Positions 1 through 64,000 of a stretch of DNA of 64,000 nt are shown here, one piece after another. Each line of letters starts with the position of its first letter. Position 1 is the stretch's first letter. Source of the DNA: Candidatus Marinacidobacterales bacterium (lineage in GTDB: Bacteria > Acidobacteriota > Vicinamibacteria > Marinacidobacterales > SMYC01); the NCBI GenBank assembly GCA_965237955.1, contig OZ250169.1, forward strand, positions 6,432,001-6,496,000, given 5' to 3'. The position numbers and the translations under genes are program-made. The notes below the pieces were generated by a model that was given only the letters and a program-made list of their open reading frames with translations, did not search any database and had not been told where the DNA came from.

Positions 1-1160
<1,160 letters not shown>

Positions 1161-1190
1161 AACAGTCTCCGGAAAACCCGGGGCGGTTCA

Positions 1191-3141
1191 TGTACTGGAT
1201 CCACGTAGTCCCCGGCGAACCCTGATTCGACGGCACTCAGATACTTCTTCGGAAACCATACAGGCTCAATTCCGCGTTCGTACCCCGGATGCAGCAAGAT
1301 GACGAAGTCTGACGCACTCTCGGGGACCTTCCGGGTCTCCCCAGGAACGATGGACGAATCTCTGCGCGCCAGTAGCGCGGTGACAAATCTCGACTCTTCT
1401 ATTTCCGGCAGGCCCATCTTGCGACTCGTGGTGATCGTCGCCACAACGACGCCCACATTGTCTCCGTCGTGCCGCACCCAGGCGGAGATTCCGAACTTGT
1501 ACAGTTCGTCAGCAAGCGATTCGAAAACCTGAGAAATATATGTGCCTGACACACCGCTCAAAATTTTGAGGTAGTTGCGACCACGGAAATCGATGCCTTC
1601 CGTGTCTGGCGACATCTCAGGCCAACGCGCCAGGATTTCCCCGTTACGCTTATCAATAACGAACCAGCTCTCGAATGGAGAAGACGCGTCAAGATCGACA
1701 CGAGTGTTCCCGGTTTCTTCCATGAATGCCTGCAGGGCCGGTCGGTTTCGCTGCACCAGAAGCTCTCCAAGTCGTGGATTCTCGGCAACTCGTGCGACAG
1801 CTTGGCTCAGCTGCTGGAGGCGAATCTCGACGTGTTGGGCCTGTTGCCGAGCCAGCGCGGCCTGTACCCGGCGAGGTTCCTGCAGGCCATCCACCACATC
1901 CAAGGCAACAAACGCCAGCAACGCGACGAGCGGGTAGTGGGGTCTTTTCAAAAGACCCCACTACCGACGAGCGCAGCCGCAAGGCCCAGCCCGACAGGAT
2001 TGCGCCGGCTCCAAAGCCGCAGGCGCTCGGCGAGTTTTGGATGTTTGGCTTCAGTAGGCATGTGGGCCAGCCAGCGATCGAGGTCTTTGGCTAGACCTTC
2101 GGCGGAGCGGTAACGGTCCCGGGGGTTCTTCTCGAGGCACTTCAAGGAAATTGCTTCCAGCGTGCGATCGACGCGGGGATTCACCTCCCGCGGTGACCTC
2201 GGCTTCCCCTGCGGATCGCGCACCTGCCGCAATGTTTCTTCAACCGTGTCTCCCCGAAACGGGGCCTCACCCGTCTGCAACGCATACAAGATCGTCCCGA
2301 GCCCATACACGTCACTCAGTGTCGTCACATCTTTTCCATTCGCCTGTTCAGGCGACATGTAGCTGGCGGTTCCGACGATCCTTCCGTACTCGGTCATGTC
2401 GGACCCTGACTCTGCCGACCAATCGCGCTCTAGGTCTGCGACGTCAATCGGCTTCGCAAGCCCGAAATCGCTGACACATGGGCGGTCGGATTTGTGCTCA
2501 TCGGTGTCCAGCAAGATGTTCGATGGCTTCAAATCACGGTGGAGAATTCGCCGCTGGTGGGCGTGATGAACCGCGCGCGACACGTTCACCATCAGCTCCG
2601 CAGCGGATCGTGGGTCTCCAATGAAACGGTATAGATGCTTCTCCAGGCTCCCCCCTGATATGAACTCCATGCTCAAGAAAGGACGCCCCTTGTAATCTTT
2701 GACGTCGAACACCCGCGCAACATGGGGATGTTTCAGCTGTGCCATGCTCTGGGCTTCGAACCGGAAACGTTCCGCCTCTTCAGCCGTGACCATCTCTCGA
2801 GACTTGCTCATCTTCAGAGCGACCCAGGTCTTTAGCTTCTCATCGTAGGCCTTGAGTACGACCGCCTGTCCGCCCTCGCCAAGAGGTGTGATTCTCGTGT
2901 ATCTTTCGAACTCAGGCAAGGAATGACTGACGGAATCGAATCTTCCCCAAAGAAAATCCTCTTTCTCGAAGTGGCTCTGGAGCTCGGCAGCCAGTTCCGA
3001 ATGATCCGCGACGTACCTTTCCCGGAGAAGTCTTAGTTGGACGGCGTCGGCCTGAACAGTCTCGGCTTCCTCCAGGTAGTCGGCCAGCACCATGCTCGCG
3101 CTGTCTGCGCCGGCAAAAGACTCGTTGAGGGGTTTCTTCAT
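1191..3141 (-). pseudogene. Ser/Thr protein kinase with TM helix and extracytoplasmic Cache-like domain; frameshifted by a 41-bp insertion and truncated by IS3
   Basis: GEGGQA, VALK, HRDLKPSN, DFGLAK, YMSPEQ; removing 1933-1973 joins ORFs 1948-3141 and 1157-1951 through GLGLAAALVALLAFVAL; dCache-like C-terminus (FVIDKRNG..IDFRGRNY..YISQVF). Confidence 0.88.
1933..1965. mobile_element. 33-bp palindromic mini-element or IS footprint with 8-bp target duplication
   Basis: GGTAGTGGGGTCTTTT-C-AAAAGACCCCACTACC flanked by GACGAGCG at 1925-1932 and 1966-1973. Confidence 0.85.
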
Positions 3142-3151
3142 GACGAGGAAG

Positions 3152-3721
3152 CTAGCGCAGCGTCTCCAAATTATGACTTAACGTCTCAAGTCCGCGTCTC
3201 AACAATCCTGCGACGCTGGGTTTGGTGCGCTCCATAAACTTGGCCATCTCCGCCAGCGACCACTCCGCAAGATACCGCAGTTCGACGGCCATTCGTTGAT
3301 CTTCAGGCAGGGCGTTCAGGGCTTCGGCGAGAAGCAACTGCCTCTCGTGCCTGGCCAGCTGCTGGCTCGGTGACGTCTGTGCCTGCACCGGCAGCCTAAG
3401 AATTCGTTCCGCGGACTCATCGATCGTTTCCCGATAAGCCTCTTCCAACGCAGCGTCGCGTTTCTTCCTAAAGAAGCGACGCTGTTCGTCAGCAAGTCTG
3501 TTCGCCAGAATCCGTCGCAGCCACGCGGCGAAGTCTTCGGCAGTCTTGCCTCTAAACTGCCCCCGCGCGACGTGAGCCTTTAGCAAAACATCCTGGACCA
3601 AATCCGAAGCATCAACCTTGTTGCGGACCGGCCCGGCCATCGCCAGCTGAACCCGGGCCAGCCCAATCAAATACGGCCGGTACCGCTCCGGACGAAAATC
3701 GGACACGACTTCGCTCGACAT
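3152..3721 (-). CDS. ECF sigma-70 factor, planctomycete-type, kinase-associated
   Basis: RYRPYL..DASDLVQD..AWLRRIL region 2 and LPEDQR..LRY..SLAEMA region 4; ends 10 bp before the kinase start; ATG at 3721 chosen. Confidence 0.9.
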   Translation of the reverse strand: MSSEVVSDFRPERYRPYLIGLARVQLAMAGPVRNKVDASDLVQDVLLKAHVARGQFRGKTAEDFAAWLRRILANRLADEQRRFFRKKRDAALEEAYRETIDESAERILRLPVQAQTSPSQQLARHERQLLLAEALNALPEDQRMAVELRYLAEWSLAEMAKFMERTKPSVAGLLRRGLETLSHNLETLR

Positions 3722-3953
3722 CGCAGATAGGCAAGGATATAGCGGAACGAGCCGCTGCCCAAGCGTACTGTGAACGGGATTGCTTTGCGCTCTCCGATGG
3801 CGCCGGCGATCCGGTGTAGCGCTGTGACCCATCGGCGGCTCTTCCATCAGCGCGGGTCGAATCCGGCCTTGCGTTTTCTCATCGATATTGCCCCGTCCGC
3901 GGTTCGAACCTCGCTAGATGTCGTCTTTAGAAGTGAAGACGAATGGAGGCCCT

Positions 3954-4478
3954 ATGGAGCCGCAACTCAACATGACTCAAAATCAGAAAGAACTCTACGA
4001 GCGCATTTGCACATTCCGATTCGACGAGGGGGGAACGGCATTCCCGTTTGCCGCGCGTTTGGCGCGGGACAACGGTTGGTCAAGGGGCTACACCGCCCGC
4101 GTCATTACGGAGTACCGGCGGTTTGCATTTTTGGCCGTCGCGGCGGGTCACCCCGTTTCGCCGTCCGATCAGGTCGATCAGGCGTGGCACCTGCACCTGC
4201 TGTACACAAGATCCTATTGGCAGCACTTTTGCGGTGAACTCCTGAACACACTGCTGCATCACGAACCGACACAAGGCGGTTGCCAAGAACGAGACAAGTT
4301 CTACGGGTGGTACGAACGGACATTGGAAAGCTATGGCCGCGTCTTCGGACAGGAACCGCCGGCAGATATCTGGCGGAACGCCGAAGTTCGGTTCGGCGAC
4401 GATATTCACTTCGAAAGAGTAAACACGAAATGCTCTTGGATCATTCCGAAACCATGGGCGAAAGGGGGATCGTCATGA
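3954..4478 (+). CDS. GRDP-like (DUF1399-like) protein
   Basis: RLARDNGWS..EYRRFAFL..PSDQVDQAWHLHLLYT..LHHEP motif; GGAGG RBS. Confidence 0.8.
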   Translation: MEPQLNMTQNQKELYERICTFRFDEGGTAFPFAARLARDNGWSRGYTARVITEYRRFAFLAVAAGHPVSPSDQVDQAWHLHLLYTRSYWQHFCGELLNTLLHHEPTQGGCQERDKFYGWYERTLESYGRVFGQEPPADIWRNAEVRFGDDIHFERVNTKCSWIIPKPWAKGGSS

Positions 4479-5332
4479 TGAATCCGATCACAAGTCTGTC
4501 TGGAGGAGAATTCCTTTTTTTCTTCCTGATCATCAGCGCCGCGACACTGGTGGCGTGCCGCTGGTACGTTCTCTCCACGGACCCTACGAATTCGATGACG
4601 GCACGTGAGGTTCCCCGTGAGGTGGACTCTTATGAGCTAGCGTACATGCATGGCGGAGAGAACGAGCTAACACGTGTGATTGTCGTCGCGCTGGCCGAGC
4701 GCGGCTGTCTGCGGATCACGACCGCGAAGAGCCTTTTTTTCACAAATCCCGAGAGAACAATCAAACAAACGGGCCCCTGTCCGGGAGCGGATGTGTTGTC
4801 TGCCATGGAGCACACCGTTTACGACTGGTTCTCTACGGCCCGAACAGCCGAGGAGGTCTTCGGAGGAGACTTGCCAGCGCAGGTGGGCTCGTACTGTCTC
4901 GACTACGAAGAGAAGCTACAACAGGAGCATCTACTGCGTGATGAGTCCTCTGAGGCTGTTGGCTGGAACGCGCGTCTGCTGGGCGGTGCCGCCATCGTGG
5001 GGATTGGGGGCCTCCGGTTACTCGTCGGTCTCGACCGTGGGGAACCGGTAGGTTTTCTTGCCGGCATGCTCCTCGTTAGCGTCGTGATTCTGATGGCTAT
5101 CTGCTCCTCGCAACGGCTTACTGCTCGGGGTAAGGCCTACATCGAGCAGTTGAAGCTGTCACCGGACACTCTCGAGTACTCCACCGGGACCCGTTACGCG
5201 CTCGCCACAGCTCTTCTTGGCGTTTCGGGTCTGGCCGGAACTCCCTACGAAGAATTCGGGGACATGTTCAAGAAAAGTCAGTCTTCGTCCGCAGGCGGTT
5301 GTGGCGGCGGTTGTGGCGGCGGTTGCGGATAG
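4475..5332 (+). CDS. TIGR04222-domain membrane protein with Gly/Cys tail
   Basis: YELAYMHGG motif, TM helices, RLTARGK, tail GGCGGGCGGGCG; ATGA coupling to the upstream gene. Confidence 0.82.
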   Translation: MMNPITSLSGGEFLFFFLIISAATLVACRWYVLSTDPTNSMTAREVPREVDSYELAYMHGGENELTRVIVVALAERGCLRITTAKSLFFTNPERTIKQTGPCPGADVLSAMEHTVYDWFSTARTAEEVFGGDLPAQVGSYCLDYEEKLQQEHLLRDESSEAVGWNARLLGGAAIVGIGGLRLLVGLDRGEPVGFLAGMLLVSVVILMAICSSQRLTARGKAYIEQLKLSPDTLEYSTGTRYALATALLGVSGLAGTPYEEFGDMFKKSQSSSAGGCGGGCGGGCG

Positions 5333-5364
5333 CCATAGAGTTAACCCTACAGGGAGAATCCAAC

Positions 5365-6825
5365 ATGTCGACAAGAGCGAAAAATCTATTGTCTGTTATC
5401 GGACCGGGGATCCTGGTAGCGGCCACGGGCATTGGAGCCGGCGACCTCGCCACCGCCGCCTTCACCGGCAGCATGCTTGGTATGACCGTTCTCTGGGCTG
5501 TAGTGCTCGGGGCCTTTCTGAAGTTTGTTCTCAACGAAGGTCTCACCCGCTGGCAACTGGCGACAGGAGACACGCTTCTGGAAGGCTGTGTCGCACGCTT
5601 CGGCAGCCCGGTGCAATGGATCTTCCTGTCCTATCTGGTCATCTGGAGTTTTCTGGTCGGAGCGGCATTGATGAGCGCCGTGGGCGTCACCTGCCATGCC
5701 ATCTTCCCACTGTTCGGCGAGGCGAACGTGAATGTGAACAAAATCTTCTACGGCGTTCTACATAGCGCCGTCGCCATTGTCCTGGTCAGAGTCGGTGGCT
5801 ATGGCCTATTCGAAAAAGTCATGAGCGCCTGTATCGGCGTCATGTTCGTCGTGGTCGTGCTTACGGCCATCGCGTTGTCGCCGCCCATCGGAAGCGTGGT
5901 AGCGGGGTTGGTGTGGCCGACCATCCCTACGGGAGGGATGGCGTGGACCGTTGCGTTGATGGGTGGTGTCGGCGGGACACTGACCGTCTTGTGCTACGGG
6001 TATTGGATTCGTGAAGAAGGGCGCCAGGGTGTCGAGGACTTGAAAACGTGTCGCATCGACTTGGCGTCGGCATACGTTATGACCGCGATCTTTGGTTTGG
6101 CCATGGTCGTCATTGGCAGCAGGCTGGGATCGACGGCGGCGGGAGGTGCGACGCTGTTCGTTGATGTCGCCCAACAGCTTGACGTCACACTGGGGCCGAT
6201 GGCCAAATGGGCGTTTCTGCTTGGTGCCTGGGGGGCCGTGTTCAGCAGTCTCCTGGGAGTATGGCAGAGCGTACCGTATCTGTTTGCGGACTTCTGGTTC
6301 CTCACAAAGCGCGCTCGCAGCGAGCAACAGACCTATCGAGTGGATACGAAATCACTGCCCTATCAAGCGTACCTGTTTGGCATTGCCCTGGTTCCCATCA
6401 TTGGTCTGGTCGCAGTGGACTTCAAAACGATGCAGCAGACCTATGCTGTCGTCGGAGCGCTATTCATCCCGATGCTGGCGCTTGTCTTGCTTTGGCTCAA
6501 TGGTCGCACGAAATGGGTGGGCGCTCAATGCAAGAACTCATTTTGGACCTCGCTGGTCCTGATCGCCACGCTGCTCTTTTTCATTCTCGCGGGGTCGCTG
6601 GCGATTCGCAGCAAGCTGTTTACCTCGGCGTCGCCGGTCATGGACCGCCCGCAACCGGCCGCCCTGAAACCGGCCCCGTTAACTCCCGGTTGCGAACGCC
6701 CAGCTCTTGTGGACCATCACGCACTACTCTGCGGTTCACAAGAAGGTGAGGCACGTGGAGATTCAGCCCTTCAAGGGTTTTGGTGCATGGCGACGCCGCG
6801 GGGGCAAGGTCACCTTAGCGTATGA
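5365..6825 (+). CDS. Nramp-superfamily divalent metal transporter
   Basis: GPGILVAATGIGAGDL, KFVLNEG, about 11 TM segments; the last ~65 aa look like read-through into inserted DNA. Confidence 0.85.
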   Translation: MSTRAKNLLSVIGPGILVAATGIGAGDLATAAFTGSMLGMTVLWAVVLGAFLKFVLNEGLTRWQLATGDTLLEGCVARFGSPVQWIFLSYLVIWSFLVGAALMSAVGVTCHAIFPLFGEANVNVNKIFYGVLHSAVAIVLVRVGGYGLFEKVMSACIGVMFVVVVLTAIALSPPIGSVVAGLVWPTIPTGGMAWTVALMGGVGGTLTVLCYGYWIREEGRQGVEDLKTCRIDLASAYVMTAIFGLAMVVIGSRLGSTAAGGATLFVDVAQQLDVTLGPMAKWAFLLGAWGAVFSSLLGVWQSVPYLFADFWFLTKRARSEQQTYRVDTKSLPYQAYLFGIALVPIIGLVAVDFKTMQQTYAVVGALFIPMLALVLLWLNGRTKWVGAQCKNSFWTSLVLIATLLFFILAGSLAIRSKLFTSASPVMDRPQPAALKPAPLTPGCERPALVDHHALLCGSQEGEARGDSALQGFWCMATPRGQGHLSV

Positions 6826-6859
6826 TTGACAGTTCAACCAACCGGAGTCGAAAGCAATC

Positions 6860-7192
6860 ATGCGCTATCCGAAGAGGAGCCAGCACAAGTACACGAAGAA
6901 GCCATACCGCTTGCGGAACTGGCCAGAGTATGAGCAGGCTCTGCGTCGTCGAGGCGACCTGATTCTATGGTTCTCCGAGGAAGCGATCGCGGCGTGGCAT
7001 GCGCCGGCTGAATCGAAGCCAGGCGGCCAGCGGGTCTATTCGGACCTCGCTATCGAGACCGCCTTGACGGTACGCTCCGTCTACCATCTTGCACTGCGTC
7101 AGACGGAGGGTTTCCTCGAGTCTCTATCGGTACGGCTCGGCGAGGAACTGGTCGGGAGGCAACAAGACCTCATCCGTGACCGTGGTGAATAA
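6860..7192 (+). pseudogene. IS5-family (IS903 group) transposase, N-terminal fragment
   Basis: YRLRNWPEYEQALRRRGDL..YSDLAIE..LRQTEGF, then truncated. Confidence 0.85.
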
Positions 7193-7199
7193 CGTTGCT

Positions 7200-7530
7200 C
7201 GATCGCATTCAGACCATACCAGCCTACGTAGGCGAGCGACTGGACCAGTGATACGATGCGGCTATGCGCTCCATGCTCCGATTTCCAGGCGGGAAGATGC
7301 TCCAAATCCCGTAGGATTATGCCGCGTACGAGTAAAAGAAAGTCAACGTTTGGGCAGCAAGTGTCAGCCTACGCGGCATAATCCTGTAGTTCGGCATGAC
7401 GCTGCTACTACAATTTCGTTCGACCGCACGGGCTCTCAAATTCGGACGAGAGACCCGGACGCCGGCGATGCAGGCTGGGCTCGCCCCGCGGCGCTTGAGT
7501 CTCAGGGAGGTATTCGTGCGCACGTCGACA
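7200..7530 (+). pseudogene. Degenerate IS1-like transposase C-terminal remnant
   Basis: Broken frames giving YYNFVRPH and ALKFGRETRTPAMQAGL..LSLREVF; compare YNFCRIH..TPAMEAGL in the transposase at 18188. Confidence 0.6.
7313..7385. mobile_element. MITE-like 73-bp element
   Basis: 16-bp perfect IR AGGATTATGCCGCGTA (7313-7328) / TACGCGGCATAATCCT (7370-7385). Confidence 0.6.
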
Positions 7531-7663
7531 TTATTAATGGAGAGCGCCGCGACGGTGTTCGCCAGCGCACCGAGGCGGCCAACCCACACGAGTATTCAAA
7601 TGCCCTTGGCGGCGTAGCAACAATTGATGGCGTAAGCACCCTGGTGTCTGAGAGAATGGGCCA

Positions 7664-7796
7664 ATGAACAGCAAGTCGCCGAGCTACCACGGCGATCGAT
7701 TTCCACCTGATATCATCAGCCACGCGGTCTGGATCTACCTCCGATTCTGTATGAGCTTTCGAGATGTGGAAGTTCTGCTCGCCCAACGCGGCGTGA
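7664..7796 (+). pseudogene. IS6-family transposase N-terminal stub
   Basis: YHGDRFPPDIISHAVWIYLRFCMSFRDVE.LLAQRGV. Confidence 0.85.
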
Positions 7797-8976
7797 GTCG
7801 AACGGAGACGTTACTCCGCTGGCGCCGGCTTGCTCGCGCAACGTCAACTTGGCAGTACCGTCTCGACCCATGACCGTATTCGGAAAGGCCGCTGCCTGGG
7901 TACTCGCGGTGGCTGTGTTTCCTAGCTCGGTGGCCGCCCAGGATTGGGTGGAGGTTCGGACGCCGCACTTCGTACTTCTCAGCAATACCGACTCCCGACG
8001 CGCCAGAAATGTCGCCCTCGAGTTCGAGCAAGCGCGAGAGCTGTTCCGAGTCGCCATTTCGTCCGACGTGGATACCGCGCTTCCGGTCGTCATCTTCGCG
8101 GTCCGAAACCGAACTGATTTGCGGGCGCTTCTCCCCGGACTCGAGGGCGAGCTTCCTATCGGCGTGTTTCATCGATCACCCGATCAGCACCGCATTGCGG
8201 TACGGCTGGACGAACCGTCAGAGCAACGCTTTCACACGGTCTACCACGAGTACCACCATCTTCTTTTTCGCTCCGCGGTGACGCGCGCGCCAGTTTGGCT
8301 CACGGAAGGGCTCGCCGAGTTCTGGTCGACGATGGAAACGCGACGTGACGGGAGCGTGGAAATCGGACGTCCCAACCCGCGGCACCTTCGAGCGCTTCGG
8401 CTCGGATCGATGATGCCGCTCGATCGGCTGCTGGAGTTCGACGGCCGAATCCACGAGCAACCAGGCGAGCGCATCGCAATCTTCTATGCCCAGTCTTGGG
8501 CCGTCGTCCACTATCTGATGCTCGGCGAAGGGGCCGGCGGTCGGCGGAAGCTCGATCGCTATATCGGGCTCGTCGAGCGTGGCGGCGATCCGGTGGAGGC
8601 GTTCGTGACTGTTTACGGCTCGGTGCGGGCGGTAGAGCGCAAGCTCGCCGAGCAGGTGGACCGCACGATGTTTCCCGCCATGAGGACGGAAGTTCCTCCT
8701 CCGCCCCCGGCGTCCGAATTCCAAATCCGTGAGCTCTCTGACGCGGAAGCGTACGCCGCCATCGGAACGTTCGTGGCCACTGGGCCTTGGCCTCGAGAAG
8801 CGCGTGGCCACTTGGAACGCGCTCTCGCAGACGATCCTGGCTCGACCGCCGCGATGGAGGGAATGGGATATATGAGCCTCCGCGAGGGGGATCTCGAAGC
8901 GGCCGAGGCGTGGTTCGAAAAAGCCGCGGACTCGGACGAGACGAGCTACGTCGCGCGCTATTACCAAGCGGTGCTA

Positions 8977-10160
8977 GTTCCCATGGAACAGAAAAAGCTA
9001 GACAACACTGGCCCTTCTGTGATCTGCTAAATGCATGAAACACAAGGGCCGGCGAAAAGGCGAATTGAAGCTGGCGTCTCAAGAAAGCGAAGCGCTGACG
9101 CGACTGGCGCGACGCAGCCGTAGTTCGCCGCACCAAGCCTTCCGAGCGAAGATCGTGCTGGATTGCGCGGCGGGTCTGACGAATATGGAAGTTGCTAGGA
9201 AGATGCACACCATGAGGAGCACGGTGGGCAAGTGGCGAAGACGCTTTGTAGAACAACGAATGGAAGGGTTGTACGACGAACCTCGGCCGGGAGCGGCTCG
9301 CAAAATCGGCGATGACCAGATCGAGGAAGTCGTGACCAAGACGCTGGAGACGACTCCAAAGGGGAGAACCCATTGGAGTACGCGCTCGATGGCCAAGCAT
9401 CTTGGGCTGAGTCATTCGACGATTGGACGTATTTGGCGAACGTTCGGGCTTCAACCGCACCGCTCGGAATCGTTTCGTCTCTCGCAAGACCCACAACTGG
9501 TCGAAAAAGTACGCGACGTTGTTGGCCTGTATATGAACCCACCGGATAACGCGGTCGTCCTGTGCGTCGACGAGAAATCGCAGATTCAAGCGCTCGAGCG
9601 TGCTCAACCTGTCCTGCCCATGAGCTTGGGCCAGCCCGAGCGACAAACCCACGACTACATTCGGCATGGAACGACTGACCTGTTTGCCGCACTCGACGCC
9701 GCAACAGGTGAAGTCTTCGGAAAGTGCTACGCGCGACATCGAGCGCTAGAGTTCGAGAAGTTCCTCGCTGAGATCGAAGCAGCCGTTCCCAGCGAGTTGG
9801 ACATCCACGTCGTGCTCGACAATCTCGCCACGCACAAGACACCGGCGATCAAACGCTGGCTTTCCAAGCGACCTCGGTTCCACTTTCACTTCACACCGAC
9901 ACACGCCTCTTGGCTCAACTTCGCTGAGCGCTTCTTTGGCTTGCTCACCGAACACGCCTTGCGACGAGGCTCGCACACGAGCGTGCCTCAGCTCCGCGTT
10001 GCGATACAAGACTATCTCGATGCTCACAACGAGAACCCAAAGCCGTTCAAGTGGACGAAATCCGCCGACCAAATCCTCGAAACCATCGCTCGGTTCGCCC
10101 AGCGAACGCTCGATACACATGGCAAATCGAATTTGGACAGTAATTAAAGATCCAGGGGAC
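8977..10160 (+). mobile_element. IS630-family element, copy 1
   Basis: Inserted at CTAG with TA duplication (8975-76 / 10161-62); right end TCCAGGGGAC. Confidence 0.93.
9035..10147 (+). CDS. IS630-family transposase
   Basis: [31 protein letters not shown]. Confidence 0.96.
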
Positions 10161-10519
10161 TAGTGAAACAGCGCATGGGACCGGACGACAAGGCTGAGAC
10201 CAGCCTCAGGCGCGCGATCGAGCTGAACCCTAACTTCGCTCCCGCCTTAGTGGTGTTGAGCGCGCACCTCGCCGTCGACGTTGAACGTCTCAACGAAGCG
10301 TTGGCGCTCGCGACGAAAGCGACGGACCTCGCCCCGGACGTGAGTGGCACGTGGCGCAACCTCGCCCATGTCCTCGAGCGCATGGGTCGACCGGACGAGG
10401 CACGCCAAGCCATGGAGAGGGGGAGCGACGGTCGGTGAAACTTCTTCACGTCAACGCCCGGCTGGATAGTGGAGGCTCGTCTCGCAGCCCAAACTGATTA
10501 GGTTGAGGCAAGAATGTTG

Positions 10520-10650
10520 TCTCAAGCGGACAAGGCTCTCATAATTTCAATATTCACCTGGACCGCCAGTGGGCTGCGAAGCACACTCGAGAGCATGGCG
10601 ATTCCCAGTTCTGTAAAGGCGTAGGGGCGGTATCGTCGACCGCCGCGGTT
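10520..10650 (-). pseudogene. ORF6N-domain DNA-binding protein fragment
   Basis: Manual minus-strand translation [38 protein letters not shown]. Confidence 0.75.
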
Positions 10651-11220
10651 TCAACGCTCTTCGTGTGCACAATTCACTTCAATTCACTTGCTCCGTCCGC
10701 AAGCTACTCCCCTCGCTCTTCCTGCACCCCGAATGCCATCTTGCTTCACAAAAAGCCGAGGGGAAGGCCGTCACCCGAACACCCTTGGCCCGCCCCGCTT
10801 GCTCCATGCGTATTCCAGCCATCGTGAACGCCGAATCCAGAGCAAGCTGAACAGCGAATCCGGTGAAGCCGAACGCTCATCGAAGCGATGAAGTGTTGGG
10901 TGACCTCCTTCCCACTGATTGAAAACGTGAACCTATCTTACCTGCGTGTTGTGTAGCAAGGGGCGGCAGGTCGGTGCCGGAGGGAGCGGGCGTAAGGAAA
11001 GACGCGAAGCGACCTTCCCGCTCCCGTAGGCAGCGACCTGCCGCGGCCGAACCCCGGGCGATGTGGGGCTGGTTTCGGGGGGTTGCTGGGGTATGGCCTG
11101 GCTCGAGAAGACGCTTCCTGAGGCATTCTCGCGCGTCGTTTTGGCGCCGCATCGTCTGGTACCCCGGGTTTGGCGGTTTCACCCGTTTTTATCGCATCGA
11201 CGCTGTGGTCCCTCGCTCGC

Positions 11221-11974
11221 TCATGCATCGGCGTTGTCAAATGCCTTTGGCGCAGCCTTGGTCTTTCTCAGAGAAGCTCCTTTGAGAGTGATGCGGTGCG
11301 CGCTGTGGAGAATGCGATCGCAGATAGCGTCTGCCTGGTTTGGGTCGCCAATCGCTTCGTGCCACTGCTTGAGCGGAATCTGGGTCGCGATGAGTGTGGA
11401 GCCACGCTCGGCGCGGTCTTCGATGACCTCCATTAGATCCCGTCTCTCCGATTCTTTCAGCGGGTGAAGCAGCTTGGCGAGTTTCGTCAAAAGCCGGACT
11501 TACTGGCTATCGATGATTGGCGTAGGAACCATCACCACGAGCGACCGCGAGCTCGTGGAGCAAGCGCGGTGCTCGCACGTAGCATCCGGTGAAGCCGCGA
11601 CGACAGGCCCGCTCCACGAAGGCGCAAGCCAAGAACGATTTGCCAATCCCCGTCGGGCCGGTGATGAGCAGGTTATGGCGCTCACCGACAAAGCGGCAGT
11701 TGCCCAGGCTCAAGATCTGTTCGCGGTTTAAGCCTCGAGGCGCTTGGAAGTTCACGTTCTCCAAACATGCCGGATAGCGGAGCTTTGCCGCTCGCAGTCG
11801 TCGAGAAAGCTTACGCTGTTCGCGGGCGGTCCACTCGGCATCGACCAGGAGTCCCACACGTTCCTCGAAGCTCAGCTCCTTGTATTCGCTCGAGCTCAAC
11901 TGGGTTTCGAACGCGGACACCAAGCCGAACAACTTCATGGCGTTCATCTTTTCTATCGTTTCGGGTGTCAGCAT
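11221..11974 (-). pseudogene. istB: IstB ATPase with rearranged Walker B, split
   Basis: Walker A GPTGIGKS present; LDLLAIDDW-coding segment inverted and relocated (11496-11521). Confidence 0.9.
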
Positions 11975-13524
11975 CGGGACTCTCCTCCTTCGTAGTGATC
12001 CGCGCCTCGGATGTTCTCGTGCTCCTCTCGCGGTTTCGCTTCGGCGTCCGATTCGAGCACCACACGATCCAGACCAGCCGAGAGAATGTTTTTCACCGTG
12101 CGATAGCTGTAAGAGCTCAAAGCTTCCGCTCGTGCGCAAGCGGCCTCGAGACGCTCACTGCCCCAGCGGCTGCCTAGTCGCATGACTCCCAGGCAAGAGC
12201 GAAATCCCTGCTCCGGGTGAGGCCGACTCTCTAGAATCCCCGCAACCAGCCTTCCCGTGGCGCGACCTGACTGCTCCGCCCAGTGGAGCAGCCGCGACGG
12301 CGTCCACTCCAGGTGCTCCCGATGCGAACGTGGCATATGCTCCGGGTTCGTGGAGTAGTGCCCCTTTCCTTTCTTGCGGGGATGCGACGCGACGCGCTTT
12401 CCCTTGAACAGGACCTCCACCACCGAGGCCGTCACCCGTGCCTCGACTTTCTCGTGAATGAGCTGATAGGGAACGCTGTACAAGTTGTTCTCCACCTCCA
12501 CGTGGTAGTCGATGTTCACTCTGCACCGCTTCCACGTCGATAACTCGTAGCTCTCCTGCGGTAGCGGTTTCAGTACGGGCCGGTCTAGCCTTTCGTACAA
12601 CTCCCGCCGACTCACACCGAGCTTCTGCATCGGACGCGCATTCAGGACCTCTAACTTCTCCCAGATGGCTTCGTTCAGTTCCGCCAGGCTGAAGAACGTG
12701 CGATGACGAAGCACCGCCAGGATCCAGCGCTGCGCCACCTGCACTGCCGACTCCACCTTCGCTTTGTCTTTCGGCTTGAACACCCGAGCCGGGACCACAA
12801 CCGCACCGTAATGCGTCGCCAGCTCTTCGTACGTCCGGTTGATCCCTGGCTCGTAACGGTCCACCAAATCCACGCCGCTCTTCAAGTTGTCCGGAACCCA
12901 GATCTCCGTACTGCCACCGAAGTAATCCGACATCCCCTTATGGGCCTTCGCCCACGATTCCAGCGACTGGTTCAGTGTCGCTTCGACGTAGGTGTAACTG
13001 CTCGCGCCCAACGTCCCGACGAACAGCTCCATTTCGACGAGCTCTCCCGTTTTCGGATCGACGATGTGAGGCTTCTTCCCCGAAAAATCGACGAATGTCT
13101 TCTCGCCTGCTCGATGCCGTTGACGCATCGTCGGGTTCAGCTTCTTCTTCCACTGACCGTACAGCTCGCAATAACGGCTGTAGCCGTACGCTCCCGGCTT
13201 ATTCTCCGCGTACTCCACCCACAGCTGCAGCAACGTCAGCTCTCGGTGACGCCTCAGCTCCTCGTGGATGTGGGCATAGTCCAGACCCGGCCGTGCGCCA
13301 GACGAGCCCGGCGGCGGAAACAGCCCTGCCTCCAGCTCCCCGTCGCTCAGCTCCTCCGGGAGCGGCCAGCTCAGACCACCCTTCTTCGCCTTGGCCAGGT
13401 ACTCACTCACCGTTCCAACCGCCACGCGAAGTGCCTTTGCGATCATGCGGTGAGTAAAACCCAGCTCGTACTTTAACCTTAGAACCTCTCGTATTTTTCT
13501 CATCGATAACCTCTTAGCTGCCAT
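11968..13524 (-). CDS. istA: IS21 transposase IstA
   Basis: TFVDFSG, VPDNLKSGV, PKDKAKVE; 518 aa, same protein as copy 2. Confidence 0.96.
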   Translation of the reverse strand: MAAKRLSMRKIREVLRLKYELGFTHRMIAKALRVAVGTVSEYLAKAKKGGLSWPLPEELSDGELEAGLFPPPGSSGARPGLDYAHIHEELRRHRELTLLQLWVEYAENKPGAYGYSRYCELYGQWKKKLNPTMRQRHRAGEKTFVDFSGKKPHIVDPKTGELVEMELFVGTLGASSYTYVEATLNQSLESWAKAHKGMSDYFGGSTEIWVPDNLKSGVDLVDRYEPGINRTYEELATHYGAVVVPARVFKPKDKAKVESAVQVAQRWILAVLRHRTFFSLAELNEAIWEKLEVLNARPMQKLGVSRRELYERLDRPVLKPLPQESYELSTWKRCRVNIDYHVEVENNLYSVPYQLIHEKVEARVTASVVEVLFKGKRVASHPRKKGKGHYSTNPEHMPRSHREHLEWTPSRLLHWAEQSGRATGRLVAGILESRPHPEQGFRSCLGVMRLGSRWGSERLEAACARAEALSSYSYRTVKNILSAGLDRVVLESDAEAKPREEHENIRGADHYEGGESRC

Positions 13525-13779
13525 TTCCTAGATCGTCCTCCTTCCGGGTACGACCTAGAGTTGCCTTGAAACGTGCTATCGATGAGCGTTCGCGATGCCG
13601 GAACCGGCGTTCACCTTCCCCGGAATCCGTGTTCACGATGCTTTGGAATGGATGTTCACCTTCGGCTGGAATCTGCGTTCACGATGCCCCGGAATACGCA
13701 ACTCCACGCGGCATGAAATTTCCTATCATTCGACCGGCGTAGCATATGATTGCAATTCGAGCCGGAGCTGAGAGCAAGA

Positions 13780-13813
13780 ATGCGCTACCCGAAAAGGAGC
13801 CAGCACAAGTACA
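13780..13813 (+). pseudogene. Stub of a second IS903-group transposase
   Basis: MRYPKRSQHKY, same N-terminus as the ORF at 6860, cut by the element at 13814. Confidence 0.65.
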
Positions 13814-13930
13814 GGTATTGTCAAGTTGAGAGCTCCCAGGCTCCCAGGGCGATCCGACCGCAAAATTTGGTTGACGGCGTACGCTCTAACTCCACTATAT
13901 TGGGGCCCGATCCGCCAACTTGACAATACC
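13814..13930. mobile_element. 117-bp MITE with IS6-like ends
   Basis: 15-bp perfect IR GGTATTGTCAAGTTG / CAACTTGACAATACC; a near-identical solo end at 24062-24076. Confidence 0.7.
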
Positions 13931-14090
13931 GCTGCATAGGCCGCCCAGACCTGTTCTGGCTCGCCGAATTTCCAAGGGTTAAACCACGCCGTGGCGAAGC
14001 GTGGAAGGGCAGCAGATCCTCTCTTTCTCTCGAGCTCGGTAGCGGTCATGTTCATAAATGACGTCTTGCCACGCCCCAGCGAGCAGGGAT
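13931..14090 (-). pseudogene. KAP-family P-loop NTPase fragment
   Basis: GRGKTSFMNM Walker A followed by WFNPWKF..VW, typical of KAP NTPases. Confidence 0.7.
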
Positions 14091-14242
14091 CGCGAGAGCC
14101 AACGGAGGTTCCGTGTCTCTGGATCTGAGGAGTCTCCTTTTTTTCGAGCCGGAAAGGTTGGAATTCTACGCCGTGGCGTCGGGGGTTCAAATAGCCCCAG
14201 TGAAAAAAGGGAACAGGTCCTTTTTTGCGAGCAAAAGCGGTC

Positions 14243-14599
14243 TCACGACAGTGGTTGAGCAAATGACAGCTCATGACCATCGGGATCGTGCAGATGGAAG
14301 TATCGTTCGCCCCAGGGCGCATCTCTTGGCTTCTGCGGGTTGAACCCTTTTTCCTCGAGGTAAGCCCACAACTCATCAACATCCTTCACGTGGAATATGA
14401 TCCTTCCCCAGTCCGTAGTATGACTACCCTGCTCTAGGTTGAGGATGGACAGGTTCCCGCCTTTCGTCCGGAGAGAGGAAAAATAGGCATTCTCTCCACC
14501 ATGAAAAATCTCCAGGCCGAGTATCTGGTTATAAAACCGCACAGACCGCGACATATCGCTTACTCGGATGGTAATGGCGGAGATTCTTTGTACCTTCAT
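14243..14599 (-). CDS. VOC/glyoxalase family protein
   Basis: AITIRVSDM.RS..FY..LG, PRDAPWGERYF.LHDPDGHEL. Confidence 0.92.
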   Translation of the reverse strand: MKVQRISAITIRVSDMSRSVRFYNQILGLEIFHGGENAYFSSLRTKGGNLSILNLEQGSHTTDWGRIIFHVKDVDELWAYLEEKGFNPQKPRDAPWGERYFHLHDPDGHELSFAQPLS

Positions 14600-15600
14600 C
14601 CCTTGTCCCTCCTCCCACGGGGTTCTATGAGTCTCCTGCTCGCGGCCCTGAGATCTTAGCTGAGTTGCAGCGAACTTCGCCGGCTAGATGGTGGATAGGG
14701 TTGAGCCAACGGACTAGCGGCGACCCGATCTCTTCGCCGAACTCGCCATGTCCTGCATGAGCTGAAGGTAATCTTGGCGACACGTACCGCCCAGAGTTCT
14801 CCTGGCCTGCAGCAGTCGGGTCTCCCGGGAGTTGCCGGGCCTATCCTCTGTCGCTCGTCTGGAAGGAAGAGACGACAAACCCAGGCGCTCCCGCCCGACT
14901 GGCTGCGAGCTGTTACCCCAGTGTTACCCCAACGGGCAGGAACCGCCCGGCGAACCCGTCCACGTTGACTCCCACCCTGCCGGGCATAACCTCCTGGGCG
15001 ACCCGGACCATCCGCTCAAGATACTTATCGTCAGTAGTTTGCGGGTCAAATCGGGCCATCGCCGCCGGTAGTTTGGTGGCCCTCGTTCGGCTCCCATCTG
15101 GGGTCCCATCGCCGCGGATGAAGTGATCGATGACGACGCCGTCGGCTACCTGGGCGATCCGCTCGAAGAACCCACGGGGCTCGGAAATCGGAAGAAGCGG
15201 GGACACCGTGATGAGCACGCGGAGCTCAGAAGCCTGCAGGGCGGCCGCGGCCCTCAAACCTTTTCTCCACCGAGCTCGCCGGTGGTGGCAAGCCAGGCAG
15301 GCGATCCCGATCGCTTTCGATGGAAATGTGAAACCGAAGCTCGCACCGCCGAGCCAACTGTAGGTAGAGGTCGCTGTAGGCGTTAACCAGGTGGGTGTGC
15401 GTTTGGACAATGAGGACGTCCGGCGGCGACTCACTCATTGCCTCCAGAAGGCGCCCGGTGATCCCGAAAGTTTTCTCCTGGGGCACGAAGGGATCGGTGG
15501 AGCTCGAGAGGAAGATACTGAAACCGCCACCCCTCTGTGCCAACCTCCTTGAGACACTTCGCCCCTTGAAATTAGTGTAGAGGGCGGAGGAGGATCATGA

Positions 15601-16068
15601 ATGACTACGTTGATTGAGAGAATGACCCCGGCGGGATCGGAAGGAGCCCGTAGGGCGACTGCAGATCGCGCCGGCCGCGATGCGGCAGGGGTCCCGGATC
15701 CCGAAGTGAGTGAGCAAGCGAAGCGTCGACGCTTTACCGCAGAGTACAAGCTGCGGATAGTGCGCGAGGCCGATGCTTGCAAGGGTGACGGGGATGTTGC
15801 GGCTCTTCTGCGTCGAGAGGGACTGTACTCGTCGCATCTTTCGAGTTGGCGTCGCCAACGTGACAAGATTGCCAAGGCGGGGTTGACATCGAGGAAGCGA
15901 GGACGGAAGGCGAAGGCAGAGGATCCACGGGTCAAGGAGCTCGAGCGCGAGAACGCGCGATTGAAGCATCGCCTGGCTCGGGTGGAGACGATGCTAGAGA
16001 TCCAAAAAAAAACCTCCGAACTTCTGGGGATCCCCCTGAATCCACCAGACAGCGACGAGAACGATTGA
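15601..16068 (+). CDS. IS3-family OrfA
   Basis: RRRFTAEYKLRIV..LLRREGLYSS.L..WR; A-rich slippery run near 16004. Confidence 0.9.
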   Translation: MTTLIERMTPAGSEGARRATADRAGRDAAGVPDPEVSEQAKRRRFTAEYKLRIVREADACKGDGDVAALLRREGLYSSHLSSWRRQRDKIAKAGLTSRKRGRKAKAEDPRVKELERENARLKHRLARVETMLEIQKKTSELLGIPLNPPDSDEND

Positions 16069-16272
16069 TGGTGGCGGCCGAGGAGCTGGCGGGACGAATT
16101 GGACAGACGGCGGAAGCCTGCGAGGCCCTTGGAATAGCTCGCTCCACGTTGTATCGCAGGCGCCAGACGGTGACGTCCAATGCGAAACGCCGGGTAGTGC
16201 ATCAGTTTGATTATTTTAGACCTTGATTTCTGGCCCGCACTCTGGCAGCGTTTGCCACCTGGAGGTGAAAGC

Positions 16273-16509
16273 ATGCCACGAGGACCGCAGAAACAGTGGA
16301 GACCCGCCGGGACCGCCGAGTGTGCCGTCCACGTCATGAGGATCGCGACAGGCGAGCTCGACGAAACGTTTGAGCCGCCCAGCGGGGATGCTGACCCGGA
16401 CGCCAGCGAGCGTGCATCGGTGGCAGCCAAGGCCCGCGCCGCGAGCCTGACGCAGGAGAGGCGCTCCGAGATCGCCAGAAACGCCGCCCGCGCTCGCTGG
16501 AAAGAGTGA
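16273..16509 (+). CDS. Small basic helical protein, putative nucleic-acid binding IS passenger
   Basis: GGAGG RBS; MPRGP..AVHVMRIATGE..ARAASLTQERRSEIARNAARARW. Confidence 0.75.
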   Translation: MPRGPQKQWRPAGTAECAVHVMRIATGELDETFEPPSGDADPDASERASVAAKARAASLTQERRSEIARNAARARWKE

Positions 16510-16564
16510 GCCCTTGCGCCAGTGAGCCGTCGCGAGTTAGTATCCAGGAGGGGGTACTCCATGT

Positions 16565-16831
16565 CTACTTCCGAGACTGCTGTTTCAGAAGACGCTCAAT
16601 CCGACTCAGAGCTGCAAGGACAGGATCTGATTGACGAAGCTCTGGTGGAAGTGCGAAATCTGATAAAATATCTCCTGCAAAACGCAGGTACTGCTTCCGA
16701 TCAAAATCGAAGCGATGCGTCCTAGACTCTTCTCTCTCGTTCTCGAGCCTTTGCTCAACAACGATTACGAACTGCTTTGTGTTGTCCGGTCTGTCAACTA
16801 GTGAAGCTTTCTCTACGGTCCATCCTTGCAT
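16565..16831 (-). CDS. Hypothetical cargo protein (88 aa)
   Basis: AGAGGA RBS and protein-like composition. Confidence 0.55.
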   Translation of the reverse strand: MQGWTVEKASLVDRPDNTKQFVIVVEQRLENEREESRTHRFDFDRKQYLRFAGDILSDFALPPELRQSDPVLAALSRIERLLKQQSRK

Positions 16832-16937
16832 GATCCATCCTCTTTTTCTAAGCGAACTTCTTCCTTTTCCTTCTTATCGACGGCCCAAGTGTGGCTACAG
16901 TTTGAGCGCTTCAAAACTGTTCTTGTTGCCGATGGTT

Positions 16938-17240
16938 TCAGCCAAACGTGCGCGACAAATAGATCAAAATGACGGTGGCCCAAGACAACGCTGTTCCTAT
17001 CCATGCCTCCTTGACTTGACGAGCCTTATAACGCTTTACGTAGGTCCGTTCCAGGAGCGCAAGATCAGTGGTGCCAACGCCTTCTTCCGATAGCGACTCC
17101 AACATTGAGTCTGACATCTTGGGAGTTCTGAGATAGACAGCAGGAATCGCGATCGGCCAAACAATCCACGCAAACAATCCCCACGGCCTCGTCCATTCTC
17201 CATCGGCTGCTTTCCTGATCTTCAACAAATTTGCTGTCAT
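16938..17240 (-). CDS. Small membrane protein with two hydrophobic segments
   Basis: AAAGG RBS; WGLFAWIVWPIAIPAVYL and WIGTALSWATVILIYL. Confidence 0.55.
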   Translation of the reverse strand: MTANLLKIRKAADGEWTRPWGLFAWIVWPIAIPAVYLRTPKMSDSMLESLSEEGVGTTDLALLERTYVKRYKARQVKEAWIGTALSWATVILIYLSRTFG

Positions 17241-17408
17241 CGGCGACTACCTTTCTCCGAAGGATGCCCGATGGCCTCTATTGGTCGCCGGGCCAGTCGC
17301 CAAACAAACCGCAGGTTGCTTGCGGGATCCCGCCTATTCCCACCCCTTGGAGGAGGTCTTGTATTCAGCGAGTGCCCCGACGGCAGGTCACCCACGGTTT
17401 GTTTGGCT
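17241..17408 (-). ncRNA. Candidate structured RNA or leader
   Basis: 13-bp perfect closing stem 17299-17311 / 17395-17407, extended by G-U pairs on the minus strand; second stem 17241-17247 / 17284-17290. Confidence 0.45.
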
Positions 17409-17414
17409 GGCGGG

Positions 17415-17444
17415 AGATTACATTAACTTGCGCGCGCGTGTCCA
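17415..17444 (-). promoter_or_regulatory. Putative sigma70 promoter for the structured RNA
   Basis: TGGACA-N18-TAATCT placing +1 at the base of the stem. Confidence 0.45.
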
Positions 17445-17532
17445 GACAATTTCGTGCTACACTCCAACAACATTTGCGCTAGCAAGTCTCAGGCCGAATC
17501 AGCGACCCATGGTTTCAAGAAAGGGTAGAAAA

Positions 17533-17697
17533 ATGGCAAGAAAATCGCCGTGGCATTCAGCCGACAGTGATGTATATCACGTTTGTAGCAATTGCACGGA
17601 AGGAGACAATATCCAGCCAGAAAACGAGATTTCTGGAAAGGGCGGTAAACGCCTTTGCTTTCGTTGTCAGGAATTAATCGACAGCAACGGCTGCTAG
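17533..17697 (+). CDS. Small Cys/His-rich protein (54 aa), putative zinc binder
   Basis: MARKSPWHS..VYHVCSNCTEGDNI..GKGG..LCFRC; AAGGG RBS. Confidence 0.65.
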   Translation: MARKSPWHSADSDVYHVCSNCTEGDNIQPENEISGKGGKRLCFRCQELIDSNGC

Positions 17698-17997
17698 AAC
17701 TGGCACGCCATCAGTATGCGGGCCCTTTTTGTGGAAGGTCATTTCCCATTCAGGCCCCGTAAGCTCTCCGTCTACTACGGACCAGGTGCGCCGGAGTTTG
17801 GAGATCGGGAGCGGACCAAATGTCATAGCCACCCATACAGCTTTGTATCCTTCTTCATGCCCCCCAGAAAACCGAATCATCGGGACAGGAGAGGCGTGGC
17901 CTTCGCCGCCCTCGCAGGATTCGAATGTCTCGATCCCATGTTGTTGAAGCGTCTTGACAAATTGGGCAATCCCGGGATCGAGTATGCCGTCTCTCAT
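17674..17997 (-). CDS. Hypothetical cargo protein
   Basis: LDPGI..FVKTL..HGIETFESCEGGEGH..P.IRF; S-C-E-G motif recalls TYW3-like folds (weak). Confidence 0.65.
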   Translation of the reverse strand: MRDGILDPGIAQFVKTLQQHGIETFESCEGGEGHASPVPMIRFSGGHEEGYKAVWVAMTFGPLPISKLRRTWSVVDGELTGPEWEMTFHKKGPHTDGVPVLAAVAVD

Positions 17998-18151
17998 ACT
18001 GAGGATACTAGACCGCACAGTCCCCAATAGGAAATGCTACCTTACTAAGTCTTTGTATCGCAAGCGCTTCCAGTTTAATCCCTCTAACCATGGCGGCCAC
18101 ATGGTCGATTGTGTCGGCCGGTTCGGCCTTCGGATTAGCGCGATAAAAGAG

Positions 18152-18180
18152 TTGACATTCATGCTTGCGGAATATATACT
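18152..18180 (+). promoter_or_regulatory. Near-consensus sigma70 promoter of the IS1-like transposase
   Basis: TTGACA-N17-TATACT; ATG follows at 18188. Confidence 0.75.
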
Positions 18181-18187
18181 TTTGATT

Positions 18188-19066
18188 ATGAATAAGATGA
18201 CGGTTCAGAAGCGAGCCACCATCCTCAAAATGTTGATGCACGGATCGTCCATACGGTCGATCGGCGAGATTACGGGCTCGTCCGCCAACACGATATCGAA
18301 ACTGTTGATCGAGGCCGGAAAGGCTTGCGCAGCCTATCACGACGCGACGGTCCGGAACGTGAGCTCGAGACGCGTTCAGGTCGATGAGATCTGGTCGTTC
18401 ACCTACGCGAAAGCGAAAAACGTAGCACGGGCGAAGGCCGCACCCGAGGGCGCGGGCGACACCTGGACGTGGACGGCGCTTGACGCTGACTCCAAGCTGA
18501 TCGTCTCCTGGCTCGTAGGTGGGCGCGATGCCGGTTACGCCGCCGAGTTCATGCAAGACCTGGCCGGTCGCCTGGCCAACCGCGTACAGCTCACCAGCGA
18601 CGGCCACCGGGTGTACCTGAACGCTGTCGAGGATGCGTTCGGTTCGGATATCGATTACGGAATGTTGATCAAAAACTACGGAGACGCGCCGGAAGGTCAG
18701 AGGCGGTACAGCCCGGCCGTCTGCACCGGAGCGACACGGATGCGCGTGAGCGGCGACCCCGACGAGGCCCACATCAGCACCAGCTACGTCGAGCGCCAGA
18801 ACCTCACGATGCGGATGAGCATGCGCCGGTACACGCGGCTGACGAACGCCTTCTCGAAGAAGCTGGCGAATCACGAGCATAACGTCGCGCTCTACACCGT
18901 GTGGTACAACTTCTGCCGTATCCACCGGAGCCTTCGTGTGACGCCAGCGATGGAAGCCGGACTGGCCGACACTCCCTACGATGCTGAGTGGATCGTCGGG
19001 CTGGTGGACGAGGCAGCACCGAAGCCGCGTAAGCCTGGCCCGAAGGGGCCGCGCAGAAGGAAGTAA
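18188..19066 (+). CDS. IS1-family DDE transposase
   Basis: HTH, VQVDEIWSF, QLTSDG, STSYVERQNLTMR..RLTNAFSKK, TPAMEAG. Confidence 0.92.
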   Translation: MNKMTVQKRATILKMLMHGSSIRSIGEITGSSANTISKLLIEAGKACAAYHDATVRNVSSRRVQVDEIWSFTYAKAKNVARAKAAPEGAGDTWTWTALDADSKLIVSWLVGGRDAGYAAEFMQDLAGRLANRVQLTSDGHRVYLNAVEDAFGSDIDYGMLIKNYGDAPEGQRRYSPAVCTGATRMRVSGDPDEAHISTSYVERQNLTMRMSMRRYTRLTNAFSKKLANHEHNVALYTVWYNFCRIHRSLRVTPAMEAGLADTPYDAEWIVGLVDEAAPKPRKPGPKGPRRRK

Positions 19067-19104
19067 TCAAACTGATGCACTACCAAACGCCGCCCTCGGT
19101 TGCG

Positions 19105-19260
19105 TATTCCGGGGCATCGTGAACGCAGATTCCAGCCGAAGGTGAACATCCATTCCAAAGCATCGTGAACACGGATTCCGGGGATCGTGAACATCGATTC
19201 CGGGGAAGGTGAACACGGATTCCAGGCAACGTGAACGCCGGTTCCGGCATCGCGAACGCT
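19105..19260 (+). repeat. About seven tandem ~22-bp IS21 left-end repeats
   Basis: Consensus gATTCCnnnnnnnnGTGAAC; same array at 31841-31996, two units fewer at about 13585-13696. Confidence 0.85.
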
Positions 19261-19320
19261 CATCGATAGCACGTTTCAAGGCAACTCTAGGTCGTACCCG
19301 GAAGGAGGACGATCTAGGAA

Positions 19321-20877
19321 ATGGCAGCTAAGAGGTTATCGATGAGAAAAATACGAGAGGTTCTAAGGTTAAAGTACGAGCTGGGTTTTACTCACCGCAT
19401 GATCGCAAAGGCACTTCGCGTGGCGGTTGGAACGGTGAGTGAGTACCTGGCCAAGGCGAAGAAGGGTGGTCTGAGCTGGCCGCTCCCGGAGGAGCTGAGC
19501 GACGGGGAGCTGGAGGCAGGGCTGTTTCCGCCGCCGGGCTCGTCTGGCGCACGGCCGGGTCTGGACTATGCCCACATCCACGAGGAGCTGAGGCGTCACC
19601 GAGAGCTGACGTTGCTGCAGCTGTGGGTGGAGTACGCGGAGAATAAGCCGGGAGCGTACGGCTACAGCCGTTATTGCGAGCTGTACGGTCAGTGGAAGAA
19701 GAAGCTGAACCCGACGATGCGTCAACGGCATCGAGCAGGCGAGAAGACATTCGTCGATTTTTCGGGGAAGAAGCCTCACATCGTCGATCCGAAAACGGGA
19801 GAGCTCGTCGAAATGGAGCTGTTCGTCGGGACGTTGGGCGCGAGCAGTTACACCTACGTCGAAGCGACACTGAACCAGTCGCTGGAATCGTGGGCGAAGG
19901 CCCATAAGGGGATGTCGGATTACTTCGGTGGCAGTACGGAGATCTGGGTTCCGGACAACTTGAAGAGCGGCGTGGATTTGGTGGACCGTTACGAGCCAGG
20001 GATCAACCGGACGTACGAAGAGCTGGCGACGCATTACGGTGCGGTTGTGGTCCCGGCTCGGGTGTTCAAGCCGAAAGACAAAGCGAAGGTGGAGTCGGCA
20101 GTGCAGGTGGCGCAGCGCTGGATCCTGGCGGTGCTTCGTCATCGCACGTTCTTCAGCCTGGCGGAACTGAACGAAGCCATCTGGGAGAAGTTAGAGGTCC
20201 TGAATGCGCGTCCGATGCAGAAGCTCGGTGTGAGTCGGCGGGAGTTGTACGAAAGGCTAGACCGGCCCGTACTGAAACCGCTACCGCAGGAGAGCTACGA
20301 GTTATCGACGTGGAAGCGGTGCAGAGTGAACATCGACTACCACGTGGAGGTGGAGAACAACTTGTACAGCGTTCCCTATCAGCTCATTCACGAGAAAGTC
20401 GAGGCACGGGTGACGGCCTCGGTGGTGGAGGTCCTGTTCAAGGGAAAGCGCGTCGCGTCGCATCCCCGCAAGAAAGGAAAGGGGCACTACTCCACGAACC
20501 CGGAGCATATGCCACGTTCGCATCGGGAGCACCTGGAGTGGACGCCGTCGCGGCTGCTCCACTGGGCGGAGCAGTCAGGTCGCGCCACGGGAAGGCTGGT
20601 TGCGGGGATTCTAGAGAGTCGGCCTCACCCGGAGCAGGGATTTCGCTCTTGCCTGGGAGTCATGCGACTAGGCAGCCGCTGGGGCAGTGAGCGTCTCGAG
20701 GCCGCTTGCGCACGAGCGGAAGCTTTGAGCTCTTACAGCTATCGCACGGTGAAAAACATTCTCTCGGCTGGTCTGGATCGTGTGGTGCTCGAATCGGACG
20801 CCGAAGCGAAACCGCGAGAGGAGCACGAGAACATCCGAGGCGCGGATCACTACGAAGGAGGAGAGTCCCGATGCTGA
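19321..20877 (+). CDS. istA: IS21 transposase IstA
   Basis: DDE motifs as in copy 1. Confidence 0.96.
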   Translation: MAAKRLSMRKIREVLRLKYELGFTHRMIAKALRVAVGTVSEYLAKAKKGGLSWPLPEELSDGELEAGLFPPPGSSGARPGLDYAHIHEELRRHRELTLLQLWVEYAENKPGAYGYSRYCELYGQWKKKLNPTMRQRHRAGEKTFVDFSGKKPHIVDPKTGELVEMELFVGTLGASSYTYVEATLNQSLESWAKAHKGMSDYFGGSTEIWVPDNLKSGVDLVDRYEPGINRTYEELATHYGAVVVPARVFKPKDKAKVESAVQVAQRWILAVLRHRTFFSLAELNEAIWEKLEVLNARPMQKLGVSRRELYERLDRPVLKPLPQESYELSTWKRCRVNIDYHVEVENNLYSVPYQLIHEKVEARVTASVVEVLFKGKRVASHPRKKGKGHYSTNPEHMPRSHREHLEWTPSRLLHWAEQSGRATGRLVAGILESRPHPEQGFRSCLGVMRLGSRWGSERLEAACARAEALSSYSYRTVKNILSAGLDRVVLESDAEAKPREEHENIRGADHYEGGESRC

Positions 20878-21629
20878 CACCCGAAACGATAGAAAAGATG
20901 AACGCCATGAAGTTGTTCGGCTTGGTGTCCGCGTTCGAAACCCAGTTGAGCTCGAGCGAATACAAGGAGCTGAGCTTCGAGGAACGTGTGGGACTCCTGG
21001 TCGATGCCGAGTGGACCGCCCGCGAACAGCGTAAGCTTTCTCGACGACTGCGAGCGGCAAAGCTCCGCTATCCGGCATGTTTGGAGAACGTGAACTTCCA
21101 AGCGCCTCGAGGCTTAAACCGCGAACAGATCTTGAGCCTGGGCAACTGCCGCTTTGTCGGTGAGCGCCATAACCTGCTCATCACCGGCCCGACGGGGATT
21201 GGCAAATCGTTCTTGGCTTGCGCCTTCGTGGAGCGGGCCTGTCGTCGCGGCTTCACCGGATGCTACGTGCGAGCACCGCGCTTGCTCCACGAGCTCGCGG
21301 TCGCTCGTGGTGATGGTTCCTACGCCCGGCTTTTGACGAAACTCGCCAAGCTGGACTTACTGGCTATCGATGATTGGCTGCTTCACCCGCTGAAAGAATC
21401 GGAGAGACGGGATCTAATGGAGGTCATCGAAGACCGCGCCGAGCGTGGCTCCACACTCATCGCGACCCAGATTCCGCTCAAGCAGTGGCACGAAGCGATT
21501 GGCGACCCAAACCAGGCAGACGCTATCTGCGATCGCATTCTCCACAGCGCGCACCGCATCACTCTCAAAGGAGCTTCTCTGAGAAAGACCAAGGCTGCGC
21601 CAAAGGCATTTGACAACGCCGATGCATGA
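20871..21629 (+). CDS. istB: IS21 helper ATPase IstB (intact)
   Basis: Walker A GPTGIGKS, Walker B LLAIDDW, ADAICDRI; GGAGGAG RBS. Confidence 0.95.
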   Translation: MLTPETIEKMNAMKLFGLVSAFETQLSSSEYKELSFEERVGLLVDAEWTAREQRKLSRRLRAAKLRYPACLENVNFQAPRGLNREQILSLGNCRFVGERHNLLITGPTGIGKSFLACAFVERACRRGFTGCYVRAPRLLHELAVARGDGSYARLLTKLAKLDLLAIDDWLLHPLKESERRDLMEVIEDRAERGSTLIATQIPLKQWHEAIGDPNQADAICDRILHSAHRITLKGASLRKTKAAPKAFDNADA

Positions 21630-23460
21630 GCGAGCGAGGGACCACAGCGTCGATGCGATAAAAACGGGTGAAACCGCCAAACCCGGGGTACCAGACGATG
21701 CGGCGCCAAAACGACGCGCGAGAATGCCTCAGGAAGCGTCTTCTCGAGCCAGGCCATACCCCAGCAACCCCCCGAAACCAGCCCCACATCGCCCGGGGTT
21801 CGGCCGCGGCAGGTCGCTGCCTACGGGAGCGGGAAGGTCGCTTCGCGTCTTTCCTTACGCCCGCTCCCTCCGGCACCGACCTGCCGCCCCTTGCTACACA
21901 ACACGCAGGTAAGATAGGTTCACGTTTTCAATCAGTGGGAAGGAGGTCACCCAACACTTCATCGCTTCGATGAGCGTTCGGCTTCACCGGATTCGCTGTT
22001 CAGCTTGCTCTGGATTCGGCGTTCACGATGGCTGGAATACGCAGTCGGTCGCACCGAGCCCTCGATGTGACCGAACGTGAGCTGGTTCTCGGTGCCTTGC
22101 ACTCCGAGCGGTTCGTCGACAAGGCGCCCGCTCAGGTGTGGGCCACGCTCCTGGACGAGGGAATCTACTACTGCTCGATCCGCACGATGTATCGGATTCT
22201 GGCGGAGAACGGAGAGGTCCGAGAGCGCCGGAACCAGCTGCGACATCCGAATTATCAAAAGCCGGAGCTGCTGGCCGAAGCGCCGAACCAGGTTTGGTCG
22301 TGGGATATCACCAAGCTGCGTGGCCCCGTCAAGTGGACCTACTACTACCTCTACGTGATTCTGGACATCTTCTCCCGTTACGTGACCGGGTGGATGTTGG
22401 CTCGACGAGAAAGCGCTGAGCTCGCTCGTCGTCTCATCAGCGAGAGCTGCCGCAAACAGAACATCGAACCAGACCAGCTCACCATCCACGCCGACCGTGG
22501 CAGCTCGATGCGAAGCAAGTCCGTAGCTATGCTCCTGGCTGACCTCGGCGTTACCAAGACCCACTCCAGACCTTACGTCTCGAACGATAACCCCTACTCC
22601 GAGTCCCAGTTCAAGACTCTGAAGTATTGCCCTCAGTTTCCGAGCCGTTTTGGTTCCATCGAAGACGGCCGGCTGTTCTGCGGCGGCTTCCTCGACTACT
22701 ACAATCACGAACGCCGGCACTCGGGAATCGGCCTCATGACACCGGCCGCCGTTCACGATGGTCTCGCGGAACAGCTCACCACTGCCCGGCGCCAAATCCT
22801 CCTCGAAGCTCATCGGGCTCATCCCGAACGCTTCGTTCGCGGAATGCCACAGCCCCCCGTTTTGCCTCCTCAGGCCTGGATCAACCCGCCGCCGGAGAAA
22901 ACGACGCGCCAGGAGGCCGCCGGAGCCACTTTCTCGAGGTGGTCCACACCTGGGGCCCCCGGATTCAGGCCAACGCGACCAGATCTCGCCGCACGCAGAC
23001 GGTGACCGCCCCGGGCCCACGAGTCTTACTGCATTGATTGAGGCTCACTAAATGCAGTCCGCGGGTGTCTCAAAGTTGTTGACACGTTCCGCACGCGCCC
23101 GCCGCGCCCACCGCCGCTCCGTCTGATACTGACTCCGATAGGCCTCGGGCGCGTTCGTCCGGACCTCGAGGAAGCTCCCCCACTCCGCGCCGCGCGTCAA
23201 CCAGTGGTTATGCTGCACATAGCAGCCCACACCGCAGAGCGAGTTTCCGAAAGTGCACCCTCGGTAGGGCTGCATCGAGTGGGACGTGACGGTCTTCAGA
23301 TATCCAGAGGTGCGGGTAAGAATGCTGCGCACTCTGGACTTTGTGATGGTGACGCGCATGCTGAATATGTCCTTTGAGAAATTGTCGCTTGCCCGATCGA
23401 CGAGTGCAATCCCTAGTCGGCGCTCAACGACCGAGCCTGGCTTCCAGCCACGGGAGTATC

Positions 23461-23865
23461 TTACCGGGGTAGAGGACTCAACCTCTCCGTCGGTGAGTGT
23501 CGTTCCCAAAAGTCCTCGAAGCGCCCACTCAGGCGAGAGCATCGAAGTGCGAGAATGGCGTTGGCTCCGGATAGGCTCCAATGCATTCCGGAGCCTTTGA
23601 ACCGGGAGGCGACGACGAGCTTGCCACCGGATTCGACAACGGCAGAAGAGGTGCACAAGTGCTTCGCCTCAAATTCCGGATAGCACAACCGATGCCGGTT
23701 GGTGCGGATATAGCCGATGCACTGACGTGCCTCCTCGCAGTGCTCGCGATGGCGACGTAGGGCACGTAGAAGGGCGTCAATGCGTCCGTCATCGAGTTCG
23801 TCACGACGTCGCTTTGCCCAGTTCTTGGCGAGGTCGTTTTGTGCGCCAAAAACCCGTTCCGCGAA
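23461..23865 (-). pseudogene. ISKra4-family transposase C-terminal fragment
   Basis: LDDGRIDALL..YIRTNRHRLCY..SSAVVESGGK.VV..RFKGSGMHWS..GANAILALR. Confidence 0.78.
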
Positions 23866-24305
23866 TGGGGATGGTGTTTCATCGGTGTCTCGATTGGCGG
23901 CCGATTCGATGGCGGCAGAATAACTGATGGAGCCAGGGTCACGGATCGGATGGCCTTCTTCATCGTGAGATTCGGCCTCCAGATGGTGCAGAGTTTGGCC
24001 TCTCGCGTTTTGGCCGAGCCGTCGGGCTGTTTTCCTCGGTTACCGGCCCCCTTGAAGTCCTCAACTTGACAATACTAACCGGATGGCTAAGCTGGGCAAG
24101 CCTGAATCCCAAGCGATCGTCGGGGAGTAAGTTGGGCCGCCAAAAGGTTCCGTGCGTGTCCCGAACTGATTCATGCACCAACGCCACGCCGAGCTGCTGC
24201 AGAAGCGTTCTGAAGCTCCGCCCGGGCGCGATTGCCCCCACGCGTTTGGCTGAGTTAACCTCCTCGTCCCGACAGCGTCGCGCGAACCGAACATAGGAGG
24301 GAGCT

Positions 24306-25094
24306 ATGGAGGGGAGAGCCACCAACTTTCTACAGGTCGTCGAGCGCCAGTGCAGGCGCTGGGAGCTTCAGCAAGCAGAGCGACGCGCGCGGGCACCGGT
24401 GCACTGGCCCGTCATCACCGTCTCGCGGGAGTTCGGAGCCCGGGGAGAGGCCCTGGCACGATTGGTGGCGCTGCGAACCGGCTTTTCCTTCTGGGATGTC
24501 GAGCTCATCCACGCTCTCGCGGCGGAGTCGGGCGCGAGCGAGGCGATCCTGCGATCGCTCGACGAGCATCGTCGGAACGCGCTGGAAGACTCCATCGAAG
24601 GCGCCCTCATGGGCGGCCAGTACATGAACAGCGAGTTCGTTCGAGGCTTGATGAGGCTCATTCACACGATCGCCAGCCACGGGGCAGGCATCATCGTGGG
24701 CCGCGGAGCGCAGTATGTCTTGGCGGCGGAGCCGGCACTACGGGTTCGTGTCGTGTGTCCGCTCGGAGAGCGTATCCGCGGTTACGCCAGCCGCCGTGGT
24801 CTCGATGAGCGTCGCGCCCGCCGGGAAGTGGAGCGCAAAGATCAGGAGCGTCGCTCCTTCGTCCGACAGTATTTCTCCCGCGACGTTGCCGATCCTTCCG
24901 GCTACGACGTCATTGTCAATACCGGGACGCTTGCGCTCAAGCGGGCTCGGGACGTGATCTTGCACGTCTACGAAGCCAAGTTCAATCGCCAGCCGCCGTT
25001 AGCGACCGAGGAGGAGACAGACGGTCTGATCCGCGAGCTACCGCCGGCCGCCCGCAGTTCGCAGGGGCGCACTTCACGCCGCGCGCCACGATGA
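24306..25094 (+). CDS. Cytidylate kinase-like family protein
   Basis: VITVSREFGARG, IIVGRGAQY, D..R..FVRQYF, YDVIVNT; AGGAGG RBS. Confidence 0.9.
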   Translation: MEGRATNFLQVVERQCRRWELQQAERRARAPVHWPVITVSREFGARGEALARLVALRTGFSFWDVELIHALAAESGASEAILRSLDEHRRNALEDSIEGALMGGQYMNSEFVRGLMRLIHTIASHGAGIIVGRGAQYVLAAEPALRVRVVCPLGERIRGYASRRGLDERRARREVERKDQERRSFVRQYFSRDVADPSGYDVIVNTGTLALKRARDVILHVYEAKFNRQPPLATEEETDGLIRELPPAARSSQGRTSRRAPR

Positions 25095-25409
25095 CCACAG
25101 CCACTTCCTTTCCACTCCCGCTCATCCAACCCAACCCCTCCAGTCGAATTCAGCGTTGCACATCCCGCCAAAAACCTTCTACCTCTGGAAAAACCCATTC
25201 GCGATCAGATCTGGTCCGCTCTTTATGTACCGCCCGACCCGCCGGAGCCCTACAACCGTTAGCGCAACAGATGCACGAAAATACGACTGGGGCGGACAGC
25301 GGAACGTCCCAGGCCCGGCAGTCTGTCGCGCAAAACAGGACACTGGGCGCACGCGACTCCTAATTACGACGTTTCTGCCTGGTCGCGGGATTGCACACGG
25401 ACACCTGTA

Positions 25410-25436
25410 GGGGTTCGAATCCCCCCTTCGGCACCA
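25410..25436 (+). other. 3' tRNA fragment (probably tRNA-Leu), att-site remnant
   Basis: GGGGTTCGAATCCCCCCTTCGGCACCA = T-arm, acceptor 3' strand and CCA; no 5' half upstream. Confidence 0.8.
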
Positions 25437-25599
25437 ACAACACCTAAGTCCTTTCAGTTATCGGACTTAGCTTTCTCTCCAATCACCGTCTCCAGCATGT
25501 CTCCAAAACCAGAGACCTTTTTTCCAACAATGATAGTTGTGTGAACAGTGATGTGGAACCTAAATAGTTACTTCATCTCTGAGATAAAGATCTTCACGT

Positions 25600-27621
25600 T
25601 TACCTTACGTATCTGTCAAACCATCTGAGCATGTGTTGGAGCCTCTCCACCCTGTGTTTGGGCCTCCCAATTCTGGAGAGGTCATGGTTCTCATTAGGGA
25701 ATCTGACGAACTCGACGACCTTCTTCTGCCTCTTCAGTGTTACGAAGAGCTTTTCAGCCTTCGCAACTGGGCTAATAAAATCCAGGTCTGCATGGATGTG
25801 CAAGAGCGGCGTATTCATGTTCTCGACCTCCGGGAGACCTTCCCAAACTCCCCTCAACGAGATAGCTGCCTTGAACCGGTCCGAATGCCCGATGACCCAG
25901 TTCGTCATGAAGCCGCCAAAGGAACCTCCAGTAACGCCCATCCTCTCGACATCGGCGAAAGGATAATTCTCTGCGACAAAGTCTACCGACTCGATGATGT
26001 CCTGGAAATCTCGTTCACCATGGCGACCTGAGGTATTAGAGAAGGCGGCACCGTACCCAGTGCTCCCACGGGGGTTCGTGTAGAAGACCACGTAACCATG
26101 GTCAGCAAGCACTTGGAACTCGTGCTCTGTTGCCGCAAACATGAATCCATAGGAAGTAAAACCTGGCCCCCCATGTATCTCGAGTATCGTCCGGTACTTC
26201 TTGCCTTCCTCGAAGCCCCGGGGCTTGATGATCCATCCTTGGACTTTGGCGCCATCGCTGGCGGTGAACCAGAACTCCTCCGGTTTGTTCACCCTCAGCG
26301 TGCTCAGCAACTCCTTGTGCAAATACGTGAGGCGCCTCGTGCCCTTCTCGTCCTTTATCCAAAGCTCAAAGGGTGTCACAAGGTCGGAGGAGGTGAAGAC
26401 CATCTTGGAACCAGTCCTGTCTAGGCTGAAGCCGAAACGACCAACGTTCGCCTTCTCCGCGGTCATATGCTCGACCTCTCCGTCCAAGCTGACCCTCAAG
26501 ATGCGTTTGGCGCCAAGATCGTCGATCTTGAAGTAGACATGCTTGGAGTCAGGAGACCAAATTCGTTCATATAGCTGGCGGTGCCAGGCCTCCGACCTAT
26601 CAAGGTTGGCCGTAAGGTTCTTGGGCTCCCCACCCTCAACCGGAAGGACCCAGACATCCCTATTTCTATGAGAAGGTAGTCTAGGCTTTTCTATCGCGCG
26701 TCCAGAGAATGCGAGGTATTTACCATCGGGAGACCAACCCAAGGCCATAGGTCCGCTCACTCTGGCATTCTCCCATAGGAGGTCTGGATCTCCTCCTTTT
26801 GAGGGAACGGTATAGAGGTGATTGAGTCCGGAGAGGTCCGCAGGATCCTCTAGGTTGGAGATGAAGCCCACGCGATCGCCGTCGGGGGACCAGACGGGTG
26901 AGTCCACATCGAATTCTCCATCCGTCAGTTGCCTTATCTCCCCCCCACTCGAGGGGACGGAAAAGATGTGCCTCCTTCTTCCCCGTACGTAGCCACCAGT
27001 ATAGATCTTGTAATTGATGCGCCGGATGATATCGACATCGCTCCCATCTGCACTCTCGTTCTGGGGTACTGGGGAAGAGAAGAGAATGGTCTTTCCATCA
27101 GGGGACCAGGATGGTTGCTGGACGCCTTCCTCCAGAGCAGTAATACTCCTTGCCTCGCCCCCGTCAGCTGGCATCACAAAGATCTGATACGAACCTTCCG
27201 AAACAGTGCCGGCTCCGACTGTATTCGTCTTTCCATCCAATCGACTGGAGAGAAACAGAATGGACTTGCCATCTGGGGACCACCTTGGATGGATGTCGTC
27301 ACCTTGGCCATAAGTGAACTGCTTCGGTGTTCCCTCATCCAGGGCGATTGACCAGATATGGGTGTCATATCTGTCTTCCGCCATATTTGTGGTCGCGTAG
27401 GTGAAGAGCACCCGGGTTCCATCGGGAGATATCTGCGGATCGGACACAGGATATCGATGGAAAATAGGCATAATCTCGAAATCTTCCAATTTTTTCCGTT
27501 CCAACCCATCGCTTGTTGTTCTTACTTGGCCTTCAATAAAGTCAGAACCAATAAAAACCAAAGCAAAAGCCAGGAAGGCCACCAATCCGGAAAGTTTCAA
27601 ATTGTGGATTCTTTTCATCAT
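25600..27621 (-). CDS. S9-family peptidase with beta-propeller
   Basis: WSPDG repeats, IHGGP, NPRGSTGYG, GGSFGG, ENH; N-terminal signal or TM segment. Confidence 0.92.
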   Translation of the reverse strand: MMKRIHNLKLSGLVAFLAFALVFIGSDFIEGQVRTTSDGLERKKLEDFEIMPIFHRYPVSDPQISPDGTRVLFTYATTNMAEDRYDTHIWSIALDEGTPKQFTYGQGDDIHPRWSPDGKSILFLSSRLDGKTNTVGAGTVSEGSYQIFVMPADGGEARSITALEEGVQQPSWSPDGKTILFSSPVPQNESADGSDVDIIRRINYKIYTGGYVRGRRRHIFSVPSSGGEIRQLTDGEFDVDSPVWSPDGDRVGFISNLEDPADLSGLNHLYTVPSKGGDPDLLWENARVSGPMALGWSPDGKYLAFSGRAIEKPRLPSHRNRDVWVLPVEGGEPKNLTANLDRSEAWHRQLYERIWSPDSKHVYFKIDDLGAKRILRVSLDGEVEHMTAEKANVGRFGFSLDRTGSKMVFTSSDLVTPFELWIKDEKGTRRLTYLHKELLSTLRVNKPEEFWFTASDGAKVQGWIIKPRGFEEGKKYRTILEIHGGPGFTSYGFMFAATEHEFQVLADHGYVVFYTNPRGSTGYGAAFSNTSGRHGERDFQDIIESVDFVAENYPFADVERMGVTGGSFGGFMTNWVIGHSDRFKAAISLRGVWEGLPEVENMNTPLLHIHADLDFISPVAKAEKLFVTLKRQKKVVEFVRFPNENHDLSRIGRPKHRVERLQHMLRWFDRYVR

Positions 27622-28225
27622 GTCGTCCTTTTTTAGTTCTTCCTTCTTCTTGTATTCTCCAATATTTCCCATATCACGTTACAAAAGAGAATATTGGGCA
27701 TCATCTTGATTTAATAAGGATAGGAGATTTTCCAAGCCTGCCCCGGTCGTTGCACTCCGCATTTCTCCAGCTTGAACGAGGTGACGTCGCCTCATGCGGT
27801 AGCGGTGACATTAGCAAAGGGTCGGGAGCAAGACAAGGCGGTGAGGGCGGAGGGTTTTCCTGGGGAAGACACAGGTATGGCGTGTGTTGGCGAAGAAACG
27901 GCACAGAATTGAAGGGTGAGAAGTCGTTTTTTCCGGTAAGCCCGGGCTCTCGAAGAATAGGTGTCGAAAAAACTTGATGTTTTGTACAAGATCCATACAA
28001 TTTTCTTGCGTGGTTTGGAGTGTATCTACCAACGAAAAGTGAGAAGTCAAGTGTGACTGTCTCTTGCTCCAGAATATTTGCCCAAACGACACGAGGAAAA
28101 GCGCGTGTTAAGGAAATTGATGGTCCCGGAAATCGGGAGCCTCTTATGAATAGTAAGTATGGTATATCGTGTAAAAACAGCATCACTCTAAAATCTGGTC
28201 AAGATATGAAAAAAAGGCAGAGAAA

Positions 28226-29647
28226 ATGAAAAAACTTTTGTTCATGCTGGCGATTTGTTCATTGGCGCTCATTCCGTCAACGTTTCTTGCATTTCCAACC
28301 GTTTTCCCGACGGGAACGACGATCTACAAACCTGATAAAGCCTGGAACGGCTACAACATCTTTCCCGCCAAAGGAATTGGACCTGTCCTAATTGATATGA
28401 ACGGCAATGTGGTCAAGCAGTGGGTAGACCCCTCATATGCCAGTATGTCCAAGCTTCTTCCGGGTGGATATGTAATGCGCCCTATAGGCGGAAGAGCAAG
28501 AGTAAAAGACCATCCAGATGCTAACGATCTGGTGCAACTTGACTGGGATGGAAACATTGTATGGAAGTTCGAAAAAGCCGGTCAACATCATGATTACCAG
28601 CGAGAGGGTAATCCGGTGGGGTACTACGTTCCCGGTATGGACCCCTTGGTCGATAAGGGAAAGACCCTGATCCTTTCCAAAAAGCTTCTGAAGAATCCCA
28701 AAATAACCGACAAGCTTCTATATGAGGACTACATCTTTGAGGTGACCTGGGACGGAAAGATCGTCTGGGAATGGTTATGGCATGAGCATTTTGATGAACT
28801 CGGGTTCAACGAGGCAGCCAAGAATACCATTTACCGTAATCCGAATTACGAGCCTATAAGTATAGAAGGAGTAGAGGCTGCCAGCTGGTTGCATATCAAC
28901 AGTTTGTCGTATGTTGGACCCAATAGGTGGTACGACGCGGGTGACGAGCGCTTCCATCCTGACAACGTGATCTGGGATGCCCGCCAGGCTAACATCCTGG
29001 GAATAACCGACAGGAAGACCGGTGAGATTGTCTGGAAGGTGGGACCGGACTATACCGCTACACCGGCACTCCGCAAGTTGGATCAGATCGTGGGCCCGCA
29101 TCATTGCCATATGATCCCCAAGGGACTTCCTGGCGCAGGGAACATCCTGGTCTTTGACAATGGTGGAAGAGCTGGATACGGTCCCCCTAATCCTGGTAGT
29201 GCCACCGGGAGCGGAAATGCTCGGCGGGATTATTCCCGAGTATTAGAGTTCAATCCGGTGACGCTGGAGTTGGTTTGGGAATATACAGCCGACAAGGTTG
29301 GTTATAGGCGTGAGAAGTTTTTCAGCTTCAATGTAAGCTCAGCCCAGCGTCTTCCCAACGGGAACACCTTAATCACGGAAGGTGCTCAGGGGCGCTTTTT
29401 CGAGGTGACCTCCGAATTAGAGATCGTCTGGGAATACGTTAACCCATTTTTCCACGGAGTCTTGTGTCGCACCTGCGGGAATCCCTATGACTGGATTGAA
29501 ACAACGGGCGAGACAGAGGAGCGTAGGAATACTGCTTATCGCGCTTACCGGGTTCCCTATGACTGGGTTCCACAACTAGAAAGGCCTGTGGAAAAAGCTG
29601 TGATCCCTCCTCCCAATTCAAAGTTCAGAATCGAACCTCAACAATAG
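28226..29647 (+). CDS. Arylsulfotransferase-family protein
   Basis: FPTGTTIY, QHHD, WLHINS, VFDNG, SSAQRLPNGNTLITE. Confidence 0.9.
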   Translation: MKKLLFMLAICSLALIPSTFLAFPTVFPTGTTIYKPDKAWNGYNIFPAKGIGPVLIDMNGNVVKQWVDPSYASMSKLLPGGYVMRPIGGRARVKDHPDANDLVQLDWDGNIVWKFEKAGQHHDYQREGNPVGYYVPGMDPLVDKGKTLILSKKLLKNPKITDKLLYEDYIFEVTWDGKIVWEWLWHEHFDELGFNEAAKNTIYRNPNYEPISIEGVEAASWLHINSLSYVGPNRWYDAGDERFHPDNVIWDARQANILGITDRKTGEIVWKVGPDYTATPALRKLDQIVGPHHCHMIPKGLPGAGNILVFDNGGRAGYGPPNPGSATGSGNARRDYSRVLEFNPVTLELVWEYTADKVGYRREKFFSFNVSSAQRLPNGNTLITEGAQGRFFEVTSELEIVWEYVNPFFHGVLCRTCGNPYDWIETTGETEERRNTAYRAYRVPYDWVPQLERPVEKAVIPPPNSKFRIEPQQ

Positions 29648-29659
29648 GCCCATTGCTCA

Positions 29660-29688
29660 GGGCGGGGAACAATTCCCCGCCCATTTCT
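29660..29688 (+). terminator. Putative intrinsic terminator
   Basis: GGGCGGGGAA-CAA-TTCCCCGCCC then ATTTCT just after the stop codon. Confidence 0.6.
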
Positions 29689-29738
29689 AGTGAGACTTGA
29701 AAAGTGGCTACCAGTCAACAACCACCCCTAAGAGGATC

Positions 29739-31052
<1,314 letters not shown>

Positions 31053-31111
31053 ATGGCTTGAATCGGACCCTAAAAGGGTCTTAAATCTCATACAGAAATC
31101 TTTATTCACCG

Positions 31112-31737
31112 GTAGAGTAAGCGGGGGAAGCTAAGCTTCGCCCCACCTCTCGTCGCACCGGACGTGCAGATGTCCCGCATCCGGCGCTCCCAACAGCCTT
31201 GTGTCGTAAGCATGCACAAAGAGCCTCGCGACTCGCCAGTCACAGGTAGACTAACCCACGATCGGCGAGATGACGGTAGAACGTCACCCCTGCCGGAGGG
31301 CGGTAGCGTCGCTGGCTCCGTCGTCGTAGATGGACGACAAGACGGTTACGGACGTACCAGTTCAGCCGTCGAAAGTATCGGCGAGGGTGGCCATAGTCGA
31401 AGTAGTTCGCCCAGCCTTTGAGGTGCCGGTTCAGCTGCTGGATCAGCGCTGGAATAGGCTTAAAGCACTGCCCACTGGCCGTCATCTCTATCAGCTTGGC
31501 GCGTTCACGTGCCATAGCTTTCTTCGAGGGCCCAACGTGTAAGTACCGATGAGCCCGACCGTGCAGGTCGGCTTGGTACTGCAACGTGAACCCCAGAAAG
31601 TCCAGGCTCTCCCCCTTCGCCAAGTTCACCACTCGAGTCTTCTCCCGATTGATGCTCAGGCCCATCCGCCCTTCGAGGAATCCCTCCACGAACCGCCGGA
31701 GCTTCGGCCCTTGATAGCGGGCTAGGATAACGAGTCG
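31112..31737 (-). mobile_element. Group II intron (class C) 3' remnant
   Basis: Domain V GCGCCGGATGCGGGACATCTGCACGTCCGGTGC with CGC triad, domain VI ending CTCTAC; maturase tail INREKTRVV..DFLGF..KGWANYF (31240-31735). Confidence 0.9.
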
Positions 31738-32996
31738 AGTCACGCGGCGGAGTCCCTGAGTCACAAATCAATGCCTTAGAGGCTGCCGGGTTGGCATCCC
31801 CCTTGCTGTATGTCCGGCTGGAAGCGGAGGTCGGGGTGCGTATTCCGGGGCATCGTGAACGCAGATTCCAGCCGAAGGTGAACATCCATTCCAAAGCATC
31901 GTGAACACGGATTCCGGGGATCGTGAACATCGATTCCGGGGAAGGTGAACACGGATTCCAGGCAACGTGAACGCCGGTTCCGGCATCGCGAACGCTCATC
32001 GATAGCACGTTTCAAGGCAACTCTAGGTCGTACCCGGAAGGAGGACGATCTAGGAAATGGCAGCTAAGAGGTTATCGATGAGAAAAATACGAGAGGTTCT
32101 AAGGTTAAAGTACGAGCTGGGTTTTACTCACCGCATGATCGCAAAGGCACTTCGCGTGGCGGTTGGAACGGTGAGTGAGTACCTGGCCAAGGCGAAGAAG
32201 GGTGGTCTGAGCTGGCCGCTCCCGGAGGAGCTGAGCGACGGGGAGCTGGAGGCAGGGCTGTTTCCGCCGCCGGGCTCGTCTGGCGCACGGCCGGGTCTGG
32301 ACTATGCCCACATCCACGAGGAGCTGAGGCGTCACCGAGAGCTGACGTTGCTGCAGCTGTGGGTGGAGTACGCGGAGAATAAGCCGGGAGCGTACGGCTA
32401 CAGCCGTTATTGCGAGCTGTACGGTCAGTGGAAGAAGAAGCTGAACCCGACGATGCGTCAACGGCATCGAGCAGGCGAGAAGACATTCGTCGATTTTTCG
32501 GGGAAGAAGCCTCACATCGTCGATCCGAAAACGGGAGAGCTCGTCGAAATGGAGCTGTTCGTCGGGACGTTGGGCGCGAGCAGTTACACCTACGTCGAAG
32601 CGACACTGAACCAGTCGCTGGAATCGTGGGCGAAGGCCCATAAGGGGATGTCGGATTACTTCGGTGGCAGTACGGAGATCTGGGTTCCGGACAACTTGAA
32701 GAGCGGCGTGGATTTGGTGGACCGTTACGAGCCAGGGATCAACCGGACGTACGAAGAGCTGGCGACGCATTACGGTGCGGTTGTGGTCCCGGCTCGGGTG
32801 TTCAAGCCGAAAGACAAAGCGAAGGTGGCGTCGGCAGTGCAGGTGGCGCAGCGCTGGATCCTGGCGGTGCTTCGTCATCGCACGTTCTTCAGCCTTGGCG
32901 GAACTGAACGAAGCCATCTGGGAGAAGTTAGAGGTCCTGAATGCGCGTCCGATGCAGAAGCTCGGTGTGAGTCGGCGGGAGTTGTACGAAAGGCCA

Positions 32997-34179
32997 GTCC
33001 CCTGGATCTTTAATTACTGTCCAAATTCGATTTGCCATGTGTATCGAGCGTTCGCTGGGCGAACCGAGCGATGGTTTCGAGGATTCGGTCGGCGGATTTC
33101 GTCCACTTGAACGGCTTTGGGTTCTCGTTGTGAGCATCGAGATAGTCTTGTATCGCAACGCGGAACTGAGGCACGCTCGTGTGCGAGCCTCGTCGCAAGG
33201 CGTGTTCGGTGAGCAAGCCAAAGAAGCGCTCAGCGAAGTTGAGCCAAGAGGCGTGTGTCGGTGTGAAGTGAAAGTGGAACCGAGGTCGCTTGGAAAGCCA
33301 GCGTTTGATCGCCGGTGTCTTGTGCGTGGCGAGATTGTCGAGCACGACGTGGATGTCCAACTCGCTGGGAACGGCTGCTTCGATCTCAGCGAGGAACTTC
33401 TTGAACTCTAGCGCTCGATGTCGCGCGTAGCACTTTCCGAAGACTTCACCTGTTGCGGCGTCGAGTGCGGCAAACAGGTCAGTCGTTCCATGCCGAATGT
33501 AGTCGTGGGTTTGTCGCTCGGGCTGGCCCAAGCTCATGGGCAGGACAGGTTGAGCACGCTCGAGCGCTTGAATCTGCGATTTCTCGTCGACGCACAGGAC
33601 GACCGCGTTATCCGGTGGGTTCATATACAGGCCAACAACGTCGCGTACTTTTTCGACCAGTTGTGGGTCTTGCGAGAGACGAAACGATTCCGAGCGGTGC
33701 GGTTGAAGCCCGAACGTTCGCCAAATACGTCCAATCGTCGAATGACTCAGCCCAAGATGCTTGGCCATCGAGCGCGTACTCCAATGGGTTCTCCCCTTTG
33801 GAGTCGTCTCCAGCGTCTTGGTCACGACTTCCTCGATCTGGTCATCGCCGATTTTGCGAGCCGCTCCCGGCCGAGGTTCGTCGTACAACCCTTCCATTCG
33901 TTGTTCTACAAAGCGTCTTCGCCACTTGCCCACCGTGCTCCTCATGGTGTGCATCTTCCTAGCAACTTCCATATTCGTCAGACCCGCCGCGCAATCCAGC
34001 ACGATCTTCGCTCGGAAGGCTTGGTGCGGCGAACTACGGCTGCGTCGCGCCAGTCGCGTCAGCGCTTCGCTTTCTTGAGACGACAGCTTCAATTCGGCTT
34101 TTCGCCGGCCCTTGTGTTTCATGCATTTAGCAGATCACAGAAGGGCCGGTGTTGTCTAGCTTTTTCTGTTCCAGGGGAC
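32997..34179 (-). mobile_element. IS630-family element, copy 2
   Basis: IRs GTCCCCTGGA / TCCAGGGGAC; nearly identical to copy 1. Confidence 0.93.
33010..34122 (-). CDS. IS630-family transposase
   Basis: 370 aa, few substitutions relative to 9035-10147. Confidence 0.95.
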
Positions 34180-34792
34180 TAGGCCGGCCCGTACTGAAAC
34201 CGCTACCGCAGGAGAGCTACGAGTTATCGACGTGGAAGCGGTGCAGAGTGAACATCGACTACCACGTGGAGGTGGAGAACAACTTGTACAGCGTTCCCTA
34301 TCAGCTCATTCACGAGAAAGTCGAGGCACGGGTGACGGCCTCGGTGGTGGAGGTCCTGTTCAAGGGAAAGCGCGTCGCGTCGCATCCCCGCAAGAAAGGA
34401 AAGGGGCACTACTCCACGAACCCGGAGCATATGCCACGTTCGCATCGGGAGCACCTGGAGTGGACGCCGTCGCGGCTGCTCCACTGGGCGGAGCAGTCAG
34501 GTCGCGCCACGGGAAGGCTGGTTGCGGGGATTCTAGAGAGTCGGCCTCACCCGGAGCAGGGATTTCGCTCTTGCCTGGGAGTCATGCGACTAGGCAGCCG
34601 CTGGGGCAGTGAGCGTCTCGAGGCCGCTTGCGCACGAGCGGAAGCTTTGAGCTCTTACAGCTATCGCACGGTGAAAAACATTCTCTCGGCTGGTCTGGAT
34701 CGTGTGGTGCTCGAATCGGACGCCGAAGCGAAACCGCGAGAGGAGCACGAGAACATCCGAGGCGCGGATCACTACGAAGGAGGAGAGTCCCG

Positions 34793-35546
34793 ATGCTGAC
34801 ACCCGAAACGATAGAAAAGATGAACGCCATGAAGTTGTTCGGCTTGGTGTCCGCGTTCGAAACCCAGTTGAGCTCGAGCGAATACAAGGAGCTGAGCTTC
34901 GAGGAACGTGTGGGACTCCTGGTCGATGCCGAGTGGACCGCCCGCGAACAGCGTAAGCTTTCTCGACGACTGCGAGCGGCAAAGCTCCGCTATCCGGCAT
35001 GTTTGGAGAACGTGAACTTCCAAGCGCCTCGAGGCTTAAACCGCGAACAGATCTTGAGCCTGGGCAACTGCCGCTTTGTCGGTGAGCGCCATAACCTGCT
35101 CATCACCGGCCCGACGGGGATTGGCAAATCGTTCTTGGCTTGCGCCTTCGTGGAGCGGGCCTGTCGTCGCGGCTTCACCGGATGCTACGTGCGAGCACCG
35201 CGCTTGCTCCACGAGCTCGCGGTCGCTCGTGGTGATGGTTCCTACGCCAATCATCGATAGCCAGTAAGTCCGGCTTTTGACGAAACTCGCCAAGCTGCTT
35301 CACCCGCTGAAAGAATCGGAGAGACGGGATCTAATGGAGGTCATCGAAGACCGCGCCGAGCGTGGCTCCACACTCATCGCGACCCAGATTCCGCTCAAGC
35401 AGTGGCACGAAGCGATTGGCGACCCAAACCAGGCAGACGCTATCTGCGATCGCATTCTCCACAGCGCGCACCGCATCACTCTCAAAGGAGCTTCTCTGAG
35501 AAAGACCAAGGCTGCGCCAAAGGCATTTGACAACGCCGATGCATGA
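34793..35546 (+). pseudogene. istB: IstB with the same Walker B rearrangement as copy 1
   Basis: Inverted segment at 35246-35271. Confidence 0.9.
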
Positions 35547-35970
35547 GCGAGCGAGGGACCACAGCGTCGATGCGATAAAAACGGGTGAAACCGCCAAACC
35601 CGGGGTACCAGACGATGCGGCGCCAAAACGACGCGCGAGAATGCCTCAGGAAGCGTCTTCTCGAGCCAGGCCATACCCCAGCAACCCCCCGAAACCAGCC
35701 CCACATCGCCCGGGGTTCGGCCGCGGCAGGTCGCTGCCTACGGGAGCGGGAAGGTCGCTTCGCGTCTTTCCTTACGCCCGCTCCCTCCGGCACCGACCTG
35801 CCGCCCCTTGCTACACAACACGCAGGTAAGATAGGTTCACGTTTTCAATCAGTGGAAAGGAGGTCACCCAACACTTCATCGCTTCGATGAGCGTTCGGCT
35901 TCACCGGATTCGCTGTTCAGCTTGCTCTGGATTCGGCGTTCACGATGGCTGGAATACGCAGTCGGGGAAA

Positions 35971-36534
35971 ATGATTTTCGTCAAAGTCGTCATTTGCGTA
36001 CTCATAGCCGACTTGCTCTCGGGGTTCTTCCACTGGCTCGAGGATGCCTACGGACGGGAGCACTGGCCGATCACGGGGAACCTGATCACCAAGCCGAACA
36101 TCCTGCACCATTATCAACCCGTCTACTTCACGCGACACGGTTGGTTCAAGAGTGCCGACTTGCTCCTGGTCATAGGGGCCGTCGTGCTTTTCGCGGCTTG
36201 GTTGCTGAACAGCTTGAACTGGGAGGTCGTGTTGGTTGTCGGAATCAGCGTTAACGCCAACGAGATTCACAAGTGGGCGCACCGAACCCCACGCCAGAAC
36301 GGCCGGCTGATCTCCTTCTTCCAGGACGTCGGGATGCTACAATCCCGAAGCCATCACACTCAGCATCATCGGGCGCAGAAGAACACTCACTATTGTGTAA
36401 TAACCAACTATCTCAACCCTGTACTTGAGGCAGCCGGTTTGTGGCCTTTTCTGGAACGCTTGATCTTGCTCGTTCTTGGAGTCGAGAGGCGTCCGGATCC
36501 CAGCGTTGTCGCAGCGGAGCTGCGAGCGGCCTGA
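35971..36534 (+). CDS. CarF/TMEM189-family lipid desaturase
   Basis: ADLLSGFFHWLEDAYG, HH.QP, NEIHKWAH, HH..HH, YCVITNYLNPVL. Confidence 0.88.
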   Translation: MIFVKVVICVLIADLLSGFFHWLEDAYGREHWPITGNLITKPNILHHYQPVYFTRHGWFKSADLLLVIGAVVLFAAWLLNSLNWEVVLVVGISVNANEIHKWAHRTPRQNGRLISFFQDVGMLQSRSHHTQHHRAQKNTHYCVITNYLNPVLEAAGLWPFLERLILLVLGVERRPDPSVVAAELRAA

Positions 36535-37159
36535 TGTGTCGCAGGCTCATCTTCTGCGCCGTCCAGTCATGTTCTGCCCCAAAAGTTGTGGACGAACCTA
36601 GCCGCCTTGACGCGCGGCTCCGCGGTCTCTTGACCCCTGCTCGCCGTAGGGCTGCTTCAAGGCCCCGTTCGATGCCGTGTGCACGAGAACGATTTCGGCC
36701 GTCAGGGGTCCTCGCGGGAGGTTCGTCCACGCTTTTGGGAAATCCGCGCAGAAGATGAGCCTGCGACCCTCCGGGAAAAGCGCGGTCGATCCCCAGTCAA
36801 TTCTTGACTAAGCTAGGAGACTTCCACTCAGGCGGAATCTCCCTTCCGAGGGATTGAAGCAGCACGATCTCCTCCGCGCTGAAGAAGATGTCGAAAGCGT
36901 CGTGGAAGTCCTTGCTGGTGATAGGCCGGTTGGCCTCCCTGGGCCACGCTCCGGGCCATGAGCAGAAGCTTAATCAGCTTCTGCCCGGGATGAGTTTCCT
37001 CCCTCAATCCGAAACGGACAAAAACAGAATCTCACGATCGAGATCAGGCAGCATGACTAACCTTTTTCGCGATAACTATCTTGACATTCACCGCTTTGAC
37101 AATGCGGCCTAAGGCATCCATCCTAGAGGTCCAAAACCCCTCGGAGTCAGGAGGCGATA

Positions 37160-38290
37160 ATGGAAAAACTCCTTATGGTGGGCGTGGGCGAGGTGGGACG
37201 CTATGTCCTCGAATTTTTCGCCCGCTCCGAAGCACCGGTTGAACTGGTGGCTGGAGACGTGGATGGAACCCGGGCCGAGGCCGCTGTCAACCAGGCCATC
37301 TACGGCGCGAACCATCACGGTCAACATCCCCGCATACGCGCGGTCACCATTGACTTGAAAAATGAAGACCAAACCGCGGAACTGATCCGCAAAGTCAAAC
37401 CCACCGTCGTGATCAACTGTGCCGTCTTGCAAACCTGGCATACAATACGAAGATTACCCAATCCCATTTTTGAAAAACTTAGCTCAGCGACATTGGGAGC
37501 CTGGCTTCCGGTGCAGTTGTCTTTGGCTGGAAGATTGGGGAAAGCTCTCAAGGCTTCCGGCGAAAAGGCCCATTACGTCAATGCATCGTTGTCCGATCTG
37601 ACCAATCCGGTCTTGCATCGAGCCGGTTTGAAACCAACGGTAGGAGTAGGGAATGTGGATTTGATTGTACCTGCAGTCCAAGCACTGGCGGCAAAAAAAC
37701 TTCAGATACCCACCACCCACGTAGAAATAAGCCTTGTGGCTCACCACGTCCATTGGGTTTATCCGAGAGAGCCAGGATACAAAGACGGTGCACCGTTTCA
37801 TTTACGTATTCTTGCCGATGGTACGGATGTGACCGACAAGTTTGATCTCGCTCAAATCATGATTGATGCGGTCCGGAGTTATCCAAGTGGTACTGGCTTT
37901 ACGAGTGTATCTGCATCCTCCACCCTAAAAATCGCTCTGGCCTTGGCGTTAAATAAGGCCATTGATACGCATGCTCCCGGTCCCAATGGCTTAATGGGGG
38001 GCTATCCCGTCCATATCGACGGCAGCGGAGTGCGTTTGCGTCTTCCCGACGGCATCACTGAGGAAAAAGCTATCGATTTGAATGAACGGGCCGGTCAACA
38101 CGACGGCATCGAACGCATAGACCCGAACGGAACAGTACACTTTAGAGACGACACGGTTCAAATTATGCAGGAAGTGTTGGGCTTTAACTGTCAAGAATTC
38201 TCATTTCATGAGGTGGATAATTTGGCTCAAGAACAAATCACTAAATATAAGGCGCTTGAAAAAAAACACATGCGTAATGTAAGCATTTGA
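37160..38290 (+). CDS. NAD(P)-binding oxidoreductase, saccharopine dehydrogenase-like
   Basis: MVGVGEVG Rossmann motif, PT.GVGN, HAPGPNGL.GGYPV; AGGAGG RBS. Confidence 0.75.
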   Translation: MEKLLMVGVGEVGRYVLEFFARSEAPVELVAGDVDGTRAEAAVNQAIYGANHHGQHPRIRAVTIDLKNEDQTAELIRKVKPTVVINCAVLQTWHTIRRLPNPIFEKLSSATLGAWLPVQLSLAGRLGKALKASGEKAHYVNASLSDLTNPVLHRAGLKPTVGVGNVDLIVPAVQALAAKKLQIPTTHVEISLVAHHVHWVYPREPGYKDGAPFHLRILADGTDVTDKFDLAQIMIDAVRSYPSGTGFTSVSASSTLKIALALALNKAIDTHAPGPNGLMGGYPVHIDGSGVRLRLPDGITEEKAIDLNERAGQHDGIERIDPNGTVHFRDDTVQIMQEVLGFNCQEFSFHEVDNLAQEQITKYKALEKKHMRNVSI

Positions 38291-38767
38291 TCATGCTTGA
38301 GCCCGAAACACGGTAGATTGGTTGTTGTGCTCTGATCAACCGCCTTCGGAAATCGCGTACCCGCGATTGTCTCAACGACTAACTCGCCGCGACGCAAGCT
38401 AGGTCGGCAAGGCCATGAATTCAACTTTAAGACTATTGAAACGACGGGGAAAAGGTCGAGCAACGTCTGAAGCTACGACGAAATTACGGGCTACAGGATA
38501 CGACCGCGGCTGAGAGGTGGCTCAACAAGCGTGGTTGGGAGGACTGGGGCTGACTCACGCGTCGGCGTCAGCGGTAGTACGATGGTCCTGGCGAGTCTAG
38601 ATGAATCGCGAAGCAGCAACCGCGATGACAAAGAACACTCCGAATCGGCGCATGACCTATTCCGCCCTTCGATCGGAGTCGCTCAGATAGAGAAGAGATT
38701 CTACGCCAAGGATTGCGGTAAATCGAGGACGAGGAGCCTATCTACAGCCGGTTTCATCCGTCGGCCC

Positions 38768-39480
38768 GGAGGTGCCCCCACCATAGTTGAAGGTTCGAGG
38801 TGGTGGCGGCTCCTGACACATGGTTTACCCGACTTTGGCGTGCTTGTCGAGCGCTTGATTCTCAGTGACCTCCGCTAACTTCGCTTCGAGGATCGGTAGC
38901 GATTGGTATCCAATGATACGACGGAAATTTTTCTCCGTGGCGAGCAGAGCCGAAGCGGCCCATCTCAGAACCATCTTGCCATTGCGCCAGCGGGTGACGC
39001 GACGGGTACGACCTCGCGCACCGCTGAAGCACGACTCGATGATGTTCGTCGATCCAAGGCAGCGTTTCAGAGATGCGGGGAGGTCGAGCTCGTTGATGGT
39101 GAACATCTCGTCGAGCCCCTCCCGGATGCTCTCCGCCGCCGAGGGGTAGTCGTCCTCGAGCCACTTCGCCTGTTGCTCCAACCGCGCTTTGCCCTTCTTT
39201 GCTGGGAGCTGCCAGGCCGAACGCAGGCTCGCTTGCACTTGCGGCTTCAGCTCCTGCGGCAGATAACCGAGCACATTGCGCTCCTTGTGCTTCCTGCAAC
39301 GCTGGACCTTGTTGTGGGTACCGAACACAGCGTCGACGGCGACCCGTAGCGCCTTGGAGCCATCGATCACGAACAGCCGACACCGCTCTGGGCTCAGGCC
39401 TCGTTCGACCAGGTCCTCCAGCAGCGCCTTGCACACTATCTGGTTCTCCGATGCTCCATCCCGAAGCCCCAGAACATGCT
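38768..39480 (-). mobile_element. IS256-family element, 3' half only
   Basis: Matches 50165-50877 including the end GGAGGTGCCCCCACCATAGTTGAAGG. Confidence 0.92.
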
Positions 39481-39566
39481 CGGGATGCCTGATAGCGAGA
39501 TGATCGGATGATGGGAGTCGGGGCCAAGCGAGCTCTCGGCCTCTATCGGAGTTGTGCACCAAGGCA
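39478..39566 (+). mobile_element. Right end of the IS5/IS903-group element
   Basis: Near-identical to the reverse complement of 41272-41360; ends GAGTTGTGCACCAAGGCA. Confidence 0.88.
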
Positions 39567-39687
39567 TCGAGTCGCAGGAACTCGCGGGCGATGCGGACGC
39601 TCGACCTATACGTTCGACCGAGGTCTGCGCGACGACGAGCGCTTCGAGTACTAGCTTGCTGCCTGTCGGATTCGTAGAAGTTCGAGC

Positions 39688-40902
39688 TCAGCCCTCGTAA
39701 AAGATCCGCCAGATTTTATCGCCGCCATCGTCGCTCACTAGCATTGAGCCGTCGGGGAGCTGTAGCAATCCCACGGGTCGTCCCCAGACTTCGCGCTTCG
39801 TGGGATCGAGCATCCAGCCGTTGAGGAAGCTCTCCGGGCCGGACGTGGGCTCGGCGTTCTCGAACGGGATGAACACGACTTCGTAGCCGATGCGCTCGGC
39901 GCGGTTCCATGAGCCGTGGAGTGCCAGGAACATTCCGCCGCGATATTTTTCGGGAAACTGGTCGCCGGTGTAGAAGAGAGTGTCCAGCACGGCGACGTGA
40001 GCAGCGAGCAGTACGTCGGGATACAACGTGCTCGCGACTTCGGCGGGGTCGATGTTGTCGTGACGCGGCTCCGGGTGCGGCCCGATGTAGGCGTTCGGCC
40101 ACCCGTAGTGCCCACCCTCTTCGATTTTCACGACGTAGTCGGGGACGAGGTCGTCACCGAGGTGGTCACGTTCTTGCACTGCCGCCCATAAATCGTTCGT
40201 TCCAGGATACCAGCGCAGACCAATGGTATTCCGAAGGCCGGTCGCCACGGTTTCGTGGCCACTGCCGTCGGGGTTATAGCGATGCAGCGCGGCCCGTAAG
40301 GGATCTTCACCTTGATCGATGTTCGAGCCCGAGCCGACGGTGACGTAGAGCTTCGTCCGGTCTTCGTTGAACAGCAACGTTCGCGTCCAATGGCCGCGTC
40401 CGAGCCCTTCGTAGGAGATAATCTCCTCGCCCTCCTTGTGTTGCCCGGTGACCTTCATCGTCGCCGAGTCGTAGCGATAGCGTTTTACCGATTCCGGCTC
40501 CCCGACGTAGAGCCATCCGTCGTGAAGCTCGAGCCCGTACGGCAGATTGAGCCCGTCGAGGATCTTCGACTTCGAGCCGTCTTTCAGCACGTAGACGTCG
40601 CCGTTCGATTCGTCACGGGAGCCGCTGTCGGTGAGAAGGATCTCGCCCGCGCCACCGTGCATCATGAAGCGAGGGCGGTTGAACCCGCTCATGTACTCCT
40701 CGATCTTGAATCCCGAGGGGAGACGCAGCTCGGCGCCCTCGGGCCGGGAGATGACTTCCGCGCTGTTCCGGGCGGATTCCGTATGGAACGGCTTCGGGAG
40801 CTCTTTCCAGTTGACGGGCCGATCGTTCGTGAGCGTCTGCGCCAGGGCAGTGCCACCAACGACGAGCAGGGCTAACGAGGCAACGAATGCGTTTTTGAGC
40901 AT
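39688..40902 (-). CDS. PQQ-dependent sugar dehydrogenase (sorbosone dehydrogenase family)
   Basis: Signal peptide, GHWTR, VGSGSN, GLRN, ERD.LGDDLVPDY, HGSWNR, GRPVG. Confidence 0.92.
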   Translation of the reverse strand: MLKNAFVASLALLVVGGTALAQTLTNDRPVNWKELPKPFHTESARNSAEVISRPEGAELRLPSGFKIEEYMSGFNRPRFMMHGGAGEILLTDSGSRDESNGDVYVLKDGSKSKILDGLNLPYGLELHDGWLYVGEPESVKRYRYDSATMKVTGQHKEGEEIISYEGLGRGHWTRTLLFNEDRTKLYVTVGSGSNIDQGEDPLRAALHRYNPDGSGHETVATGLRNTIGLRWYPGTNDLWAAVQERDHLGDDLVPDYVVKIEEGGHYGWPNAYIGPHPEPRHDNIDPAEVASTLYPDVLLAAHVAVLDTLFYTGDQFPEKYRGGMFLALHGSWNRAERIGYEVVFIPFENAEPTSGPESFLNGWMLDPTKREVWGRPVGLLQLPDGSMLVSDDGGDKIWRIFYEG

Positions 40903-40924
40903 GGCATCAATATTATAGATCGTG

Positions 40925-41075
40925 TCACCAGTCGAAGCCGAGCATGAACTGGAATGTGCGGGCGAACCCTAAAACGTTCGTGATTCTCCCGAAATTTCCT
41001 GTGCCAAAACGAGTTTGAGGACCGTCGAAATCGGGTCTGTCGAACACGTTGATGATCTCGAGCCTGAACGTCGTG
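40925..41075 (-). pseudogene. C-terminal fragment of a TonB-dependent receptor
   Basis: FRLEIINVF..P.F..P..FG..NFGRIT..ARTFQFMLGFDW terminal beta-strands. Confidence 0.75.
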
Positions 41076-41271
41076 CGCACCCGGGAATCCGTCGAGGCGC
41101 GTCGCCGAACGTGAACGCCTCCGCCTGGCTCCACGCATGAGAGCGCTCCCGTGCCACAGGTTTCCTCCACGTCGGTGGACCGTGTTGAAAACCCCGCCGC
41201 CGGTCCGGCCCATCTCGGAAGAATATAGGGATGTCAACCGCGCCAAAGTGTGCGACGATGTTAAAAACACA

Positions 41272-42358
41272 TGCCTTGGTGCACAACTCCGATGGAGGCC
41301 GAGAGCTCGCTTGGCCCCGACTCCCATCATCCGATCATCTCGCTATCAGGCATCCCGAGCGCCGTCATCGTGTTGAGAATCTTGCACCCGATCCTTGCCT
41401 CGACTCTCTGTGCCGCCAACCCTCTCGCTCGCATCGCTGAGCCCACGATAGCCTTGTAGCGATGGAACGTTGTCTCGACTTTGCTCCGTTTGCTGTAGCC
41501 CGATTCTGTGTGCCACTTTCGTTTGCCGAGCCGAGCTTGTGCTGCAATGTTGCGATTGCGCTGTCGGCTGCTCGCCGGCCCCGATGCGAGCTGGGCGCCC
41601 TTGCGCGGCGGTATCAGCACCCTCGGCGAGCAATGAGCGCTGTGATTCTCGATTGCCTCATAGACGCCGCCGGCGTCGTATGCGGTGTCAGCTCTGGCCG
41701 ATGAGATGGGACTGTCGATCTGTCCGACAAGCGATGCAACCCGCGATGAATCGCGGGCTCTTTTGCTCGTCAGCTCGCCGGCGACGACTTCGCCACTCTG
41801 CTCGTCGACACACAGATGGAGCTTGCGATAGTCCCTGCTCTTTGGTGCTCTGCGCAGCTGGCCGGCGTGGACAGCGAGACCGCTGCTGTCGATCAAGATG
41901 TGCAACGGCGTCTTCTGCTTGTCTTGGTAGAAGGGGACCTTACCCAGCTTCGCCTTGCGCCTCGAGATCGTGGTGTGATCGGGCACATCATTGTCTAGCT
42001 TCATCAGAGCGAACAACGATCGCAGCAATCCCTCGCTCTGCCTAGATGACAGATGAAACACCATGCCCAGGGTGACAGCCGTCTCGATGGCGTGGTTCGA
42101 GTACTTGCGTTGACGGCTCGGTTTCCTCCTCCTCGGCCGGGGCGCGTCCCAGTTCACAAGCTTGCCGGCGGTGAGCGAGATCCAGACGGTCAGGCTCCCA
42201 CGGTTGCGTAGACCCGCCTCATATTCACGCCAATTCCTCACGCGATAGGCCTTCTTCACATACTTCCGCTGAGTGCGTTTGAAAATGCTCATGGGGAACC
42301 TCGAATCCGTGAGTAAAGGACAATTGTGGACCGAGATCGCGAGTTGTGCACCAAGGCA
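41272..42358 (-). mobile_element. IS5-family (IS903 group) element
   Basis: 18-bp IR TGCCTTGGTGCACAACTC / GAGTTGTGCACCAAGGCA; no flanking duplication. Confidence 0.92.
41327..42292 (-). CDS. IS5-family transposase
   Basis: NWREYEAGL..RGSLT, PDHTTISRR, IDSSGL, ADTAYD, Y.KRS.VET. Confidence 0.94.
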   Translation of the reverse strand: MSIFKRTQRKYVKKAYRVRNWREYEAGLRNRGSLTVWISLTAGKLVNWDAPRPRRRKPSRQRKYSNHAIETAVTLGMVFHLSSRQSEGLLRSLFALMKLDNDVPDHTTISRRKAKLGKVPFYQDKQKTPLHILIDSSGLAVHAGQLRRAPKSRDYRKLHLCVDEQSGEVVAGELTSKRARDSSRVASLVGQIDSPISSARADTAYDAGGVYEAIENHSAHCSPRVLIPPRKGAQLASGPASSRQRNRNIAAQARLGKRKWHTESGYSKRSKVETTFHRYKAIVGSAMRARGLAAQRVEARIGCKILNTMTALGMPDSEMIG

Positions 42359-42696
42359 CTTCTACGTCGCTCAAACCTATCCCAACGGAATGATCTCTTT
42401 TGAGTCCAAGCAGTGGTACATAAGCAGCTGTCTAAAGTCAGAGCGCGTCGGTCTTGAGCAAGTCGATGACGACCGGTGGAAGGTTCACTTCGGTCCCGTC
42501 CCTCTCGGGATTCTCGATGTTCGAAACGCCAGGGACCGTGGATATCGCGCCTTTGGGCTTCTAGTTTCTCCCGAACGACGAAGCAAGAGGCCATACAAAA
42601 GACGAGGCCCGAAATGATCTCGAAGAGAATCCACGACACCGCAAACTGTTACCTATGTGCCCGGTCTGTTTCGTTACCGATGTAGGCGGTTGCACA
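42359..42696 (+). pseudogene. IS481-family C-terminal remnant with right end
   Basis: NGMISF..YISSCL..ERVGLE..WKVHFGPVPLG; terminal repeats GTTACCtATGT / GTTACCgATGT ending in ACA. Confidence 0.72.
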
Positions 42697-43150
42697 TGGT
42701 GCTTTATTTGACGTGTGCAGCGCGTCCTGCGGACGGTGGCAACCTCTGCTCTTCGCCGGAGACATTCCCGCCTCGCCAAAGACCTCGTCACTACACTCAG
42801 CCGGGATTTTACCGACAGGATCAGCGGGTTCGAGCACTAGACTGGAAGTTTGTTTGCGGTCCATCACTCACCTATCCTGGAGAAGATGGGTGATACGAAG
42901 ATTCTCGCGCGTATTGTGGTCGTCCTGCTCGCGACGGCAGCGTGCTCGCCAACCATCCCGGAGCAATGGGCCCACTTTACCTGCATGGGTACTCACGCGG
43001 CACCGAATGCTGGGCGATGAAAGTCGATCAGTTTGGAGACGTCGCCGCGCTATCGATTTTCAACGCAGATGGGTCTGAGCCGCTCATGTTTCTGGCCTGT
43101 CTTCGGTGAGGCCGAGACCCCGGAATTGATTCGGTTCAAATGAGGCGGCC

Positions 43151-43693
43151 ATGAGTCAGATCGAGCTAAGCAAGTTCCTCTCCTATGTGCTTCGACATCG
43201 GCCCGACGCCATCGGGATCGAGCTCGACGAAGAAGGTTTCACGGATGCCAAGGTGTTGGTCGAGAAAATGGCCGAGCGGCACCCCGGCTTTGCGATGCGA
43301 GACCTCGAGGCTATCGTCCGCGACGACGACAAGGGGCGATACACGCTGCGCGATGGGCAGATTCGCGCCAGCCAGGGCCACAGCATCGAAGGCATCACCG
43401 CGTTCGAAACGACGCCGAAGACACCGCCCGCTACCCTCTACCACGGCACGAATACGCAGAATTGGAAACGCATTCGAGAGGCCGGAGGGCTTCAACGCAT
43501 GAACCGACACCACGTGCACTTGTCGCCGGACGAAGAAACGGCCGAACGAGTCGGCGCGCGACGCAAGGGCGAGGTGATTCTGCTGTCTGTGAACGCGAAA
43601 CGGATGGCCGAGGACGGCTACAAGTTCTTCCTCTCCGACAACGGCGTGTGGCTCGTCGACGAAGTGCCTATCGACTACCTGAGAGAGCTCTAG
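43151..43693 (+). CDS. kptA: RNA 2'-phosphotransferase (KptA/Tpt1)
   Basis: LSKFLSYVLRH, K.RY, IRASQGHS, LYHGT, HVHLS, NGVWL. Confidence 0.96.
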   Translation: MSQIELSKFLSYVLRHRPDAIGIELDEEGFTDAKVLVEKMAERHPGFAMRDLEAIVRDDDKGRYTLRDGQIRASQGHSIEGITAFETTPKTPPATLYHGTNTQNWKRIREAGGLQRMNRHHVHLSPDEETAERVGARRKGEVILLSVNAKRMAEDGYKFFLSDNGVWLVDEVPIDYLREL

Positions 43694-44997
43694 ATGACCT
43701 CCAGGCGCACGGCAGCAATCGGCGAGCCCTGCTCGGCAAACCAGCACGTGCCCTCGTTGACCATATCGAGCTCTATCGTGTAGGCGCCCGGCTTTCCCGG
43801 AGCTTTTAGTTGCAGCTCGACGTCGACAGCGTCGCCTTTTGCGACGTCACGCGGAAGCTCCGCTCGGCCGTAATCGTCGTCCACGACCGCGCTCTCGGTA
43901 TCTAAAAGGTGCGCGCCCAACCGCACGTAGCCTCGTCCGCGACGACCTTCCTCGAGCCACACCGTTTCGGATTGATTCTCGACACGCACGGTGAACCGCA
44001 CCGCCTCCCCGGAACGCGCAGAGATCTGCGAGAGAGAAGGCGTTATCTTGGCGAGGTGGGTGCGGGGATTGAGCGAGGTCACCGCGTAGGCGCCTTTGCG
44101 GAAGACCCCGATCGGGCCGGTCAGCACCGCCTTCCGCAGAAAGTCCTGCGGCACGAGCCACGACATCCCGCGCAGAAACAAGCGCATCCGGTTCATCGGG
44201 AGCGTCAAGATCTCGGGCTCGAGCGCCGGAATCGCGAGATCGAGTCCTTTGAAGCCGGCCGCGACGGCGCTCTGGTAAAACTGCTCGAGGTCGAGGTCTT
44301 CCTCCAAGATCCCGTGCTCGGTCTCAGCCTGGGAGATTTCAGTCGCCGTGTGCCCGACGCCCGGCTCGGCGAAACCGAAACGCCCTTGGGGCGCAAGGAC
44401 GCGGTGAAACTCGCTCAGAACCGTCTCGGGATTCGGAAAGTGATGGAACGCATCGAAAACGACAACGAAGTCCAGATCCCCGTCGGGAATATCGATGTCG
44501 CTTCCCGAGTAGGTACGAAACTCGACGCGCGCGCGCGCGTCCGGCGTCAGCTCGCGATCGGCGACCTCGCGAGCGATCTCGAGCGCAGCGGGAGCGATGT
44601 CCATACCTATTACTTCAGCGCCCGTGCGCGCCAGCATGATCGAGGTCCAACCGGTGCCACACCCGAAGTCGAGAACCCGATCACCCGGCCGGATCCGAAG
44701 GGCCGCGAGAAGTTGCCCGAATCGCTCGAGGTACTTCCCCACTCTCTCGGGCTCGGAGAACGGCCGGTTGTGCCAGTACTCACGAAGGTTCGACTGCTCG
44801 AAGTATTTTTCCGACGCGACGTTAATCGAGCTCGTCTCGGGTGGAGGTCGGTCAGTGAGAGCGTCGGGCGGTGACGACCAAAGCGACCTCACCGGCCGGA
44901 AGTGCGGCGGACGATAGGCCCCGAGCGAGCGCCAGGCGACGAGATAAGTCTTCACACCGGGCAGGAGGCTCGAAAGAATTTTTTTGAGGTCAGCCAA
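43690..44997 (-). CDS. Class I SAM methyltransferase with C-terminal Ig-like domain
   Basis: VLDFGCGTG, AFHHF, FAEPG; C-terminal V.V.N..W..LGAH..PG.Y..ELDMV.EG..WF. Confidence 0.85.
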   Translation of the reverse strand: MADLKKILSSLLPGVKTYLVAWRSLGAYRPPHFRPVRSLWSSPPDALTDRPPPETSSINVASEKYFEQSNLREYWHNRPFSEPERVGKYLERFGQLLAALRIRPGDRVLDFGCGTGWTSIMLARTGAEVIGMDIAPAALEIAREVADRELTPDARARVEFRTYSGSDIDIPDGDLDFVVVFDAFHHFPNPETVLSEFHRVLAPQGRFGFAEPGVGHTATEISQAETEHGILEEDLDLEQFYQSAVAAGFKGLDLAIPALEPEILTLPMNRMRLFLRGMSWLVPQDFLRKAVLTGPIGVFRKGAYAVTSLNPRTHLAKITPSLSQISARSGEAVRFTVRVENQSETVWLEEGRRGRGYVRLGAHLLDTESAVVDDDYGRAELPRDVAKGDAVDVELQLKAPGKPGAYTIELDMVNEGTCWFAEQGSPIAAVRLEVI

Positions 44998-45111
44998 GAT
45001 ACGCGCGCCAAAGTAGCACGAGCGAATTTAGCACGGCAAGGTTGCCCCGGCGCAAGCCATCCCCTATCATCAAAGAAATCCCTTTTCGAGCGCATTTATC
45101 GTGAGTACCGT

Positions 45112-47624
45112 TTGAGCCCAACCGACGAGCGTCCGTCCGCGCGCTATTGGCCGTTTCTCCTCGTCCTGGCGCTTTTCTTCCTCTCCGGAGCATCGGGCCT
45201 GGTGTACCAGGTCGTTTGGGTGCGCCTCCTGACCCGGATCTTCGGCACGACGACGTTCGCGGTGAGCGCGCTCCTCGCGGCGTTCATGGCCGGCCTCGGC
45301 CTCGGAGCCGCGCTTGCCTCCCGCTATCTCATGAAGGTACGCCATCCGCTCCGGTGGTTCGGCGCTCTCGAGATCGGGATCGGGCTCTACGCACTCGTAC
45401 TGAACGCGATGCTTCCCGCCGGCGAGGGGCTCTTTCTCGGACTTGTTTCCAACCTGGGGCTCTCGATAGTCGGCGAGAACTTCGCCAAAGTCGCGCTCGC
45501 GTTCATCGTCCTAGTGCCCCCGACGACACTCATGGGCGCGAGTCTCCCTCTGCTCGTCAAGCAGTCGGTGAACAGTTTGTCGACGGTCGGGCTCCGCACC
45601 GGAACCCTCTACGCGATCAATACCCTCGGAGCCGCCGGTGGCTGCTTCGTCGCAGGCTTCTACACCATCCCACTGTGGGGGATGGAAAGCACGACCCAGC
45701 TCGCCGCCGCCGTGAACAGTTTCGTCGGCCTCGCCGCGATCACACTGAGCTTTCTCATAGCCGAGCCTGAACCCGACCCGCCGCTCGACGAGCCCGACGA
45801 GTCCGAAAGCTCCAAAACTACTTCCAAACTACGCTGGGCGGTCGCCGCGTTTACCGTGTCCGGTTTCGCCGCGCTCGGTCTCGAGGTCGTCTGGACCCGT
45901 CTATTGACGCTTGTCTTCAAAGGTTATTCGTACTCGTTCACCGCCATGCTGACGGTGTTTCTCATCGGCATCGCTCTCGGAAGCGTCGCGTTCGCGCGAG
46001 CCGCCGACCGATCTCGTGACCCCGAAGCACTCCTCGGAATCCTGCAGATCGCGATCGGCGTCTCGGTCACCGCGTTTACCGCCCTGCTCGTGTTCTCCGA
46101 CGATTCGCGCGCGTTGTTGCACTATGAGTTCGGCTACGACTTCACCGGGCACATGCTCGCCAAGTTCTTCATCGCTCTCGTCGTGCTCGGAGTTCCGACG
46201 TTTCTGTTCGGCGCGCAATTCCCCGTCGTGTCGCGGCTCGCGACCGACGAAGCCCACACTGCCGGACGGCGTGTCGGCTTGCTCTATGCGATGAACGTCG
46301 TGGGCTCGATCCTCGGCGCGCTCGTCACCGGCTACATCCTGATTCCGCTTGTGGGCACCCAGACAAGCCTCCGCCTGCTCGCCCTATCGATGGTCGCAAC
46401 GGGCATCGCGCTCGTTCTGAAGAGAAGCCAACTGTCCGCGCCATCGAAGCGCACCATCGTCGCCGCAGCCGTGGTGTTGGTGGTGGTGCTTGTGGTCGTC
46501 ACCCCGCGCGATTTGTCGTTGCACCTTCACCGCGAATGGCTCCAGGACGGCGAGATCATAAGCCACTACGAGGAAGGGGCAAGCGCGACGGTCATGGTTG
46601 GACGCTTTCCCGGGGACGACAGTGCCAAGCGAATCCTGATCAACGGAAGCTCGGCGTCCAACTCGTCGTCCTACGGGTTGTCGTGAACCGCGTCCAGGGT
46701 TCCATCCCGTTTCTATTCGACCGGATGCCCAAGAAAGTGCTCGCCGCGTGCTTCGGCACGGGCATTACCTTCGGCACGCTGAGCCAGTTCGACATCGAAC
46801 AGATGGACGGCGTCGACATCTCACCCGAGGTCATCCGTGCGGCCGGACAGTTCCGCGAAGAGAACTACGACGTCCTGAACAACGATCGCGTCACGATCCA
46901 CATCGACGATGGCCGCAACTTTCTGCTGAAGAGTCGAGAAAACTACGACGTCATCACCATGGAGCCAATGCCGCCGGCGCTTGCGGGCGTCGCCGACATG
47001 TACACGAAAGAGTTTTACGACCTCTGCAAAGATCATTTGACGCCTGGCGGTGTCGTCTCGCAGTGGGTGCCGATGTACTTCTTGACTCTCGACGACATGA
47101 AGATGCTCTATCAGACGTTTGCGGACGCGTTTCCGTACGTCATGGTTTTCTACTACACACTCGATTCGTTTCTCGTCGGCTCCGACGAGCCACTTCGATT
47201 GTCCCCCGCGGCTTTCGAAGAACGCCTGGTCTCGAAACAGCTCGCGCGCGACCTCGCGGCCATCGAGCTCCGGTCGCCCGAAGACCTCTTCAGCGCCTAT
47301 CTCATGGGGCGCGACGCCATGCTGCGGTTCGCGGGCGACGCGCCCATCGTGACCGATGACCACCCGCTGGTGGAGTTCACCGCGCCGAAGGCGGTGGACA
47401 TGTCCACGACCTCGACCAACTATCTCAGCGTCACCGAGTACGCGGAATCCGTGGCACCGCTGTTGAAAGATGTGGTGTCCAACGAGCTACACACGACGCT
47501 CGTCGAGCGCTTCGAGCAACAGGAGTGGCTTTGGAACAGCGCCCGCGACAAGGCGGCCGAACGCCGCGAGCGCGCTCACAACGAGAAGCCACCTCCGGGG
47601 ATGGTGCCGTTCGACGAGCAATGA
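45112..47624 (+). CDS. Fused MFS-like/spermidine synthase protein; frameshift near 46683, probably an error
   Basis: SGASGLVYQVVW, LYAINTLGA repeated; FGTGIT, DDGRNFL, YDVITMEP, TDDHP.VEF in the second frame. Confidence 0.88.
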
Positions 47625-47778
47625 GCTTCACTTGTCCCCCGCGAGCAGCCGCTTCCGAGCGGCTTCGGCCATGATGGGCTTGGTGCAGCTTACCAGGCCG
47701 GCCAACTCTTTCGAGACAGAGGACGTGAGAAAAAATTAATCTTGACTAGCTCTACAGCTATGTTATAGAGTGACCAGC

Positions 47779-47987
47779 ATGGGATACGTGACAAAGCTGC
47801 AGGTGATCAAGCGAGCCAACGACACCCGTCAGTTCTATGTGATTTGCCCGTCACCTTTAGCCCAGGCGCATTATTAGAGATGGAGCCGGGCGAGGAGCTG
47901 GAGTGGGTGGTGGAGGATCGAAACACACTGATTGTGCGTCGGACGCCTAAGGCAAAGCGTGGGAGGAAGCGGGGTAAACGTGGGTGA
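47779..47987 (+). pseudogene. AbrB/SpoVT-like small protein, frameshifted
   Basis: MGYVTKLQVIKR..QFYVICP.PLAQA / EMEPGEELEWVVED; upstream TTGACT-N16-TATAGA. Confidence 0.6.
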
Positions 47988-47997
47988 TAAGCAAACG

Positions 47998-48612
47998 TCA
48001 CTTCCAGGCTTTCCGAGTCCGCGAAAACGCAGCGATGGTGATGACGTCCGTATGCCAGCGTTCGTGGGGGCGTTTCGGAAGTTCGGGCTTGCGGCCTACG
48101 GACGGTGTGGCATTCCACCTTGCGAGCAAATCGTTCCGGTCCAGAATGCGGTACACGCTGCTCGGGCTCAGGCAAACGACATCCTCGTCCACCATCATGA
48201 GCCGCCGGTAGCCGTCCCGTGGGTGTGCTAAAGCATAGACCGTCACCGCCTCCTCCTCTTCGGCAAGCTCGGTTGAAGGTGGTCGACTTCTCGTGCGGCT
48301 CGAAACGACACCGGTCGACTAGCTTCCAAGCGTTTTTTTTAGGTCCAGATTCTCCATGGTGATCTCTACCACCACCGATTTCATCCTCTCAAGCTCTTGA
48401 CGCAGCTTCTCCTCGCGGCGAGACGCCTTCTCCTTCTTGCCATTCTGAAATGATTCCAGTGTCGCCTCCTCCGATTGTTTCAGCCACTGATAGTACTGCC
48501 CTGTATTCAATGCGTGGCGCCGACACACCTCGGACACCGTCGCACCACTCTCCTGGCACTCCTTGAGTATCTGCAGCTTCTCCTTCGCTGACCAACGTTT
48601 CCTGCCGTCCAT
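47998..48612 (-). pseudogene. IS3-family remnant (orfA 48319-48612 plus deleted orfB)
   Basis: RKRWSAKEKLQIL..VSEVCRRH..YYQW; HPRDGYRRL..SSVYRIL..ERWHTD. Confidence 0.82.
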
Positions 48613-48674
48613 CTCTGCCTTCTCCCTTCGTTGAGTATAAGACAGAGGCGAAAACCGTCACTTACTACGACCCC

Positions 48675-50129
48675 CAAAAGGGCGCAGCTGCTGCTGCGGA
48701 CGGTCGACGTGGAGCGTTTGATCCCAGAGGATCACCCAGCGCGTGCGATCTGGGAGTTCGTGGGTCGGCTGGATCTCAGCGGGTACACGGATCAAGTCCG
48801 CTCGGTCGCGGGTGGCGCAGGCCGGCCTGCGTTTGATCCTCAGCTACTGGTGAGCCTGTGGGTCTACAGCTACAGCCAAGCCGTGAGTTCGGCCCGCGCG
48901 GTTGAGCGGCTGTGCGAACATCATCCGGCGTATCAATGGCTCAGCGGAATGCAGAGCATCAGTGCGCACACGCTGTCGGACTTTCGGATGATTCATAGGG
49001 AGATCCTGGACGAGTTGTTTGTGCAAGCTCTGGGAGTTCTGAGTTCGGACGGATTGATCACGCTCGAGCGAGTCATGCTGGATGGGACGAAGGTGCGCGC
49101 GAACGCTTCGTCGAGTGGATTTCGCCGCAAGCCGACGGTCGAAGAGTGTCTGGAGCAGGCGCGTGAGGCGGTAGAGACTCTCAACGCCCAGACGGAGGAG
49201 GAATCGAGCCGGCAGATGCAGGCAGCGCAGCAACGCGCCAGGCGAGAGAGACAGGATCGTCTAGAATCAGCGTTGAAGGAGTATGACAAGCTGAAAGCCG
49301 CGAAAAGCCGCATAGACCGCGTGAGCACGACCGATCCCGACGCGCGGGTGATGAAGCAAGCCGAGGGCGGCTCCGCACCTAACTACAACGTCCAAGTCTC
49401 AACGGATGCCGCACACGGCCTGATTGTCGACATCGATGCCACGCAGGCCGGTAGCGATTATCAGCAGCTGACGCCGGCCATAGAACGGATTGAGCAGAGC
49501 ATGCAGCGTGCGCCCGAGCAGATGGTCGTAGATGGAGGCTACATTAGTAGCAACAACATCGCGAAGATGGCGAAGCGCGGCATCGATCTCGTCGGCCCCG
49601 ACCACGAGAACAAGGCAGCAGAGGCCAATCGGCGCAAGTCGTATAAGCACCACGGCGTGAAAGCGGAATACGAGGCGTCGAAGTTTGTCTTCGATACGCA
49701 GACCAACACGTATGTGTGCCCGCAGGGCAAGCACTTACGCTACACGCCAAGCAGGAAAGCCATGGCACGATGCGCTATCGATATAAGGCGTCTAAGCAAG
49801 ACTGCCAGACGTGTCCGGCCAAAGAGCAGTGTTGTCCTCGTACGCAGCACGGCCGCTCGATCGAGCGGCGCGAACTCTTGCCCGACATAGCCGCGTTCCG
49901 GAAGAAGATGCAGACCGACGAAGCCAAGGCCATCTATAAGACACGCTCGCAGGTGGCCAAGTTTCCGAATCTCTGGATCAAAACCAAGTTCGGCCTGCGG
50001 CAGTTTAGCGTGCGCGGAGTCGCCAAAGTGCGCACTGAATCTCTGTGGGTCGCCCTCACCTACGATATCTTGCAGTGGATTCGCCTCCGCTGGAGGCCGA
50101 AGATGGTATCGACACTCGTGCCGACGTGA
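48675..50129 (+). pseudogene. IS1182-family transposase, 5'-truncated, frameshift near 49745
   Basis: LIPEDHPARAIW, GRPAFDP, LDGTKVRANAS, STTDPDARVMK, DGGY, CPQG, Y..R. Confidence 0.9.
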
Positions 50130-50164
50130 GCGCGTTGAGCACACGCAGCCCGACTTGTTAAAGC

Positions 50165-51609
50165 GGAGGTGCCCCCACCATAGTTGAAGGTTCGAGGTGG
50201 TGGCGGCTCCTGACACATGGTTTACCCGACTTTGGCGTGCTTGTCGAGCGCTTGATTCTCAGTGACCTCCGCTAACTTCGCTTCGAGGATCGGTAGCGAT
50301 TGGTATCCAATGATACGACGGAAATTTTTCTCCGTGGCGAGCAGAGCCGAAGCGGCCCATCTCAGAACCATCTTGCCATTGCGCCAGCGGGTGACGCGAC
50401 GGGTACGACCTCGCGCACCGCTGAAGCACGACTCGATGATGTTCGTCGATCCAAGGCAGCGTTTCAGAGATGCGGGGAGGTCGAGCTCGTTGATGGTGAA
50501 CATCTCGTCGAGCCCCTCCCGGATGCTCTCCGCCGCCGAGGGGTAGTCGTCCTCGAGCCACTTCGCCTGTTGCTCCAACCGCGCTTTGCCCTTCTTTGCT
50601 GGGAGCTGCCAGGCCGAACGCAGGCTCGCTTGCACTTGCGGCTTCAGCTCCTGCGGCAGATAACCGAGCACATTGCGCTCCTTGTGCTTCCTGCAACGCT
50701 GGACCTTGTTGTGGGTACCGAACACAGCGTCGACGGCGACCCGTAGCGCCTTGGAGCCATCGATCACGAACAGCCGACACCGCTCTGGGCTCAGGCCTCG
50801 TTCGACCAGGTCCTCCAGCAGCGCCTTGCACACTATCTGGTTCTCCGATGCTCCATCCCGAAGCCCCAGAACATGCTTGTATCCCTCTGTATCTACGCCG
50901 ATTGCCGCCAGAGCGTGGTGCACGCCGAAGCGAATCCCGTCCAGGTACACGACCGCGATCTCCAGCTCGTCCAGCGGACGCTCCATCAGCCCCTGCAACT
51001 GCTCCGCGCTTGCTTCCACGAACTCACGGCTCACCTCGCTCTTGCTAACCCCTACCGTCTCCGCCATCTCGGGAAGAACCGACGCGTACTTGCGCGTCGA
51101 CACACCCAGCATCAGGATTTCCCAGATGCGTTGGCTCAGCCGAGACGAGTTGTTCACCGCTTCGTAGGCAGGAATCGCAACCTCCCCTCCCTCTGCCTTT
51201 CCCTTACGCCGCAGACGTGGCCGGCTCACTCTCAACTTCCGCTCCGCAAGGCTTACTACGCCACCCTGCCGGCCGTGCCAGCGAACATCGCTACCCTTCT
51301 TCCCCGGGTGTTTCTCCCCAGCCACACTTTGGGCTGACAGATCCAAGACCGCTTCGATCGTCGCTCGGCCAGCAACGTCGATCACTTCGTCGATCGCTAT
51401 CTCGGTTCGCTCAATCGCATCCAAGAACGGCAACAGAGCTTGCCCCTTCGAGCTCAGTATCTCTCGAAGCTTCTTCCTGTTCTTCGCATCGATGATTTGG
51501 TGATTTGACATCGTGGTGGCTCCTTTCTTTTTCCTTCACAGCCGGATTCTATCGAACCCGGCCTTAGGAGCCGCCACTCCTAACCTTCAACTATCTCAGG
51601 GGCATCTCC
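50165..51609 (-). mobile_element. IS256-family element, complete
   Basis: Imperfect IRs GGAGGTGCCCC..ATAGTTGAAGG / CCTTCAACTAT..GGGGCATCTCC; 8-bp target duplication GTTAAAGC. Confidence 0.94.
50222..51511 (-). CDS. IS256-family transposase
   Basis: GVSTR, YLDG, FVIDGSKAL, QRC..HK.RN, STNIIES. Confidence 0.95.
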   Translation of the reverse strand: MSNHQIIDAKNRKKLREILSSKGQALLPFLDAIERTEIAIDEVIDVAGRATIEAVLDLSAQSVAGEKHPGKKGSDVRWHGRQGGVVSLAERKLRVSRPRLRRKGKAEGGEVAIPAYEAVNNSSRLSQRIWEILMLGVSTRKYASVLPEMAETVGVSKSEVSREFVEASAEQLQGLMERPLDELEIAVVYLDGIRFGVHHALAAIGVDTEGYKHVLGLRDGASENQIVCKALLEDLVERGLSPERCRLFVIDGSKALRVAVDAVFGTHNKVQRCRKHKERNVLGYLPQELKPQVQASLRSAWQLPAKKGKARLEQQAKWLEDDYPSAAESIREGLDEMFTINELDLPASLKRCLGSTNIIESCFSGARGRTRRVTRWRNGKMVLRWAASALLATEKNFRRIIGYQSLPILEAKLAEVTENQALDKHAKVG

Positions 51610-51877
51610 GTTAAAGCGCTAGCAATACGCACCAACGAAACGCCGATACGATATCGGGTGAATCCGTACCGCGCGGACCCGACCCCCTAGTTGACAGAAG
51701 TGTGGACCAACCATCCCCATCTCCCTTGGGAAACGCGATTTTTTCTCACGTCCAGAGCTAGTTCAAGTAGTGCTTGGACTCCCTGCACGTGTGCGCCGAG
51801 CTCAAGTAACACTTTAAGGTGCTCCGTCTAGACGGAAGTTGTTCCGCCATCGCACGTTGGAGCTCTTTCGCCAAAGG

Positions 51878-52627
51878 TTAGGACGGCTTTTTTTTCATGT
51901 CGACACGGATCACGACGACGTCCGAGTCGGAAACGTTCTCCGTCGAGTGGGGCGGCCCGCCACTTTCCCATATCGTGGCGCCCGCCTCAAACTTCAGGTC
52001 CACGGGCTCACCCTCCTCGGGAATGTTTTTCATGTCGGCGTCGGTGAGGAAAATCGCGAAACCAGGAGGATGGTCATGGACCGGTGACGTCTCTCCTGCC
52101 GGATACGTCATCCGCACGACGCGCACCCGATCGTTCTCGTACTCGACGACGTGGTGCTCGGCATCGACGAAGGTCGCGTCGACATCACTCCGGTCGATGT
52201 CCTCATCACCGAGCTCCTGGAGCTCGATAGAAATGTTCTCGATGTCAGATGTGGGAACGCCGAAGTGGGTGGTCGGCTCGCCCCAGGCCGCACTGCCGGC
52301 GACGAGGGTCACGGTCGTGGTTTCACCGCCTCGAGGTGTCAGCTCTGCTTCGGCATCCCTCAGGTACACCGAGACCCGCGCGCGGTGCGAGTGCATTGCG
52401 CCCTCCTCACCCCCGGCCAGGTTCTCCCGTAGAACCCGCAAAGAATCGTTCTCGAACTCGAGCACGTAGTGCTCCGCATCCACAACCACGGGATCCAGGA
52501 ATTCGTTAGGGTCCGAACTCGCAGGTGCCTCCGCCGGCACGTCGGCCGAGGGTCCGCAACCCACGAACAGGAACATCAGACAAACCGTCCAAAACCGCAC
52601 TAGGCCCTCCTTGCTCGACGTGCTCAA
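51878..52627 (-). CDS. Lipoprotein with tandem cupin domains
   Basis: LFVGC lipobox; DAEHY/H..ENDxxRV..HxH repeated twice; start may be slightly downstream. Confidence 0.8.
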   Translation of the reverse strand: MSTSSKEGLVRFWTVCLMFLFVGCGPSADVPAEAPASSDPNEFLDPVVVDAEHYVLEFENDSLRVLRENLAGGEEGAMHSHRARVSVYLRDAEAELTPRGGETTTVTLVAGSAAWGEPTTHFGVPTSDIENISIELQELGDEDIDRSDVDATFVDAEHHVVEYENDRVRVVRMTYPAGETSPVHDHPPGFAIFLTDADMKNIPEEGEPVDLKFEAGATIWESGGPPHSTENVSDSDVVVIRVDMKKKPS

Positions 52628-52717
52628 CGGGGTCTCTTTATATCAGAAACGCAGTTGCACCCGCTACCTGGACGCGGTAACAATCTATAGACACCACAAT
52701 CTAAAAGGAGGTGCGAG

Positions 52718-53197
52718 ATGAAGCGCCTGATTTGGACGTTCATCGTGATGTTTGCCGCATCCGCGGCAGTGGCGCAGTCGCTCGGTGAGATCGCCAAGAA
52801 AGAGAAAGAGCGCCGCAGGCATCTCGAGAGCTCGGAGTCCCGCACCATTACCGACGTCGAGCTGAGACGCGCGGGCGGGCCGCTCACGGCGTTGCCGAGA
52901 ACGTCGCGCTCCGACGCGGACTCCGATGACGTTGCCGAAGAAGATGTGGAAGAGGACCAGGAGGAAATCACAGACGAACGCCAAACCGAGGACTACTGGC
53001 GTGGCCGGCTGGCGCCCATCGACACGCGCATCAAGAGCATGGAGGAGCGGTTGCAGAGTCCGCAGTTCACTTCGAATCCGGTCGGCGCACCGGACCGCGA
53101 GCGGTTGGAACGCCAACTCGCCGAAGCGCGCGCGAAACGGCGAGCTGTCGTCGACGAGGCCCGCCGGAAGGGTGTGCCTCCGGGGTGGTTGAGGTAG
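52718..53197 (+). CDS. Hypothetical secreted protein
   Basis: AGGAGG RBS, signal peptide, AQSLGEIAKKEKERR..E.YWR..ARRKGVPPGWLR. Confidence 0.8.
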   Translation: MKRLIWTFIVMFAASAAVAQSLGEIAKKEKERRRHLESSESRTITDVELRRAGGPLTALPRTSRSDADSDDVAEEDVEEDQEEITDERQTEDYWRGRLAPIDTRIKSMEERLQSPQFTSNPVGAPDRERLERQLAEARAKRRAVVDEARRKGVPPGWLR

Positions 53198-53288
53198 ACG
53201 CCAGCACGAAACCCTTCGGGTAAGTCGGGTCCTCGGTGAACATTCCGGCGAAATGCGGATGGGTGGTGGGAACGCAGTGGGGTCTGTT

Positions 53289-54143
53289 TCATGCTTTGAA
53301 CTCCAAGATTACGCCGCCCGTGCGCTCGGGGCGGACCCATACACCGTTGTCCGAGGCGTGAGGTGTCACGCCGGCTCCTTCGAGAAATAGTTTCGTCGCG
53401 TCCACGTCATCGACCAGAAGCTCCACCACGCCGACCGACGGCACCGCCGGTAGCACCGCGCCGGGGTAGCGCGACAGCACTTTTTCCGGGGTTTTTAACT
53501 CGACGTAGCCGTCGTCCAGGGCGAAGTACGGGCTTTTGTCGAGAGCAGTGCCGCCGAGCCCGGTGCACCGTTCGAAACGAGCCGCGGTCTCCTCCGGGAA
53601 CTCCGAGCACAGCGTGACCCCCGTGAGCCCGGTGACGCCGTTCGCGTGCTCGAGCAGCGGTTTTTGCCACAGGACGTCCCTCGTCGCGTGCTCGATGAAA
53701 ACAAGCTCCGCTTCCGGAAACGCACCCTCCTCGGGACGCACGATGTGGAACACCCCTTCGCGGGTGCTCCCACCGAAAGGAACGTCTCTCCGAACTTCGA
53801 CGGGAGCGGCTCTCCCGCCTTGGGAGCTTTCATAAAACGCCTGAGCGCTCTCGCATCCGAGCGCGATCAACGACACGCCGTGGAACCGGCTCAGTGCTGC
53901 GCGAAACGGTTCGTGGTAGCGGTTCGGATCACACAGCCCCAGAATCTCGAAGTAGCCGCGGCGGAACATCGCGCAGTGGTTGCCCGAGCCCCATGGAACG
54001 ACTGGACCGTCTGCGGTAATGCGTCCCTTGTGGGAGCTTGCGCGAGTGAGCGTGAACCCCAGCTTCTCGTAGTCGTCACGCGATGCCGCCAAGTTCGCTG
54101 TCACCAGCGCGACGTGATCGAGCGTGAGTCCGCTTGTGGTCAA
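53289..54143 (-). CDS. VOC family (glyoxalase_3-like) protein
   Basis: LDHVAL..LGF..GSGNHCAMF..GYFEIL, HANGVTGL; TTG start inferred. Confidence 0.85.
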   Translation of the reverse strand: MTTSGLTLDHVALVTANLAASRDDYEKLGFTLTRASSHKGRITADGPVVPWGSGNHCAMFRRGYFEILGLCDPNRYHEPFRAALSRFHGVSLIALGCESAQAFYESSQGGRAAPVEVRRDVPFGGSTREGVFHIVRPEEGAFPEAELVFIEHATRDVLWQKPLLEHANGVTGLTGVTLCSEFPEETAARFERCTGLGGTALDKSPYFALDDGYVELKTPEKVLSRYPGAVLPAVPSVGVVELLVDDVDATKLFLEGAGVTPHASDNGVWVRPERTGGVILEFKA

Positions 54144-54231
54144 ACCAGTACTTCCTGAGGTGCATCGTACAACGCTTGCCGCCCACTTCACGACGCATTT
54201 TTGACAGCGCCCCTCGAACCCGAAACTCTCT

Positions 54232-54502
54232 TTGTTTCAAGCGAGATACAGTAGAAAGGGAGTCGGCGCGAGCGGTAAGAACATCGATCCAGGCTTTTCG
54301 GGTTGGTTCGACTGGAGCACCCTCGAGCAACCGGACGACGACCGCTTCCATTTTCCGGCGGGACGGCAGAGGCGATATCAATATCAGGTTCTTCGATCAG
54401 TCCGTTCCCGTCCCGGGCACGACCGCGCTGCTCATCTTGGGTCTGGTGAGCGTAGGGTTCGCGCGACGGCGACGCGGCATCAAAACAAAGGCGTCAGAGT
54501 AG
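54232..54502 (+). pseudogene. Remnant of a PEP-CTERM-type exosortase substrate
   Basis: SVPVPGTTALLILGLVSVGFARRRR sorting signal; no convincing N-terminus. Confidence 0.5.
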
Positions 54503-54630
54503 CCGGTCGCCGATCACTAGCCGCGCCCTCGCGAGGACCGCTCGACTCGCGGGATGACAGTTGAATTTCTGGATTCGTTCCGAGTAAATTTAGGGCGCTC
54601 TCGACTTGGCGGAACTCATCTTGAGGCCCC

Positions 54631-54972
54631 ATGGATATCGAGGTCAAACCCAAAGGTACGGTCACGGTGGTGCGCGTGCGCGGCCGGATAATAGATGGAG
54701 AGCCCGCGAACCTGCTGCAAGACTCTCTCCGAAAGCTCGTTCGGGCGCAACACGTCAAGACGGTGTTCGATTTCGAAGGGGTCACCTATTTAGACAGCCT
54801 CGCCATCGGGATTCTCGTTTCTCACTATGTATCCGTCTCGTTGCTCGGTGGCGGCATCGTGCTGCTGAAAGCGGACGAGAAGGTCGAAGAGCTCATGAGA
54901 ATAACGCGCCTCACCGACCGGTTCGGGTGGGCCAGCGAGCTCGAACAAGCCATCAAGTGGTTCGACCGCTAG
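54631..54972 (+). CDS. STAS-domain anti-sigma factor antagonist
   Basis: VVRVRGRI, FDFEGVTYLDSLAIG, LMRITRL. Confidence 0.9.
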   Translation: MDIEVKPKGTVTVVRVRGRIIDGEPANLLQDSLRKLVRAQHVKTVFDFEGVTYLDSLAIGILVSHYVSVSLLGGGIVLLKADEKVEELMRITRLTDRFGWASELEQAIKWFDR

Positions 54973-55051
54973 CGATGAAAGCTCCGCTCCCCGCGGCGTT
55001 TCGGACGCGCCGTCCATACCGACCGCAGACTTGAACCACTGCCGCTCGTCG

Positions 55052-55141
55052 TGCATTCTAATGTCCCAATCGCTCGCCGACGAGCTCCTCTACAACGAAG
55101 CCCTCAACGAAGTCGTGTTCGTGAAGTATCTGGACGAGTAG
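55052..55141 (+). pseudogene. C-terminal remnant of an RsbW-like anti-sigma kinase domain
   Basis: Manual translation ILMSQSLADELLYNEALNEVVFVKYLDE*. Confidence 0.6.
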
Positions 55142-55198
55142 ATCACAGTTCGGATAGCGGGGAGCAGGATCGCGCCGCTCATCGACCACGTCGCGGCG

Positions 55199-56473
55199 CT
55201 ACTCAGTTTGCGGCTGCAGCTCCTGAGCAACCCGCTCGACTTCGCGCCACACGCGCAGGAGATTGCCGCTCCACAGCTTCTCGATCTGCTCTTCGGTGTA
55301 GCCCCGGCGGACGAGCTCGAGCGTCACGTTGAACGTTTCGCTCGCGTCGTTCCAACCGTCGATCCCTCCGCCACCATCGAAGTCCGAGCTGATGCCGACG
55401 TGCTCGATACCGATGAGCTCGACGGAATGATCGATGTGGTCCACGAAGTCCGACACGTTCGCCTCGGGCCACTGGCTCGCGAGCTCCGTCCGGCGGGCAC
55501 GGAGCTCCGCCTGTTTATCCTCCGGGAGCGATGCCATTCCACCCAACGAGCTGATGCCGTACTCACCTAAGAGCTCTTCCATCGCTTTTTGTTTGTCGGG
55601 CGGGTTCTTCACGAAGGTGCCGAGCGCGACCGTCTGTATGACGCCACCGTTCTCATTCAACGCCAGGAGCTGCTCGTCGTCCATGTTCCGGGGGTGATCC
55701 GACAGTGCACGGGTGCCCGAGTGCGAAGCCATGACCGGTGCCTGTGACAACCGTGCCGCATCGAGCATCGCTGCTTTCGAGATGTGGGATACGTCCACCA
55801 TGATACCCAGGCGATTCATCTCGGCAATGACCTCCTCGCCGAACGCGCTGATGCCGTCGTGCTCGGACTCGGCGTCACCAAGATCCTCGCGGGGCGTCGC
55901 GGAATCGGAGATGTCGTTGTGCCCGCCGTGAGCGAGCGTGATGTAGCGCGCTCCGAGGCCATGGTACTTCTCGAGCAAGCTCAGGTCCTTGCCGACGACG
56001 TAGCCGTTCTCGATACCAATGGTCGCCACGAGCTTTCCGCTTTCGTGGATGCGGACGACGTCGTCGGCCGTATACGCGAACTCGATACGCTCCGGATACA
56101 TCTCGTCGGACATGCGGTGGATGGCGTCGAACTTCATCATCGCATCCTGTTTCGCTTTTTCGTAGTTTTCGGGTGTCCGCTCCGTCTGCCCCACGTACAC
56201 GATGAAGAACGCGGTGTTCAGCCCACCTTCCTCCATCTTCGGCAGATCCACCTGGAAGTCACCGCGCACGCCGGGGTCGACCTCTTCGGTCGCGTAGTTG
56301 GACGGAATATCGACGTGGGTGTCGAGCGTGATCACGCGCTCGTGAATACCCCGCGCCGTCTCGACGATGGAGTCTTCGGATTCCGTTTCGGGTGCCTCGG
56401 TCGTCTCCATCGACCCGCAGGCAAGCAGGAGACAAAGCCAGAGGAGGAAAAAAACAAGGGATTTCGATTTCAT
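55199..56473 (-). CDS. Membrane dipeptidase (M19) lipoprotein
   Basis: LLAC lipobox, DTHVD, GIENG, DVSH, ASHS, HPRN, SSDFDG. Confidence 0.94.
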   Translation of the reverse strand: MKSKSLVFFLLWLCLLLACGSMETTEAPETESEDSIVETARGIHERVITLDTHVDIPSNYATEEVDPGVRGDFQVDLPKMEEGGLNTAFFIVYVGQTERTPENYEKAKQDAMMKFDAIHRMSDEMYPERIEFAYTADDVVRIHESGKLVATIGIENGYVVGKDLSLLEKYHGLGARYITLAHGGHNDISDSATPREDLGDAESEHDGISAFGEEVIAEMNRLGIMVDVSHISKAAMLDAARLSQAPVMASHSGTRALSDHPRNMDDEQLLALNENGGVIQTVALGTFVKNPPDKQKAMEELLGEYGISSLGGMASLPEDKQAELRARRTELASQWPEANVSDFVDHIDHSVELIGIEHVGISSDFDGGGGIDGWNDASETFNVTLELVRRGYTEEQIEKLWSGNLLRVWREVERVAQELQPQTE

Positions 56474-56580
56474 AACAGCGCTCCTCACGAAAAGCGGAGC
56501 TAATCTATCATGAAAAGTGCTTGCCGTTTAGCGATCCGGCTATCCGCGAGCCAGATCGTCTTGCTGCTGCGAGCGTGCGG

Positions 56581-56820
56581 CTAAAGAATGTCTTTGAGCT
56601 TCAGGCCCTGGTCGCGTAGATAGGCCATGAGGCCTTTCTTGTCGATGGTCCTGAGTGCTCGCGTCGTGAGACGGATGCGGACGGTGCGGTCGAGCTCCGG
56701 GATGTAGATGCGCTTCCACTGCAGGTTGGGCAGCTGAACCCGCCGGGTCTTGTTGTGGGCGTGGGAAACGTTGTTTCCCGCCATGGGGCCTATGCCAGTG
56801 AGCTTGCACTTGCGCGACAT
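56581..56820 (-). CDS. rpmB: 50S ribosomal protein L28
   Basis: MSRKCKLTG..GNNVSHAHNKTRR..PNLQ. Confidence 0.97.
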   Translation of the reverse strand: MSRKCKLTGIGPMAGNNVSHAHNKTRRVQLPNLQWKRIYIPELDRTVRIRLTTRALRTIDKKGLMAYLRDQGLKLKDIL

Positions 56821-56946
56821 CGTTCTCGAAACTCCTTACGTCAACAAACACGCTAGTATACTTTCTTGGGTGCTCGAGATGCAAGGCTCGGCGTGTGTTG
56901 ACTGCAAAACGTTGAATCCAAACCCGTTTTCGCCACGGAGGGCGTT

Positions 56947-57902
56947 ATGTTCGGACTGAGACCAGACAAACGAAACGACGAGGACCGCGATCTTGGCTTC
57001 GGTGCGATCGTGGCGGCGGCGGCGGCCGAGCGCCTCCTGAACCGGGACGGAAGCTTCAACTCCCGCCGGGAGGGGCTGGGATTCTTCCGCTCGCTACACC
57101 TGTTCGACACGCTCCTCACCATGTCGTGGCCTCGATTCTTGTTGCTGGTGGCCGCGACGTACCTCGTTGCCAACACGATGTTCGCCATGGCGTACCTCGC
57201 CCTCGGCCCCGGAGCTCTCGAGAGCGCTCTCGACCCCAGCCGGACGGGCTCCTTCCCTCGAGCGTTCTTCTTCAGCGTGCACACGCTGTCGACCGTCGGG
57301 TACGGGCACATCGTGCCGGCGTCCACCGCGGCGAACATTCTGATGACGCTCGAGTCTATCTTTGGAATCTTCGGCATCGCGCTCACGACCGGTCTGGTGT
57401 TCGCTCGATTTGCCCGGCCCACTGCGAAGGTACTCTTCAGCGCAAACGCTATCGTCGCTCCCTACCGCGGCGGACGCGCGCTCATGTTCCGGATCGCGAA
57501 CCAGAGAAGCACTCAGATCATCGAGCTCGAGGCGACCGTCGTCTTCAGCTGGATGGTGGACGAGGATGAGCGTCGCCTCCGCCGCTTCCATGCTTTGCCC
57601 CTCGAGCGCTCCAAAGTCGTGTTCTTCCCACTTGCGTGGACGATCGTGCATCCCACATCGACAAAGAGAGCCCGTTTTACGAGCTCACGAGCGAGGAGTG
57701 CATCCGCTCGGACGCCGAGATCATGGTGCTCTTGAAAGGGATCGATGAAACGTTTTCGCAGACGGTGCACACCCGCTCGTCGTACAAAGCGCGGGAGATG
57801 GTTTGGAGCGCGAAATTTACCGATATTTATCTACGCGAAGGCCCCAACATCGTCGGCATCGATCTCGGACGTCTGAGCCAGCTGCAACAACTTACGGCGT
57901 AG
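56947..57902 (+). CDS. Inward-rectifier (KirBac-like) K+ channel; frameshift near 57655
   Basis: FFFSVHTLSTVGYG filter, FARFARP, LMFRIANQR, WTIVHP then IDKESP..RSSY in the second frame. Confidence 0.9.
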
Positions 57903-58100
57903 CGGCGCTCACTAGCGGAATTCCCTGCTCCACCACGAGAGCGTTGAAGCTCGCGAGCTTTGGGCCGAAGAGCTCGTCCATCGCCGTCCGTTGGACGTCC
58001 AACTGCGTCATCAGGTCGCCGAACCTCTCCTCAGCCCCCTGGATGAGCCCAACTTCCGAGCGATCCGCGGCTCCGCGCAAATAGATGAAGTGATGGGCAA
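57892..58100 (-). pseudogene. Short ORF resembling the helical C-terminus of a large secreted protein
   Basis: GAEERF.DL..L..FNALV..GIPLV. Confidence 0.35.
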
Positions 58101-58138
58101 CCAAAGATAGTAAAACGGCGATTCGTTTCATCGGCTCA

Positions 58139-60811
58139 TTACTCTCTACTCGAATCGGTCTCGACGGACCACGGCATGTCCTCGAGCGTCGCACCGTGAA
58201 GCGCGTTGAAGAAAAGTTTGTAGGTACCTCTCGGCTGCCCTCGGAATTGCGGTCGGAAAGCAAACAGCACGATCTCGCCTTGACCATGACGAACCCGGAC
58301 GACCGCGCCCATGCCACCGATCTTGCTCTCTTCATCGAGCGCCCAACCGCTCATGAGAATATCCTCGTCCGCATACGTCACCACGTTCTCTACCGGAAGC
58401 GGCGGCGGTGCCTTCGTCTCTTCTTGGCCGCCTTCGCGCTCCCGTGTCAGCTCGACGATGTCGAACGCCCGAGACCGCACGAACGACACCGCGACTTCTT
58501 TCTGCATCCCCCAGGCAAGGGGATGTTCGGTGTCGACCTTGGCGCGCAAAAGCGATCCGGGAATAAAAAACTGCGACGAGTCCACGCCCGCGGTGACGTT
58601 CTCGAGCGGCAGACCGAACTGCTCGATGGCGAAATCACTAGCCCCGTCGAGTGCAACGAGTGTCCCACCGGCTTGGACGAAGCGCTCGAGCGCCATCGCA
58701 CCCGCGAGTCCCATCCCGCCAACGTAGTCGTCCGGCATCGTGCCGGTGGCGTGGCCATTCAGGATACGATCCGCACTCTGGTGTGGAAGGACGATGACGT
58801 CGAGCTCGGACAAGTCCGACCTACGCACGTCTTCGTCGTGAAGCGTCGTCAGATCGAAGTCGTACTCCTCGAGCAGCCAACGCGTCCACCCCTCATCCAT
58901 GTTGGGAACGTAGGATTTGTACACCGCGACGCGCACCGGGCGGAGCGTGTGCATGTCCACCCCCGGGCTTTCGTCGATGCCGACGAAATCGACGCCGAGG
59001 TCGCGAGCGAGCGTCTCGACACGCGCTTCGGTACCCGAGCCAGCTTCGACAAGAATGGTGCCGCGCGGATGATCGTCGCCGAACGCGTCGCCCGCCCAGT
59101 GAACGCTCTCGCCCATCGCGACAAGGCGGTTCACCGCGATGACCGAGGCGTTCGGCTGGTGGGACAGCAGATAGCCGAAACGGCCACGCGAGACTTTCCC
59201 GGGTCGCGGTGTTACGTAGTCCGCGAGCCTCTTCGCGTCAGCGTTCACGGCACTGGTGACGCGATCGACGGTAACACCCATCTGCATCGGAAGCGTCCAG
59301 CCGGTCAAATCGTAGGGGGGGTCGGGTGGGCCGTCCGGCGTTCGCCGCCGGTCGGGGTAGTCCTGGGCTTCCATCAAATCGATGACGTACGGGAGGAACG
59401 CTTGCGCACCGTTAATAATGTAGGAGCCGGCACCGTAGCGCTTCTCGTCGACGGTGAACTCACTCGACGCTCTCTCGACTTCCACACCGCCAATGAGCAA
59501 CACGTTGACGAGGTTGTCCGCCTCGCCTGGATCCCACTGGTCTTCGCTTGCAGGAATGATGTACGCGGCGGGATCGGATGCCTCGCCGCGCGCGATCGCG
59601 TCTCGCCCCATCCGGTAGATGTCGTAGAGCCACTTCTGCCGGAGATCCGCGGCGATGTCGAGAACGCCCATCGAAGCGGTGAGGGTATAGCGAACGGCAT
59701 CGCTGAGCCGAGAGTCCCCTCCCTCCCACGGGTACGGATAGAACACGTCCGTTGCCGACGTCGGCGCCTTATTCCCTCGTCGCGGGTTGCCGACGAATTC
59801 CGGACGCTTCTCCGGGTCGTAAAAGCGCGGCGTCGGCGATGCATGCGACGTTTCCGTCAAGATCCCGATCATGTTGTGGAAGTACGGGACGGTGCGCATG
59901 CCGCCGTTCCACCACATCGAGTAGATCATGTCGGAGACGACGCCGGGCATCTTCTGCATGGCGAACCGATTCGCCATCGCCGTCCCGACCATGTTGACGC
60001 CCGTGGTGACACCCGGGTGGATGTTCGGGTTCACGGGATCGGCGAACGGCGGGAGAAAGATACGTGCCCACGCCGGTCCGGTCTGATGATGGTTGTAGAC
60101 GATTTGCGGGTACCACTGCCTGTAGAGGATCTCGGTGACCGCTTTCGATTCGGGCATGTTGTTCATGAACCAGTCGCGGTTGTTGTCGTGCCCGACGTAG
60201 TGGTGGTAGAGCTCGGGCGGACGCGTCGTCTCGAACGGTGTCCCGAGATTTTTCTGGTACCAACTCGCCACGATATCGAGTCCATCCGGGTTCATGGAAG
60301 GCATGAGGAGCACGATGACGTTGTCGCGAATCTTCTGCATCTCCGCGGATTCCTCGGTCACGATGCGATACGCGAGATGCGGCATCATCTGGGAAGGCGC
60401 AACTTCGGTCGCGTGAAGTCCGGCGTCGAGCCACACGACCGCTTTGCCTTCGTCGGCCAAGCGACGGGCGGTATCGTCGTCGATGCGCGCCCGTGCCAGT
60501 GACTCGCTCATCTCGCGCCAGTCGTCGAGCCGGCGGAGATTGTCTTCGCTCGAGATGTAGAGAAGAAGCAGTGGCTTTTGTAGCACCGAGCGCCCAATCT
60601 CGACGATCTCGACACGATCGCTCTCTCGGTCGAGAGCGCGGTAGTAGTCGACGAGTTGGCCCCAGTTAGCGAGCTTGTAGTCCGAGCCCGGCTCAAACCC
60701 GATCACGTCCGCGGGACGAGGCGTCTCTCCAGAGACGACGCTCGCGGCGGCAATCGTGGCAATCGTAATGGCGGAAAAAACATTGATGCTGGCTCGATTG
60801 GATAGCAACAC
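58139..60811 (-). CDS. M14-family zinc metallopeptidase
   Basis: LHATE, NPDG, DNNRD, NHHQ; C-terminal MDEGWTRW, FRPQFR. Confidence 0.92.
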   Translation of the reverse strand: MLLSNRASINVFSAITIATIAAASVVSGETPRPADVIGFEPGSDYKLANWGQLVDYYRALDRESDRVEIVEIGRSVLQKPLLLLYISSEDNLRRLDDWREMSESLARARIDDDTARRLADEGKAVVWLDAGLHATEVAPSQMMPHLAYRIVTEESAEMQKIRDNVIVLLMPSMNPDGLDIVASWYQKNLGTPFETTRPPELYHHYVGHDNNRDWFMNNMPESKAVTEILYRQWYPQIVYNHHQTGPAWARIFLPPFADPVNPNIHPGVTTGVNMVGTAMANRFAMQKMPGVVSDMIYSMWWNGGMRTVPYFHNMIGILTETSHASPTPRFYDPEKRPEFVGNPRRGNKAPTSATDVFYPYPWEGGDSRLSDAVRYTLTASMGVLDIAADLRQKWLYDIYRMGRDAIARGEASDPAAYIIPASEDQWDPGEADNLVNVLLIGGVEVERASSEFTVDEKRYGAGSYIINGAQAFLPYVIDLMEAQDYPDRRRTPDGPPDPPYDLTGWTLPMQMGVTVDRVTSAVNADAKRLADYVTPRPGKVSRGRFGYLLSHQPNASVIAVNRLVAMGESVHWAGDAFGDDHPRGTILVEAGSGTEARVETLARDLGVDFVGIDESPGVDMHTLRPVRVAVYKSYVPNMDEGWTRWLLEEYDFDLTTLHDEDVRRSDLSELDVIVLPHQSADRILNGHATGTMPDDYVGGMGLAGAMALERFVQAGGTLVALDGASDFAIEQFGLPLENVTAGVDSSQFFIPGSLLRAKVDTEHPLAWGMQKEVAVSFVRSRAFDIVELTREREGGQEETKAPPPLPVENVVTYADEDILMSGWALDEESKIGGMGAVVRVRHGQGEIVLFAFRPQFRGQPRGTYKLFFNALHGATLEDMPWSVETDSSRE

Positions 60812-60904
60812 TGCCTCCCTAGCGATTGAATCGCGGCGATTTTACCTCAGTTGGAAGCTGGTGACTAGAAGCTGGCAGCCGAATTCACTGGCTCCCCGCT
60901 CAGT

Positions 60905-62653
60905 TCACACGATGACGGCGATGGTGACGATAACGCCGACCGTCAGCACGATCCCCAGACGCGCATAGTCAAAGAAACGGTAGCCACCCGGGCCGTAGAC
61001 CATCAAGTTCGTTTGGTAGGCAATCGGCGTCAGGAACGACGCCGACGCGGCTACCGCGACCGCTAACGCGAAGGGGCGCGCATCGACGCCAAGGTTTCCC
61101 GCTGCCGAGATCGCGATCGGGAACATCAACACCGCGGCCGCATTGTTGGTGATCAAGGAGAGCAACACGATAGTCGCCACGACGAGGCCTACGAGGACTC
61201 CGGTGGTGCCGAAGCCGCCGAACGCGCTAACGAGCGTGCCCGCGATAAAGGCGGCGAGGCCCGAGCTCTGCATCGCGGCACCGAGACCAAAAGCAGCGGC
61301 GATGACGACGATGACGTTCAGATCCACGGCACTCCGGGCGTCCCACGGGGTGAGCACGCCCGTCGCCACGAGGATCATCGCACCCAGCAGAGACAGGTGG
61401 AGGATCGGCATGAGACCCAAGGCGGCGCCCCCGACGATGAGAACAGCCACGAGCCCGACGAGCCAGGCGCGCCCAGTGGTCACGGGTGGTGCGCCACCGA
61501 GCATGGAGACGAGAAGGAAGTCGTTGCGATCGCGAAACCGGCCACGGAACTGCGGGTCGGCCAGGATCACGAGCGTGTCTCCGACCTGAAGCTTCACCTG
61601 CCCGAGCTTCGCCTTCACCCGTCCGCCGGCGCGATGGATTGCAACGACCGCGGCCTGATACTCGGCGCGGAACGAGACTTCCTTGAGTGTCCTTCCTACG
61701 AGCGGTGACACTTTGCCGACCACCGCTTCGAAAAACGTGTGGCGAGCGGTATCGAGGCCACCCGTATGCTGGTGCTCGGTCGACACCAGACCGCGCATTC
61801 CCTGAAGGTCGACCACCAGATCCGCTTTACCCACGAAGACCAGTCGATCCTCGCCGTGCAAGACGGTGCTCGGTGTCACCGGGATGATCTCGCCACGCCG
61901 ATCGACCTCGACGAGAAAAACGCCTTGAAGGTGACGAAGACCACCTTCTTCCACCGTCTTTCCGTCGAGCGGTCCACCGGGAGTCACCAGCATGTTCAGG
62001 ACGAACTCGCGAAACTCTTCGTCGAGCTCGGCACCGACACTACGGCGTTCTGGGATGAGAGCCGGCGCCAGCAACACGATGAGAGCGAGACCTATTAGCG
62101 CTACCGGCAGCCCCACTGCCGAAATCTCGAACATGCCGAGCGGGGGCTCGCCCGAGGCTTCGAGCAAGCCCGATATGACGAGGTTCGTGGACGTCCCGAT
62201 CGCGGTAGCGACTCCGCCGAGAATCGCGGCGAAGGACAAAGGCATCAGATAACGAGACGGGGACTGGCCTCGCCGCTCGGCCCACGCGCTCACTTGAGGC
62301 ACGAGCATCGCAACGATCGGGGTGTTGTTGAGAAACGCAGACGCGGCCGCGGTCGGCACGACGAGCCGGAGAAGCGAGCCCCGCCGAGAGGAGCCTTCCC
62401 CGAGCGTCGCCCCCACGAGCGGCTGGAGCGCGCCGGTCTTTTCCACCGCACGCGCGAGAACGTAGAGGGCGGCGACGGTGATCGGCGCGGGGTTGGCAAA
62501 GCCCGCGAACGCTTCCTCCGGGCTGATGACTCCCGATACGAGCAGAGCGACGACAGCACTGATGAACGTTGCCGGCGGTGGAAGCCATTCCTTCGCGAGC
62601 GCAGTGAACGTCAGAACGAGAACGACGACGGTGACACCCGCTTCCCAACCCAC
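60905..62653 (-). CDS. SLC13-family permease with TrkA-C domains
   Basis: SAFLNNTPIVA, IGTSTNL, ITNNAAA, SFLTPIAYQTNLMVYGPGGY. Confidence 0.93.
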   Translation of the reverse strand: MGWEAGVTVVVLVLTFTALAKEWLPPPATFISAVVALLVSGVISPEEAFAGFANPAPITVAALYVLARAVEKTGALQPLVGATLGEGSSRRGSLLRLVVPTAAASAFLNNTPIVAMLVPQVSAWAERRGQSPSRYLMPLSFAAILGGVATAIGTSTNLVISGLLEASGEPPLGMFEISAVGLPVALIGLALIVLLAPALIPERRSVGAELDEEFREFVLNMLVTPGGPLDGKTVEEGGLRHLQGVFLVEVDRRGEIIPVTPSTVLHGEDRLVFVGKADLVVDLQGMRGLVSTEHQHTGGLDTARHTFFEAVVGKVSPLVGRTLKEVSFRAEYQAAVVAIHRAGGRVKAKLGQVKLQVGDTLVILADPQFRGRFRDRNDFLLVSMLGGAPPVTTGRAWLVGLVAVLIVGGAALGLMPILHLSLLGAMILVATGVLTPWDARSAVDLNVIVVIAAAFGLGAAMQSSGLAAFIAGTLVSAFGGFGTTGVLVGLVVATIVLLSLITNNAAAVLMFPIAISAAGNLGVDARPFALAVAVAASASFLTPIAYQTNLMVYGPGGYRFFDYARLGIVLTVGVIVTIAVIV

Positions 62654-62665
62654 GATCGTCCCCTT

Positions 62666-63661
62666 TCAGACGCCGATGCGACTCCGCGCGAGTCGGATCG
62701 CGGACAGATACGGATCGTCGCCCCACATGCCCACGCGGCGAAGTGCGAGCGGATCGGATGTCGCATCATTTGCGCCATCCACAGTCGTGACCGCGCACCG
62801 GAAGCCCTCCTCGTTCAAAATCCGTTTCGTCCCGGCGTCGAAATCGATCGTGCGCCCGTTCGGGTAGGCGAAATCGGTGATCGTTGCGCCTAGCTCCGAT
62901 TCGATGCGCGCTTTGGAATCGCGAATTTGGCGGCGCGCCTCGTCCTCGCTCACGTGACTCAAGATTGGATGGTCCAGCGTATGAGCACCGAAGCGGATGC
63001 CGTGCTCGTTCATCTCCCTAACGTGATCCCACGTCAGTTTGTCCCAGCCCTCACGCGGCGGCGACGGGACGCCGAGCCGCTCGAGGAGAGAATCGATCGT
63101 CTCATCGCGCGTGGACGGTGTCGAGCTTCTGAGAACCGCCAACACGTTGACGAGCGCCTCGTGCTTTTCGGCGAGATCCGTCATTGGCAGCTCGGTGCCA
63201 TCGAAAGCGAGACCATCCACGCGTGTGCGATGGAACGCGTCGAACACGCGGTCGTGCCAGATCAGACGGTTGTCGTCGACCGCATCGGTAGCGAGGAAAA
63301 TTGTCGCCGGGAGTGAAAGCTCGCGCAAGATCGGAAACGCGTTCGCGTAGTTATCGCGGTAACCGTCATCGAATGTGATCGCGACGGCGTTGGCGGGAAC
63401 GTCGCCACTAGCCGCGCGCTCGACGAGCTCGTCGAGAAAGAACACCGCGAATCCTTCGCGCAACACTTGCAGTTGTTCGCGAAAAAGCGCCGTCGGCGTC
63501 CCTCCGAAAAACGGATGTCCACTGTCGTTCACACGGTGGTAGCACAGAACAAGGAAACGCCTGGGTTTCGTCAGCGCGAGCGTCATCCTCAACAACGCGG
63601 GCGTGCGTGCGAGCCGCCCCCCGAGTCGTCCAATGATGCGACGTGGTATCGTGCCTGCCAT
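62666..63661 (-). CDS. Polysaccharide deacetylase
   Basis: LCYHRV, ITFDDGYRDN, GAHT..HPIL, FAYPNG. Confidence 0.93.
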   Translation of the reverse strand: MAGTIPRRIIGRLGGRLARTPALLRMTLALTKPRRFLVLCYHRVNDSGHPFFGGTPTALFREQLQVLREGFAVFFLDELVERAASGDVPANAVAITFDDGYRDNYANAFPILRELSLPATIFLATDAVDDNRLIWHDRVFDAFHRTRVDGLAFDGTELPMTDLAEKHEALVNVLAVLRSSTPSTRDETIDSLLERLGVPSPPREGWDKLTWDHVREMNEHGIRFGAHTLDHPILSHVSEDEARRQIRDSKARIESELGATITDFAYPNGRTIDFDAGTKRILNEEGFRCAVTTVDGANDATSDPLALRRVGMWGDDPYLSAIRLARSRIGV

Positions 63662-63702
63662 CTTCACGTATCATCGTACTCGAAGTGGCATTCTCATCGT
63701 TT

Positions 63703-64000
63703 ATGGCGTTTCTCGACATCGCACAAGACCCGGAAAAAGCCGACGCGATTTTCGTATTCGCTGGACGAGAGGAGCGTAAGCGCCTGGGTGTCGAGTTATT
63801 CGGTTCCGGCTACGCGCCCCGACTCATTCTCAGCGTCGCACGGTTCGAGTGGAGGCACTTCGAAACGTTGGGACTTTGGAGTGATGGTGGCCTCGTCGAC
63901 ATGGTGCAAACCATCCACGCGCCCGAGCGCCATTTTTTCGTGCACATCGAGCGTGACCGCGCAAGCTGCGACGCCGTGCACAAGGGACGACTCGGAACGA
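63703..64000 (+). CDS. YdcF/DUF218-like protein, partial at window end
   Basis: Manual translation PEKADAIFVFAGREERKRLGVELF..GYAPRLILS. Confidence 0.7.
   Translation, partial: MAFLDIAQDPEKADAIFVFAGREERKRLGVELFGSGYAPRLILSVARFEWRHFETLGLWSDGGLVDMVQTIHAPERHFFVHIERDRASCDAVHKGRLGT

Follow-up and report, generated by a model that had tools for sequence, protein, structure and literature searches.

An IS1-type element of a Marinacidobacterales bacterium with exchangeable cargo, an sRNA-Xcc1-like leader and a phage-type gene pair

Why should an insertion sequence carry five small genes and an RNA between its ends, and do these parts travel as one module? The question is raised by a 2,892-bp IS1-type element at positions 16193..19084 of the window, the whole stretch of 64,000 nucleotides analyzed here, from contig OZ250169.1 (GCA_965237955.1) of a Candidatus Marinacidobacterales bacterium. 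A preliminary description had regarded it as an IS1-type transporter element with perfect 20-bp inverted repeats, an 8-bp duplication and an intact transposase, whose cargo moved along, and had proposed the five small open reading frames (ORFs), on alternating strands, as a single undescribed module. The first half of this view is borne out. The left inverted repeat (16193..16216, plus strand) and the right one (19061..19084, minus strand, overlapping the stop codon of the transposase gene) share 20 identical nucleotides and are 96% complementary over 24 nt (23/24), and the 8-bp sequence AAACGCCG stands on both flanks, at 16185..16192, within the 5′ part of an IS3-type orfB, and at 19085..19092. 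The host IS3-type element also occurs uninterrupted in this genome, and in four such copies the empty site contains AAACGCCG only once; therefore, the repeat is a true target duplication. Three further copies of the host element diverge just past this site. The transposase gene (18188..19066, plus strand) follows a near-consensus promoter (18152..18180, plus strand; TTGACA, 17 nt, TATACT) whose end is 7 nt from the ATG, its reading frame is open, and its product keeps D66, D138 and E202. With the duplication around the whole and the empty sites, this is a real mobile element that moved in one piece. Its GC content is about 0.48-0.56 in the cargo (16600-18200) versus about 0.60-0.65 in the transposase gene and the flanks. 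As a separate observation, four runs contain DNA contigs that match much of the cargo with high identity; these runs may include the source sample.

Is it an ordinary IS1? Members of the IS1 family have short terminal inverted repeats starting with GGT and an 8-9-bp target duplication, and canonical IS1 (InsA/InsB) has two ORFs joined by a frameshift and an N-terminal zinc ribbon. The present element resembles them in its ends, which start with GGT, in its 8-bp duplication, and in its transposase, which matches Pfam DDE_Tnp_IS1 (PF03400) with 28 bits (cut-off 24.1). Unlike InsA/InsB, the transposase is a single ORF of 292 amino acids with no frameshift and with an N-terminal HTH instead of a zinc ribbon, only one cysteine being present in its first 60 residues, and its best NCBIfam match, NF033558, stays below the IS1 cut-off (60.8 against 100 bits). 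A single-ORF subgroup of IS1 is listed in ISfinder as ISMhu11; this term was not found in the literature searched. Passenger genes lie within one pair of ends and moved with the transposase, in agreement with the definition of a transporter IS (tIS) as an IS with passenger genes, as given in the accessible part of PMC9330008.

If the element moved as a whole, is its cargo also inherited as a whole? Relatives of the transposase number at least 561. Eighty transposase loci were examined, and 60 of them are delimited by matching ends with a duplication of 7-8/8 positions. Comparison of the cargo among elements with similar ends, as the preliminary description had advised, revealed 51 distinct cargo sets in these 60 elements and one near-constant gene, present inside 57 of them and never outside the element ends. 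In the window this core gene (16273..16509, plus strand) encodes 78 amino acids with a basic C-terminal motif. Thus, the chassis consists of two ends, the transposase and a small basic core gene, while the cargo is exchangeable. Even where the transposases are 80-93% identical, what a relative has in common with the present element is no more than the left end, the RNA, or the RNA and the two-TM gene. The family differs from IS1 in this second conserved small gene, in cargo that changes in nearly every member and is rich in toxin-antitoxin and defence genes, and in remnants of 31-41 bp, joined end to end and flanked by intact duplications, which it also leaves behind. Toxin-antitoxin or defence-type genes are found in 34/60 delimited elements; 17 of the 34 belong to a single HTH-ImmA cluster and are therefore not independent. 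The defence matches include RosmerTA, PD-Lambda-2-like, SoFic and GmrSD-type, alongside many unnamed ORFs. The core protein has 433 homologues, with which P63C proteins cluster, and its basic motif is also found at the N-terminus of some P63C-domain proteins. It matches PHROG 2384 partially, has pN/pS values of 0.04/0.36 in comparison with locus L002, and carries the automatic Atlas name 'RNA-binding protein' without a Pfam family; it is likely to be a nucleic-acid-binding accessory or regulator.

The idea of a single module is not sustained by this comparison. The five ORFs split into the core gene (57/60 elements), a promoter-leader-membrane gene unit that occurs alone elsewhere, a tail-to-tail gene pair that is mostly found in phages, and an orphan. 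All of them are open on the strands described, but the order of the strands is +,-,-,+,- and not strictly alternating. As for the novelty of the cargo, none of the five small proteins reaches the cut-off of any family in Pfam, NCBIfam, PHROGs or PADLOC, and the PADLOC search that had been suggested gave 0/5 matches at E 0.1 (PADLOC 2.0); the parts are indeed unnamed there, but the RNA is not new in kind. The orphan (16565..16831, minus strand) is a putative gene of 88 amino acids; it has a purine-rich ribosome-binding site and lies 106 nt downstream of the two-TM gene. It gave no homologue in limited searches (0/18 other family genomes; Pfam, NCBIfam, PHROGs, PADLOC).

What, then, is the RNA? 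The two-TM gene (16938..17240, minus strand; 100 aa, two moderately hydrophobic segments) lies behind a leader on the same strand, which consists of a predicted sigma-70 promoter (17415..17444; TGGACA, 18 nt, TAATCT; missing from a stricter promoter scan), a 5′ strand (17383..17412) that begins at the predicted transcription start, a cloverleaf domain (17279..17381), and the ribosome-binding region of the gene (17241..17258). In another family element, L004, this unit occurs alone: homology spans the -35 box through the two-TM stop codon with 93% identity, and the protein itself is 88% identical (one cluster, 3 members at 91%). The region 17250-17430 folds better than shuffled sequences on both strands (z -2.7 and -3.2). 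Rfam RF02221 (sRNA-Xcc1) aligns over model positions 1-87 with 21.5 bits (E 1.8, cut-off 53) and gives no match in a whole-genome search, whereas our own model R1, which had the window among its training sequences, scores this RNA with 93 bits. A graded series of relatives runs from 26 to 66 bits. The closing stem, the hairpin with the conserved AAUACAA/GAAUA internal loop and the second hairpin are all present, as in sRNA-Xcc1, which is likewise located on mobile elements, and among the copies the closing stem is recurrently followed by ACCA or a close variant. Judged from sequence, the leader RNA is thus a distant relative of sRNA-Xcc1, below the cut-off. Covariation in the cloverleaf is modest (12 sequences; 3-82 of 500 shuffles equally high), and the isolated 100-nt piece does not form the Rfam-type arms in minimum energy folding. 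Of 10 loci retrieved with a 23-nt tail pattern in a metagenome scan, 1 is real and the other 9 are fortuitous matches within coding sequence; the pattern retrieved nothing in viral contigs. A retron msr match in locus L005 (E 3.2) was taken as chance, and a symE-type type I toxin-antitoxin system for the two-TM gene was unsupported, with no SymE match.

In the parts of the literature accessible to us, sRNA-Xcc1 precedes symE in integron cassettes of Xanthomonas (bioRxiv 2025.06.18.660453) and, in APSE phages, an ORF6N gene (bioRxiv 2020.03.17.996009), was mapped as an 88-nt RNA in Xcc (PMC2996969), and is described as a trans-acting sRNA under the control of HrpG/HrpX; no link to antisense action or RNase P was found in those parts. 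Two parts of the present leader lie outside the Rfam model, a promoter of its own and a 5′ strand, about 20-30 nt long, with complementarity to the RNA; the leader also differs from sRNA-Xcc1 in preceding exported or membrane proteins. Indeed, a signal-peptide or membrane protein, with a hydrophobic N-terminus, is encoded next after the leader in 23/28 copies; such an N-terminus is found in 332/1003 long ORFs of this genome.

Of the added 5′ strand, about 20 nt are complementary to 17299-17323 within the cloverleaf. An HDV-like or H-type pseudoknot was rejected by reasoning on geometry, since a linker of 4 nt is too short to span the 20-bp stem; the two stems are therefore mutually exclusive. 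After de-replication of 42 copies at 85%, 29 remain; in these, pairing of the 3′ region of the RNA with its own 5′ strand averages -35.0 kcal/mol versus -19.6 kcal/mol with those of the others, and the own 5′ strand is the best partner in 24/29 (permutation p 5e-5), while two control regions show no preference for own pairing (p 0.27, 0.37). The complementarity is sequence-specific. Downstream, the spacer before the ATG of the two-TM gene is complementary to the 3′ single-stranded region of the RNA (-15.4 kcal/mol). Across copies, pairing with the own ribosome site averages -8.8 versus -7.3 (n=25, p 0.001); this site is the best one in only 4/25, so that the downstream signal is weak, though above the controls. 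When the 5′ strand is blocked in computation, the ribosome-binding region of the two-TM gene becomes paired, and among 25 copies the openness of the ribosome site goes down in 14, up in 2 and is unchanged in 9 (p 0.005).

Two alternative folds of this kind are known from phages. The C4 and CI RNAs are processed by RNase P. P4 CI RNA (seqA/seqC), P1/P7 C4 and Gifsy-1 IsrK are small RNAs that form part of the leader of their own target transcript, which has complementary sites on either side of them and can adopt two alternative folds, according to the accessible parts of PMC4825925 and PMC8201110; P4 CI arises by processing of a longer transcript and has pairing sites both up- and downstream of it (PMC4825925, in part). 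We consider it somewhat probable that the leader is an antisense-type RNA switch like phage P4 CI or P1 C4. In a new transcript, the 5′ strand would pair first with the 3′ region, leaving the ribosome site more open. The other fold, the cloverleaf ending in ACCA, would be released, with RNase P as the probable enzyme, to give a stable RNA of about 100 nt. This RNA would bind in trans to the 5′ strand of newly made transcripts, and the 3′ region thus freed in each of them would mask the start codon or adopt the cloverleaf fold. The outcome might be a burst of membrane protein on arrival in a naive cell followed by shut-off, as in P4 CI and P1 C4. The predicted target here is a membrane protein, and not an antirepressor or a killing gene, and neither C4 (RF01695) nor IsrK (RF01394) is among the Rfam matches up to E 5 in 16100-19200. 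It is to be noted that the forced cloverleaf is 11 kcal/mol less stable than the 5′-paired fold, which counts against the switch, and that a similar switch in IsrK may activate instead of repress (PMC4825925, in part), which counts against a fixed direction here. Could the leader act only in cis, as a switch controlled by ligand, protein or kinetics, or as a stabilizing 5′ structure, for genes of exported proteins? The invariant AAUACAA/GAAUA loop is a conceivable binding site for a ligand or protein, the copies are promoter-proximal ahead of unrelated exported proteins, and in 29/49 loci the available flanks contain neither a transposase of IS1 or IS1595 nor the core gene. However, the 5′ strand and the 3′ region differ from copy to copy and yet remain matched to each other, which speaks for allele-specific antisense action more than for a shared ligand; also against action in cis only are the accumulation of the namesake sRNA-Xcc1 as a discrete 88-nt species (PMC2996969, in part) and the recurrence of the closing stem with its ACCA. 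We therefore hold action in cis only to be rather unlikely.

The remaining two genes face each other. A mini-protein of 54 amino acids (17533..17697, plus strand) has H16, C21, C42 and C45, and its model (pLDDT 89.8; 351 representatives) is predicted to be an Ada N-terminal-like zinc fold: only 2 of 48,161 chains reach Z 2 in a fold search, and both are N-Ada (best Z 4.0, rmsd 2.5, 49 aligned). It resembles the N-terminal zinc domain of E. coli Ada in this predicted fold and differs in standing alone and in its His/Cys3 ligands. Its partner, the SCEG protein (17674..18027, minus strand; 622 homologues, pLDDT 86), has a small alpha/beta fold with invariant D17, S37, C38, G40, H44, R80 and W94, and probably starts later than the TTG at 18027, at the ATG at 17997, neither start codon having a clear ribosome-binding site. 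All invariant residues of both proteins are kept in this copy. The two genes are convergent in 46/80 viral loci (40/71 de-replicated) amid unrelated neighbours, often in phage early or antirepressor regions, and are also paired in loci L006, L061 and L135. In 33/80 viral SCEG loci no zinc partner is present in the available DNA, a few loci being incomplete, and 1 has another arrangement. The pair is thus conserved and adjacent in varied mobile contexts. The leader RNA is unlinked to it in phages (0 matches in 87 loci).

What does the pair do? Ribosome sites are stronger on the mini-protein than on the SCEG protein (median -8.0 versus -4.9, p 0.026). Tentatively, and with some doubt, the SCEG protein might be an enzyme-like effector that is restrained by the zinc mini-protein, the more strongly translated of the two. 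Neither protein matches a toxin family in Pfam, NCBIfam, PHROGs or PADLOC, and a tail-to-tail gene order is unusual for a protein antitoxin. Alternatively, the pair might be a unit for modification or repair of nucleic acids, and not an addiction module, in which TYW3-like methyl transfer or a cysteine alkyl acceptor is combined with an Ada-like DNA-binding finger. The D...SCxG motif and a weak likeness in fold do recall the TYW3/Taw3 methyltransferase: the fold search gives four TYW3-like structures (Z 4.6-5.0, 11-20% identity), Atlas has a TYW3 cluster with a score of 0.82, the mini-protein matches N-Ada only, and the frequent location in early or antirepressor regions would fit as well. However, these Z scores do not stand out from the background range and are lower than those of EpsM/PilO (the best match of the search has Z 7.2), the SCEG protein is half as long as TYW3/Taw3 with no match at the sequence level, and 0/118 members match Pfam TYW3 at E 1. 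Searches with the SCEG profile gave no solved relative and, in BFVD, only an uncharacterised phage protein. In Ada, the first zinc ligand is the methyl-accepting cysteine; in the mini-protein it is a histidine. A modification or repair unit thus appears unlikely.

Might the cargo of this copy be largely neutral baggage, small units that were acquired from phages or other mobile DNA and now drift, the orphan and the two-TM ORF being weak or dead genes? The element is a single copy in the genome, no homologue of the orphan was found, the two-TM gene is weakly constrained (pN/pS 0.052/0.100, a ratio of about 0.5), the SCEG gene lacks a clear ribosome site, and several leader copies elsewhere precede truncated genes. 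Against this, all frames are open with the invariant residues of the pair in place, and the unit from promoter to stop codon moved intact to another element at 93% identity; drifting baggage is thus an improbable account of the whole. We find it fairly probable, and the best explanation overall, that a fixed chassis carries a promoter-leader-membrane unit with a likely two-fold RNA switch, together with a phage-type pair of putative effector and antidote. This copy may have a role in addiction or defence.

How far can this be extended? In the broadest reading, which goes well beyond what we would expect to hold, the IS1-type family would be an integron-like vehicle that swaps promoter-to-stop units without an integrase, sRNA-Xcc1 and its relatives would be widespread self-targeting antisense switches, released by RNase P, that give allele-specific, arrival-triggered pulses of envelope proteins, and the SCEG/Ada-like zinc pair would represent a new family of convergent toxin-antitoxin or anti-phage modules that includes a new small enzyme. 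At a nearer scale, the pair is a small two-gene phage module that is easily cloned and has no function assigned in libraries, and the family is a large and compact source of candidate defence genes. The leader offers a candidate mechanism for sRNA-Xcc1, for which an Rfam model exists but no mechanism is given in the accessible parts of the literature searched. If it is a switch of the C4/CI type, a phage immunity device would have been extended to the timing of surface-protein genes, and its orthogonal cognate pairs would be usable as regulators.

The element spans 2,892 bp (window 16193-19084), with terminal inverted repeats that agree perfectly for 20 nt and show 96% complementarity across 24 nt. 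The duplication AAACGCCG stands at both borders, and the 20-bp ends and the 8-bp duplication of the preliminary description are confirmed. The insertion point is the orfB start of an IS3-type element, and eight genome sites share the left flank: four are uninterrupted with a single AAACGCCG, three diverge right after it, and one is the present insertion. Because the uninterrupted sites carry one AAACGCCG and the insertion is flanked by two, the entire 2.9 kb was inserted in a single event, and the earlier proposal that the cargo moved as a unit is borne out within the same genome. The genome has one copy of the element besides related transposases, and another complete relative, with a duplication of its own, lies at 1476813-1479446. 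Just a few bases past the right duplication begins an IS21-type element, making window 15560-23005 a nested pile-up in which the IS3-type element was struck by the IS1-type and, slightly further along, by the IS21-type element. Of the IS21-type the genome has about 37 near-identical copies and of the IS3-type 14, and another, inverted IS21-type copy occupies window ~11000-13700.

To what family does this element belong? Its transposase (292 aa, 18188..19066, plus strand), preceded by a near-consensus promoter, is encoded by a single ORF, has an HTH and the residues D66/D138/E202, and lacks a zinc ribbon; it scores above the cut-off of Pfam DDE_Tnp_IS1 and below that of the NCBIfam IS1 model. 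At least 561 relatives exist in GTDB genomes, the closest among the matches listed being from Candidatus Marinacidobacterales. Eighty of these loci were compared, and 60 contain elements of 1.7-4.5 kb delimited by matching ends and a duplication agreeing at 7-8 of 8 positions; the other 20, with incomplete sequence or ends not delimited, were left out of the element counts. By profile search, the 78-aa basic protein (16273..16509, plus strand) is found inside 57 of the 60 delimited elements and beyond the ends in none of those loci. Its gene has the orientation of the transposase gene, usually begins 70-380 nt inside the left end, and is under purifying selection. From this presence, place and selection it is a core gene, not the cargo for which it had been taken. 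We infer nucleic-acid binding from its basic motif and its automatic Atlas name. P63C-domain cargo proteins (L043:3409-4572, L038:3135-4175 and L012:2768-3781, in retrieved loci) group with it by sequence, apparently owing to a common basic motif; the core protein has a partial match to PHROG 2384.

Of 201 genomes searched in the class, 13 have end-only remnants of 31-41 bp, in which both element ends are fused at their inner sides (L251-L265); the control gave no hits. Six are in the source genome (contig G000:C1 at 923384, 3869587, 6537149, 6628767, 7181155 and 7926530; L094-L098, L256, L264), and 13 of 15 remnants retrieved are surrounded by a target duplication of 7-8 of 8. Their variable junctions fit hairpin-assisted loss of the interior rather than a site-specific cut; nearly precise excision is a comparable hairpin-assisted deletion process.

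IS1 relatives bearing passenger genes are catalogued in ISfinder. When elements with similar ends were collected, a shared family with high cargo turnover emerged: the 60 elements have 51 distinct sets, and the 202 ORFs obtained by heuristic calling fall into 103 clusters, of which 89 are singletons. Representatives were scanned with Pfam (111) and PADLOC (68), and by cluster membership 34 of the 60 elements have toxin-antitoxin or defence-type genes, a count that overstates independence because 17 belong to one cluster. The kinds are HTH-ImmA with or without HigB (PD-Lambda-2B-like), RosmerTA, Fic/SoFic, GmrSD/HEC-06, STAND ATPase, Panacea, HicB, NYN and DUF3800. As for the defence role once considered for the window cargo, none of its five small proteins matched in Pfam or PADLOC. 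Even the nearest relatives have little in common with the window element: L002 shares the left end and the leader RNA, whereas the part shared by L004 runs from the -35 box through the two-TM stop codon and is found there inverted, beyond the other end of the transposase gene. An operon of HTH-ImmA (PD-Lambda-2B-like) and an unnamed ~160-aa protein recurs as cargo in L011, L015, L020, L036, L055, L064 and 11 more, with HigB called in 6 of the 17; it is a candidate defence system variant.

The leader RNA (minus strand, ~17279..17412) has sRNA-Xcc1 as its only Rfam match, on the minus strand and far under the cut-off. Mapping of sRNA-Xcc1 gave a length of 88 nt (PMC2996969), and the RNA is reported to have symE (bioRxiv 2025.06.18.660453) or a phage ORF6N gene (bioRxiv 2020.03.17.996009) downstream. 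A pattern scan found seven viral loci, of which six carry the family at 32-66 bits, one above the cut-off. Our own model, built on 12 sequences, detects copies in the family (7 of 19 genomes), in the class (24 of 151 genomes) and in 5 of the 80 transposase loci (of at least 561). Most copies have the same order of sigma-70-like promoter, 5′ strand, Xcc1 domain with ACCA or a variant at its 3′ terminus, short hairpin, ribosome site and ORF. Since the flanking DNA examined contains the core gene or a transposase of IS1 or IS1595 type at only 20 of 49 RNA loci, the unit is not restricted to the IS1-type family. A longer subtype has a conserved insert in the upper hairpin (L123, L127, L128, L153-L158). 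The promoter spacer (window 17421-17438, minus strand), a near-perfect palindrome retained in L002, L005 and L115, is possibly an operator, and the same promoter stands before a different leader at G000:C1:5937101-5937151, adjoining an IS1595 fragment.

How could such a leader work? C4 and CI RNAs undergo RNase P processing, and here the leader would likely release a self-targeting antisense RNA, with RNase P as the probable enzyme, and this RNA, once accumulated, would switch off the gene downstream. Across the 29 copies left after de-replication of 42, duplexes of the 3′ region with the 5′ strand of the same copy average -35.0 kcal/mol vs -19.6 with others (own best in 24/29; p 5e-5), and those with the ribosome site of the same copy -8.8 vs -7.3 (n=25; p 0.001; own best in 4/25); two control regions of the same copy set have no such preference. 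For the window leader the computed 5′-paired fold reaches -77.3 kcal/mol and a forced closing-stem fold -65.9; when the 5′ strand is blocked, the 3′ region is computed to pair across the start codon. Such blocking lowers computed openness of the ribosome site in 14 of 25 copies and raises it in 2. Repression is favoured because of this folding result, while it might be possible that the RNA activates instead, or that the leader is purely a cis switch. According to PMC4825925, P4 CI RNA is cut from a leader and pairs with upstream and downstream sites, and IsrK makes its long transcript change between two alternative folds; by analogy, the leader would be a device of this kind. No literature linking sRNA-Xcc1 to a C4/CI-type mechanism was found. 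Phage sRNA-Xcc1 copies in L081, L085 and L087, outside the pairing statistics, have by eye complementary sites upstream and beside the ribosome site of antirepressor-like genes, the classic C4 layout. By a hydropathy rule, the ORF behind the leader starts with a signal-peptide-like or membrane segment in 23 of 28 copies, vs 332 of 1003 long ORFs of the genome. In the window it encodes the 100-aa two-TM protein (16938..17240, minus strand), which has one close cluster and is under weak constraint; our guess is that it keeps out incoming elements or is toxic to the membrane. In the related elements L002 (3981-4154) and L059 (near 3400-3600), other Cys/His mini-proteins with a distant resemblance to the 54-aa one lie behind the gene that the leader controls.

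Homologues were found for part of the cargo: 622 for the SCEG protein (17674..18027, minus strand) and 351 representatives for the 54-aa Cys/His mini-protein (17533..17697, plus strand), but searching another 18 family genomes as well as 80 of the at least 561 transposase loci turned up none for the 88-aa ORF (16565..16831, minus strand). The last has a plausible ribosome site and may or may not be a real co-transcribed gene. In SCEG, D, S, C, G, H, R and W are invariant; its predicted model (pLDDT 86) is a small alpha/beta fold with nothing distinctive in the fold search (best Z 7.2; TYW3-like entries 4.6-5.0). The mini-protein conserves H16, C21, C42 and C45, and its model reaches Z of at least 2 with just two of 48,161 chains, both N-Ada (best Z 4.0). 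Among 80 viral loci retrieved with the SCEG profile, 47 have the mini-protein, tail-to-tail in 46 (40 of 71 after de-replication), and in 45 of these 46 the open frames end within ~65 nt. Only 3 have an IS1-type transposase, and the neighbours, of which 58 were scanned, are diverse (integrases, antirepressors, methylases, IS1595). The ribosome site is stronger on the mini-protein gene than on the SCEG gene. No published name for the pair was found in the literature. We tentatively regard the two genes as a mobile module in which an effector and its antidote are the likeliest roles; SCEG as a lethal toxin is opposed by the many SCEG loci without the partner, and a modification or repair unit is the main rival.

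The proposed undescribed single mobile module holds only in part: the basic gene is the family core. Transporter IS are a previously described kind (PMC9330008). The family is large and has been little described; within it the element is ordinary, and it carries two partly undescribed modules.
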